From: Octopus vulgaris
Lineage: Eukaryota
Direction of reading: 5' to 3'
Length of the DNA: 64,000 bases
Assembly: GCA_951406725.2 (NCBI GenBank)
Contig: OX597830.1
Coordinates: 496,001 to 560,000, forward strand
Positions 1 through 64,000 of the stretch are shown here, in pieces. Both the position numbers and the translations under genes were made by a program. The stretch's first letter is position 1, and each line of letters opens with the position of its first letter. The notes below the pieces were generated by a model. It had not been told where the DNA came from, did not search any database, and saw only the letters and a list, made by a program, of their open reading frames with translations.

Positions 1-115
1 CGAGAACACACTACACACATGCACGCGTGCGTGTATGTATGTATGTATGTATGTATGTATGTATGTATGTATGTATGTATGTATGTATGTATGTATGTAT
101 GTATGTATATGTGTG

Positions 116-240
116 TTTGAAACGTTAAACCATCTTTCTTTCCTTCCCTGAGCGTCTGCTAATATTTGGCATTTACCAGGGGTTCGCGTTGTTTTTTCTT
201 GTGTTTGTTCTTTGTATTTTTGGGGCGTGGATTTACTATA
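116..240 (+). repeat. PLE pLTR fragment with the 3' half of an HHR (GAAACGTTAAAC)
   Basis: Resembles the reverse complement of 10390-10500 and 56075-56180. Confidence 0.55.
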
Positions 241-255
241 TGTATATTCATACAG

Positions 256-339
<84 letters not shown>

Positions 340-800
340 GTTTACATATTTGTTGTGCAAGATTTTTTATGTGAAGTCGTGTGTTTAAACAGACATTGTT
401 GTATTTCGGAATGGTCATTTTGCCAGTTTAGCCAATAAAACACACGCACTATATATTTGATGTTACTTTGCTTCAGTGTTATTTATTTTTTACATTAATC
501 TTAATCTTATTTCGGCCAGAGTTCTTTCGTCACACTCCTGTGACCGCATCAGTGGTCCTTTGCTTTCTTCTTTCTTATTTGTGTCTCTCCTTACTAACCG
601 TCGGCGATTTTGTATTTCTATTGTATGTGACTTCATTTGCGCATGCGTATATCTCTATGTGCGTCTATGATTAGTTAGTGTGTATGTGGGGGAATGCCTG
701 TAATATTTGTATCTTCTGTTTATATACGTTCGTGTAATTTGTTTTTGTTGTTGTTGTTTTTGTTTATTCTTATTTTGTTCATGTGTTTACATCCACTTAT
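340..800 (-). repeat. 3' pseudo-LTR (copy A) with tail repeating the ORF start
   Basis: Near-identical direct repeat of ~4360-4803. It includes the ATGACCATTCCGAAA ORF-start region, as expected for a PLE tail. Confidence 0.9.
516..555 (-). ncRNA. Minimal type I hammerhead ribozyme motif (A9->C variant), pLTR A
   Basis: CCA-CTGATGC-G-GTCACA(GGAG)TGTGAC-GAA-AGAACT-C-TGG: stem I CCA/TGG, 6-bp stem II, short stem III. Confidence 0.7.
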
Positions 801-863
801 TATTATTATTATCATTATTATTATTATTAGGTATGCTTGTATGTATGTATAACACCAATACTA

Positions 864-927
<64 letters not shown>

Positions 928-1001
928 TAATAATAATAATAATAAAAAAATTTAATTTAAGAATTAAAAAAAATTTAAATAAAAAAAACCTATATAGTTA
1001 T

Positions 1002-4000
1002 TTACTTCCATTTGTTTATAAAGCGGTACGCTACTTCACCTCCAGGGGTGGTGTCAACGAACAGGACACTCTGGTATTTGTAGCTATCATACCAAGAGTT
1101 GACCTTCCCTATTTTCTTCTTTGTCCTTTCCATAGAGTTCCATGACTTGTTCCTATAGAGTGGGCAAATCACATTCCTATTATTACATAATATATTATCA
1201 AATTTCTTAATGGTTCCTTTGTTTACTCTGATCCTTTCTTTATGGCTGTAACCTGAGAACTGCATGCGGTGAATGAACTATTGTATGTGTCTCTTTAACT
1301 CTGTGGGCTCGCACATGCATGACACATTTCTCATTATTCTGACGAGGTCTGCCATCAAAATATTGAATTTGGCATCGTCCGCGATGGCTGAGTTCCGGTG
1401 GATCAAGTATTTTGAGGCCATAGGTTTAGCATAGTACGAATGAAGGATTTGGGTTTTATTATTCACAGTTTCTATCCAGAGTTCTGTGTCTAGTACTGGT
1501 AGTCAATGGTTGGGGTGTTTAGTAGGGTAGTCTATTGTGACCTTAATACTCTAGTGGATGGAGTTAGCTATTCGCTGGATGCTCTCCATAGTATTAGTTT
1601 CTATTTCTATTTTAATAGTAGGGGTGCCTTTACAACTATGTTGATATCATCAACATAGCGAGAGTACATGTTTACGAGTATGAAGTTCTGTGTTAGGCAT
1701 TCCTTAAGCCTTCTATCCCACCATACCATGAAAAGGTTGGCCACATCACCAGCGATACTAACGCCGATGGCTGCCCCCTCGTCCTGGGCATATATTTTAT
1801 TGTTAAACTTAAACGTGTAGCCTTTTAGGGTAACTCTTATACTAGCTCCTAGTGCATGTGCGATCATTTTCTTTACCTGATGGACATTTGCGGGGCTCCG
1901 TATGGCTCTGGTCCATCCGCTCCATCTCTCTGTATGGGTCTTCCTAGCCACAGAAGTAATTGTGGGTGGTCTACCTCTTAAACGTCTACTGGGGCAGAAA
2001 CTACTAAGATTATGTTTATCTAGGTATTCGTTGTCATAAGTCAGTCTAAGTAGGAGGCCCTGTTCCTCTGTGTTGACATTGCGGAACTCCACCTTGCTCT
2101 CGTTGATCATTTCCACGCACTTCACCGCAAAATCCACGTCGATCGATGGGTATAGGGATACCACATCCATGCTATCCACCAGACATCCTGTCAGGTCGCA
2201 AGTGTTGTTACAGTCATTGATCCTGCTGAGGAGATCTTCTGTGCTGTCACAAACATCAGGTGACATCCGGATTATAGGGCGTATGATCATTGAGAGGAAG
2301 CAGGAGATTCTGTAATTGCTAGCGATATTCGCTCCACAGACTGGTCTTGTTGGTGGTCCTGCTATAGGGTCAGTAATTATTTTATGGTCCTTGCGAAGTC
2401 CATACAGTGCCGGGATATCGTTGTTCCAGGTTTGGAAATTGTAGGCTGTGCGTTTCTGGGGTCCCAGAACAATTGTCCACATCATCATGTGGGCGTTGAG
2501 GAACTTTTCTCTCTCCTCATGCGCCTGTAAAGTTGTTACTTTCGTATTGGCGATATGAGGTTGCATTGCCTGGATGTAGTTCGGTAAGCTGTCTGTTGAC
2601 ATCCTGCCGGACTTATCTGTGGGAAGGCATACCACCTCTCCGTTCCTCGTGCGCTGAATAAGCTTATGTAGGCCACATGCAGGTTTAATCCCGAGTTGTT
2701 GGGCCTCTGTCTTATTCTGTCTCTGTCTCTTAGTGTATAGTCCTAAAATCTGTCTAAGTTTGGTCCTAGCTATAGTGAACTGTGCTTCCATATGGTCATT
2801 AGCATGTCTTGGGATGTAGACCCTTTTGTTGAAGGGTAATGTTGTTGGATAAATCCGGCTCATGTTATAAGATTTGTCACAATTGTTGAAGAACTGAGTG
2901 TCAAAGTGGTTGGTATACATGTTAATGGCCCTTGTAGAGTTATCTTCCTCATCATCGTTACTACTATTTCTGTCGTTACTGCTCCCATCGTCAACCCCAC
3001 TATTATTATCACCACTATTGCCACTATTACCACTATCATTATCACCACTAATACTATTATTACTATTACCATCACAACTATTACTACTTCTACTGTTACC
3101 ACCACCACCACCACCACCACTACTACTACTACCAGCATTATTGCTATTACTGTTATTCCTACCACTGCCATTATTGCTATCATCGCTAGTGATATTCTCA
3201 TTGTTCCTGTTTCTGGTGTTGTTCGTATTAGTGTTGGTTCTTATGTCTGTCTGTTGGTCCCTGCCATTCTCTCTGTTGTGGTTGTTATTTTTGTTCCTAC
3301 CAGTAGTGTTTTCTGTTTCAAGTCTGCTGACTCCCTGTCCAAGAATTCTGTTGCATTCAACTTTATGCTCCATCGTGACCCCCATGACACAACTTTTATT
3401 CGGGTCCTTGTGACTATGGTTATCTGTGTGTGTGTTTGTGTGTCCGTTTCCCCTATAATTGTTGTTGTTGTTGCTGTTGCTGTTGTATACATTTTTTTCT
3501 GTTTTTGTATTTGTATCTATTGCTTGCGTTCATGCATTCATTTTTGCTGTTGTTGTTGTTGTTGCCGATGTTAGGGTTGTAGCTGTTCGTGTTGTTTTTG
3601 TTGCTACGGTTGTTGTTGCTGCGGTCATTATTGTTTGTGTTGTTGTTGCTGCGGTTATTGTTGTTCGTGTTGCCGTCTGTGTTGTTATTGTTGTTCGTAT
3701 TGTTGTTGTTGTCACTCGTGTTGTCGTTGTTCCTATTTAAATTCCAACGTATTTTTGTGAACGACTTTTCAATCTCGGACAGGCATTTGATGGTATTCAC
3801 ATTATTATATATCGCATATTTTGGTGGTAGTTGAAGTATCGATATTTCATCTGGGTCCGTTGTTATTCCCCCATAGATGTTCGCTTCATTGTCCTTGTTG
3901 AATTCTGCTGGTAGTGGGACATCTTCCATAATAATTCCGTTTATTGTATCTCGATACTTCTGCTTTTCTTCCTTTGCGAGCTCATATTGATGTTTATGTT

Positions 4001-4429
4001 TCAACCACGACAACTTCCTCTTAAAATGGATATTGCACTGGTGTATTACGAGTCTGCTTTCTTCAGATATTATATCCATAACTGTGGTTTTCTCTTTTCA
4101 TGTGGTGATGTTTTTAATTTCTTTTTAAAATATACGTTTACGTTTTTCTTGCTCGCTTAGCTCTTTGTATATTTTGTTTTTAATATTTACCATCAGCTCT
4201 CCTGTTTAACCTTTCAGCCTGTCCTTTGGTGAGATCAAGCCGTTTAACGTTGGCTGTGACCTTGTTGATACATATTCTGGACGAGACACATTGTTTTGTA
4301 AAATGAAGCTGTTGCGTTGTCACAGTTTTCCTTAGGCAACAGAATACAGTGTCCTTCAGCTTCTTGCAAAGCCTGGCTATGGCTAAGTCGTGTGTTGAAA
4401 CAGATATTGTTGAATTTCGGAATGGTCAT
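1002..4429 (-). pseudogene. PLE polyprotein (N-terminal domain, RT, thumb) broken by stops and frameshifts
   Basis: ORFs 3453-4079, 1607-3385, 1278-1466 and 1002-1265 are collinear. Motifs: PTDKSGRM, LYGLRKDHK..PPTRPVCGA, SMDVVSLYPSID, YAQDEGAAIGVSIAGDVANLFM, YSRYVDD, (by hand) IDYPTKHPNH*LPVLD, YAKPMAS, FSGY, PLYR, VLFVDTTPGG. Frameshifts at ~3495 (T-run) and ~1620; stops at ~1505, ~1552 and ~1278. Confidence 0.9.
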
Positions 4430-4803
4430 TTTGCCAGTTTAGCCAATAAAGACACACGCACTATATATTTGGTGTTACTTTGCTTCAGTGTTATTTATTT
4501 TTTACATTAAAATTAATCTTATTTCGGTCAGAGTTCTTTCATCACACTCCTGTGACCGCATCAGTGGTCCTTTGCTTTCTTCTTTCTTATTTGTGTCTCT
4601 CCTTACTAACCGTCGGCGATTTTGTATTTCTATTGTATGTGACTTCATTTGCGCATGCGTATATCGCTATGCGCGTCTATGTTTAGTTAGTGTGTGTGGG
4701 GTGGGGAAATGCCTGTAATATTTGTATCTTCTGTTTATATACGTTCGTGTAATTTGTTTTTTGTTTTTGTTTATTCTTATTTTGTTCATGTGTTTACATC
4801 CAA
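4360..4803 (-). repeat. 5' pseudo-LTR (copy B)
   Basis: Direct repeat of 340-800; ORF-track peptides at 468-674 and 4480-4686 are almost identical. Confidence 0.9.
4528..4567 (-). ncRNA. Hammerhead motif, pLTR B (two substitutions)
   Basis: Same motif, with TGG->TGA in stem I and GAC->GAT in stem II. Confidence 0.6.
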
Positions 4804-4811
4804 TAATAATA

Positions 4812-5205
4812 AGTGGATGTAACCACATGAACAAAATAAGAATAAACAAAAACAAAAAGCAAATTACATGAACGTATATAAACAGAAGAAAGAAATATTA
4901 CAGGCATCCCCCACACACACACTAACTAAACATAGACGCACATAGAGATATACGCATGCGCAAATGAAGACACATACCATAGAAATACAAAATGGCTGAC
5001 GGTTAGTAAGGAGAGACACAAATAAGAAAGAAAGCAAAGTACCACTGATGCGGTCACAGGAGTGTGACGAAAGAACTCTGGCCGAAATAAGAAAATAAGT
5101 TTAATGTAAAAAATAAATATCACTGAAGCAAAGTAACACCAAATATACAGTGCGTGTGTTTTTATTGGCTAAACTGGCAAAATGACTATTCCGAAATACA
5201 ACAAT
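4812..5205 (+). repeat. Inverted pseudo-LTR (copy C)
   Basis: Reverse complement of copy B. The junction acatcca-ataataataag-tggatgt makes a ~400-bp-arm palindrome. Confidence 0.9.
5042..5081 (+). ncRNA. Hammerhead motif, pLTR C
   Basis: ccactgatgcggtcacaggagtgtgacgaaagaactctgg; predicted cut after C5078. Confidence 0.7.
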
Positions 5206-5222
5206 ATATATATATATATATA

Positions 5223-5982
<760 letters not shown>

Positions 5983-6648
5983 ATATATATATATATATAT
6001 ATAATTCTATATTTCATACTTATTTTCTCTTATGTGTGTATGTGTGCGCGTGTGCGCTAGAATGAATATAACTTATCGGAGAATAAACAATAGCTTTGAC
6101 ATTTGACTGCATTAGTCATCCTGAATAACGAGTGACGCCATGCTATGAAGACGTTTACAGTGGAAAAGAGAAAGCTGAGTTGACGTAGATCAGTTGATAG
6201 TAAAGCTAAACTTAGATGATGGCTATTTCCTTCGGCAAATATTTCATGTTGAGAAACAAACATTACTGAATTGCTTCCCAGAAAATCAACTATTGATACG
6301 GATGTAAATTAAATGGAGGCAAATCCCAAAAGCAAATTTAGTCAGCCACCACTATTAAGAGATACATCGTTTTTCATCTCATGTTTGTATTTCAAGATCG
6401 AACACCCGCTCTCCTTTCTTTGTTTATTTTACTTTTTAATATAAAAACAAAGAAAGCAGAGAAATCAATACATTCCCCTTTATTTTATTTTTTTTCCTTA
6501 GAATTCTTTACTTCATGTGACAGAAAGGAGTCCGGCTTGCAATTCTTTGGGTTAAATTTCCCCAGCGTCTACTAGCTTCAGCTTAAAGAAGACGATTCAT
6601 CATTAAAGATCGCGGTGTAGAATAGATGATATATATATATATATCTTT

Positions 6649-6930
6649 ATACCTACCTACCTACCTACCTACCTACCTGTCAGTCAATCAGTCTACCTAC
6701 CTACCTACCTACCTACCTACCTACCTACCTACCCACCTACCTACATACCTACCTACCTACCTACCTACCTACCTACCTACCTACCTACCTACCTACCTAC
6801 CTACCTACCTACCTACCTACCTACCTACCTACCTACCTACCTACCTATCTATCTATCTATCTATCTATCTACCTGTCTATCTGTCTGTCTATCTATTTAT
6901 TTACCTATATATCTATATATCTACCTATCT
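6649..6930. repeat. (CCTA)n/(TCTA)n microsatellite
   Basis: Direct inspection. Confidence 0.95.
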
Positions 6931-7385
6931 ATTTATATTTAGATAAATGATAGCTAAATATGCATACGCACACAAACATATACATGTACAGACACATTTT
7001 TTACGTGGTTTGATATCTTGAAACGACTCTTGTTTTCGAGTATTAGAAATCTATATACAAGCCAATTGGATATCTCAGACATTTATACGAACGCGAAGAA
7101 AACAGAAAAAAATAGTCTCTTAGCATTGGATGGAATCGCGGACATTGTATTGGTGAGTTATAAAAGGAGGGAAAAAATGTGAAGATCAAGTGGGATCTAT
7201 ATCATCTGGTGTTTGCTATAGCCTCTTCTTTATGTCGTTTCTATTCAATGGACATGTTTACATCCAACATAGATAAACCTATAGTAATAATAACAATGAT
7301 AATAACAACAATAACAGTAATAATGAGGAGGAGGAGGAGAAGGATTCGTTATTATTGTTGTTATTGATGTTATTGTTGTTATTAT

Positions 7386-7520
7386 TAAGGTGGCGAGCTG
7401 GCAGAATCATTAGCTTACCGGATATAATGCTTAAATGCATTTCATCCGTATTTACACTGTGAGTTCAAATTCCGCTGAGGTGACTTTGCTTTCCATTACT
7501 CGGGGCCGATGAAATCGATA
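7386..7520 (+). mobile_element. SINE family 3 fragment
   Basis: aaggtggcgagctggcagaatcattagc...gagttcaaattccg; shared with 40461, 43950-44460, 50375, 54170-54690 and 62300-62945. Confidence 0.75.
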
Positions 7521-7574
7521 ACTTTTTCTTCTCTTTCCTCTTCTCATAATCATTATTATTATTTGAGAAAAACA

Positions 7575-8070
7575 CGATATCCACAATGTCGAAAGTATGC
7601 TGTTGAGAGTTCAGTACGGATGGGTTGGGCACGTTGTTCGAATGGAAGATGATCAGATTCCCAAAATTCTTTTGTATGACTAACGAGTAGAGGGAACCCG
7701 TGGTAAAGGCAGAGCCCTGCTAACGTTTAAAGGATAAGATGAAACAATTACTAAAATCCATTCAGCTTAATTTTACATCTTAGGTAAGTTATTGCCTAGA
7801 TCGATGTGAGTGGCGTAAAATGTGTCATGATGCATCTAATCAATTTGAGTTGAAGAGACAGAAAAAAAAATTTATCCTTTAGCCATCAATACCAAAATCG
7901 TCATTGTCCCCATTGTGATTTCATAGCAAATTCCATAACTGAACTCAGATTCACGCAACCTTTGCATATAGGTGCAGCCTCTCTTTTAGTCCTTTTTTCT
8001 TTCTTTCATTGTTATCCAGTTTAAATCCATTACTTCAAACACTCATCCGTCGAAATCGAAGGGATTCATC
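7575..8070 (+). mobile_element. RTE-clade LINE 3' fragment
   Basis: Hand translation QYGWVGHVVRMEDDQIPKILLYD*RVEGTRGKGRALL resembles the RTE C-terminal WxGHVxRM..R.PK..LYG motif; ends in a (CAT)n tail. Confidence 0.75.
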
Positions 8071-8094
8071 ATTATCATCATCACCATCACCATC

Positions 8095-9225
8095 ATATCA
8101 TTTTACTTTTCAGAGCTCTTCATCTTACTTGCTCTGGTTGGTTCGTTGAGAGCGAACTGAAATCTGTTGTCAAACATCTCAGTGTCTTTCAAGGTTCCTT
8201 TCCACGAATTTCAAGGTTTGGAAGTATCATGGAAAATACGTAACACCCAATCAACAATCTCAAAATCCTCGCTGTCCCCAACAGAGCAAGTTTTGAGGAT
8301 GCTTTACCCTCACGTCAAAACCAATTTCTCCGGTTTATTTCTCAGACTTGGTTGTCAGTACCCTACAACTACTGGGATGACAGTTAGCCTTTTCATTAGC
8401 CACATTTTTGCAACTTCATCATTTACAAACTTATATTTTCCCACCTTTTCCAGCTCTTTGTCAACTACGCGTATGTCCCCAGGATTAATTCTCCCCTTTA
8501 TCTACCAAAATAATGTCTGGTCTTCGGGCAGAGTCGCATTTGTAAAATCCCATAAGATCCTACATTCATTATTTTCAGTGACGCCTTCAACTTCATATTT
8601 ATACCATTTCCGTGTTCTTCTAAGACCATACTTTTCACACAGTCCCCTGTGAACAAACTTAACCATGTTATTGTGTCTCCTTTTGTATTCTTTTTGGACC
8701 AGCTTGCCACACTCACAATATGTGAGATTGTTTCGTTTCTGTTAGCCCACATACAAAAGAGGGGCGACTCACTGCTCTTATCTATTTGAAACTAGTTCTC
8801 AGACTTTGTTCCTGTGTCCTGTATATCAATGTTTCGGCGAATCCTTTCAGATCACTTTTCCTTCCCCAGGTGTTGGTCTTTTCTTTCCCTTCGGTTTCTC
8901 TGAAGTATTGCCTATGCATTGTTTTCATTTTGCAGTTATTTGATCTTTGTTCTCTATCTTGTTTCTTAAATGTTTCTGGGTGCATCATATTTTCGGTCGG
9001 TATCGTGTTGCTATTTCTAGCAGTCATAAGCAAGGGTTCAATCTGCTGTATGACGTACCATTCCAGACATTTTTCACCATTGAAAACAGAGAGATCGTGC
9101 ATCCTATGAGACCTATTCCTCATTTGTACGTAGGGCACAGTATCGCCTTTAGGGGGCATTTCCTTATTCCTTATCATCACGTCCCTGTTTATTCTATTTC
9201 TTCAAGCCTGTCTGTGTCCTCCTAA
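8095..9225 (-). mobile_element. R4/Dong-like LINE 3' fragment, decayed
   Basis: KTMHRQYFRETE, KSDLKGFAETLIYRTQEQSLRT, NETISHIVS; downstream IPVVVG-L motif of the RLE endonuclease region. Confidence 0.8.
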
Positions 9226-9236
9226 CAACACCGTAT

Positions 9237-9382
9237 CTAGCGATCGTGATTTCAATTCCGCGACCTGGTGGTGCGTTGTGCTCTTGAGCAAAACACTTCA
9301 TTCCACGTTGTTCTGCGATCACTTCGACACCTGACATGTAACACAGCTTGCATCTGTTCAGACACTGTCAATTTGATGGCGG

Positions 9383-9439
<57 letters not shown>

Positions 9440-9560
9440 CGAGAGAGAAAGAGAGAAAACGGAGAGAAAGAGGGCTAATGTGCGGCACGGACATGTGATC
9501 ACTATAAACAAATCATTTGTGTAGGTCGTTTGGGAAAAGCTAAAAGCTCATACGTCCATC
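9237..9560 (+). mobile_element. SINE family 2 fragment with internal (GA)n
   Basis: gcgatcgtgatttcaattccgcgacctgg...cttgagcaaaacacttcattccacgttg; matches the heads at 24213, 27038 and 57915. Confidence 0.7.
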
Positions 9561-9589
9561 ATCATCATTAATATTATCATTAGGGTAAA

Positions 9590-9870
9590 GATAAAGACCC
9601 CATTGATCATGAATGACCATAGGATTGTACCTAGAAAAGAGGTACAAATCCTAATGAGATTGTTTATGGAAGATCAGCAATAGCCCATGCATACCAATCT
9701 CGCCTCTCCACGCCACCGATGTTATCCAAGGGAAAGCAAAGAGTGATAAAACTTGGTACCAGTGACGTCGCAATTTATTTCTACAACTGAGTGACCTGGA
9801 GCACCGGGAAATAAAGTGTCTTGCTCAAGAACACAACACACATCCCGGTCCGGGAACCGAATTCACTACC
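9590..9870 (-). mobile_element. tRNA-headed SINE with RTE-5'UTR-like (Ceph-like) body
   Basis: Family-2-type head, followed by a segment (cctctccacgccaccgatgttatccaaggg...ttggtaccagt) similar to 55690-55760. Confidence 0.6.
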
Positions 9871-10384
9871 ATAAGTAGAAAGGGTGATTATTATAAAACA
9901 AGTTGAGAATTGGCAAGACAGTCATTCTGCACACTTTAGTTGTGTCCCTTTAGGTTACCGAGTTCAAATCTTGACGCTTTCACATTTGCCGTTTATCGAC
10001 CCAAGGTGGATAAATAAGTTACTCGAGGAGTACCGGAAACAATAAACCACATTGCGCCTTGTACAAAAGATAAAAGCAATTATAATTAATATTATGAGTC
10101 CACAGATTTTAAGGTAATTGAGACTGTACTGTATGAAGCCAGGCCCTGGAGGCACAAAAGTTGCCAGAGGGAAAGTATTTAACTAGGTCACACTGGGATT
10201 TGAATCCGTAGCACAAAGTGCTGGAACAAATGCTGCAAAGCATCTGGTTCGACATTCGTATATTTCCACCGCTCTAGATTGGTGATATTTTTAATGGATG
10301 GGAATGGGAAAGAAAGTAAAAGAAAGGAAAAGGGAGAAAGAGAGAGAGAGAGATATGTGTATGTGTTTTATGTTGTTTTTTTTA

Positions 10385-11395
10385 TATATATACCCCAAAC
10401 ATAAAAACACAAAGAGAAAACACAACACGAGGACGTGGAACAAATATAGTATTATTGGACGCTTAGGAAGGAAGGGAAGAAGGAGGGTTTAACGTTTCGA
10501 GCGGAGCTCTTCGTCGGAAACATAGGAGAAGGAAAGATCCAGAGAAGGGAAGACAGAAGAAAAAAATCGCAAACGGTACACACGCGGTCACATTTTGAAT
10601 CTGTGTGGACCCGTGGAAAAACACGCAAAGTTTGAGGCGGCGCAGGAACTGGTTGACGTCGGTCCGGGTCTCAAATTCGACACAGTGGCGCGTGAGATTC
10701 GTGAAGCGGAGTCCCTTACTGAGGAGAGAGCGGTCGGCAGGGGAGAGGAGGAGATTGGGGGTTTTAGTGACAACAGTGCGAGGAAGCAGGGTGGTGGGAT
10801 GAGTGGGGTCAGGAAGAGGGGGTGCAGAGGTGTGGGGAGGAGAGTTGGAATAGTTGGGTGAAGATGGGGTAAGCGTAGGAAGGTCAGGGTGGGGTGTGTG
10901 TGGGTCTGTGGAGGGTGCAGGGGAGAAGGGGGAGTGTCAGATTGGAGGGAGTCGGGGGAGCTGGAGGGGAAGATGTAGGGGATGGGGAGGGGAAGGAGGT
11001 GAAGGGTTGAGGAGGTGGTGGAGTTTTTTGCTTTTTGTTGTGTGTGAGGAAATTGTGGAGTTGGTGGTTGAGATTAAGAATGAAGCGGAGAATGGGTTGG
11101 GTGAAAAGTGGAGGGCAGAGGGAGGAGAGAGGGAGGTAAACCTGGGGAAGTTGGTGGTCAAGAGAGTGAAGGAGAGCGCGGGTGGAACGGATGGTGGCAC
11201 GGACGAGGATGCGGGAAGTGCGGGCGAGGGTGGGTTCGATGAGAGGGGAGGAATAGGGGGTGGCGTGGAACTTCAAGAGGAAGCCACGGGGTGTGACGTG
11301 ATGGCGGAGGCAACGGCTAAGAAAGGAGAGATGGCTAGAGTGGCGAGTTTTTTTAAAAAGCAAGCATTGGGAGGGAGCAAGAAAACGGCAAAGTT
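10385..11395 (-). mobile_element. Internally deleted PLE (N-terminal domain only, plus pLTR with HHR)
   Basis: ORF 10884-11363 has HLSFLSRCLRHHVTPRGFLLKF. By hand, LSKGLRF...DVNQFLRRLKLCVFF at ~10720-10615 is the usual pre-RT motif, followed directly by the pLTR. No RT or EN. Confidence 0.75.
10487..10521 (-). ncRNA. Minimal type I HHR (U4->C variant), palindromic stem III
   Basis: GTTT-CCGACGA-A-GAGC(TCC)GCTC-GAA-ACGT-T-AAAC. Confidence 0.7.
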
Positions 11396-12028
11396 AGATT
11401 GGGACTGTGGCAATGTCCGCTGCCGTAGACATCGATATATCTTCTGTGGGTTGTATGGACTTTGCTCTTTTCGTGGGTGGTAGGAAAGTTTGTGGTGCGT
11501 TGGGTTGGCTGTGTTGGAATCTGTTGGTGTGTTTTCTATGTCTGGGGGTGGCTTATGTCTCTTGCACCCATTAGGCAGGAGGCTTTGAGGTGAGCTTTTT
11601 GCTCACTTCGGTAGCACTTGGGTCATCGCCTTTCCACCATCACGTGCAGTATTGTGCCATCTGTTATGTTTATCAAGTCTGGTATATGTTTTAGGTCCTC
11701 CGGTTTACTTCAATTAGCAACTCTGTCCCCTGGCCCCAATCAGTTCTATTGGTGCTGTTTGGTATTTTGTAATATGTTTATTTTGTCCTCAATGTGAAGC
11801 AGGACAGCTACCAGCACCCATAAGCCGTCAATCACTGGAGGGCACGTCCCCAATTTCAACTTTTGAGTCACTTCGACAACCCAGGTAGGTCGACAGGAGC
11901 ACCATCTAGTTCGCTTTCAGGGACATTGTGAAGTGTTCTTTGGATTCGTCTTCCGAAGCGAGCCTCACCTTCACAGTGCCATATTTTTCCTCTCTGGCCA
12001 CGTATTTGATCCTTGACCATAATGGTTG
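11393..12028 (-). repeat. ~630-bp duplicate of 14527-15160 (gag-like ORF1 fragment)
   Basis: Near-identical direct repeat starting ttagattgggactgtggcaatgtccg. Confidence 0.9.
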
Positions 12029-12071
<43 letters not shown>

Positions 12072-12149
12072 ATAAAGATTTTGTTGCAAGTCACATTTGA
12101 TTGCCAATATTCCATTTCTTGTCAACTTTGGTTAAGTTGTGCTTCATAG

Positions 12150-12950
12150 TATCATATGAAAATAATTGTATGTCATTACTTATATCAAAGAGAAAATTAG
12201 GATAAATGATTTCGTACAAGTGGTGGAGCAAAATAGTAAAATGAGTCGATGTATTAATGTAGTTTGGTCGAAAAGGATTTAAAAGAAAAAGGACATCAAA
12301 GAAGAAAAATATTCGGTCTTGAAATCTATTGTTTCGTCGTGCTACCAACTTCATTTGCTGTCTCCAAACACATAGAGGAGACAAAATATAGACCGTGCTA
12401 AAAACAACACCTAAAACATTGGGGAAAGATATAGAAGCTGCATATAGAACAGTGATCATAGGATGGCTCCATTACGGTTAAAGCCAGGATAAAGACGGAT
12501 AACGATAACAAGGAAAACAACTTTGATGAAGGAAAGAACTGATACATTAATCGATACGACAAAAGAAGCCTCTCTGTCGTTATTGATTGCTAGAATTATC
12601 ACAGAAATGTATCTTGCACTTCAAAATATGGTATTACATTGTACAATATAGTCCTAGAAATAATCACTCCTAGTCACGGTTTAAACAGTAGTCAAAGCTT
12701 TATGACAGACCCAACTCTCTTTAAAGTATTAGCAAATGTATATTAGATAAGTTCATTATACATACATTATGCCAGTGGGGTCACCTTTAGAACTTTTGAC
12801 CTACTATTTAGGTCCAATTTTCAGTTAGACAACAGTAAAAGCAACGGCTATCAAAACCAAGTCCCGAGACAAGATGATGTCCAGTTTGAGGGGTGTTTGA
12901 ACGAATCAGGTCTGAATGAAGGTAGGATAACACTGAAATACAACGAAGAA
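12150..12950 (+). pseudogene. Possible highly decayed PLE RT relic
   Basis: Weak motifs LKSIVSS/PTSFAVSKHI and MPVGSPL in the expected order; many stops. Confidence 0.25.
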
Positions 12951-13289
12951 GTAAAATAAGAATCCTTAAATAAAATTTGGGAGGTCAAAACCCGACAGGA
13001 GGCGAAAATGAAGGAAAGATGAAAAAAAAACTAGATGACTAAAATTATTGGAGATGAAATAAATGAATGAAAATGAAGAGATGCGATGTATGAATGAGAG
13101 TTTAAAAAAAGATAAGTGAATGAATGATGAACTGGAAGAATAAAACATTGAAGAATAAAATATCAAATGAAAAATATCTCAAAGAACGAATATAATTCTG
13201 ATTCAAAGAACCAGATTCGTTGCCAAAACCAATTAGAATCATTCCAACTTCCGGAAAAGAAAGTTGTTCCAAACAACAACAGCAACAAC

Positions 13290-13338
<49 letters not shown>

Positions 13339-13524
13339 CAGAAGGTGGTAGAAGTGTGGAGACCATAATAATACGGAAAATTTGGATTAAATGTTGTTTT
13401 CTTAAGTGTATACACAATCACATTTAAACATGTATAGATACTAACATACACACATACACACCACCACATGTATGTACATTTCTTTTATTATCATACACAC
13501 AATCTTATGCGTGTATGCGCGCGC

Positions 13525-13549
<25 letters not shown>

Positions 13550-13562
<13 letters not shown>

Positions 13563-14200
13563 CAATATAAGGAATGGCCATAATAGGCCATTCGACTCAC
13601 TAGAAAGAGCAGCCAAACTCAAGCCGCTAAATAGTTGTAATTCTGAAATTGAAAGAGAAATAAAAACAGTTACCCTTTTCATCTCTGGACTAGCGGAGAA
13701 TTTTTTCTAGAATTTTTTTGCTACTTTTATAGTTATTAATTAATGATTTTTTGGCTAATTTTGAAATTAAATCAGCAGTTTATATGTGTTGCTGAGAAGA
13801 CCGCGCAGTGGCGGTGGATTTTGAAAATTTAGAGCATATAGACTGGATGCTTCTTTGCCGTCGCCTCGTGGACATATACTCGTCCTCGGCTTCTCTGCTG
13901 ACGAGACACGCCAGTTGTAAATAAATTTAATTTAATTTAATTAATTTGTTTACAAAAGTTTGTCGAAACTATGCATAGTCCAGAGATGAAAAGGGTAAAT
14001 GTTTTTATTTCTCTTTCAATTTCAGAATTACAACTATTTAGCAGTTTGAGTTTGGCTGCTCTTTCTAGTGAGTCGAATGGCCTATTATGGCCATTCTCTA
14101 TATTGTTGAATGTATATTATATAGTCTTTGACTATCTTTCCTCTTTCACTAGACCGCTGGTAGCGGAGAATTTTTTTGCTACCCTTATATTTATTAATAT
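13550..14200 (+). mobile_element. Non-coding PLE-pLTR/retrozyme-like unit (~470 bp, terminally redundant) with inverted partial copy
   Basis: 13550-13692 is the reverse complement of 13976-14118. tagcggagaatttttt...gctac occurs at both 13691 and 14161. (TA)n on both sides. Confidence 0.8.
13892..13986 (+). ncRNA. Type I hammerhead ribozyme, intact core, long stem II
   Basis: TCTCTG-CTGACGA-GACA..(52 nt, AT-rich hairpin)..TGTC-GAA-ACTATGCATAGT-C-CAGAGA; GUC cleavage after 13980. Confidence 0.9.
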
Positions 14201-14224
14201 ATATATAAATATATATATATAATA

Positions 14225-15640
14225 ATGGCTGTGAGGTTTGTGAGTGTGTATTTAAGGTGCGGAGCCGGTATTTAGCTGATGGTGTAGATAGTGTGGGTGT
14301 GAGTGAAGATGGTTGTGTGCCTGTGTTGCAGGGGGGTGTTGGGTGGAGTCTTTTTTTTTTCTTTTGGGCATTGCACTCCATTCGTCAGTTGTCAGTAGGG
14401 TCCAAGTCAGTGGGAGGTAAATCCTTTGGGTTTTGGGTGTCTTCTATTGAAGTGGTTTTGGTTGGTATACTGGCTGGCTGTGTAGAATGCGAAGCTTCCT
14501 CAATGGGTGGTACAATAATTTCTAATATTAGATTGGGACTGTGGCAATGTCCGCTGCCGTAGACATCGATATATCTTCTGTGGGTTGTATGGACTTTGCT
14601 CTTTCCGTGGGTGGTAGGAAAGTTTGTGGTGCGTTGGGTTGGCTGTGATGGAATCTGTTGGTGTGTTTTCTATGTCTGGGGGTGGCTTATGTCTCTTGCA
14701 CCCATTAGGCAGGAGGCTTTGAGGTGAGCTTTTTGCTCACTTCGGTAGCACTTGGGTCATCGCCTTTCCACCATCACGTGCAGTATTGTGCCATCTGTTA
14801 TGTTTATCAAGTCTGGTATATGTTTTAGGTCCTCCGGTTTACTTCAATTAGCAACTCTGTCCCCTGGCCCCAATCAGTTCTATTGGTGCTGTTTGGTATT
14901 TTGTAATATGTTTATTTTGTCCTCAATGTGAAGCAGAACAGCTACCAGCACCCATAAGCCGTCAATCACTGGAGTGCACGTCCCCAATTTCAACTTTTGA
15001 GTCACTTCGACAACCCAGGTAGGTCGGCAGGAGCACCATCTAGTTCGCTTTTAGGGACACTGTGAAGTGTTCTTTGAATTCGTCTTCCGAAGCGAACCGC
15101 ACCTTCACAGTGCCATATTTTCCCCTCTGGCCACGTATCTGATCCTTGACCAAAGTGGTTGCCAGCAATTTTCAATAGTTTCTGTTGCTACTTGGTCAAT
15201 CTTGTTTTGTTTGGGTGGCAGAGTTTTGTAAATCATCGTTTGTCGTGCTGTGGCGCTGTTGTTTTCAACGTCAAAATTGAGTGATTCTGGTTGCACTCGC
15301 GCTGCTGATGCGAAACCGCGACTGCTTCGTTTAAATTCATCTTTCTTGAGTTCCTTAATTTTGTTGTTCGGAGTGTCCTTGAAAGTATTCCTTGTATTTC
15401 TTTTGGGGGAGTAGATCATTCCCCGCCTCCCACTCGCAGCAGGGAGAGAAGGAAACAGTTCGTTGTACACTTCATCTTGGTGGGCGTAACCCTCAACGAG
15501 GCTGGAAGCCATGATTGAAAAATTAATTGCGTAGCAAAAATACCAATAAACGGAAGTAAAATTCGCTCCTAAAAGGGGCCATTTTAGATGCGACACCACC
15601 CCTCCCTGATAAGCAGTTTCAGTTACGAGGTTGCACAAAA
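14225..15640 (-). mobile_element. Gag-like ORF1 of an L1/Tx1-type element, decayed
   Basis: ORF 15105-15638 continues through frameshifts to GTVKVRFASEDE and to PKCYRSEQKAHLKASC (degenerate CCHC knuckle at ~14745-14705). Confidence 0.6.
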
Positions 15641-15734
15641 TTCATCAATAATAAATATAAACAGACTTTAGTAACAGGAATTTACAAAACTTAGTAGCGT
15701 AAAAAGCACATCTGTTTGGCAAGAAATCTGATTC

Positions 15735-17468
15735 TTTATTGGCCACTAAGGGCTACATATTGAGGGACAATGCAGGGCAGACAAGGTGAGGTCGTACGCA
15801 GGTACGGCAACAAAGAGAAAAGTCGAATTAATTAACAAAGGTGACAGTTTAAAAATTGAAAATGTTACAACAAAATGAGAATAACACAATGAGAAAAACA
15901 GGATGTAGTGGTAGGGATTCGTGCTCAACTTAGACACATCCATACGTAACAGGCGTGCCATTTGCATCCATCTAGTCACAAATATGCGCGACGGCACTTA
16001 CTTTCTCTCTCTCTCTTTCTCTAGCCTTAGTTTCCTTTTCGGGTTGTCGATGTAATAATTGCTTAAACCGATGCCAAAGAGAAAGTTTCCCGTTCTCAAT
16101 CCTTTCACTCGCGTCAACCACACAGCCTCTTTCGCTATAGCCACCAAGCAGAGAAAACGTGCCAGCCTTTCCCGGTTAAAGGATGGGCGGTGGAACAATC
16201 CCAATGATAGACCCAGTGACAACTGGGCTCCTCCCAGACGTGACAACAGGTGTTCTATATAAACCCATAGGTCCGAAATGAATGTATACCGTACGACAGC
16301 GTTCGGAACGGTTTCATCACTTTACTCGCATCTCGAGCATGTCCGTGTGACTTTTGTACCTGAAGAGCTTGTCTCGAATAGGCAATGCCCTTCGATAGAA
16401 ATGACAGGCCAGGAATTTCTGGTAGTTGTCCATGGGCCTCGGCCCGAAAATCCTTCGGAACAGACTGGCAAGTCGACCGTCATCAAAGCCCAGGGTTTCC
16501 CTGGGAAGTCATCGCACTTGCCGACCACTAACCCTCTATAGAAAGACGAGGTGGAACCTCCACCGCACACATTGCCCGCTCGACAGAGAAACGTTAGAGC
16601 CTGACAGCACTCTAGGCCTGCGCTTGATCAATGAGTTCAGCTCGCTAAAAGAAGCGAACTGTGAGTTCGCTTTGAGTTGAGTTTGATGAAAGGTGACCAC
16701 ACCTGTTCACCGTCTAGGCAGATCTGGATATGCCTCAGCCTACGCGCATGTCTGTGCATTTTTAGATAAGGCATGCCCAGCCCTGATTTTAGCGGCAGTT
16801 GAAAGTAGATAGAGCCTCTGACCAGTGGACCCGTCCTTTCCACAGAAAGCCGAAGAGTAAGCGCTCCAACTTGGCCAGACACGAATTCAGATAATGCACG
16901 GCAATAAGGCAACTCTACCGGCCCTTTCAGGGATAGCTTCCTCTCAGTCCCTCTGTATCTGTAGGTCTGCTCCGAACCAGATCGCGAGGAATTTCACCGG
17001 GCCGTCCGTCCATCGTCCCACGATGTTAAGTAGTAACGACCTGTCTCTCCAGGTGCCGAGTTGCAGGCCGACCGACTTTTCACAGTTAATTTTTGCTCCC
17101 TTCACCACCTCGAAATCATTTATGGCCCCACCTATAATTGTGGGTGCTTGTCACAAGATGCAATGAATTGTGATGTCGTCCGCATATGCTGACACTGTCC
17201 TCTCGCACCCCAGGTCACGCGGGATGCCTCTCGAAGACTCTATTTTCTGCAGTAATGGCTTAAGGACCAGAACGCACAGGAGAGAGGAGAGAAGGCATCT
17301 TTGGCAGACCGAGCACGCAATGTAGAACGGCTCTGATAGATAACCATCCACCCAAACTTTCGATTGAATGTTGCTGTATAAAGCGGTGATCCAGCCGCAG
17401 AAAGTTGGGCCAAATCCGGTCGCTTCGAGAACTGTTGCCAGAGACCGTGCAACAACTGCGTTCTCGTC

Positions 17469-17516
<48 letters not shown>

Positions 17517-17830
17517 CAAGGGATAGACGGGAAAGCCTCTTTGTAACAACCAGATAAGGGGTCGCAATCTTCCTTCAGCTTTGCTTCCATGTTATGGAAA
17601 GTAATTTGCGCGTCGAAAAAAAATGTTTTGTTTTCATCAGACTTATGGAGAGACAATTCTCCCCCAAATGGGCGAACATTCTCGGTTTGGTGAAACTTCA
17701 ACCGCCAGACGGGCTCACTTTCAAAAGGAGTAAGAGTACAAGAATTTTTACAAGTTTCAACGAAGTAATACAAAGCACAAAATAACATGTCCGTTCGCAA
17801 GAAATTGGCGAAGCCTCATACGTCGTCTAA
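15735..17830 (-). mobile_element. L1/Tx1-clade LINE, ORF2 RT and C-terminal fragment, decayed
   Basis: GFGPTFCGWITALYS, SVCQRCLLSSLLC (QGCPLSPLL-like), VSAYADDITI, GLGMP, CSRCE, AKEAVW; AATAAA near 15737. Confidence 0.8.
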
Positions 17831-17845
17831 CGACGTGAGAGTCTA

Positions 17846-17913
<68 letters not shown>

Positions 17914-20091
17914 CATGACCTAAGAGATGCATGCAGGTTGTCAGGCTGAATATTAATCAAAGCTCGCTGTAATGATTAACTGCTACCTTCATTTATGATG
18001 GAGACGCAAACTCGTATGTTATCTGACATCAAAATCGATTACTTCAGATCAGGGATCCCAAATAGCTCAAACTCCACTCCAATGACATCATTTATGCCGA
18101 AATACATAAATAATACACAATAGATAAGTATATATATATATATTGTGTGTGTGTGTGTGTGTGAGTGTGTGTGTTTGTGTGTGTGTGAAGGCACGTAGGT
18201 TGGCGGTTAGAGTGTTGTACTTCCGATCGCACAATAATGGTTTCGAATCCAGACGGGCAGTTGGTCCTGTTCTGCAGCCACACACACACTTCTGTAGCAA
18301 ATTGTCACTCATATTCAGTGACCTCACATATTCCGTCTACCACGGAAAATATATTTCACAATTTAAATATGAAAATATAACCTCGGAATATAGACTGTCG
18401 GTGTTTTATGAAAAGCACTCCCGCCATGACTATCTTGTTTAGAGTTGGTATCTTTAGGATCACATATCAAAGGGGCCAATTTGAGAAAGTTTTGGTTGCT
18501 CTGTCTTGCAAGATTTAGTGACCACATAAAGCTTCAGTCCCTGGCCCAGTTCTTGATGATGATTAAACTATTAAAATTGATTTAATGTCATAAATTTTAA
18601 ATCATATTTTAGCAATGCATATTTTGTCGCCGAGCAAATCCAAATTTTCAGTAGAAGATATATTATGAAGTTTGTGGAAACTGACATAATTACTGGTCAT
18701 CATTTTTTCAAATTTGGTGAAAAAAAAAAAAAAAAAAAAAGAAAAGTAGCAGAAAATGAAACGGAAAATTAATTCAGTGAGATTTGAACTTCATTTGTTT
18801 TAAACATTTGTTTTTCTACTCAGATGTCTCCAACACATCACCGTCCTTGGTTTGTAACGACTATTGAATACTCACGTTGAATACGTTTGATTATTTGAGT
18901 AGGAGCGAAGAAATTATAATATAAATTGCTTTGATCAGTAAATGTTAAATTGTAATTCAATTGCTATACGGCAACTTGTCACCACATTGAGGTAGTCTAA
19001 GGGAGGGCAAAATGTATGGAAACGGTGAAGGCATTTTCATCAAATCAATAACATGATTCATTTCTCAATACCTGTATCGAAATCATAAATGTTGCTTCAC
19101 ACATTTACAGAAAGGCATTAGACTGTGCAGTGTTCGTGTAAATATTTTATCAGAGCTAGAGGATGAAAGAATTCCATGTTGCCATTGCTTTAGCAGAAAT
19201 AAGCAAAGAGAAAGACAACTGCAATTTTGGAGTGGCAGGAATGGATCACAGTGGAGGTCATGGGATTGTAATTCATGTTTAATTTTTATCTATCTTCTTA
19301 TCACCATCAAGAGACCTAATGTAGCTAGCGGAGTGCGTTTATTAAGAATTAAGAGCATTAGAAATTGCCAGTTCAGAAGTGGCTGCTGGTCAAACATAAA
19401 TATTATTCGATGTTCTCTCGAATCATAATTTTATATGGCTATATGTACCCTTTACCACATAAATAAACAAACCTTAGAGAGTGGTAAATGCCCATAAAAA
19501 AGTAGGGAAGGGGTGATATAAACTCTTTTCATTATTTTCAGTTAAAGGGACCTACACTATGAAACGTAGCACGCTACATTGAGATCTAGATACACGTTAA
19601 GGGCACCGAGGGAAAAGTTTATGAAGGTGTAGCAAAATCTGTGTATTTATTAAAATTTTTAAAAGAAGGAATATCAGAACCAGGTAAGATATGTGTGTGT
19701 GTGTGTGTATACATGTTGAAGTGTTATTGTAATCTAGAAAAATATAATGTGTCAATATACAAAAAAAGTAGAAATTGCTTCAGAGAACGTTGAAACTTCG
19801 CACATCCTAATTCTGTGGTTTCCGATGGGGATCTTGGAACTATTATGTGAAGATCGATGAGTTTGAAATACAACGACCATAGAGAAGAAAAATGAATATC
19901 ATTACAAAAACAAAAAGAAAAAACGATTAGTTGCATGATTAATTATCATAAAATAATAAAAGGATACCATTAGCCGGCCTTATAATATTCATTGGAAATA
20001 CAAACTTAGAAGGGAAGTAAAAATATATTTGTGGTAGTGGATATCTTTCACCACCCCATCACCACACAAACATATTATATTAAAATATGCT

Positions 20092-20146
<55 letters not shown>

Positions 20147-20999
20147 GCATACATATTTGTATGTATCGTATGATATTCTTTTGCAAGGAATCTTCCATCA
20201 GCCTTATTTTCACTTCACTAAGAGTCATTTTTTCAATTTTCACTTTTCCAAACAACCACCAATGATAGTTTCATCTGCTAACGTTATTCGTTTATTATTT
20301 TACTCCCGCCAACTAATGCATTTGAATGGTATACAAGTTTTTCTCCATATCTTTTATACATGAAACTTACGTAATTTTCTCGATATTTCGCCAAATCTAT
20401 ACAATTGCAGCTATCATCCCAAAGAGATTCCTGACAAAATGAATCTTGCAATAAGAAAAAAAAATTACACCTTACCATTTATTGCAAGTCTTCCGCAAAG
20501 AATTTATTCCAAGACATCTGCATACTCTTGCAAAGTTTATGCTCCTATGAGGTCCCTTTCGCTAGAGCATCACAAGATTACAGTGATGCAATGAAGCTAA
20601 AAGTTTCCCATGATATAATCCAATAGACAAATTACACCATCAATAAATATAAATCTTAGAAAAGATTTTGCTTCAGTTGAAGAAGATGAATCTATAGATA
20701 TTGCATTAGCAATATATATATTCAGGTTGGTGTAGGCACTTTGCCAACACTAGACTCTTGTTTTACTTGAATAAACGGGACAATGTAAAATGTCTAACGT
20801 TTGGAGACAAGAAATCGAGTCCATGTATTTATGATAGTGACATCAACATCGTAACGAAGAAATCAGGCGCCTTTAGTTGCATTACCGACTCTCTTTGATA
20901 TCTTATTCTTTAATAAGTTAATTCCTGGGAATGTTCGAATTAGGAACCTTTATTTCGAAATGAAGAGAGTGGATCACGTTATTAAACTTGCTAAATTTT

Positions 21000-21930
21000 C
21001 ATTCATAATTCTATATCAAAAATTAAAAATTTTCAAAGTTCTAACTGACAAGTAATTCTTATCACCACTTCAACATAGCTGGTCCGTTGGAACCGAGATT
21101 AATACCAATTTTAACCACAGAAGGAGACCTTCTCCAGCTGGTTGTCGATGCAATCTGCACCCATACGTATTGGAAATAGGAGAGCGAATCTGTACTATCT
21201 TCTAGCGACAACGATGAAGCTTCCAAATCGTCCGGTTTCAAAGCTATTTCTACTCCTCCTCAATGGTAGATAACCGTCCGCTCGAGGCAGCAGTAGTTCG
21301 CTCCAGTTCGCAATATATAGACAAATAAGTGACAACTCATCACTGATCTTGGAATAAGTAAAGTAGCTAGTTTCAAAATTTCTATAAGAGATGAAAGTTG
21401 TAACTCTATCGAGAGGTAATCTTTATCGCCACTTCAACATGGCTGTTCCAAAGGAACAGAAGTTATTACCATTTTAAACCCCATGATGAGTTCTCCAGCT
21501 GGTTATCGACGCAGTCTACAGCTGATATATGTTTCAAGCAGTGGAGCGAAGCCCTACCATCTTCTACCGATGATGACGGGACCACCAGACCATCTGGTTT
21601 CGTGCTATCTCTAACGGAGGATGTCGACTACTGAAGATAGCTCGAAACCCGACAGTCTGGTGGTCCTGTTGTCGTTGCTAGAACATGTTATGGGTTCGTT
21701 CCGCTGCTTGCAGCATATATCAGCTGTAGATTGCGTCGATAACCAGCTGGAGAACTCATCCTGGGGTTTAAAATGGTAATAACTTCTGTTCCTTTGGAAC
21801 AGCAATATGTAGGCCGTAGATTGCATCGATAACCGGTTGGAGGAGGCCTCTTCCTGGGGCTAAAACTGGTAGTAATGTCTTTTCCTACGGAAGAACCATG
21901 TTGAAGTGGCGATAAGCATTACTTCTCAGA
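21000..21930. repeat. Decayed ~365-bp tandem unit (two direct copies, two inverted partial copies) with HHR relics
   Basis: cttatcaccacttcaacatagctg (21058) recurs as tttatcgccacttcaacatggctg (21422); inverted copies at ~21632-21810 and ~21815-21927. Confidence 0.8.
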
Positions 21931-23844
21931 ATAGTTACTACTCTCAGAGATTTTCTTACAAGCAACTTTACTTGTTCAAAGTTCGAACTCTTTTATTAAA
22001 TTTTAATTTAGCAAAAATAATGAAATTATTCAGTATTATTTACTAATTGATATTATTTTAAACTCTTATTTAGTTATAGCTTATTTTGCTAAGTGTGATG
22101 CATTGCTAACTAGTGAAGTTTAGTGAAATTTTGTATTGCTAACTTTGAGAGTATTAACAATATTTTGCTAATACTGATCGTTCAACAAACTCTATTTTCC
22201 GTTGTACATTTACAATGGCTTTAAGCTCTCTGAAGAGAAGCTGTTCTTTGTTTAATAATTCCAGCTTAGCGAAACTCATCCTCCATGAATGCCCGTGTGA
22301 CTGGAACTGTCAATAAATGTTTATAAGTCGTAGAGTTTTCTTCTGTTCTTTTTTTTTGTTGTTTTTTTTTTATAGTAGAATGGAAGCATTCCGATACTTA
22401 ACAAAAAAAACGGCAAGTCTTCAAATTTGTTTTCTCTACTCGAAGAATAAAGTTCTGAGAATAACGAAATTTCTTTTATGTGCAACAGAAATATCTTGAG
22501 ACTTTCTCCGCAACAATAGATTATTTAACAGTACATCTCATACAGATAACAGAAAGTTAGTGTCACAGTCGTGTGCTGTTGTTGAAATTTGTTTGTCAGT
22601 GATTGTATTACCTGATCCATTACAACAATAGAATAGATTACTCCAAGTGATTCCTCCAGCCATTTCTCTACATTATTTTAATGCCTATTTTCCGAGAGAG
22701 TTGTCTACTGGTTCAATACCTATTTTATTTACAGCTACTCTACCGTTACATTAACAGTAATACAAAATATTTCTCTATCGTTAGAAGCTATTTCATTTTA
22801 CTAATATTGTTGATGGTATTTCTAAACGTTTTGGCGCAAACGAAAGTGTCATACCCGTATGATTGCTAATAAATATGGCGTCACATCACAGTAATGTTCT
22901 ACTGAAACGGTTTTTATGCGCCCTATTTAATAAAACATTAAAATGTCTAGAATGTTACCCTTATCAATTGGTGCCACGTAAAACCACTTCTTAATGCCTT
23001 AATTTCCTTCCTTACTTCCACTTCTTCATGTTAATAAAACAGCGTACAATATGCTGTATTAACCTCGTTCCTTAGAGCAAACTTTAGTATGTGCCAATTC
23101 TCATTCTTTAGATCAAGAATTTTTTAACATAATCCTCATTACATTAACCTCAACTAGTTGTTCCCATTTGCCAGACTGTCATCGATTCCAGCTCAGTTGG
23201 TATGATTACAGTTTATTTTCATAGCAATCGTTAATGTAGCACAGACTCCAGCACCTTCATACAACTAAAACCACTTCAACGTGACCTTATATTTCATCCA
23301 GCAGTAACTCTAAAATAACAACACGTCAACACACCAACAAATACGAATGTGTCATACACATACAAATAAACGATAAGTATACAAACAAGAGGGAAGATAG
23401 TCAACACCTGCCATGATGATTAAATATTTATATTAATAATTTCTATTTTATGCCTGCATTCCTAATCAGTCACAGATGTAAATGCACGTGTATCTTCCAG
23501 ATGTTGTTTGTGCAGTTCATTGACAGAGACACGAAAAGGGAGGTTTTTCCCAGCAGAACATTGCTGTGATGTGATGGCAAATTTATTAGCAATCATACGG
23601 AAATGGCACTTTCGTTAGTACAAATATATTTGTAAATACACACACACTCTCTCTCTCTCACACACTCATGCGCGCGCACACATACATACGCACACGCACA
23701 CGCACACGCACACACACAAACACACATACACACACACGTATATATAAAATGTATTCAGAGTCACAAAATGGAATTCAGGAGATAATTTTAAAATTAAATT
23801 CCACTACAATTATTTCCACTCCTTCTGCACCTGTGGATCATATG

Positions 23845-24900
23845 TGAGATGCCGTACAGCCAATTCTCTTGCATCACATGTGTAGACAGCGTCTCATCCG
23901 GTGACTTTTTAAACAGGTACCTCACTCTTTCTGCTCACTATTTCACTTAGCTTTATAACAATGTATACATTGGTAACAACTGCATTCTGGCAGTTCTCAT
24001 AAGAAACGAGGGGGCGGGGAGAAAATACACTTCCAGCTAAAAATCTAATAAAATACAACGGTAACAAAATATAGATAAATCAAAACATAAGAACATAGAG
24101 TATGCATAAGATCAATATAAAATCGAACATAAACATATTGAAACATACATGCAATCACAACAAAGATATAAAAAATATGATAATCTTTTCGTATATGTAA
24201 TTATTTGTCTATCGTGGAGGCGCAATGGCCCAGTTGTTAGGGCAGCGGACTCGCGGTCATAGGATCGCGGTTTCGATTCCCAGACCGGGCGTTGTGAGTG
24301 TTTATTGAGCGAAAACAGCTAAAGCTCCACGAGGCTCCAGCAGGGGATGGTGGTGATCCCTGCTGTACTCTTTCACCACAACTTTCTCTCACTCTTACTT
24401 CCTGTTTCTGTTGTACCTGTATTTCAAAGGGCCGGCCTTGTCACTCTCTGTGTCACGCTGAATATCCCCGAGAATTACGTTAAGGGTACACGTGTCTGTG
24501 GAGTGCTCAGCCACTTACACGTTAATTTCACGAGCTGGCTGTTCCGTTGATCGGATCAACCGGAACCCTCGTCGTCGTAACCGACGGAGTGCTTCCACCA
24601 TCTCTTTGTTCTGATTGCATGTATATCTTTATTTACTATTTGATTTTATTTCAATCTCATATGTTTTATGGTTTTCTGCTTTATTCATCTATGTTTTCTA
24701 AGTGTATTATATTATGACTTTTTAACTGAAAGTGTATCTTGTCTCTAATGTTTTTAATGGGAATTGCTAGAATGCAGCAGCTACCTATGTATACTTTTTT
24801 AAACTGAAATGTCAAGGACAAATAGCAAAGTACTTCTTTAAAACGTCACCTGAGGTGGCACAATCTGCATCCGTGATACAAGTCTGTACTGCATCTATTG
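23845..24900. mobile_element. Old foldback/MITE-like element with long imperfect inverted arms
   Basis: aatgtatacattggtaacaactgcattctggcagttctcat (~23960) matches the reverse complement of atgggaattgctagaatgcagcagctacctatgtatactt (~24760); similarity extends on both sides. A SINE sits in the centre. Confidence 0.6.
24213..24600 (+). mobile_element. tRNA-derived SINE family 2, apparently full length
   Basis: tggaggcgcaatggcccagttgttagggcagcggactcgcgg...ggtttcgattccc (A and B boxes); related copy at 27038-27365. Confidence 0.85.
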
Positions 24901-25159
24901 GTGCAAAATGAGTCGAAACAATTCTAGTAAATTCGAATAAAGGATCTCGTGAATTCCATCTTCTGTTTCTGATATAATTTTTAAAATAGTCTACGGGCAA
25001 CAAGGAATTCTTTAAGTAAATCTAGAAGATAGATGCGTCTCTACTGTTAATGACAAAAACTGTGCTTGGGTTTAGCCAGTATCCTACAAGCTTTCTTCAA
25101 CTTGAACATAATTTAACTACGTATTTAACTACTATGTGTGTATGAATATGTGTATGTAT

Positions 25160-25895
25160 GACATCCTTCAGTTTTATTTCAAAATTTCTTACCAGTAGAG
25201 AAAGAGCCGGTTTCTAACAAGATCCAAAGAAATTTGAACATTAACAACAGGGTATTTTTGTTTCTGTGTATGGCTGTGCATGAGAAGATTTGTATGTTTT
25301 GCTTTATGTATGTATTTGAATGCGTATACTTGCATATCTAGACATGCTCATATATATTTAAATGCTAAACGTCTGAAAATTTCTACACATTTTTACAGTT
25401 CCAGTGATGGATTGTATCTGTAGTCTTCGAATTAGCTTTCTCCTTTCTGGTTTCGAGAAGCCTAATTTCGCAAGATTGGTATTTAGGAAGTGTGTTACAT
25501 ATCCCAGGGCCCCAATAATTACAGCTATAAAACTGAACTTGTAATCTGGAGTAATTGCAGATTTCTCAATAGTTCAGCGCAAGTATTCTCTTTTTCACTT
25601 TCTCATCTTCACTGTCTCATATTCTCATCTTCAGCTTTATGTTAACATTCGCTAGGCAGCTAATTTCCACAACTGTGCACAGTTTCTCTTTTCTATCCCA
25701 AATCATTATATCAGGTCTGTTGTGCTTACATTTTATTGAGGTCTTCACCAATATTCCACCAATATTCCTTTTTATTATTATGAGTGGCTATGGCTTCTAC
25801 CATACTTTGAGTTCTTATTTGTTTGTCCTCGGCGTAATCCTTCCGACGGATTTCATTATAAAATGTCCTAGCTACAACACCATGTCTCATCGGTA
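25160..25895 (-). mobile_element. R4/Dong-like (RLE) LINE 3' end
   Basis: Y..RHD.V region, HNRPDIMIWDRE.KLCTVVEISC, IIGALGYV; related copy at 47800-48260. Confidence 0.75.
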
Positions 25896-26139
25896 GATAA
25901 GACCGTGATTTGTGTTTTTATGTGTGTGTGTTTGTTTGCATGTGTGTATTGCATGCGTGACTGCATGCAAACACATACTAAACACACACACACATAAAAA
26001 CACACGACCACGAACACACAAACACATAAATATACAAAATACATGGTGGCTGCCCCCTCGTTATCGAGTATGGCCATTGCACGAAGATTAATCAATGTTG
26101 TTATCATGCAATGCCTGTGCAAGAAGATTTTTTTTTAAA

Positions 26140-26576
26140 TGTGGAAAGGCTGTGCACTGAGTCAATCCCACTCACTAAGCAACAGCAGCCATAATCCGAA
26201 AAGAAGAACAAGTCGACATCATCGGTAACCACTGAGCCGCAGGTTTTATGTCGGGGTTATCCCAGTTTCCTGAGTTACCTTCTCCTAGAAGGATGCCCTA
26301 ACAAAGGCTAGGAGTCCTTCACTCCCAATGGTTTAACCACGCGATCGGATATTCAGTCCGATTATTTCTATGTCACCGCGCATGATACAGCCTTAAGACA
26401 TTTATTGGATGGCCGTTGACTCTCAAGAGTTCCTCCGCCATTTGACGGGTTTTATTTTTCATCCCGCAGGGTGTCCAATAAACACCCTCCTCACTAAGCA
26501 AGCTTGGTGGGCTTGCCGGTTTAGACGCCGATGGCCCGACCATGCAACAGGTTGTTACTAGGTCACGTGACCTGAC
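26140..26576 (-). mobile_element. RTE/RTEX-related non-autonomous or 5'UTR repeat
   Basis: Minus strand ctcctagcctttgttagggcatccttctaggagaaggtaactc resembles the RTE 5' motif found in SINE bodies. Confidence 0.4.
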
Positions 26577-26579
26577 AAA

Positions 26580-26610
<31 letters not shown>

Positions 26611-26953
26611 CATAGCACACACATACATGCATAAACAGACTTACATGCAGGCATACAAACATACATATATACATATGTGTGCGCACACACAGTGACCCAC
26701 ACACATGCGCACAGACAAACAAAATAACGCAGCTCCGATAACGGCCAGAATCAATGACTATTGAAAAGGTTACAAGACGCAACGAAAATTTTAGGAAAAA
26801 TAAATAAATGGGTGGAAACTTTACCGGTGGGTGTGTTAAGTAATAAAGGACTAAAAGAAAATGACTCTCCCCAGACAACAAAACATGCTTTAACACACGA
26901 ACTCACATAAAGAATCTTACAAACCAAATCCCCAAACGAAGTATATATATATA

Positions 26954-26989
<36 letters not shown>

Positions 26990-27037
26990 CGTGCGTGTGT
27001 GCGTGCGCGCGTGCGTGCGTGTGCGTGTGTGTGTGCC

Positions 27038-27365
27038 CATGCGAAGACGCTTGGCTTAGTGGTTGACATATTTGACTCACGGTTGTAAGGTCGTGAGTTC
27101 AATTCCCGGCAACGCGTTGTGTCGTTGAGCAAGACACTTCATTTTCATGCTGCTCCAGTCAACCCAGCTGGCAAAAATGAGTAGTACCTATATTTCAAAG
27201 GGCCAGCCTTGTCACATTCTGTATCACACTGAATCTCCCTGAGAACTGCGTTAAAGATACACTTGTTTGTGGAGTGCTCAACCACTTTCACGAGCAGACT
27301 GTTCCGTCGATCCTCGTATCAGCTGGCACCCTTGTCGTTGTAACCAAGGGTGTGCTCCTACCCAT
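27038..27365 (+). mobile_element. SINE family 2
   Basis: tggcttagtggttgacat...gagttcaattcccggc; body matches 24213-24600. Confidence 0.8.
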
Positions 27366-27397
27366 CCTCCTATATATATATATATATATATATATAT

Positions 27398-27720
27398 AAG
27401 TGGTTATATATACAAGTGGTTATATTAGAAGAAATGATGTATTCAGAAATCTGGATGGTTTTATATTTACATATATTTATCTGTATGTTACATGTTTTTA
27501 TACATCATATATCATATATCATCGCTTGGAGTCTTCAAATTGAAGACTCCACTAGAATGGACGAAAGCGCTAATATACGATATATGATGTATAAAAACAT
27601 ATAACATACTAATAAATATCTGTAAATATAAAACCATCCAGATTTCTGAGTACCTCATTTCTTCTAATATATAATATCTGTACATCATCTCCAAACCTTC
27701 TAATATATTTAAGTGGTTAT
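27398..27720. repeat. Inverted pair of PLE-like pLTR fragments with an HHR relic at the axis
   Basis: Arms 27415-27538 and 27540-27670 are reverse complements; TTGAAGA-C-TCCA(CTAGAA)TGGA-C-GAA-AGCGCT-A at 27540-27572. Confidence 0.7.
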
Positions 27721-27942
27721 ACACACACACACACATCATACACATATGTATGTGGATCAAAAATATCTTTTGTGGAAGAAAATTGAAGGCAAAACTTTTT
27801 AAAAGCCTTGTACTGCCTTATGCCCACCATTCTGCACGATGTCATCCAAACTTGATGACGCCCACCCAACACAATTTACTATTATATGAAATCCTATTTT
27901 CGGAAGAAATAGCAAAACATTTAAAAAAGAATCCACATAGAC

Positions 27943-28107
27943 ACAGGCATGGCTGTGTGGTAAGAAACTTGCTTCGTGACCACATGGTACCAGTTTCAAT
28001 CCCATTGCGTGGCACCTTGGTTACCTGTCTTCTACTATTACCTCGGGCCCACCAAAGCCTTGTAAGTGGATTTGGTAGACAGAAGCTGAAAAAAGCTCGT
28101 CGTATAC

Positions 28108-28178
<71 letters not shown>

Positions 28179-28335
28179 CGTGTGTGTCTGTGTTGATCCC
28201 CGTTGTCACGTCTTGACGATCAGTGTTGCCGTGACTTAGCGGTTCGGCAAAACAATCGGTAAACTAAGTTCTGATTTCGATTCATACGACTAAGACCCTT
28301 CAAGACGGTGCTCCATCATGACTGAAACATGTAAC
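27943..28335 (+). mobile_element. SINE family 1
   Basis: caggcatggctgtgtggtaagaaacttgc...; same family as 5223-5634. Confidence 0.8.
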
Positions 28336-29255
28336 AGAATAAAAGAACTGTAAAGGTCTCTGTATATTTTCGGTACGATTCATTCATGTAATCCTTTGAC
28401 TGAAACAAGAATCTTTTTTCTCTGAAAATAAGATACTGACTTTTTGTTAAATGTGCAATATTCAACAACTCAGGTCTAAGAGTTAATAAATTTGAACAAA
28501 AACACAAGGGTTTAAATGGAAACGCTATTTCTTCAAAACACTATTGTCCATTTCTTCGTCCTGCAGCCATCTCTCTCTCTCTCCATCGCCTTCTATCAAT
28601 ATATTATTATAGAAGATAATAGTTTACATGAACATTATGGGAAATAAATTCTTTTTTTAAAAATAAAATATAAAAAAGTAGCAGATATTTATCTCTGTCC
28701 AGAAGGAATTTTGTGGTTTTATTATTCCTTTTTCAATGGTATCAGCGATTAGCTGTTTTTCGAGACGTTCTGTTAAAAACAAATTAACTCACTCAACTTT
28801 ACATGAGTTCACAATAAAGTCTATAAAAAACATAACAATTCTTTCTTGCGGTTTCGGTTAATACTGTGTTTGTTTTCATGTTCCATTGGAGCGTGATGAA
28901 AGAGCGCTCGCCATCGCCGACATTGATTCTGCAATGAATCGTCATTCAGTAAGAACTGAAACTGCGACTGTCCGTTTCCGAATATGTTTCCTCCCCGATT
29001 ATTTGTGTCATCATTTTCAAACATAATTCACAGCAGCAAATAGGTTTCCCGGTTCAAAATTTACGGAAAACTTTCTATTCTGTCTGATTATGGCACGAAG
29101 CAACACTTTTGAGAGAAGGGGTAAGTTGATAACATAGATCCCAATCATCACGAGGTAGTTTATTTTAATGACCCCGATAGGAAGGAGGGCAAAGTTGACC
29201 TCGGCAGGATGTACAGAGTGGAAGAAATGCCACTAAACATTTTATCGGACACACA

Positions 29256-29290
<35 letters not shown>

Positions 29291-29390
29291 GTTTGGGCTA
29301 AATGCGACTGCTTGCATGAATAGTAAAGATAACAAAATATCCAAAAATAATAAAAGTATTTTACGAAATTCAAAAAATGCCAACTATATA

Positions 29391-29643
29391 TATTGGGTTG
29401 AGGCATAATTATTGCGGTTTTGTGTCAACAATTTTTATTCAACAAAAACAATAACAATATTTAACAAAAACATCTTTAAATGACGGTCTGACTGTCTACC
29501 AAGCAAATGGGAAGTAGTAACTGAAGTAGATGGTGAATATGCTCCGGAATAATCATTTAAAGATATTTTTCTTACATGTTGTTATTGTTTTTGTTGAATA
29601 AAATTTGTTGAAAAAGGTCGATATAATCATGCACCAGCCCTGC
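29391..29643 (+). mobile_element. Mariner-derived MITE
   Basis: ~100-bp imperfect TIRs (tattgggttgaggcataatt.../...aatcatgcaccagccc). The core encodes LPSKWEVVTEVDGEYAPE*, like a mariner transposase C-terminus. Confidence 0.75.
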
Positions 29644-29659
29644 GTGTGTATATATATAT

Positions 29660-30830
29660 ATAGGGGAGAATTCATAAAAGAAACGAAAGACGAAGCCAGA
29701 TGTATAATAATACATCTGGCTTCGTCTTTCGTTTCTTCAATGCTCGGGAAGTGAAGAAGTCTTTAACGTTTCGCGCCTACGCTCTTCCTCAGAAAGGAAC
29801 ACAGAAACAAGGAGAAAAAAATAAAGAATGTATAGTGGCTAGCGATCTATCCAGACAGAGGGGTCACACAGGAGAGCTAGGAAGAAGGGAAGATACTAAA
29901 GTAGTGGTGATTGCAAAAGGAATGTGCGCGTGCGTATGTATAAGGGAGCATGAATGTGCGTGAGGTAAAGGGCTGGTGACCTTGACGTGTGCGTGTGTGC
30001 ATGTGTAGGTGTGTGGATGATGATGTGAGGCTGGGAAGTGGTCAGTGCTAGTGGTGATGTGATGTTGGGGAGGCGAGAGTGAAGAAAGCAAGGGTAGGGC
30101 GTGGGTTAGGTTCAGGGTGGGGGCATATGAGAGTGGGTGTAAGGGATGGGGGAATGGGATGAATGCAACAAAGTACGGGCAGGCTCTCCCAAATTTGGGA
30201 GATTGATACCTTTTATTTTAGGCTTTGTTATTTAAATAAATTCTACCGAATCAATGCATTGAGAGTGAAAATTTGTGCGATTTTCAAGTCCAAGGATTGT
30301 GTGAAGGCTAGAAAAATATTTCACGTTGACTGATAAGTAAAGATACAGGCGTATGTGATTAGGTAGTGGGGGGACTGTGTGTATTTGGTTAGTCCAGAAA
30401 AGTTGAGATACAACTGATGGAATATGTCGCGAATCGTTGAATTAAAAATGCATCGAAGCCAATATGTGGAATAGATTTTCTTTGTAGATATGATCTGGGA
30501 TAAGCACAGCTGCCTATATATGTCAACACTAACGTATCATGAGTTTGAGATTATGTATAAAAGAAGCAACTGCTTACGGTCGAAATATGCTTTCCTCTTT
30601 CAGTATTGCAGATTTTAGGGACAACGGTAGATATAGGAGTTCATTATTTCATACGGTAAAGGGGTCGAATTTGTAGAAAGTTTTGGGGAATTTAGCTTGT
30701 GCGACGTTCGAACGATATGTTGATCTGTGTGCTAGTTATTTGTGGAGATTGTTAATTAGTAAAGTTGGAAGAGACAAGGTTGTTATGCTCCATTTTAGAA
30801 AGCTGTCAAGGTCATGTCATTTAAGTGACC
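29660..30830 (-). mobile_element. PLE remnant: pLTR with HHR and possible decayed RT
   Basis: pLTR matches the reverse complement of 55990-56180. Upstream RT traces (FLD*PNTHSPPTT) are weak. Confidence 0.55.
29761..29796 (-). ncRNA. Minimal type I HHR
   Basis: CTTT-CTGAGGA-A-GAGC(GTAG)GCGC-GAA-ACGT-T-AAAG; one mismatch in stem II. Confidence 0.75.
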
Positions 30831-31002
30831 GTTAGCTTTCACATAAATGTTAGCTGTGTACAAAAAATGAAGAAGACACGAAGGATGGTATTATTTACAG
30901 AGAAGTGCGTTTTAGGTGTGGTTCAATTTACCGGAGTCAGTGCATATATAATATATATATACATACATGTCTGCGTGCATATATATATATATATATATAT
31001 AT

Positions 31003-31088
31003 ACGGGTCGAAACGATCGTCGTACTCAATAAAGATTATTGCTAAATCTATCTTCCGTTTCTTTCATCAATTATTATCATTATTAATT

Positions 31089-31092
<4 letters not shown>
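31003..31092 (+). repeat. pLTR-like fragment with the 3' half of an HHR
   Basis: GTC-GAA-ACGATCGT-C (palindromic stem III, GUC site) followed by AATAAA, between (TA)n runs; the 5' core is absent. Confidence 0.45.
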
Positions 31093-31156
<64 letters not shown>

Positions 31157-32410
31157 TATAATACACACATTTATGCGTGTATATGCGTATGCATTAAGTA
31201 TGTGTTACAGGAGCCATTGCGTTTGCATACATTACACAATCTATTAAATGAACATCTATTATATCGTATCACGTTCAACGTACAGTATTGACATCTCGAG
31301 ACATCAACTTTCTGACTTCTTTTCTCATTATGTGTTGAAGCTTCCTTAGGAGAATCTTGGCTCACACAAGCACATACACACATACACACGTTTAAACCCA
31401 CGCGGACACATACATAGATACTTGCAAGCATACATACATATATGCAAATGCATATAATATACAGTATACATAATATATACACATGCAATAGATGCAGATT
31501 TTATGAATACGTATGCATTTGTTAGAAATAAACACATTTATTCGCCACACATTCGGTGTGTGTACCTAAGTATGTGCATATATACATATATTCATACACG
31601 CACACACACATATATATATATGAACAAGTATGCATATATACGTATATATATTTATATGTGTGTGTGTGTGTGTATGTATATACTTACAAAGAAAGAGATA
31701 CTAACAAATACACACATACGCAGAGATATGACGAAAAGAAAGTTGGGTGAAGGGTGGAGGGAAGGACGGGTAGAAGAAATGGATGGTAGTGGTGGTGGTG
31801 GTGGTGGTGGTGAGTGTAGATGAAATCATTGGTGAACAGGAAAAAAAACAGATTCAGGAAATGGAATAAATAAATGTAAAATATGGACGTATAATTGGCT
31901 TAAAGAATATGGAATCCTTGAAAGTGTTAAAGACTCTATTGAATGTGTGATAACATTTGACATTCCAGTGTTGAGGTTGGAAGTTAAGAAATACATTCAC
32001 GTCAACAACAACAACAACAACAACCAAATAAACAACTCACCTAAATAAACAGCTTTAATGGCTACAACTGTTATTTCTATCTCCATCCTCCTCCTCCTCC
32101 GCCTTCTACCACCACCACCACCACCACTACTACCACTACTACTACTACTACTACTAAAAGAACATCATCTATAAAAGAAGCAATACGGAACTGGGCGACA
32201 GTTCAGTAGTGGCAAAAATAGGGAGACAAAATCCTCTTTTCTAATAAAGGCACAAGGCCTGAAATTTTGTGAGGAGGGGACAATTCGATTGCAGTGATTC
32301 GAGCAAATAAATTACAACCTAATCATAAAACCAACATGGACTTTTAACTTGTCTCTTGAGATCTCTGGAAGTTTAGAGTCAGTTTAATAATAATAATAAT
32401 AATAATAATA

Positions 32411-35350
32411 ACGAAACAACGAAATAGACGAAACAACAACACCAATTATAAACAGCATAAACGTAGCCGTCACGGAACTAATAGCCACTGAAACAAAAAG
32501 CGATATCACTGAGCTAAATAACTTAGTATACGCAACAGCCATTGCAGCCACGAAAGAAGCTGGATACTTACTCAAACCCGTCCAAACAGGAGTACCACCA
32601 CCCAAACAAACCCTGTGGATAAATAACATCCAAAACAAAATACAAAAAATAAGAAAAGATCTGTCGATTCTTAATGAAATCAGTAGACAATCAACGCTAC
32701 TGAGCAACAAAAAGAAAACAAAAATACTCCGCAAATACAACATCACACAAAAAGATTTACCTGAGATAAAAGAAAAGCTGAAGCAAGATATCCTTGCCAA
32801 AGCACAAAGGATCCGCCGGTACGAGAAACGCCAGCGCTTCTTTGAACAAAACAAAAAGTTCAACTCCAACCCCAAAAAGTTCTACCAAGAACTTGGCAAA
32901 AATAAAATAGAAATCACTGCAGCACCAACGGCAGAAGAAGTGGAAGAATTCTGGAGAGAAATATGGTCGGCGAACGAACAACCAAAAAAAAAGGAGTACT
33001 AAAATAACAAACGCAGCATCTGAGCAACTTTGGACCCCCATAACAACTGAAGAGGTCACCCAGGCACTTCAAAGACTAAGCAACTGGAAGGCACCTGGGC
33101 ATGACAAGATCCCTAACTTCTGGTTGAAATATCTAACAGGAATGCACAAAAAGCTGGCTGAACATTTTAACAACATACTAGCAGAGCCACAGACAATGCC
33201 TGAATGGCTCACGAAGGGGAAAACCATCTTAATTCCCAAATCAAATGAGACAGCAAAACCAGAAAACTACAGACCAATAACCTGCCTCCCTACGATGTTC
33301 AAGGCATTTACTGCAGTGATATCGCAAAGGTTGAACAAGCACCTAGACGAAAGCAACCTGTTTCCAGAAGAGCAGAAAGGATGCCGCAAAGGCTCATACG
33401 GCTGTAAAGATCAACTAATGATCAATAAAGCCATAACTGAAGACAGCCACAGAAAGAAGAAAGGCCTCAGTATGGCCTGGATCGACTACAAAAAGGCGTT
33501 TGATAGCATCCCCCACATATGGATCCTCGAAACACTAGCCATTAACAAAGTAGCACCAACAATTATAAAATTCATTGGGCACTCTATGAATAAATGGCAA
33601 ACAGTGCTACAGCTCTAAACAAAAGAGGGACTCATGAAAACCAAAGCCATCCCTATTAGAAGAGGAATATTCCAGGGAGACACGCTCTCTCCACTCCTTT
33701 TCTGCTTGGCACTGTCACCTCTATCTGATATGCTAAATAGAACTGGATGCAGATATAAATGTTACGGCAAAACGATCAGCCACCTTTTATGACCTAAAAC
33801 TATACACTGCAAATGACAAACAGCTGGAAACACTATTAAAGACAGTTCATGGATTTACCAAAGAAATAGATATGAAATTTGGATTAGAAAAATGCGCCAA
33901 AGTAACCATGAAAAGAGGAAAACTAATTAAGAGTAGCAACATCACACTAGATAAAACCAATGAAATAAAAGAATTAGACCAAAGCCAAACTTACAAATAC
34001 TTAGGAATCCATGAACTAGATAAGACACAACACACACAAATGAAAGAGAAAATAAAAAAAGAATATTATAGACGAGTTAGATCAATGCTAAAAACAGAGC
34101 TCAATGCTAAAAACAAGATAATAGGTATTAACACTTTAGCTGTCCCAGTTATAAGTTACAGCTACAATATCCTTAACTGGACACTAAATGAACTGACCAA
34201 AATAGATAGGAAAACAAGAAAAATAATGACAGGGTCTAGGATGCATCACCCAAAATCTGACATAGAAAGACTATATATACAACGTATAGAAGGTGGTAGA
34301 GGCCTTATACAGCTGGAAAACTACTATAAAATAACCACCATAGAACTGCAAAAATATCTACTTCAGAAAACTGATACATATATCGGCAAACACGATCAAA
34401 ACAAAAAACTGTTCTCAGTATTTAAGGAAGCTGACAAATACAAACAAGAAATCATACCACCTAATGAATATGAAGAAGAAGAAGAAGAAGAAGACGATGA
34501 AGAAACAACAAAAGCAATAAAACAAATGAAATCCAAACTAAAACTAGAACAGCAAAGAACCATGATAAAACGATGGCAAGAAAAACCCCTTCACGGTAAA
34601 TACTGGACTAAACTAAATGCAAAAGAAATAGACAAAGAAAAATCCCAGCAATGGTTGAGAAGCTCAGGATGGTTGAGAACCCCTCAGCAGAGACAGAGGG
34701 ATTTTTAATTGCAGCACAAGACCAAAGCCTCCCCACCAGAAATTATCAAAAACAGGTAATGAAAAGAAATATAACAAGTAACTGCAGAATATGTGGAGAT
34801 GGACAAGAAACAATAAATCATATTATCTCTGGCTGCCCAGTCCTGGCTAAGAAGGAATATATTCACAGACATGACAGAGTTGGAACCTACATACACAAAA
34901 GCTATGCCAACATTATGGAATAACAACAGAAAAAAGATGGTATAGGCACACACCAGAAAAGGTCACAGAAAACGAGAAAGCATCTATACTCTGGGATATG
35001 CCGATACACACAGATAGAGAAATTAAGGCCAACAGACCAGATATAGTTGTCAGAGATCATGAAGAAAAAAATGCTTTCTAATTGATGTATCAATACCGGC
35101 AGATGACAACGTGTCTCTAAAAGAAATGGAGAAACTTTCAAAATACAAAGACCTGGAAATGGAGGTAACTAGAATGTGGAATCTAAAAACAGAAACAATT
35201 CCTATCATAGTAGGTGCATTAGGCATGATAAAAAAATATTCAGACAAATACATAAGAAAAACACCAGGACTTACAAACACATACAACATACAGAAAATTG
35301 CACTACTAGGCACTGCACACATCCTACGCAGAACACTTTCCATACAATAA
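32411..35350 (+). pseudogene. Dong RT-RLE ORF with frameshifts, a stop at 33616 and a deleted YMDD
   Basis: ORFs 33124-33618, 33872-34708, 34651-34923 and 35111-35350. caccttttatgacctaaaac at 33781 lacks the bases for YMD. Confidence 0.9.
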
Positions 35351-35445
35351 CCATCAGAGCATCACAACAAATCACAGCACATACCCAAGGCACACAGAGC
35401 TGCGCTCGGTAGTGAAGTGAAAGCACGTTATAAAAAATAAAACTA

Positions 35446-35448
<3 letters not shown>
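32411..35448 (+). mobile_element. R4/Dong-clade non-LTR retrotransposon, 5'-truncated, inserted in (TAA)n
   Basis: WKAPGHD, NYRPITCL, EQKGC, WIDYKKAFDSIPH, RGIFQGDTLSPLLF, GGRGL, CRICGDGQETINHIISGC (CCHC), RHD, NRPDIV..LIDVS (RLE). (TAA)n at 32386-32410 and 35449-35512. Confidence 0.95.
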
Positions 35449-35541
<93 letters not shown>

Positions 35542-35569
35542 AAGAAAAAAGAAGAAAAAAGAAGAATCC

Positions 35570-36150
35570 GAGAAGTTACCTATGTGAGTTGTCTCCCTTG
35601 ACTATGACTTTCATGTGTTTTTTTTTTCACCAGGAGCATATAGAAGATATTCTATTGCGCCTAAAGACCGACGCTGACCCGCGAGCTAACAGCACACATA
35701 CCTCGTGTATGTGTATTCGATTTTGTTTATATACCTTGAGCTGCTTCTAATCCATTTTTGATTTTTTTCCCCCTGCGATGAAATATTGGGACATGCCAGC
35801 AGATGCCAGTGTTTAAACCATTTAGGATATAGTCACTGGAAATGTTACCGGTGCGTGTGTTAAATTAAGGCACAAAAAGAAAATGACTCTCCCCAGACAC
35901 AATAGCATATACTCACAGCCGACATTATAGCTTGTAGCCGGCCTTGTTCGGCATGCGGCATGGATAAATCACACCAATCGCTCCGAGAAGGGACCTATTT
36001 GAGTTGCCTCGTTTAACTATAACTTATTTTCAGGTTTTCTTTTTTACACCAGGGGCATAGAGAATATATCCTCCTATGTCTAAAAGCCGCGGCCCACTCA
36101 CGAACTCACAACACACATACTCTGTGTATGCGTGTTCGATTTTGTTTAGA
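35570..36150. repeat. Unclassified diverged ~415-bp partial tandem repeat
   Basis: 35570-35730 resembles 35986-36150; 35838-35900 resembles 26814-26880. Confidence 0.65.
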
Positions 36151-37155
36151 GCTAAAGAAAAATAATATCAACAATAACATCTCTCACCGCAACTGCTATT
36201 GACACCACAAAATGGTGGCCTCTATCTGGTACCCCAATCAGCGAAAATGGCTGGCAAATCTCACTTAAACCGTATCCAATTGCCTTAAACAATAATTCAC
36301 TGGATAATGTAGTCCAGGATATGCTATTTCGGAAAAGATGCTGAGTTGGTCATGGTTTGAATATCTGTCATCAATCAACTTGAAGTTACATAATAACAAA
36401 ATAACGACCACAACAACAACAGCAATCGTAATAGTTATTATGACTACGCTGCCACTATGGCCACCATCACCACAACTATGAAGGATATCAACGTGGTCAG
36501 TTGCCTTTCGATATTTGGCTAACAAATATCTCACGATAACATAAGGACCCACCATACCGACTCCTAAAAAATGGCAGGATTGTCACGGTTACCATGCCTT
36601 GCCTCATATATCTATCTTCTCCGTCATCGGTTTTATCTGGCTTTAAACAACAATAAAAGCTATTTATATTTACAGCGACTATGATGGCATCACCAACCAA
36701 ATCTAAGCCTCTTGTGAGAATTAAAAATATAATTATATGTGTGTGTGTGTTTGTATGTGTGTCTGTGAAGAATCAGGGGAATACCATACAAGGAGCAAAT
36801 CAAAGAAAGGCAAATGAGTCACCTTCAGCTGCCACAAGCCCCACGTTTTATCCAATAACATTAAGATAGCAATATTATTGTACAAAAAAAAGAAAGAATG
36901 GTTTCTCCAAGAATCACTTTGAGCGAAACAAAAAATAAAAGCATATACTTCGCATCATGTGATCGTGCGCAGAACAGAGAAGCTATACTAAAGAAAACAG
37001 TCACACAGTTACAATTCGTTTGATTGTACATGTAGGAGGGTGAACTATGTTTGGGTAGCAGTAGTATTCTGCCACGTACACCGTCCCTTCTACATAGTGT
37101 AACATGAACCCAAATTCGCAGAAAAACTCACACAGCAGACAAACAGAGAAAGAAT

Positions 37156-37242
<87 letters not shown>

Positions 37243-37978
37243 AGCAACAATATTGACAATTGCAATTGACCAAACATTGTTTTGGTGTGGTTCACCATCA
37301 AAGGCCAAGGAATAAGTCTAAAATTCTAACTTTAGCAAACACCAGGTTTGGATTTGTTGTAACTTTTCAATATATTTCCAACTGATACTATTATGTCGTG
37401 AGTCATTGGCACCCCTAGCGGATTAAACACTGAACTAACGGAACTCTTTTAAAGAGTACAGGTCGGTAGTAGTCGGAGGTGAGAGAACGTTTTGGTAGTC
37501 TCGCGAAGTACGTCGTGTGAACACATTGATTAAAACTCCGCTGCATATATGTACCAACCTGTGGCAGGATATAAAAGATACACAACTGGAATGAAATGTG
37601 CGATGCATGGAATGATATGTTAGTTTGAAAGGAGACCAACTGTCAGCCTAGAAATAAACACATATTAGAAATATAGGGAAATAATAGCGAAAACGACTGC
37701 AGGGTCATAACTAGAACAGTTATGATTATGGTAGCATTTCGTCAGAGCAAGCGTTAGGGGTGTGAAACAAAAAAGAAAAAAAACACCAGTTCGGAAAAAA
37801 AGGGGAAGAGAAATTATAATAGGCTGACATCGTCTTGTTTCTTATTGATTGTACAAGGCAAGTTCCTGTAGATGTAGAAAAAGAGTGCAAATTGAATCCT
37901 GTTTCTGTTTAAGTAAATTGGCTGTTTGCGCAAATATGGCGAGTTGGTCGGCTTGATGGAGTCTCATAAAATAATACA

Positions 37979-38108
<130 letters not shown>

Positions 38109-38542
38109 AAAAAGAGCATGACAATAATACAGAGCAGTATGACAGTAAAGCCGTCAGAAATTTACAATAACAATACAGTAAAAACAAAAACCAGTAACAA
38201 CAAAAGCAACAACAAGAAACTAGCAACAATAAAGTAACAAAAATAGAGTACAAGAAAGTAACAACAACAACAATAACAACAATAAAACAGAAACTCATAC
38301 AACTGCACACACATATATGAAAACAACAACCAAAGTACTGATGGCAGGAGAAGATAAAGTTTGTATGGGAAGCCATTAAATAGTGAAGATATTGCAGTTA
38401 AGACCAACTTTATGGAACGTCAAATTTGAAAAATAAAACAAAAATATTTGAAAATATTAAATAAATAATATTAAAGATATAACATTTACTTAAACAAGCT
38501 TCGATGACCTGTCCTTAGATAAACCAACGATTATTATTATTG

Positions 38543-38599
<57 letters not shown>

Positions 38600-38601
<2 letters not shown>

Positions 38602-41285
38602 TACTTTTAATCTGCATGTTTGTAACAATCACCCACTGCGACACACCCAGCGTCCTAGGGCGAGTGAAAGATAAGAGATGTTAGAGTATGACTGAAACCT
38701 TAGGGAAGGCAAGTGGCTGGGGCAGTAGCGAAATATCTTCATGTAATACAACACAGACATTTAAAGTGATGGAGTTTTTCAAAGGTTGTGGGCAGTACTT
38801 GTCAGCACAAACTTTTGTTTCTCCTGGGATATTATCGAAATGTTTTTGACATTCCTTTCTTATCATAACTCGGACTCCTGAAATAACAGGATGGTTTCTT
38901 CCCTCTTTTCATATTAAGTACTGAGCATTTGGTAACCTTAAATTCCTTACCGATGTCTCTACCACACTTCTGGACTGCTTTGGTCATAACGGTTTTTCAG
39001 TAATGTCATCTGTCTGTTTTTCAGATTTTCCAAACAATTTCAGGTCATCCATAAACAGAAGATGCTTCAATGATGGGCCTTTCTTCCCATATCGGTAACC
39101 CATCTTAACTTTCCTAAGTGTCGTTGTAATGGGTATTAATGGAATTAAAAATAGTAACGGAGAAAACGAGTCACCTTGGAAGATTCCCCTTTTCATTTTA
39201 ACTTCTCCATGGAATACATTACATGAGTACAATGTGGTTTTCCACTCTTTCATGCTATGCATCAGAAAATTTGTGATGTCAGCAACAGAAAACGTCTGCA
39301 GCCATTCAACGATGCAAGAATGAGACATAAGCCTTCTTAAAGTCAATCCAACCCATAGACATGTTTGTATGATATTTTTAACAATGCCTCAAAACTTTTA
39401 TCGATGACCAGGTGATCCTTGGTACCTTGAGATCTCTTTCTATATCGTTTTTGTTCCCTTGGTAATATTTCAAAGTGTATGTCTTTGCCGCACATATTCC
39501 AGTGAGTATCTTTCAGATTATGTTTAGGCATGCTATAGAACGGTAGTTTCCCAGAATATTCCCCTTTCTTCTATCTTTCAGTAAAAATGATGTCCTCGCA
39601 GTTACCATCTACGCGGGGACTGTACCTTTCTGGACACACTCATTCAGTTGGACTGCTAATCTTTCAAGTACCGCGTGGCATCTCTTCAGCCAAAAACCAT
39701 GAATCCCATCTGGTCGTGGGGCTTTCCAGTTATACACTTTACCCACTTGTTCTTTCACATCACCCGTTCTTATGACAATATTTCTTTGTTTCTTTCCTCC
39801 TTGTAATTCTGTCTTCATCGTTCCTATCCTCATTGCATCCTTTTATGCACCTCATTGTTTTCCCTTAATCTGCTCCAGAACTCCATGACTTGATTTGCAT
39901 CAGGAGCAATATTCTCCCCATTGTCTTCTAACGTCCGGAAGAATTGCTTCGGCTTGTTTTTGAACAATCTGTTCTCCTCGAATTGCTTATTTCTGTTCGC
40001 AAATCTTCTTACCTTCTAGTATTTTGCCATGATCCTCTGTTTTAACTGCTCTATTACTGCATCAAACCCATTCTCCTATATTTTAGATTACTTCTCTAAT
40101 TTTTCTCGGTCGGTCTTTTTCCCCATTTTCCCAGTTTCTCCTTAACCATTGCTCAAATTTTCCTAGATTATTCCTTGTCTGTATTATGTCCCTTTCAATA
40201 CGTCCACCATAGGTCTTTTACTCCACCATTTTTTTCTCTTGCGTTATGTCCACCGTCGGGACGCATGGTATGACAGTATTTATCTTTTGTGTTACTTTAT
40301 TTATCATACTTCTATGTACCCTTCTCATATTCATGGGGATTTTCTCTTCTGGAGCATTCATCAACTCAATGAGTCGTCTTTGAATTTCAAGCAATTCATT
40401 ATCGAGTTGGTTCATTTCCCCTGAATGTCCACCCACCAGAGACTCAGGGTTCATTGTATATATTTCTTTACTGCCCACAAGGGGCTAAACACAGAGGGGA
40501 CAAACAAGGACAGACAAAGCGATCAAGTCGATTAAATCGACCCCAGTGCGAAACTGGTACTTTGAACTCAGAACGTGAAGGCAGACGAAATACGACTACG
40601 CATTTCGCCCGGCGTGCTAACGTTTCTGCCAGCTCGCCGGCAGGGTTCATTGTATAAGGTTCCTGTTCCTCATCCTTAACATCCCCATCACCATTTCCCT
40701 GTTCCTCCTGTCTATTCTCTTTGCTTTCAACTCCTACCTCTTTCTTTTTAACTCCGACCATTCTTATACAACCCATCCGCAGGTTCTCTCAGACTCTAAT
40801 TCGAGATATTTCTACTCCAGTTAAGTAACCATTCTCACTTGGTTCATTAGTTTATTTTCTGACATCGAACACGGGTCCTTTTCCATCCCAAATTTCAAGG
40901 GACGTCGGTCTACCCTGCGACTTCTTTCCAGCTTTGTTCTTTCATGACATTCAATAAGTGTATCCTACTCTTTCTTCGTCCACTTATGACTATTTTTGTG
41001 CACACCGTGTATGTGATCTGTTGTGACATAACGACCGTCCGAGGCCAGATCACTGCCCCCGATGCGGGCGGTTTCTAACGTGACGGGCGGGAAACCTTCA
41101 CCATGATCGGCGATAATCCTTTCATTGTTGTTATGCATCATGATTTCATGAGTCGTTTGTGGGGTTCCCGAAGGAGTTGTGCTTCCAGTCACCATCTTCC
41201 TCTCTTTATTTGTATATACACGTGCACATGTATGTACATCCACATCTATGTAAATAACGCGCTTGCATCCTGTCGCCTCCATAAC
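38600..41285 (-). mobile_element. Second, older R4/Dong family copy retaining its 5' ORF region
   Basis: HKWTKKE, NWKAPRPDGIHGFWLK, GTKDHLVID, RGIFQGDSFSPLLF, HLLFMDDLKLF; 3' end abuts (ATT)n. Confidence 0.85.
40461..40640 (-). mobile_element. SINE family 3 nested in Dong, with 16-bp TSD
   Basis: cagggttcattgtata at 40445-40460 and 40641-40656. Confidence 0.9.
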
Positions 41286-42106
41286 CACAGTGGTTTTCAT
41301 TATCACTTTCGTTCTACCTCTAGCAATTAAAAATATCAATAATAATATTGAAGCAATACGCAAAAATGTGATGTCGCTACAGAAAGACACTCTAAGTACA
41401 TATAATCATATATGCAATCTCATCTCTATGCAAATACACATAGATTTAATGTTTATGTAATTCACACATGCGCCAATGCACATCGTACATAATCAAGACA
41501 ACGTAGACCCCACAGTGTTTCAACAAATTAAAAGAGACACATAATAATAACAATAAAAATAAAATGTAATACGTCTCATTTCAAATGGAAACGAAAAAAA
41601 GACCAAGATATGCTTGGAAATAAAACTTGGAAAACAAATAAAGGCTAATCTCTATCTATGAGCTCGACGTGCTTAAGATAGGAAAACAAAAATAGCATAT
41701 AACAAGAGACTGTAACCGGCGGGAAAGTTACCTCTGAACAGGAAGGTTCCTCTACTAATGCCACTGCCCAAGCGGAAAACAAAACTAAAAGAGATCGGTG
41801 GGCAGATGACGACAGTAGTTGGGGCAAAGATAACATCTCAAAAACGGTTACAATAGCAGTGATTGTGGAGCTAAAAATTAGTTGACAATGATTCTTGGAT
41901 TACCATTCATGCAGAGAGCGCAGCAGATAATATTAAGTGCTGACTGCAAATGCTAACAGACTATATGAAAAGAAAGAATGGTAGCAGAAGACTAATTAGT
42001 ATGGACCATTGTAAAAGGAGTGAAAGGAGACCGCTTGCCAAGTATTTGATAAAAAGTGACGAAGATCTGCTGCAATATACCGGGACCCATATCATCATCA
42101 TCATCA

Positions 42107-42195
<89 letters not shown>

Positions 42196-42283
42196 TTATG
42201 TATGACTTTTCCTTTACATTTGTATAAGTTGGCTCCAAGTCTCACCCAGAGACCTCAAGAGACAAGTTGGAAGTTCATGTTGG

Positions 42284-42332
<49 letters not shown>

Positions 42333-42371
42333 GTTGTTGTAGTTGCTGCTGTTGCTGTTGTTGTTGTTGTT

Positions 42372-42665
42372 TGAAAACTCACAGCTTATCCTGGAAAGTG
42401 TCTGCTGTCCACAGCCAGCAGACTAAGGTGACACTTGTTTAACGTTCATGCGTCAAGAACCCTGCAACAACGTCTTGCAGTTCCACTCTTGCACCAATCC
42501 TTTTTAGCCTTGTTAGATGTTGAGTGCTGATACTTCCAAGTGCACCATTTACTATTGCTATCTCGTCTACTCTCCTCATTGACCACAACCTTCGTATTTC
42601 TCACTTCAAGTCATCATAGTTGTTTATTTTTTCTTCTTCTTCTTTCACATTGATCCTGTTGTCAA
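42372..42665 (-). mobile_element. R4/Dong-like 3' end fragment
   Basis: DNRINVKEEEEKINNYDDLK...RRLWSM...IAIVNGALGS; next to (TTG)/(TTA)n. Confidence 0.7.
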
Positions 42666-42769
42666 CGGGGTGAGGTGGTGAGCTGGCAGAAGAAATATCC
42701 CTCCAGTAGTATTGCAGAGAAAGAACGCAAACAAAGACGGTCATATCTATAATTCCATACCTATAACTT

Positions 42770-43080
42770 TTCAAAAAACAGATTTTAATAATTCTGCCTA
42801 AGTTTTTGGCAAAGTGATCGGTGCTTATTATTGATGGCTTGATTGGTGATGCGCAAACATGCATTTTACCGAACAAATCAATCAATGAAAAACGTCCACC
42901 TCCTGCGATACATCTTTGATAGAATGGGTAACATAATTGGCAGGGGTGTAGCCTTCATCAATTTACTTCAATCAAAACCTTTCGATAAGGACGACCATTT
43001 ATACCTGGCGGTTATTGTCACTACTGCTGATTTTGGTCCCGTCTTCCGTGGGTGAGGGATTGATGCAATGTACAACGACA
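42770..43080 (+). mobile_element. L1/Tx1 RT fragment
   Basis: NVHLLRYIFDR...INLLQSKPFDKDDHLYL...FGPVFRG resembles LDQSKAFDRVDH..GFGP. Confidence 0.7.
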
Positions 43081-43883
43081 ATGCCTATTAATTTCTGATC
43101 CTGATTTTGTGCTAATAATAAACATGACGTGGCATCATTCAGAATCAAAGCAATGGAAATGTACGTTTCACAGTCGCTGGAAATCGCTTATTTAGTAACA
43201 TCTTGTTAATGATAAAGCACTATATCTTATTCGGTAAATTACTTCTGAACACATTGAACAACATGAAATTTGCATAATTCTAAACACCAAGATTAATATT
43301 TTCATCGGGAATTAATTACGTTGCATGATAGATTTTACGTTCGTTTATGAGTTAAGTGAATTTTCTCATTTATTACTTAGGGTAGCATTTACAGCATAAG
43401 AGGATTTGCCTGGGAGTTTAATTAATTTGTGAATAGCCTGATAAAGAAGTCAGACATACTTTTCCTTGAAACGATGTTGAATGAGAGCTGAAATCATTGA
43501 GAATGTCATCTGTAAAGTTTCGCCCTTCAGTTATGTTTTATGTAGATTTAGATATATATTTACTGAATAAAATTAAATTCTTCTTTGATTTCAGTATGAC
43601 TGGTGCTTGTAATAGAGAAAACTAGAAAGTGTACAGACACAAAAGAAAGGAATCTATTTATGATGACCTTCAGCGAGACAAACTATTCATATGCGATACA
43701 TGGTCGGTGGACACTTAATACATGACACACACACTCATACATACGCAGTAATACGTTCATGAAGCATTCACAAGCTCACACAATCGCAAACGGATATAGA
43801 GACATAGCTACAGTTTAAGTCGTAAGAAAAACTTAACAAGCATTTAGAAGGTAAAGAAATAGTGTGTGTGTGTCTGAGAGAGA

Positions 43884-43949
<66 letters not shown>

Positions 43950-43952
<3 letters not shown>

Positions 43953-44462
43953 GGCAAAGTCGACCTCAGCGGAATGTGGATTCAGAATGTTACGACATGT
44001 GGAATGCCGTTAAACATTTCGCCTGGCGTACTAACGATTTTGCAAGCTCGTCGCCTCTAAGTATCTTTAATAAAAATTTCAAATTTTGGCACAAACACAG
44101 TAGTTTGGGGAAAATGGGTAAGTTGATTAAATTTAACCCTAGTATTCTGTTTGTACTTATTTCATTTCCCCGAAGATATAAAAGGCAAAATCGACCTCTG
44201 CGGAATTTGAACTTAGAACCTACAAACAAACGAAATGCCGCTGAGCATTTCACCCGTCTTGCTATCGATTCTATCAGCTCGCCGCTTTACTATCTTTGAT
44301 AATCTTTTCTTCTATAGGTACAAGGTACCTTATTTTATCGACCACGAAAGGATGAAAGGCAAAGTCAACCCCAGCAGAACTTGAAGTCAGATCATGAAGA
44401 CAGACGGAATGCTGCTAAGCGTTTCGGCCGGACTGCTAACGATTCGGCCAGCTCACCGCCTT
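43950..44462 (-). mobile_element. Cluster of three SINE family 3 fragments
   Basis: Repeated aaaggcaaagtcgacctc...gaatt..aac.cag...ctaacgatt..gccagctcgcc. Confidence 0.8.
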
Positions 44463-46744
44463 CTCAGTATCTTTATTAATTACTGATATAAACATTGAGT
44501 TGTTAGTTTGTTTAGTTCTGCAGTCCCACCTAGAAATGTATAAAGAGGGGGAACAGAGATGCAGAGAAAGAGAGAGAGGGGAAGAGCCAGAGAGAGAGTT
44601 AACATCAAAAGTGGAAAATGGCTGCATATAAGAGGTTTTGTCGCAGGCAATGATAACTTTCTGAAAAATACATATCTTTAATGAAGTTTCGCAGCAAGAG
44701 TTTTGTTTTTCTTTTTAATTAATAGATTATGAGATTATGGTGATAAAATTCAGAAAACTTCTGCGTATACTTATTGCAAATTTCCAAATGCGAAACTTGC
44801 TTTATTTAATTATATCTTAAGGTAATAAATATATCTGTCTTGAAAATAATATTAATTTTGTATAATTATTAATAATTTTGACAAAAGTTAAATAACAATT
44901 ATCGTCCGAATGATATACACTTGCCAACCATAGTGGCAAGAGTAATACTCCCAACGTTACTGTCATTTGACAGGTAGCACTTTAATTATTTATGTAATTC
45001 TAAATTCATCGCCCAGCGAGATGAGATGAAAAACAGCACTTTAGGATTAATCGACAGCAAATGAACTATAGGTATCCAACAAAGAAACTAATATTAATGT
45101 ATTTACTTACTCAGGCATCAAGAAGTTTCCTGGAGTTAATACACGGTGAGAAAAACAAAGAATAAGAGAGGATCACAATACAAATGTAAGACAATGTAGA
45201 GTTGCTGGGATTGAAGAAATAGAGGTGGTCAGATAATTATTCTAAGATGCCATCTGCATGTAAAAACAGCAGTTAGGGTAAGGTTTAACATACTGCATGA
45301 AACGCAAGAAAGTACAACTACAAACGTGTGAACAGACAACACATTGAATACGTTTTCTGCCAAGAATTATATTCAAGAAATTCATACGGTTTCTTGTGAC
45401 ATAAGGAATCATTTGACACCATTTGCACAACTAACTCCACCCTAAAAATCTTTCTCCCAACCATTATTGCTGTAGCTGAAGATGTAAGTGAAAACGTTAC
45501 TCAAACTCAGTTTGATTGTAGATAATGTCACTTTCAACATTAATGTTCTTGTAGAACTAATATATGCTGCAGTACACGGTTTTCTGACTCTTAAAATATA
45601 TAAACATTGTACCCAGTCAAAATCCGTGAGCTATCCATAGACCAAACGACACGCCATATAAGTTTTATAGATGGTGCTCAACATGGCTGCAGCCGAATGA
45701 CTGAAACGAAGGCAAGAGGGCAAAAGAAATATTGGGAGCGACATGTGTTTGCTTAGATGTTTGAAAATGTATGAACGCTACAACATCCAGTTGTCAGTTC
45801 TTTATAATATAAAAATCGAGTTAAAGTAGTCACAAAGGACAGAAGCATTCCATTCCTGTGCTTCGACAATCGTAACACATTTCGAAGATGTTCCACTTAT
45901 AACAGAAGGAGGTATACATTTGCTTGTCTCTCTAATAAACTAAAATGATTTCTTTTCTTTTTTTTCTTCTCAAGAAATAGAGTCGTTACAATACTTACGT
46001 CAGCAATCTTTCAATACGTTATCATTATAGTTCTTCACCTGTTAATTATGTCTTAGTGATTCGCTCTTCCAATACCGAGAATATCAGTTAACATAGATTC
46101 CATGGAAGATAAATAGATAAATATATAATGGGAGACATACTTTCACACATCACAGGAATGTATGTGTACATGGATTTGTGAATAAGTGTGTATGTGTGTG
46201 TGTGTGTGTGTGAGCGTGTGTGTGTGTGTGTGTGTGTGGGTGTTTGTGTGCATATTAAAGAATCGTTTCCTTATGTTCCGCTTATTACTTTTTTTTTTCT
46301 TGTTTAGAAATCAAATAAACTTGAAGAAATATGAATGCTTGGCACCAGTTAGTATGACGTACAACAGTTTCATGTGCTCCGCATTGCTGATCGAGATTCC
46401 TGGCCAATGTTTTTAACTACTACAAACCTCCAAGTATTATACTTCTAACCAATAAATTCCTAATATTGAGTAATTTCGATTTACTTTGTTTTTTTCACTA
46501 AATCACATCTGATTGTGATTTTGGAATGTGTGTGATTAGACAGTCTTTTTGTGGTCACGTGGAATGCTAGATATACCCACAAAATCTTCCTCAATTCCCA
46601 CCATTGCGATTTTAGTATAAGAATAACACATTGGACTATATATATATATATATATATTAGTTTTTTGGCTGCTATTTCAAATATTTTCGGTGGTTTAAGC
46701 AACTCGTTGCAAAAAACCCTTATTATTATAATTATATATATATA

Positions 46745-47152
46745 CTCTTTTACTCTTTACTCTTTTACTTGTTTCAGTCATTTGACTGCGGCCATGCTGG
46801 AGTACCGCCTTTTAATCGAGCAACTCGACCCCGGGACTTATTCTTTTGTAAGCCCAGTACTTATTCTATCGGTCTCCTTTGCCGAACCGCTAAGTAACGG
46901 GGACATAAACACACCAGTATCGGTTGTCAAGCAATGCTCGGGGGACAAACACACAAACACACACACGTATATATATATATATATACATGTATACGACGGG
47001 CTTCTTTCATTTTCCGTCTACCAAATCCACTCACAAGGCTTTTGTCGGCCCGAGTCTATAGTAGAAGACACTTGCCCAAGGTGCCACGCAGTGGGACTGA
47101 ACCCGGAACCATGTGGTTGGTAAACAAGCTACTAACCACACAGCCACTCCTG
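46745..47152 (-). mobile_element. SINE family 1
   Basis: Near-collinear with 5223-5634. Confidence 0.85.
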
Positions 47153-47799
47153 TATATATGTATGTATGTATAGGTAGATAGATAGATGCATACATACATA
47201 CATACAAACATACATACATACATACATAGTATATCCAAGAGCACGTATGTTTCAAAAGATTAATCGAAAGCGCTCGCGCATACTAGGATAAACATTCTTC
47301 CAAGAAGGTTAAAAGATTTTATAACTCTTCTTAAATATAATATTTAAAAAAAATATCCTTTGTACTTAAAAACTGTATTAAGTATTTTTAAGACTTTCAC
47401 ACACACGCGCAAATACAGGAACACACATACACAAGTTCGCACATGTAAATCTAAATGATAAATAGTGTCTCAAACAAAAGCAGGGTGGCTCCGACTGGAA
47501 TTTTGCTGTTATAGTTCTGATCAATCATGGCTGATCCAGTGGTTAGAGTGAGGTTTAACAACAACAACAACAACAACAACAACAATAAACAGAGTCATAA
47601 AGTTTATAGATTCTCATCTGAAGCTGTCACTACTGAATTTTGTCAACAATTGAAAACTAGCTAGGCTCTAAGTGACTCAGTAGGTAAAGGGTAGATTCAT
47701 TATAATTAAAGTAACACTTAAACATCATTGTGTATATATTATTAACATGTACGGGACATGTACGGGACAAAACCGTCTAGTTTTATATGTATAACATTA

Positions 47800-48260
47800 T
47801 TCAGTTTTATTTCAAGATTTCTTGTCAAAAGAGAAAAAAACGACTTCTAATCTAGATCCAAAGCTCCTTCATTGGAATTTCAACAACGTCAACAGAGTAT
47901 TTTTGTATGTATGTATGTACGTATGTATGTATGTATGTATGCATATAAGCAAGTATGTATGTATATATACGCGCAGATTTATATGTTTTGTCTTATATAT
48001 GTCTTCTCATACATATATTTGTATATCTAAAAATGTTCATATATACTTGAATTCTAAACATCTGAAAAGTTTTACAGATTTTTACAGTTCCAGTGATGGA
48101 TTGGATCTGTAGTCTTCGAATCAGCTTTCTCCTTTCTGGCTTTGAGGAGTCTAATTTCTCAAAATTGGTATTTAGGAAGTGTGTTACATATCCCAGTGCT
48201 CCAATAATTGCAGTTATAAACCTGCACTTGTAATCTGGATAGAGTAACGACAGCTTTCCC
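47800..48260 (-). mobile_element. RLE-type LINE 3' end (same family as 25160-25895)
   Basis: LLYPDYKCRFITAIIGALGYV...LIRRLQIQSITGTVKICKTF. Confidence 0.75.
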
Positions 48261-48479
48261 AACGGGTCAGAGTACAAGGAAACTGCGTTGTTTCTATGGA
48301 GGACATTTCTACTCAGCTTTCTAGATTGCTGCTCTGAACTTTGGTCACCCCACAGTGTCAAATTGATAGCGGAACTTGAGGCAGTTTTATGGCATCTATA
48401 TGAAACAGCTGAGCTATTGAGAAAAAGTAAAAGAGCTACGACTCTACTCTCTGGAGCGAAGGTGGGAGAGATATGTTGT

Positions 48480-48735
48480 GATATACATATGGAAGATCCT
48501 GGGGCTGGCCCCAAGCTTTAGCACCAGGAGCTATACCAGCCTATGGACAGGATGTCACTAGACTGTTCCAATTGTCCCAGGTATCCCGTCTAGATTGACG
48601 ACCATTTGCTGCAACAACTTGCAATTTAAAAGCTCACATCTGAGGAACCTTCATGGAGTGAAGGTACACGTTTTCAAAACACGACTTCACCTCATACGAT
48701 CGAAGGTCACAGATAAACCTATACCACAGCAATAT
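48480..48735 (+). mobile_element. CR1/L2-type LINE 3' fragment
   Basis: HLRNLHGVKVHVFKTRLHLIRSKVTDKP resembles the ..RN....FK..LD..L..VPD.P motif. Confidence 0.55.
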
Positions 48736-51700
48736 ATCAGAAATATATATATATGCGCGCGTGTGTGTGTATACTGCGACTTAAGTTCAAATCATATCGA
48801 AGCTGAATCTTTAATTTAATGACACGGAATGACTTCCAATCACTTTCCTTCAATCCAATTCCATTCAAAATAATTTGGCCAAGTCAATCTCGTCGTAAAA
48901 GACACTTGCTCAAGATGTCCCACTGTTGAATGGAACTCTTGAACTCATGCTTACGAAGCAAAAATTCTCATTACTCTGTGGTTACACACACACACACACA
49001 CACGCACACATCATAAATCTATTCCATTAATATTTTAATTAAAATGTACAATGATTCGTTAGATGGAATTGTTATATTTAAGACTTTAAACGAATCCGAG
49101 AGATAAGTTTGGAGACTGTAACGGAGATATTTAGAGGTTTCTATTCCCTTATTCCTGTGTTCGGAATTGGATTATTCAAACTTTACAATGTGTCTGCAGA
49201 TACACTGATAACAATAGTTTCATTTTCAAGTAAAATAGTATTATCATAGCTGGTGCTGGTTGTTATATTTTTTAAAGAGTACAACTGATTTTTAATTCAA
49301 ATCGACAGCATAAATGAAAGAATCGAAATAGATATCCATAGAGTACACAAATTATACTGATGAAAATACGTATTTAGAGATACGCAATTCGCACTAGCTA
49401 AAGTTTAAACTTAGGTTATAAATAAAGAGGGAAAGCTAAGCTATGAATCATCGCTTATTTTCCTGGACATTAGGTACTCTATGGCCTTCAGCATCAGTAA
49501 AGGACAGACGTAAATTGACTCGAAATATCTCTGTGACTTAGGAAAATTCATAGAGCAATTTTAAGAACGTGTTGATAAATTATGAGCAGTCACTGTTATG
49601 TATCATCGAAATATCCGACAATCGAAAAGTAACGAAGATGGTATTCGGCAATTCATATGAAGTGATTTGTATTTCATTCTATGAAAATGATAAATTGTTA
49701 ATTAAAAACGCATCCGTTATAAATTATATTTTCATAAAATTCGATAATTCAGTTTGGATTTAATTGAATATTTGATTGGGAAATTAATTTGATTTATCTC
49801 GCAAATGACATTTTAAAATTTATTTTCTGTTCGAGTATTTCTGAAGCATTTGGTCAAAATCAAATGTGATGTATTAAACCCTTCCAAAGACATTAGTAAA
49901 TCCCCCAGAACAGATTCTTTGTGTCAATTGGAAATCCAATATGAAGGAAGAGAACTTTTCGCATTGTCATGGGAATTCGTGGGTGAAGTTATTAGTTTCT
50001 GGGTGAATAAAAATTTCCGTAGTAAACCAATCAAAACAAATGTCGAATATTGACAGAAAGCCTCAGACATTCGGAGTGAAAAGGCTGCAAGTTATTATAT
50101 GAACTCTAATATTTATTTGGTACATTTTGAATATGTACCTGGGTGGATGAAAAACTCGCAATGTAAATATCTCTGACGGATTATCGCTCGCCATTTTGTT
50201 TCATATTTCAACGATTTCGCCGTCCATCATTCTTTAAGTATATGAACATTTGTTTCAAACCTTGGTACAACTGAACAGATTGTGTAAGAAGTTGTTTGTA
50301 AGATAGAAACAATTCTGTCGCTCGATCAATTGATATTCTACCCAACAGGTTTTAGTCATTGATATATGGGTTTCAAATTTCGGCACACAAGTCCAGTAAT
50401 TTCGGGGTAAGGGGTAATTCGATTACATCGACCACAGTACTGGACTGATACTTACTCTATCGTTACCGGAAGGATGAACGGCAAGATCGACCGCGGCAGA
50501 ATTTGAACTCAGAACGTAAAGACAAAATGTGGCATTTTGTCTGGCGTGCTAACGATTCTTCCAGTTCGCTGCCTTATATAAAGAGAATATTAAAGAAACA
50601 CGCTTCTTTTCAATATCTAAGTGGAGTGGGGTTGGTTGTGTGAGAGAAGGATGGATGGATATCATGTTGACTGCTACAAAGTCCTTAGTCCCTAGTCGTC
50701 TCACACAAGGTGTTATACTGAAGCAGTGTAGTCTTTCATGTATTGTGCCTGTGGAGTAGAACCGGGTGCTAATTTCGAAATGCACTCGATCATAGATTTT
50801 CACGATTAGAGTTGACCTTGGTTTAATCAAAAACAGTTGCAGCCGCGCATAATTCAGAAGTAAATTTATTCGGTATAAGTTTTACGCTTGATATTGAGTG
50901 AAGCTTTACGTTATCGATCTCAAGAAAACTTTGATACTGGTGGGGTCTGAAGTTAGAAGGAAAGGACTGGGAAAATCTTGCAAAGAATTACGTCAGACGC
51001 TCCTCATAATTCCGCCAGTTGATAACCTGACTCGGTCAGTTTTTATACACTCGGTCAGTTTTTATAAACTTTATTTTTTTATGCTGACAACTGTTACTCC
51101 ATCGGTTACGGCGACGAGTTTTCCTGTTGATCCATTCAATGTAACAGGTTTCTCGTGAGGTGTAAGTGCCTGAGCATTCCAGAAACACACGTACCCTTAA
51201 CATAGTTCTCAAAGAGATTTGACATGGCACAAATTGTGACAACTCATTTTTGCCACTGAGTGGACTAGAGCACATTCTACCACCTTAGTGGTATGTACAT
51301 GAAACGAAGAGCTGTTGCTCATATCAGTCCGCATGTCACGCAATGTACTTGACTCTGGGATTGCCGCTCCATTCTAGTCTAAAGTGTCTTGTTCAAGGAC
51401 ACAATGCGCCTCTGGGAGTCGAACTCACATCCTTACAACTGTAAGCCGAATACCCTAATCACTAAAAGACGCGCCGTCACTATTGACAAACTCACACTTA
51501 GACAAGACCGCCTGAGAAAGTATGAAATATCAACAGCGGTAGACTCGTATTATCAGATGAGTCCACAGTTTTACAGATGGTTTTGAACTGGCACAAAATG
51601 TGCTTTGTAAACAGGAAATTATCATTTTTTTTTCTCTCGCTATCTGTCTGTCTGTCTTGATCGGTGTTAACATTTACGGTGGTTGCTTTTGAAGGAATGA

Positions 51701-54064
51701 TAGAAAAGACCTAAAACAAATTGTGGTTCATAACTGTGTTTATATCACGCGTGGTGATATCATAGTTGTTGCAGCGGTTACGTTTGTATTTGCTGTTATC
51801 ACATGCTGGAGCCAATATAGATCTGTATCCCATGCCGTACAAGTTTTATATGTTGTTATAAGCGACACAAACACAGGTTTGAGGCAATAATAGAACAGAC
51901 AAACAATAATTGATTAAGTGTAGCATTTTAGATGTTTTTGTTCTTATTCTTTTTGTTTTTTCGTTCTCCCACAAAGTCGAAATAAATGAATAATTGCATA
52001 GTTTGAGAAAATCCTACCTTCAAAGCAAAAGATAAACTAATGTAAAGTGTATTAGGCAACAACATCAAGATCAGAGAGATAGATTTAGTTTCTGGATACT
52101 GCGGCATTTCAAATCTTGCAAATATTCTACACATACGCACATACGTGTGTGTGTCTGTTTGTATGTATGTGTGTGTGTATTATTGGGATGCAACATATAC
52201 GTGTCTGTGCATATGTCTGTATTATGTAAATGAGCTACTGGCATGGCTATGGACAGCAAAGTCAAATAAAAGCGTATCAAATATCATACAAATAAATACT
52301 GGATCTATTAAAATTATCTCCCCTTTAATAGAAGAACAAACAAATACTAAGTGGCAATTATGACAAACTCCAACGAGAAGCGGACGTAATCTCAAGACTC
52401 AAGAATTTCTCCCAAACTGACAGGCGTCCATTAAGGCAAAGGAAAAGCTGTCTGGTGGCAAGAGGACAACCGTAGACCTCGGCTACGTATCTCCACCAGA
52501 CGCCATCGCACAGCAGCTTTCACACTTTGACACCAACAAACGAGAAACTCGGGTGAAACTGCGTGTGTTTATTGCCCATGTTCTTGGTACTGGCAAACCT
52601 AAGTCGATTTTGTTGCTTTGAATTTGTTTGAAGTATGCTATTTTATTTAAAATGGATAAACATAAGCAATGGCTTTGTACTCTGGAGGAGGAGGAAGAAG
52701 AAGAAGAAGAAGAAGAAGAAGAAGAAGAAGAAGAAGAAGAAGAAGAAGAAGAAGAAGAAGAAGAAACCACTTCGATGTCTTTTAGTAAACCCTTTCTGAG
52801 ACAACCAACTACAAATGTTGAAGGAATGAGACTGAAGGAAAATAAAAAATCTTCCTCAGGAAACGTCGTTAATTTTCATATCACACCACCTGTAATTGTA
52901 ATTGATCTAGCTTTCGCTGTTTTTATTTTTTTTGGCTGGTGATGTGATTGTTTAACTCCCGATGTTTCAAGATCGAGTTTCACTCTCCTCTTACCAGACT
53001 GATTCTAGCCATGGCCATCTATTCTTTTGTTTATATTTGTACACGGAATGTATGTTCGTATTATAAAATAATTCTTTCGTTTGAGACCTGAGGGATGGAT
53101 ATCAGAAATATTTGGCTGTTACTTCTTGCAGATAGAATGACCAGATAGTAACTCCCACTTTATCCAAATACCATTATGCTACAAATCTAGAAAATTATCT
53201 CCGTTGAAAATTCATAATCAACCGGATTATCGACTAAATATATATCATGGTCAGTTGAAGTGTTAGCAGTGCCTAGTTTATCAAACATGGAGTTGATACC
53301 GAGATCTTGTCACTGCTGTTCGGGACGGAAATTGTAATTGTTATTGCATAAAAGAGAATATCAGTGGTCGCATATAATCTCCAGATATATCAGCTCAGTT
53401 GCTAGATCTGTGGATTACATGCCACTACTCACACGGTCGCCTCATCAACAGCAACATTAAATGTGTATTTGACACATAAGCTGTGGCATGTCGAGCCAGT
53501 ACAGAAGAAAAATACAGGATGGCCATCGTGAGAATGCGTTAAACCCTAGGTTAGCTTGACCAAGCCTGACCTGGTTAATTTCTCAACTACAACAACAGTA
53601 GCATTTCTACAGAGATGTCGACATGAAAGATAAGTGTGGTTTTCGTTCATTTATTTCAGAGTTGATTGGATTTCTGTAATACTGTTTACATTTATTTGCA
53701 ATCGAATATCTCGGTGCCCTCAGCCATTCGCATTCTTGTAGAAGAGACAATTATAGAACCGGCAATAATAAACAAACAAGCAAATAAATGAATAAATAAG
53801 CATAATTTAATTTACAAAACCATTTCACATCTGTTATAACAATTTCTGTAAATATTTAACTGTCGATTATTTATGTATTCTGATGTATAGTTGATGGTTC
53901 TCCGTCAGTTGCGACAATGAACATTCAGCAGTTTGACAAAGGGACTTACTGCAAGTGAAATTACTATGTTAGTGGTTGAATATTCCGCAGACAACTACAG
54001 TTTTACTCTAATACATACAATGAATCACGACATAACGCGACTAGACTGGATCACTAAATTGCAG

Positions 54065-54114
<50 letters not shown>

Positions 54115-54169
54115 TGGCAGAGAGGAAGGAGTATCGATTCTAATACTAGAGGGGTATTTTATAGATATA

Positions 54170-54690
54170 GAAAAGATAAAAAGCAAAGCTAACCTCGGCG
54201 GCATTTGAACTCAGAGTGACCAGTTAAGAAGCAATAATCCAAAGACACAGAAAGCTGTGAGCTGGTAGAAACGTTAGCACGCCGAGCGAAATGCTTAGCG
54301 ATATTACGTCTGTCTTTATGTTCTGAGTTCAAATACCTATTTCTTTATTACCCACAAGGGGCTAAACACAGAGGGGACAAACAAGGACAGACATAGGTAT
54401 TAAGTCGATTACATCGACCCCAGTGCGTAACTGGTACTTAATTTATCGATCCCCGAAAGGATGAAAGGCAAAGTCGACCTCGGCGGAATTTGAACTCAGA
54501 ACGTAACGGCAGACGAAATACCGCTCAGCATTTCGCCCGGCGTGCTAACGATTCTGCCAGCTCGTCGCCTTAAGCTCGACTTTGCCTTTTATTCTTCCGG
54601 GGTCGATAAATTAAGTAGCAGTTGCGTACTGGGATCGATCTAATCGACTGGTCCCCTCCTCCAACATTTCGGGCATTGTTTCTAGAGTAG
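54170..54690. mobile_element. Nested SINE family 3 copies in opposite orientations
   Basis: A plus-strand copy (54258-54332, resuming ~54575) is split by a full minus-strand copy (54338-54571). Confidence 0.8.
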
Positions 54691-55619
54691 AAAAGAATAC
54701 TCCAAAACACAACATCTGAAGAGTTCGCTTTGATCCAGTGACTCTGTTTATACCGTGAGACTCAGAGTTTATTCTTTCAAAGTCTGTGCTGTCAGAATGC
54801 AGAGAGGCAGAATAAATAACACAAGGTATTACATCCAATGGTTTAATTAGTTTCGCCACTCCACGACAGTAGAGTGGTTCTTTATTTTTCGATGATAGTT
54901 GACCTCGGCCTCATTTGAAGTCAGAACGTACAGATCCCAATAAACAGCAGCAAGAGGCTCTTCAACGCTTTACTTATTCACCGCTTGATGCTGTAATTTC
55001 TAAAATAGGTCTCTGGCCACACAGTTAGTGTTGTTGAGGCGTGGCTGCCGGCAGGTATTTGAATTAATTGATCCCTGTACATGGCCGTTATTATATTTTA
55101 CCGACTGCCAAAAGAGAAGTAAGGAAACTTCGGCAGGAATGAACTTACAGTATACAGAGTTGAAACTTATTCGGCTGTCATTTTGCCGGACTTAGACAAT
55201 TGCATTCTGATTAGCAAATAAGTATTTCTGCCGATGCTTGACTCTCACTCTCTTTATCTATCTATCTACCTGTCTGTCAGTCTCAATCTCTTACTGTAAA
55301 GTTCGTTCAGACATGCAAACAATAAGACACTTGTGAGTGATATACTGCTCCCACTACTCACAGTATGAAACTGCCACGAATCATTGAACCTATTTAAAAT
55401 AAGTGGAACCAGTCGTTGTTAACTTTGTTGTTGATAAGTGATGAGGAAGGGACGAACTTATTCAAACTTCTAACGATACTCAGCTCAAGTAAAACTCATT
55501 AATATCAAATAAATCATTTTATTCATATTAGTTCAAGAACAATAGAGTATCTTGCCCTGATGACAACATGTTTATATCTGTATATTTATATATATATATA
55601 TATACATATATATATTTGT

Positions 55620-55890
55620 TGTTGTCATCCTTTCGTCTCAGTTTTGCGCAGGCCTGGGCAAGAAAATCCTGGGTAGCCCAATCGTCAGGATTCCTCTCTC
55701 GACCTTGCTGACGTAGTCCAAAGGAGTGCAGAGCATTACGTTTGGCATCAGCTTGGTTGCAGGAGCTGTCGGAAGAGTGTCGAGTCGAAAACTAAACCAT
55801 CCACAGAGCTCCATTCCGGGTACTATCAGCCGGAGCCAGCTGAGCCCGGGACTCGTGTCAGGCAGGTACGTCACTCCCTGAAGTAGTGAA
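55620..55890 (-). mobile_element. RTE-like 5'UTR fragment
   Basis: GC-rich segment similar to the SINE body at 9690-9770. Confidence 0.45.
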
Positions 55891-55927
55891 GAAAGTCACT
55901 ACCCACTACCTTTACATATATATATAA

Positions 55928-55976
<49 letters not shown>

Positions 55977-55989
55977 TATATATATATAT

Positions 55990-56180
55990 CGCCATGATAG
56001 ATCGTTAGCCACTACACACATTTTTTTCTCTCCTTGTTTTTTTCTGTGTCCCTTTCTGTAGAAGAGCGTAGGCTCGAAACATAAAAGACTTTTTCTATTC
56101 CTGAGCGTTATACTAATACATCTGGTTGTTTTGTACACTACCTATCTTCGTCTTTTGTTTTTTCGTAAACTCTCCCCATA
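55990..56180 (+). repeat. Solo PLE pLTR with degenerate HHR (56052-56087)
   Basis: CTTT-CTGTAGA-A-GAGC(GTAG)GCTC-GAA-ACAT-A-AAAG; between (TA)n runs. Confidence 0.7.
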
Positions 56181-56398
56181 TATATATGTACTCAGGCGCA
56201 TATGTATATATCACTTTCCATCGATATGTACATTTCCATAAAACACACACACAAATGTATAAAGGGTAAATAACCCCACCACCTTCAATCATGAGTGAAC
56301 TGGAGCACCGTAAAATATAGTGTCTTGCTCAAGAACACAACGCACAGCCCGGTACAGGAATTGAACTCACTACCTCATGACGCTCTAACCATTGATTC

Positions 56399-56430
<32 letters not shown>

Positions 56431-57914
56431 ATACAATCCATTTGTGTCGTTTGCTTATCAGAATTTCGTATGAATTATTTTCTCAGACTAAAAGCTTTTC
56501 GTTTCAAATAAATTGTTTGTATTTAATCATTAATTATTCAATTGTCTCCCTTCCCATTTCTAATGGTATCTCCTGATACCTTGTGCCATTCCCCTGTCAG
56601 ACAGGTCTTCTCCGACAGACATATCATCCAAATTGCCCTTCAAGCAGCATGTCTCATCTTAAAAACCTAATTGGATGATGCGTATGACACGAATTAGACA
56701 ACATAGCCTCGGATGGAAGCACTTTGCATTATAAATCTTTGTTCAATCGCGACTTCCGTGAGTTAATAAGGCTACCATCTTGACCTGATTCAAGATAACA
56801 TATGAAAACTGTTTAGAAGAGAATACCATTGAAAGAATCAAAGTTAGCCTCTAGTATAATGTAGCAACGAAGGAGCCTCGATGCGGTCGATCTATCTGCT
56901 AGAAATATCGGTCAAATCCCCATCAATTCACAAAGTACTGTCTTTAATAAGGCTATAGCCGACAAAGTCCATGACGTAAAAACAAGATTGAATGGTCATA
57001 AACTGAAGCCTCTTTATAACTGTCTGTAAGTATCGATCAGAGATGAACTCAGTCAAACAGCAAATTGGGGATAAATATGGAAAAGCTTTTTAACCTAACA
57101 ATGCGAAAAGATGAAGTGTATAGCAATCACGGAGTGCTCCATTATGACCTCATAGATTTGTTGTCTTAACATTTCCACGGCCTCTTTCCTAATCGCATTC
57201 ACACATAATACATACATGTACAGACATATTTACATACACACGCATTTTTATCTAAACAGAATAAAAACAAAAGATCCTTTCTCCATAAGCTGTATCATCT
57301 TCCAATCATTGATACCTCTGCATTATTAATGATCTCTCTCGAATAAGTCGCAACAACGTCTTACCTCATGTCTTCTATATATGTTGCCATTATTTATGCC
57401 ATTACGATATCAATTTCAATGGAAATATTGCTTTCACTTGGGTTTCATTCTGTCCCCTATCTTCCAGGGTTTCTCATTGTCGATTATTCAACATAGAAAC
57501 ACAAGAAAGCCAATATAAAGAAGTGGAGATGAAATCACCATGAATTAATCAACTTATGTCTTTGTAATTAAGCCTTAATCAAAGTGGTTTTCTCGCTGTC
57601 ACATTTGACACTTTAATTAAAACCTGTTATTTATTAACATTTTCGTCCTTTATATATAAGTATACATAAAAACACATTCACACACACACCCAAGCGCATA
57701 CATGCATACATACATATGAGAGTGTATGCTTATTCAAATATACAAATATACACATGTAAATATATATATTCGAAAATGTTTATTCCTATACATACATACA
57801 TACATACAAACATAAATATATATACATGCATAAATATATATACATACATAAATATATATATATATATGTCCCGACATATACATATATATATTTGTAAGCA
57901 TGTATGTCTATATA

Positions 57915-58172
57915 TGGTGGAGGCGTGCGGCTTAGTGATAACGGTGTTGAACTCATGATCGTAAGATTGTGGTTTCGATTCCCAGACCGGGAGATGCGTT
58001 GTGCTCTCTTGAGCAAAACATTTCATTTCATGTTGCACCAGTCTATTCAGTAAGCAAAAATGAGTAATTCTGCGACGGACTGGCGTCCCATCCAAGTGGG
58101 GAATATACACGCCATGGAAACCGATAAACCAGCCTTCTGAGTTTATATGACTCGGGAAGGAACTTGACTACT
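57915..58172 (+). mobile_element. SINE with family 2 head
   Basis: tggaggcgtgcggcttagtgataacgg...ggtttcgattcccagaccggg. Confidence 0.8.
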
Positions 58173-58183
58173 TTATGTATATA

Positions 58184-58230
58184 CTAGAAGAGATACCCGG
58201 TGTTCCTCGGGTTTCTAATGGCATAGTTTG

Positions 58231-58279
<49 letters not shown>

Positions 58280-59800
58280 GAACCTGATAATGGATTACTT
58301 TGAATTTACCATATATGAAGTGCCGCTACAAAAATATGGTTATCCATTTCACCATTACATAAGAGAAAGCAGGAAAAGATACCTGGATGACAGTTTTATC
58401 ATTAGTAACATTCAATTCATAACAGAATATAACAAAGGGCAGTTTCCATTTTTGGTTATCATGATAAAAAAAGTCAACAACCAAATTATAACTGACATCG
58501 TAAAACAACCGACTCGAAACAATATCACCTCTTTAGCTCATGCCACCCGAAACACATCAAAATAAATATCACCTTTAATTTGGCAAAAAGGATTTGCACA
58601 ATAGTGTCTGATAGAATTACTCGGGACCTTCGTCTTCAAGACCCCAAAATAACACTAACTGAAAGTCAATATCCACCCTCACTTATAGACGATGGAATTA
58701 AGCGTGCCAAGAAAATTAAACATAAAATCACTAAGGACAATAAAGCGTAACACCACACCTCATCTCAAAACACTACTGTATATATCAACACACAACCCTA
58801 GAAACAATGAGGCATGCAACACAATTGTGCAAAATCTCCCTTTACTAACTAGCGATCCAAAAATGACTGATGGCAGAAAATATATATTACAGTTATGTTG
58901 AAACAAGTGATACGGGAAAGTGTAGTATTGACGACAAAACATTTGTGGAGTAAATTTTGAAGCTTTGCAGAAACGACAATTTGAGTTTAGCACACCAATT
59001 TGGAAAGAATTTTAGAAGAATTGGATGGATCGTATCTGAAAATAGCTCCAGGAGTTCTGGAGAACGAGTTTGTACGTAGTCTGTTTCTGAAAGCTATTCT
59101 ATTGGACCTCTATGTAATATGGCGTTGTTTTAATGATTCAGCATTACGTGCTGCAGCATGTATTTACTGATCTTGAGAATGTCTCATCACCCTTTGCTGA
59201 TTTTAAGAAAGTCTCACCTCCCTTCTCCCTTGAGAATTCATCAGATGAGCTGCAGTATACCTTTGCTGATCTTGGGAAAGTCTCATCTCCCTTCTCTCTT
59301 GAGACTCTATTTTACGTGCTGCTGCTTGCCTTTGTTCATTTTGAGAAGGTCTCATCTCCTTTCTATCTTGAGACTCCATCTGAATGTGCTGCAGCATGCC
59401 TCTGCTGATCCTGAGAGAGTCTCACGCCCCTTCTCCCTTTAGAATTTCGCCTTCGGTTTTCTGAAATCCTCCTCCTTGCTTGATAGGTGTTTCGAGAGAG
59501 ATTACGTTTTATCTTTGATGACATATTTTTTTTCAGTATTGTAATCAAAAGAATTCTGAACATAGAAAAAATACACATTAATCTCTATTTTTATAAGCAG
59601 TATCACTAGGAGTCTAGGAATAAGGGAAACACTAGATTACTTTGCAAGCGGTGACGTTTGAACGCAGTGCATTGTACTGAACGCGCAACCGTTTTCAGCC
59701 ATCTGTCATTTTCAGTTTTCACGTGAAGGTTATGCTTCTCTCGCTTTGAGGTCAGTGGAAGCACTGTATTGCTAACAAATGTTTCAGTCCCTACCTCCAT
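58184..59800 (-). mobile_element. Internally deleted Helitron (5' boundary uncertain)
   Basis: Minus-strand 3' end: hairpin ACCCG-8nt-CGGGT (58195-58212), then CTAG|T at 58184-58187. RepHel N-terminus: MSSKIKRNLSR, repeats ESQERREMRLSQDQQR.AA, and IGVLNSNCRFCKASKF zinc-finger start. Confidence 0.75.
58280..58870 (+). mobile_element. PLE (Neptune-like) RT/thumb fragment inside the Helitron
   Basis: KRYLDDSFII, FPFLVIMI, QYHLFSSCHPKHIKINITFNLAKRICTIVSD, QYPPSLI, YISTHNPRN; follows (TA)n. Confidence 0.8.
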
Positions 59801-61284
59801 ACAGTTCTAATATTTGGCTCTTCTGTTACCTTTTTGTTCGGGTTCGAATTCAACCCGCTTATTACCAGTTCAGCAATGGTGTTGATGTAACCGACTTACA
59901 CTTTCCCCGAAATTGCTGGCCCTGTGCCAAAATTTGAAACCAACATGTTTGATATATCATATCGATACCAGTAATATACACGTGCTCATTCAATCAAATA
60001 TAATCTCTTTTTTGAAAGAACAGTCACGACTCCCTCTAACTACTTCTACCGTTTGTAAAAAGAAAGAATACTTGGGTAATTTTATATCGGACGTCTTTGG
60101 TATTGATCCAGTTCCATCTGGACTAAACTGGAATTAAACAATGTACAATACATGACCTTGTGGAATTTTTTATATTATTTACTTTGATTTCTTGTTTTTA
60201 GAGCACAACAGTAACCGAAAATATGGATCGCACAGATGCTGATTACTTTTGTTCTTTATCCTGAGGTCAAGTCCTGTTGAACTCAACTTATCTTCCATGA
60301 CTCAGGTCTTACACACTCTTTTGTAATAAAATGCAGATTTCATTTCATACAAATGTTCACTTTTTTGTTTTGCTGCGAAAGTGCTTTTCAGCGAATGGGA
60401 AATAAAAGTACATTATTTATCAGTAGCCTATTCAGATATGAATTCATTTTATCCATTTTGTGGGCACGGTTTCTGAGATACCATTTCTCATATTCGCCCA
60501 AGACCTCAAGATCATTAATGAAATATAGAAAATCAACAAAATTAAGCAAATAAATGTGATTCAAGATTTATACAACTCCTCTTCTGATTTAAATCTCCTC
60601 CCCCCACTACGTAGCTTGCGTCTTGTCATTTCTCTTTTAAATATATCCCACTGATTACAGGTATAATTTCCAATATGTATATACGTTTGTCCACCAGTAT
60701 ATGACCATCCATCACATCAATATCAATTGCCATTCACGTAATTATACAAAGTAGTGTATATTAATATAATTAATAAATATTTCCCTTCACTGCACACAAG
60801 AACAGCAACTGTTAATCTGGACAACAGAATACAGACATGATATGAATATGTCGCAATTCAACAATTTAATTTTTTATAACTTAAAGCAAGTATTGAATGA
60901 GACGGACGATGTAGTAGCCGAATCTTTAAAGTACCAAACGAATTCCATTGAAATATTTCCCCATTTCGTCAATTAATTTTCGGGTAAAGTTAGCTGCAAT
61001 GATTATGTTCATGGAGTTTCTAAAATGAAAGTACGTCACGTGCCAGGGACGATTAAATTGAATATACTCGTCCTTTGATGTTAAGTTCAAGGCCTTAATA
61101 TCAATATTTGACCAAGAAGTCGGGAGGTCTTGATAACAATTGTAGCGCTTCGAAAAATGCGCTGCAGTTTTTAGTTTCGACCATTTACGAACTTAGTTCA
61201 AATCCCGCCACGATTCATTTGAATCGTGTATTACAGTTAAAATGATTCAATACGTTTGTATTGAATCATAAAATTTTAGGTTTG

Positions 61285-62183
61285 AGGGATCGATTCCATC
61301 TCAATCATAGATATTTTAATTAATTTTTAAAACTAAACTGTTTGAAACTTTGATTACTGTTAGAATTTCTCACGTAGAACGCGGTTTACTCTGAACGGCT
61401 TTGACAAAATTTCGTATTTTAGAAGTTATTTCGTGTTAAAGTTGTCGTATTTGGGTAATTTTAACCAATCAACGACGTGTGTTCGGTTGAAGAAAGCTAC
61501 TGCTGTTTGCGTTAGTAATCGAAGAGGAACAACTTCGGGGTCATCTTTATTAAATATAACTACTCCGTTATATTTGTATGTTGTGCGAAGACGATGCCAC
61601 ATTTATCCTTTCTTCCTTTCTAGTCAACACCGTGCATTCCTTAGTCTTTTCTTCCGTTCTACAATATCAACTAGCAACCAGCGCGCAAACTTGTCACTGC
61701 CACTACAATTACCATATTTTCCGGTGTATAATCTGCTTCATGTTTTGATCATGTTATTTTTTTTATCTAATAAAGACTTTTATATTGACGAAATGTGTTG
61801 ATTATAGTAAGATAAAATCATGACAATAACAATACATCTCATAGTTGTAAAATAAAGCATTTTGAAACTACATATACGTCAACAAAAAAAGGTAGCTGCG
61901 GATTCGTGGTAACATTTAGTAGAGATGACCTGGAAGTTGTTTCTCCTCGATTACTATCGCAAACAGCAGAAGCTTTCTTTAACTGAATACACGTCGTTGA
62001 TTGGTTGAAATTACCCAAATACGACAACTTTAACACGAAATAACTTCTAAAATACGAAATTTTGCCAAAACCGTTCAGAGTAAATCGTGTTCTACGTGAG
62101 AAAGTCTACCAGTAATCGAAGTTTCAAATTGTATATTAAAAAAAATTAAATAAAAAATCTGTGACTGAGATGGAAGAGATCCG
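61285..62183. mobile_element. MITE-like element with ~280-bp TIRs
   Basis: 61285-61565 is the reverse complement of ~61905-62183; ORF-track peptides MLKLSYLGNFNQSTTC appear on both strands. Confidence 0.85.
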
Positions 62184-62299
62184 GTTTGAGGCCAAGAGTA
62201 AAGTTTAAAGTTATTGATACTCAATTCATCAACACTAAAATGGAAAAAGATGCATTTAAGTAGCTGTTATTTGAAGTTGAAACAAAATTTGGGAAATAT

Positions 62300-62945
62300 C
62301 GATGGTAGAATACATCGACCCCAGTGGGGAAGAGCGTACTTAACTTATGAACTGGCGAATTCACTCGACCCCAATACTCAACCAGTGCTTATTTTATCGA
62401 CGCCGAAACGATGCAACGCAAAGTCAACCACGGTTGAATTTGAACTCAGGAGGTATATGTAGAAGTGCCGCCAAAGCACGTTTGTCCGAAGTCCTAACCA
62501 TTCTACCACTCGCTGCTTTCGTTAAACTAAATCCTTTCCACTATAGATACAAAGTCCCAAGTTTTGGGAGAGAGTACAAGTCGATTACTTAATTTATCAA
62601 CTCCCGAAAGGATGACAGGCAAAGTTGACCTCAGCAGAATTTGAACTCAGAAGGTATAGGTAGAAGAAATACCCCCAAAGCATTTTTGTCCGAAATGCTA
62701 ACGATTCTCATTTCTTTATTGCCCGCAAGGGGCCAAACATAGAGGGGGGTCAAACATGGATTGAGACAAAGGGATTAAGTCAATTACATCGACCTCAGTG
62801 TGTAACTGGTACTTAATTAATCGACCCCGAAAGGATGAAAGGCAAAGTCGACCTCGGCTGAATTTGAACTCAGAACGCAGCGGCAGACGAGATACCACGA
62901 AGCAGTTCACCCTGTGTGCTAACGATTCTGCCTGCTCGCTGCCTT
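62300..62945 (-). mobile_element. Cluster of SINE family 3 copies
   Basis: Three tandem degenerate copies; the last (62712-62945) looks complete. Confidence 0.8.
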
Positions 62946-64000
62946 CGATAGACTAATTAATGACAATAACTTATCTATTTAGTCCTAATACGTTTTCAGA
63001 GATTCGAGCGTGAATACCTGAATGCTGTTCTTTGTTAAGAAGACATATCTTTAAAAAAAAAACCCAGAAAAAAGGAGGTGTTTGTCGATGAAAAAAATAA
63101 CTACGATCAGACACTCACGTTTGAATTGGCCAGAACGAATAAAGACGGAATAAATACATTATTGTTTGAACTACCACTGTTTTTTATGCATCTCATGTAT
63201 TATTATTTGAATAATGTAATGTTAAAGAGAAAATATCTATAAAATTCTAAACTGGTAAAACTAGCGATAGTCGGTGTCGATGACAAACAAAGACAATATA
63301 TTCCCTGAAATTTATTGGTTCAAGTTTTGAGTAGAAAAACGGATTCTCACTATAAACAAATATTTTGTTCAATAATTTTCTTTTTAACAACCACCACTAA
63401 ATTTTTAATGTTTTTCAAGAATCTCACAAAACTGCAACAATTGTGAAACTGGCTGTCTCCATTTTTTAACAATCTTGAAATAGATTAATCCTAATCTATA
63501 ATAAACATTTGTGGACAATCACTAGATTTTAACAAACATTTTCACAGGTAATAGACAGAGTAACAGTCTTTTTATACGACACTAGTTTTTGATAATTATG
63601 TTACAAATGATAGCGAGATTTTAACGATCTATTTTGTAGACCACCTCTTGAATTTGACACACGCGTATGCAATCACCTGTTTCATCAATATTTTTCACAG
63701 GTTATAGCCAGATTCTGGGCCATCAGTAATTTTTAAGAAATTTTTCTATAAACCATTATTATTTTCTAACATTTTTGTTACTACTCCTTTTACAAATCAT
63801 GGCTCGTTTTTAATAATCTTTTTACAGACCATAACTTTCACACTTCAACCAACATATTTCCACTATCATATTTCTGTCTTTTATCATTTCTGCTCTCCGT
63901 TATCCTGTCTCGTTTCTCCTTATTCACACTAAATTCTAGAATTATCTTTGTATGGCATTTTTTTGATTTCACATGATTCCATAACATTTAGTGTTTTTTG

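Follow-up and report, generated by a model that had tools for sequence, protein, structure and literature searches.

A long-stem-II hammerhead repeat of Octopus vulgaris resembles non-LTR retrozymes and is probably copied by Penelope-like elements

The described systems closest to the repeat reported here are the metazoan non-LTR retrozymes, a class that is already known, and the Hydra clade of C-terminal EN+ Penelope-like elements (PLEs). As far as the available parts of Cervera and de la Pena 2020 (PMC7229834) and of a preprint (Li et al., bioRxiv 10.64898/2026.07.22.740005) describe them, non-LTR retrozymes are non-coding, low-GC units with one type I hammerhead each, which occur as monomers, dimers and multimers, have a strongly self-paired monomer and coexist with autonomous PLEs. 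Their stem II is canonical, with 4 bp and a loop, and their stem III has 1–2 bp and a tetraloop. The preprint derives retrozymes from PLE terminal repeats, mainly in vertebrates. PLEs are proposed as the mobiliser in both texts, and in these parts of the two sources no retrozyme–PLE pair has been reconstituted. Hydra-clade PLEs, in the accessible portions of Craig et al. 2021 (PMC8557442), target (TA)n and show 5′ truncation, partial tandems, an inverted truncated copy and discrete alternative 3′ ends, and they carry a type I hammerhead with a palindromic stem III; the in vivo cutting of PLE hammerheads is called unclear there. The minimal and dimeric PLE hammerheads of Cervera and de la Pena 2014 (PMC4209133), in the sections at hand, use a palindromic helix III as a dimer device, have a larger-than-usual helix II and occur in close inverted pairs.

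The window analysed here is a stretch of 64,000 nt from Octopus vulgaris, whose microsatellite-rich genome comprises 2.8 Gb in 227 contigs. A type I hammerhead had been predicted at 13892–13986 of the window, and all elements of that motif were found where the original prediction placed them. On the forward strand, the 5′ strand of stem I (13883–13897) runs from a distal part of 4 bp (13883–13886) through the internal-loop strand CGGCT (13887–13891) to the proximal TCTCTG (13892–13897). It leads into the 5′ half of the catalytic core, CUGACGA (13898–13904), a two-part stem II of 60 nt (13905–13964), GAA (13965–13967), a stem III that is a perfect 12-nt palindrome (13968–13979), and C17 (13980), after which cleavage is predicted. 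The 3′ strand of stem I (13981–13995) consists of the proximal CAGAGA (13981–13986), an internal loop and the distal strand (13992–13995). CUGANGA, GAAA and NUH are all present, helix I is open and helices II and III are closed, so the claim of an intact core stands, and the topology is that of a type I hammerhead. Three features had been missed: the pairing of 13883–13886 with 13992–13995, which prolongs stem I beyond its internal loop; the division of stem II into a 4-bp base closed by GACA/TGTC, an internal loop containing GCCA (13910–13913) and an AT-rich hairpin (13915–13955); and the position of the 3′ end of the motif within one arm of a 142-nt inverted repeat that is itself part of the insertion.

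It had been proposed to repeat the motif search with a relaxed stem II length. A descriptor scan of the whole window (stem II ≤100 nt) recovers this site as its one match, and the same descriptor has no match in 300 first-order Markov resamplings of the window; with stem I set to 3, 4 or 6 bp the outcome was the same. The 121-nt region folds with z = −2.78, and 2 of 200 shuffles fold equally well. No Rfam family reaches its gathering score in the window, and at E ≤ 10 the search returns microRNA-like noise only and no hammerhead. The Rfam hammerhead models have no match in 10 other loci either, six of which are natural short-stem-II deletion copies, and these models are insensitive to the long-stem-II group. 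The long stem II had been expected to defeat length-limited searches; the motif is indeed missed by Rfam, but the miss need not be due to stem II length, the short-stem-II deletion copies being missed too.

The motif lies in a repeat with many genomic copies. A genome search with a 161-nt query gave 967 first-look candidates, and the 40 that were scored yielded 48 matches, 47 of them at 94–100% identity. Genome-wide, the exact long-stem-II pattern (spacer of 41–70 nt) has 468 matches against none in the control, the same pattern with a 10–40-nt spacer has eight, which we read as putative internal deletions, and a 16-mer from stem III has 744 (control 1). A wider superfamily, captured by a pattern of shared hairpin apex and 3′ half-core, comprises 4,341 matches, some double-counted, against 8 in controls. 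A descriptor with a 41–70-nt spacer has 7,406 matches against 814 in controls, part of them of a different, short-stem architecture, and matches of this kind suggest that hammerhead counts in some animal genomes are too low. A loose pattern (1,856 matches, control 127) was discarded, being mostly unrelated repeats; 4 of the 20 loci fetched with it are family members.

Sequence shared among 30 compared loci is limited to a few hundred bases, with no flank or open reading frame (ORF) in common, and in 68 loci there is no linked ORF, that is, no reverse transcriptase and GIY-YIG frame between terminal repeats as an autonomous PLE would have. PLE fragments near L014/L021, L052 and L058 are separate insertions. 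In L010 and L021 two hammerheads stand 470 nt apart, which closes the unit head-to-tail, and the closed unit holds no ORF remnant. The non-coding unit has one type I hammerhead, and tandem periods are 470 nt in L010, 474 nt in L234, 478 nt in L061 and 493 nt in L222; at least two complete hammerheads occur in tandem in the L010 dimer and in the nine-unit array of L222, a related subfamily. A profile built from 65 copies extends to more distant subfamilies, which it matches over the whole unit (E down to 1e-84), with periods of 474–494 nt and arrays of up to nine units. Pieces of the unit also turn up in contigs assembled from seven putative RNA runs, under four organism labels; these contigs show no ends, strand or level, their back-joints of 463–467 nt are expected from genomic tandems, and they carry no weight either way.

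The repeat resembles the metazoan non-LTR retrozymes in its non-coding, low-GC unit with a single type I hammerhead, in forming monomers, dimers and multimers, and in coexisting with autonomous PLEs. At 470–495 nt the unit is longer than the 170–400 nt given in the available text of PMC7229834 and lies within the range of 51–972 in that of the preprint. Monomer GC content is 0.34–0.37 (34–37%). A strongly self-paired monomer is a further likeness: in four units (L010, L234, L061 and L222) 59–65% is paired as circles, and the circular folds have z = −3.0 to −7.0 (25 shuffles each), but the antisense strands of the same four fold as strongly (z = −3.6 to −7.3), which counts against this reading. 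No LTR pair is seen, and the element ends are variable. The two-part stem II of 44–68 nt and the 12-nt palindromic stem III differ from the short stems of the described retrozymes. Most copies are dispersed, 5′-truncated and partly inverted, again unlike those retrozymes. By its sequence features the repeat would work like a metazoan non-LTR retrozyme, and we are highly confident that it is an element of retrozyme type. The original prediction had pointed to PLEs and retrozymes as a setting of type I hammerheads, a reading that the repeat context and the retention of the core in homologous copies bear out.

To examine conservation of the ribozyme we aligned 43 of 77 long-stem copies, leaving out near-identical ones. 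Two-sided changes occur in 4 of 5 stem I pairs, 2 of 4 pairs of the stem II base and 3 of 6 pairs of the distal hairpin, and 92.5% of cells pair, compared with 25–43% when the partners are slid. The covariation score, which is inflated by the relatedness of the copies, is reached by none of 500 shuffles. The consensus fold from RNAalifold contains stem I, the distal hairpin and stem III but lacks the stem II base. Among 16 subfamily representatives the core columns are 98% identical pairwise against 68% elsewhere, a comparison biased by the fact that the representatives were partly chosen on core motifs. In a comparison freer of this bias, the 5′ half-core is present in 12 of 14 loci found without requiring it, two of the 12 being a U4C variant, and H17 is C or A among the representatives. 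Stem II ranges from 44 to 68 nt across copies. One intact Hydra-type family (L117:3467, 6330) and two retrozyme subfamilies (L227, L229) are fixed for the U4C variant of the core (CCGANGA).

Partial precedents for the long stem II are found in the available rows of PMC8557442. Hydra hammerheads in its File S2 have a stem II of 10–22 nt (16 of 62 "ctgatga" places and the Hydra-1_oBim row), whereas the hammerhead of PLE-X1_sMoe in the same file has one of 52 nt. The "HHR_half_core" cases of Files S1 and S2 are spaced by 35–50 nt in eight Naiads, so that the core halves stand far apart, as here. PLE-X1_sMoe, PLE-X1_sTam and the Naiad cases belong to other clades and hosts than the repeat, and neither a two-part stem II nor pairing with loop 1 is described in those PLE-X1 and Naiad rows. 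The accessible part of PMC10085705 has no bearing on the long-stem-II motif.

In stem II the hairpin is set off from the 4-bp base by an internal loop, which thereby occupies the usual place of loop 2. The GCCA in this loop is complementary to UGGC in the stem I internal loop (loop 1), and the candidate GG/CC pairing is 87% paired in the 43-copy alignment. The outer pair varies between U-A, U-G and C-G. In one clade (L205, L230, L232–L234) AGGU stands with ACCU, a double change, and L230 compared with L205 adds a fifth compensated pair. One pair is a C-A mismatch in the window's own subfamily, and the 43-copy alignment holds no two-sided change in the pseudoknot. A shuffle test on 32 clusters, with the anchor absent from 10 of 108 sequences, found 65 of 128 flanking pairs to be Watson–Crick against 59.6 in shuffles, with 663 of 10,000 shuffles as high; on 25 distinct combinations 858 of 10,000 were as high, giving p of about 0.07–0.09 overall, which is not significant. 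Loop-loop pseudoknots occur in other hammerheads. Docking of GCCA on UGGC, to which these sequences give an even chance, would involve 3–6 Watson–Crick pairs and replace the usual loop-loop contact. A search for a published pseudoknot of such kind in type I motifs found none, and brought up one unrelated paper.

Stem III keeps all six pairs, with G-U allowed, in 103 of 108 distinct copies and is mismatched in the other 5, where 77 of the 108 carry the 12-mer used as search key. Position 3/10 takes all four Watson–Crick pairs and position 4/9 also changes, with the palindrome retained. In one subfamily the central TGCA has become TATA at the innermost pair, a single event, and a related subfamily has the mismatched TACA; as the innermost pair is impossible in a hairpin, the change to TATA points to pairing between two molecules. 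The computed energy of the monomer stem III hairpin is +0.4 kcal/mol and that of the intermolecular duplex −15.9. The active monomer fold lies 2.1 above the minimum and makes up about 1% of the ensemble, because the core can pair with the GUC triplet, in a model that tertiary contacts lie outside of. From these calculations it seems somewhat probable that a dimer is needed or preferred for cleavage. Dimer-dependent type I hammerheads are described in the available parts of PMC4209133 and PMC7229834. The palindromic helix III, the enlarged helix II and the close inverted pairs are shared with the hammerheads of PMC4209133, where, in the sections at hand, helix II has 6–8 bp and helix III is missing or tiny; both are long here, and a 4-bp stem III is possible in the monomer.

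The copy in the window is typical of the family, with (TA)15, an inverted arm, a forward copy of more than one unit and (TA)n. The (TA)15 microsatellite at its left end (13528–13557) is the target, and a target-site duplication is unreadable in (TA)n. An inverted, 5′-truncated second copy follows on the reverse strand (13558–13692), and spans the unit from a point 3–5 nt ahead of the cut site as far as the first 3′ end, which lies about 130–143 nt after the cut; BLAST reaches 13544 via TA-like sequence. The forward copy (13691–14198) has 508 nt, more than the 470 nt of one unit; it begins at unit position 181 and passes through the hammerhead, the only one in this copy, to the second 3′ end at unit position ~230. 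Immediately upstream of the first 3′ end is an 8-bp hairpin (14075–14096, forward strand) that is kept across subfamilies and has a conjectural role, and (TA)n closes the insertion on the right (14199–14221). Outside the ribozyme, pairing is kept across subfamilies, as judged by eye, in at least four more hairpins. Among them is one directly upstream of each 3′ end, and all are candidate protein-binding or initiation signals.

We compared 92 segments whose likeness to the unit is 80% or more, leaving out 23 more distant segments and 10 duplicate loci. Their 3′ ends lie near unit position 143 in 36 cases and at 220–239 after the cut in 31, (TA)n follows the 3′ end in 71, and the 5′ ends are scattered over the entire unit. 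Inverted arms are common, and their length and presence differ from copy to copy. Twenty-two segments are longer than one unit, which requires a tandem or a circular template, the two being indistinguishable from genomic copies. With 5′ truncation, partial tandems, an inverted truncated copy and alternative 3′ ends, these are insertions of Penelope type, in agreement with the PLE insertion anatomy in the available text of PMC8557442, and the (TA)n targets, type I hammerhead and palindromic stem III are likewise those of its Hydra clade. Here some 90 nt separate the two 3′ ends, versus a 30–40-nt tail in the Hydra PLEs of that text. The two ends are comparable to the two internal initiation sites described in the accessible part of PMC11167929.

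For the cut site we tested a single bond fixed beforehand. The bond is reached by 158 copies, of which 150 keep C17 and 8 do not. Two of the 8 are C-to-T arms of one insertion, five are exact joins at the bond (one to (TA)n, two inversions and two to distant unit positions) and the sixth event is a short deletion ending there. The background, from the first 60 of the 150 copies, is 49 breaks in 10,599 nt (0.0046 per nt), and the number expected at the cut bond is 0.58 in 158 copies against 5–6 observed (Poisson P = 3.5e-4 for 5). Over the 10 nt upstream, the break rate matches the background (3 breaks in 580 nt), and a control bond 2 bases downstream has 3 junction matches from 2 events. The excess consists of 5–6 events and includes three head-to-tail junctions that are possibly later deletions, and arms of one insertion are not independent. 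About 96% of copies run through the bond. On the simplest reading, reverse transcriptase would sometimes have reached the end of cleaved RNA, and we hold it likely that the hammerhead cleaves in vivo. The junction excess would be a genomic read-out of such cutting that can be scaled genome-wide.

A reverse transcriptase fragment beside L021 was taken as the lead to the PLEs of this genome and gave 150 scored matches, many in open frames of 780–1,090 codons. A Naiad-like assignment of the fragment was rejected, its intact relatives having a C-terminal endonuclease and Hydra motifs. Hydra-type open frames of 778–1,091 codons occur in intact, near-identical copies (L099–L118, for example L099:3796–6747); given these and the long-stem-II hammerheads, several of the families look recently active. 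Their proteins have a reverse transcriptase followed by a C-terminal GIY-YIG, with DKT, RW(K/R/A/L), CxxC and CxH and no CCHH. The CxCX5C linker is found in three families, and the proteins of L099, L105 and L107 match the Hydra diagnostics given in the accessible portions of PMC8557442, so that on sequence motifs these three are assigned to the Hydra clade; the families of L110, L111 and L113 lack the linker. In Pfam, six Hydra-type proteins have no significant match to any family. Of 20 loci selected because their Hydra-type ORF is intact, 19 carry a type I hammerhead whose stem II measures 47–60 nt, and stem III is palindromic in most of the families. Twenty-six Hydra-type motifs are followed by a microsatellite no more than 700 nt away; all of them end in (TA)n, and the 3′ ends are mostly at two discrete distances per family, 70–150 nt apart.

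Neptune-like elements (DKG, CX4CXXC, CCHH) have CA-rich 3′ ends and, in 5 of 20 loci, a stem II of 12 nt; in their remaining loci no hammerhead was found, bar one unlinked motif. In the window itself, a fragment of a Neptune-like PLE ORF (10463–11400, reverse strand) has at its end a minimal hammerhead (10488–10520, reverse strand) with a CCGACGA core, a 12-nt stem II and a palindromic stem III of 4 nt. The same minimal motif is found in L245, L253, L255 and L256, and the genome has many open Neptune-like frames of 800–1,060 codons.

Searches of 70 Hydra-type, 20 Neptune-like and 20 loose-pattern loci with BLASTN, tBLASTN and nhmmer found no autonomous element sharing sequence with the unit, and profile searches of the 70 Hydra-type and 20 Neptune-like loci met the repeat only as separate insertions. 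The tandem in L119 was considered as the terminal repeat of an adjacent ORF and rejected; it lies upstream of a decayed Hydra-type ORF and, as that ORF has no matching 3′ repeat, is read as a separate insertion. Unlike Hydra-clade PLEs, the repeat has no ORF and no detectable homology to the sampled Hydra terminal repeats. Because no sequence is shared with the unit, the link to Hydra elements rests on shared anatomy and target, on which a Hydra-clade PLE is a reasonably plausible mobilising partner, favoured to a modest degree.

The account that we consider probable as a whole is that of a self-cutting type I hammerhead retrozyme copied by Hydra-clade PLE enzymes into (TA)n. Tandem copies would be transcribed and the RNA cut after C13980, probably in a dimer that the palindromic stem III holds together, releasing monomers of about 470 nt between two ribozymes. 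By analogy with the retrozymes in the available text of PMC7229834, a host ligase would circularise the monomers; we take the formation of circular RNA to be moderately likely. Two AT-rich sites, some 140 and 230 nt beyond the cut, may serve as internal starts of reverse transcription, as in the described part of PMC11167929, and the reverse transcriptase and GIY-YIG endonuclease of Hydra-clade PLEs would insert the copies into (TA)n tracts. Where the cut bond is read through on uncut or religated RNA, copies of more than one unit would result, such as that in the window. A more far-reaching version, which we regard as doubtful, is that Hydra PLEs and their retrozyme parasites share a hammerhead architecture missed by standard models, with a long two-part stem II whose internal loop docks on loop 1 by a 4–6-bp Watson–Crick pseudoknot, and two-copy cleavage via the 12-bp palindrome, and that thousands of them yield abundant circles of 470–495 nt copied by an intact Hydra enzyme. 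Were this version true, it would give the first retrozyme–PLE pair open to reconstitution, with genomic junctions recording in vivo cleavage. The question of the mobiliser is testable in this genome, where young copies of the retrozyme coexist with intact Hydra-type ORFs that match them in target and in the anatomy of the ribozyme.

A different Penelope clade, such as Naiad, Poseidon or one outside the sample, could instead move the same retrozyme and ribozyme, or the repeat could be the orphan terminal repeat of an extinct autonomous element. This would fit the lack of shared sequence between the unit and any sampled Hydra-type terminal repeat, as well as a sampling of two clades, Hydra-type and Neptune-like; according to the available text of PMC8557442, Naiads too prefer (TA)n, and their insertions include inverted and tandem structures. 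We nonetheless hold it to be unlikely, since it is the intact Hydra-type families that share the long stem II, the palindromic stem III, the U4C variant, the two widely spaced 3′ ends and the (TA)n ends, while cephalopod Naiads are reported as remnants in the same text, and an orphan repeat fits poorly with a unit that closes head-to-tail without an ORF remnant.

It is more improbable still that the hammerhead is a protein-recognition element or a processing-poor relic, cutting rarely, with read-through transcripts from tandem arrays as the templates and with no circles. Kept catalytic nucleotides across subfamilies only 68% alike elsewhere, an H17 that stays C or A, and an excess of breaks of single-base precision with background immediately upstream all argue for cleavage, against which have to be set the traversal of the cut bond in about 96% of copies, the ~1% share of the active monomer fold and the existence of U4C-core subfamilies. 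In the accessible part of the preprint (bioRxiv 10.64898/2026.07.22.740005), moreover, nine predicted Xenopus retrozyme dimers were tested and eight showed no cleavage in vitro, and the anole PLE of PMC11167929, in the portion available, does not require cleavage for in vitro insertion and gave no reads ending at the cut. The 142-nt inverted arms of the window copy might also suggest a MITE-like DNA element with terminal inverted repeats and a chance hammerhead. Fixed terminal inverted repeats and fixed ends are not what the family shows, with arms varying in length and presence, scattered 5′ ends and tandem units, and with a motif that is absent from 300 resamplings and has covarying stems; a DNA transposon is for these reasons highly improbable. 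The retrozyme copied by Hydra-clade enzymes remains our preferred reading.

What is new here is the long-stem-II ribozyme architecture, its presence both in retrozymes and in intact Hydra-type elements, and the cut-site trace. A literature search, in which subscription papers and supplements were barely covered, found neither a description of the 470-nt family nor one of any hammerhead with a long stem II from octopus or other cephalopods, and judged from published papers the family may be unannotated.

Further hammerhead-like repeats were seen in the genome. A second, unrelated tandem family (L212, also L184, L185, L190, L220, L221 and L225) has a period of 594 nt in 4 units, a stem II of 60–70 nt and an 8-nt palindromic stem III, and additional long-stem families are represented by L213/L214, L216 and L217. 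A very common repeat (L179, L181–L183, L189, L191, L200, L203 and L204) combines CUGAAGA, a short G-rich stem and a later GAAAC, and permits no ordinary type I fold. In the window, a 636-nt duplication that is 97.6% identical and looks like a decayed retroelement flanks the insertion region (11394–12029 and 14528–15162), and a reverse transcriptase fragment on the reverse strand at 17151–17591 (Pfam RVT_1, E 2e-6, below cut-off) is split by a (GA)n run. Other long inverted repeats, with arms of 112–277 nt, lie at 21045–21929, at 61287–62182 and at 4404–5207 with 568–693, and may be inverted insertions of PLE type. Within the first of these a CCGATGA...GAAAC-like string begins at 21567.
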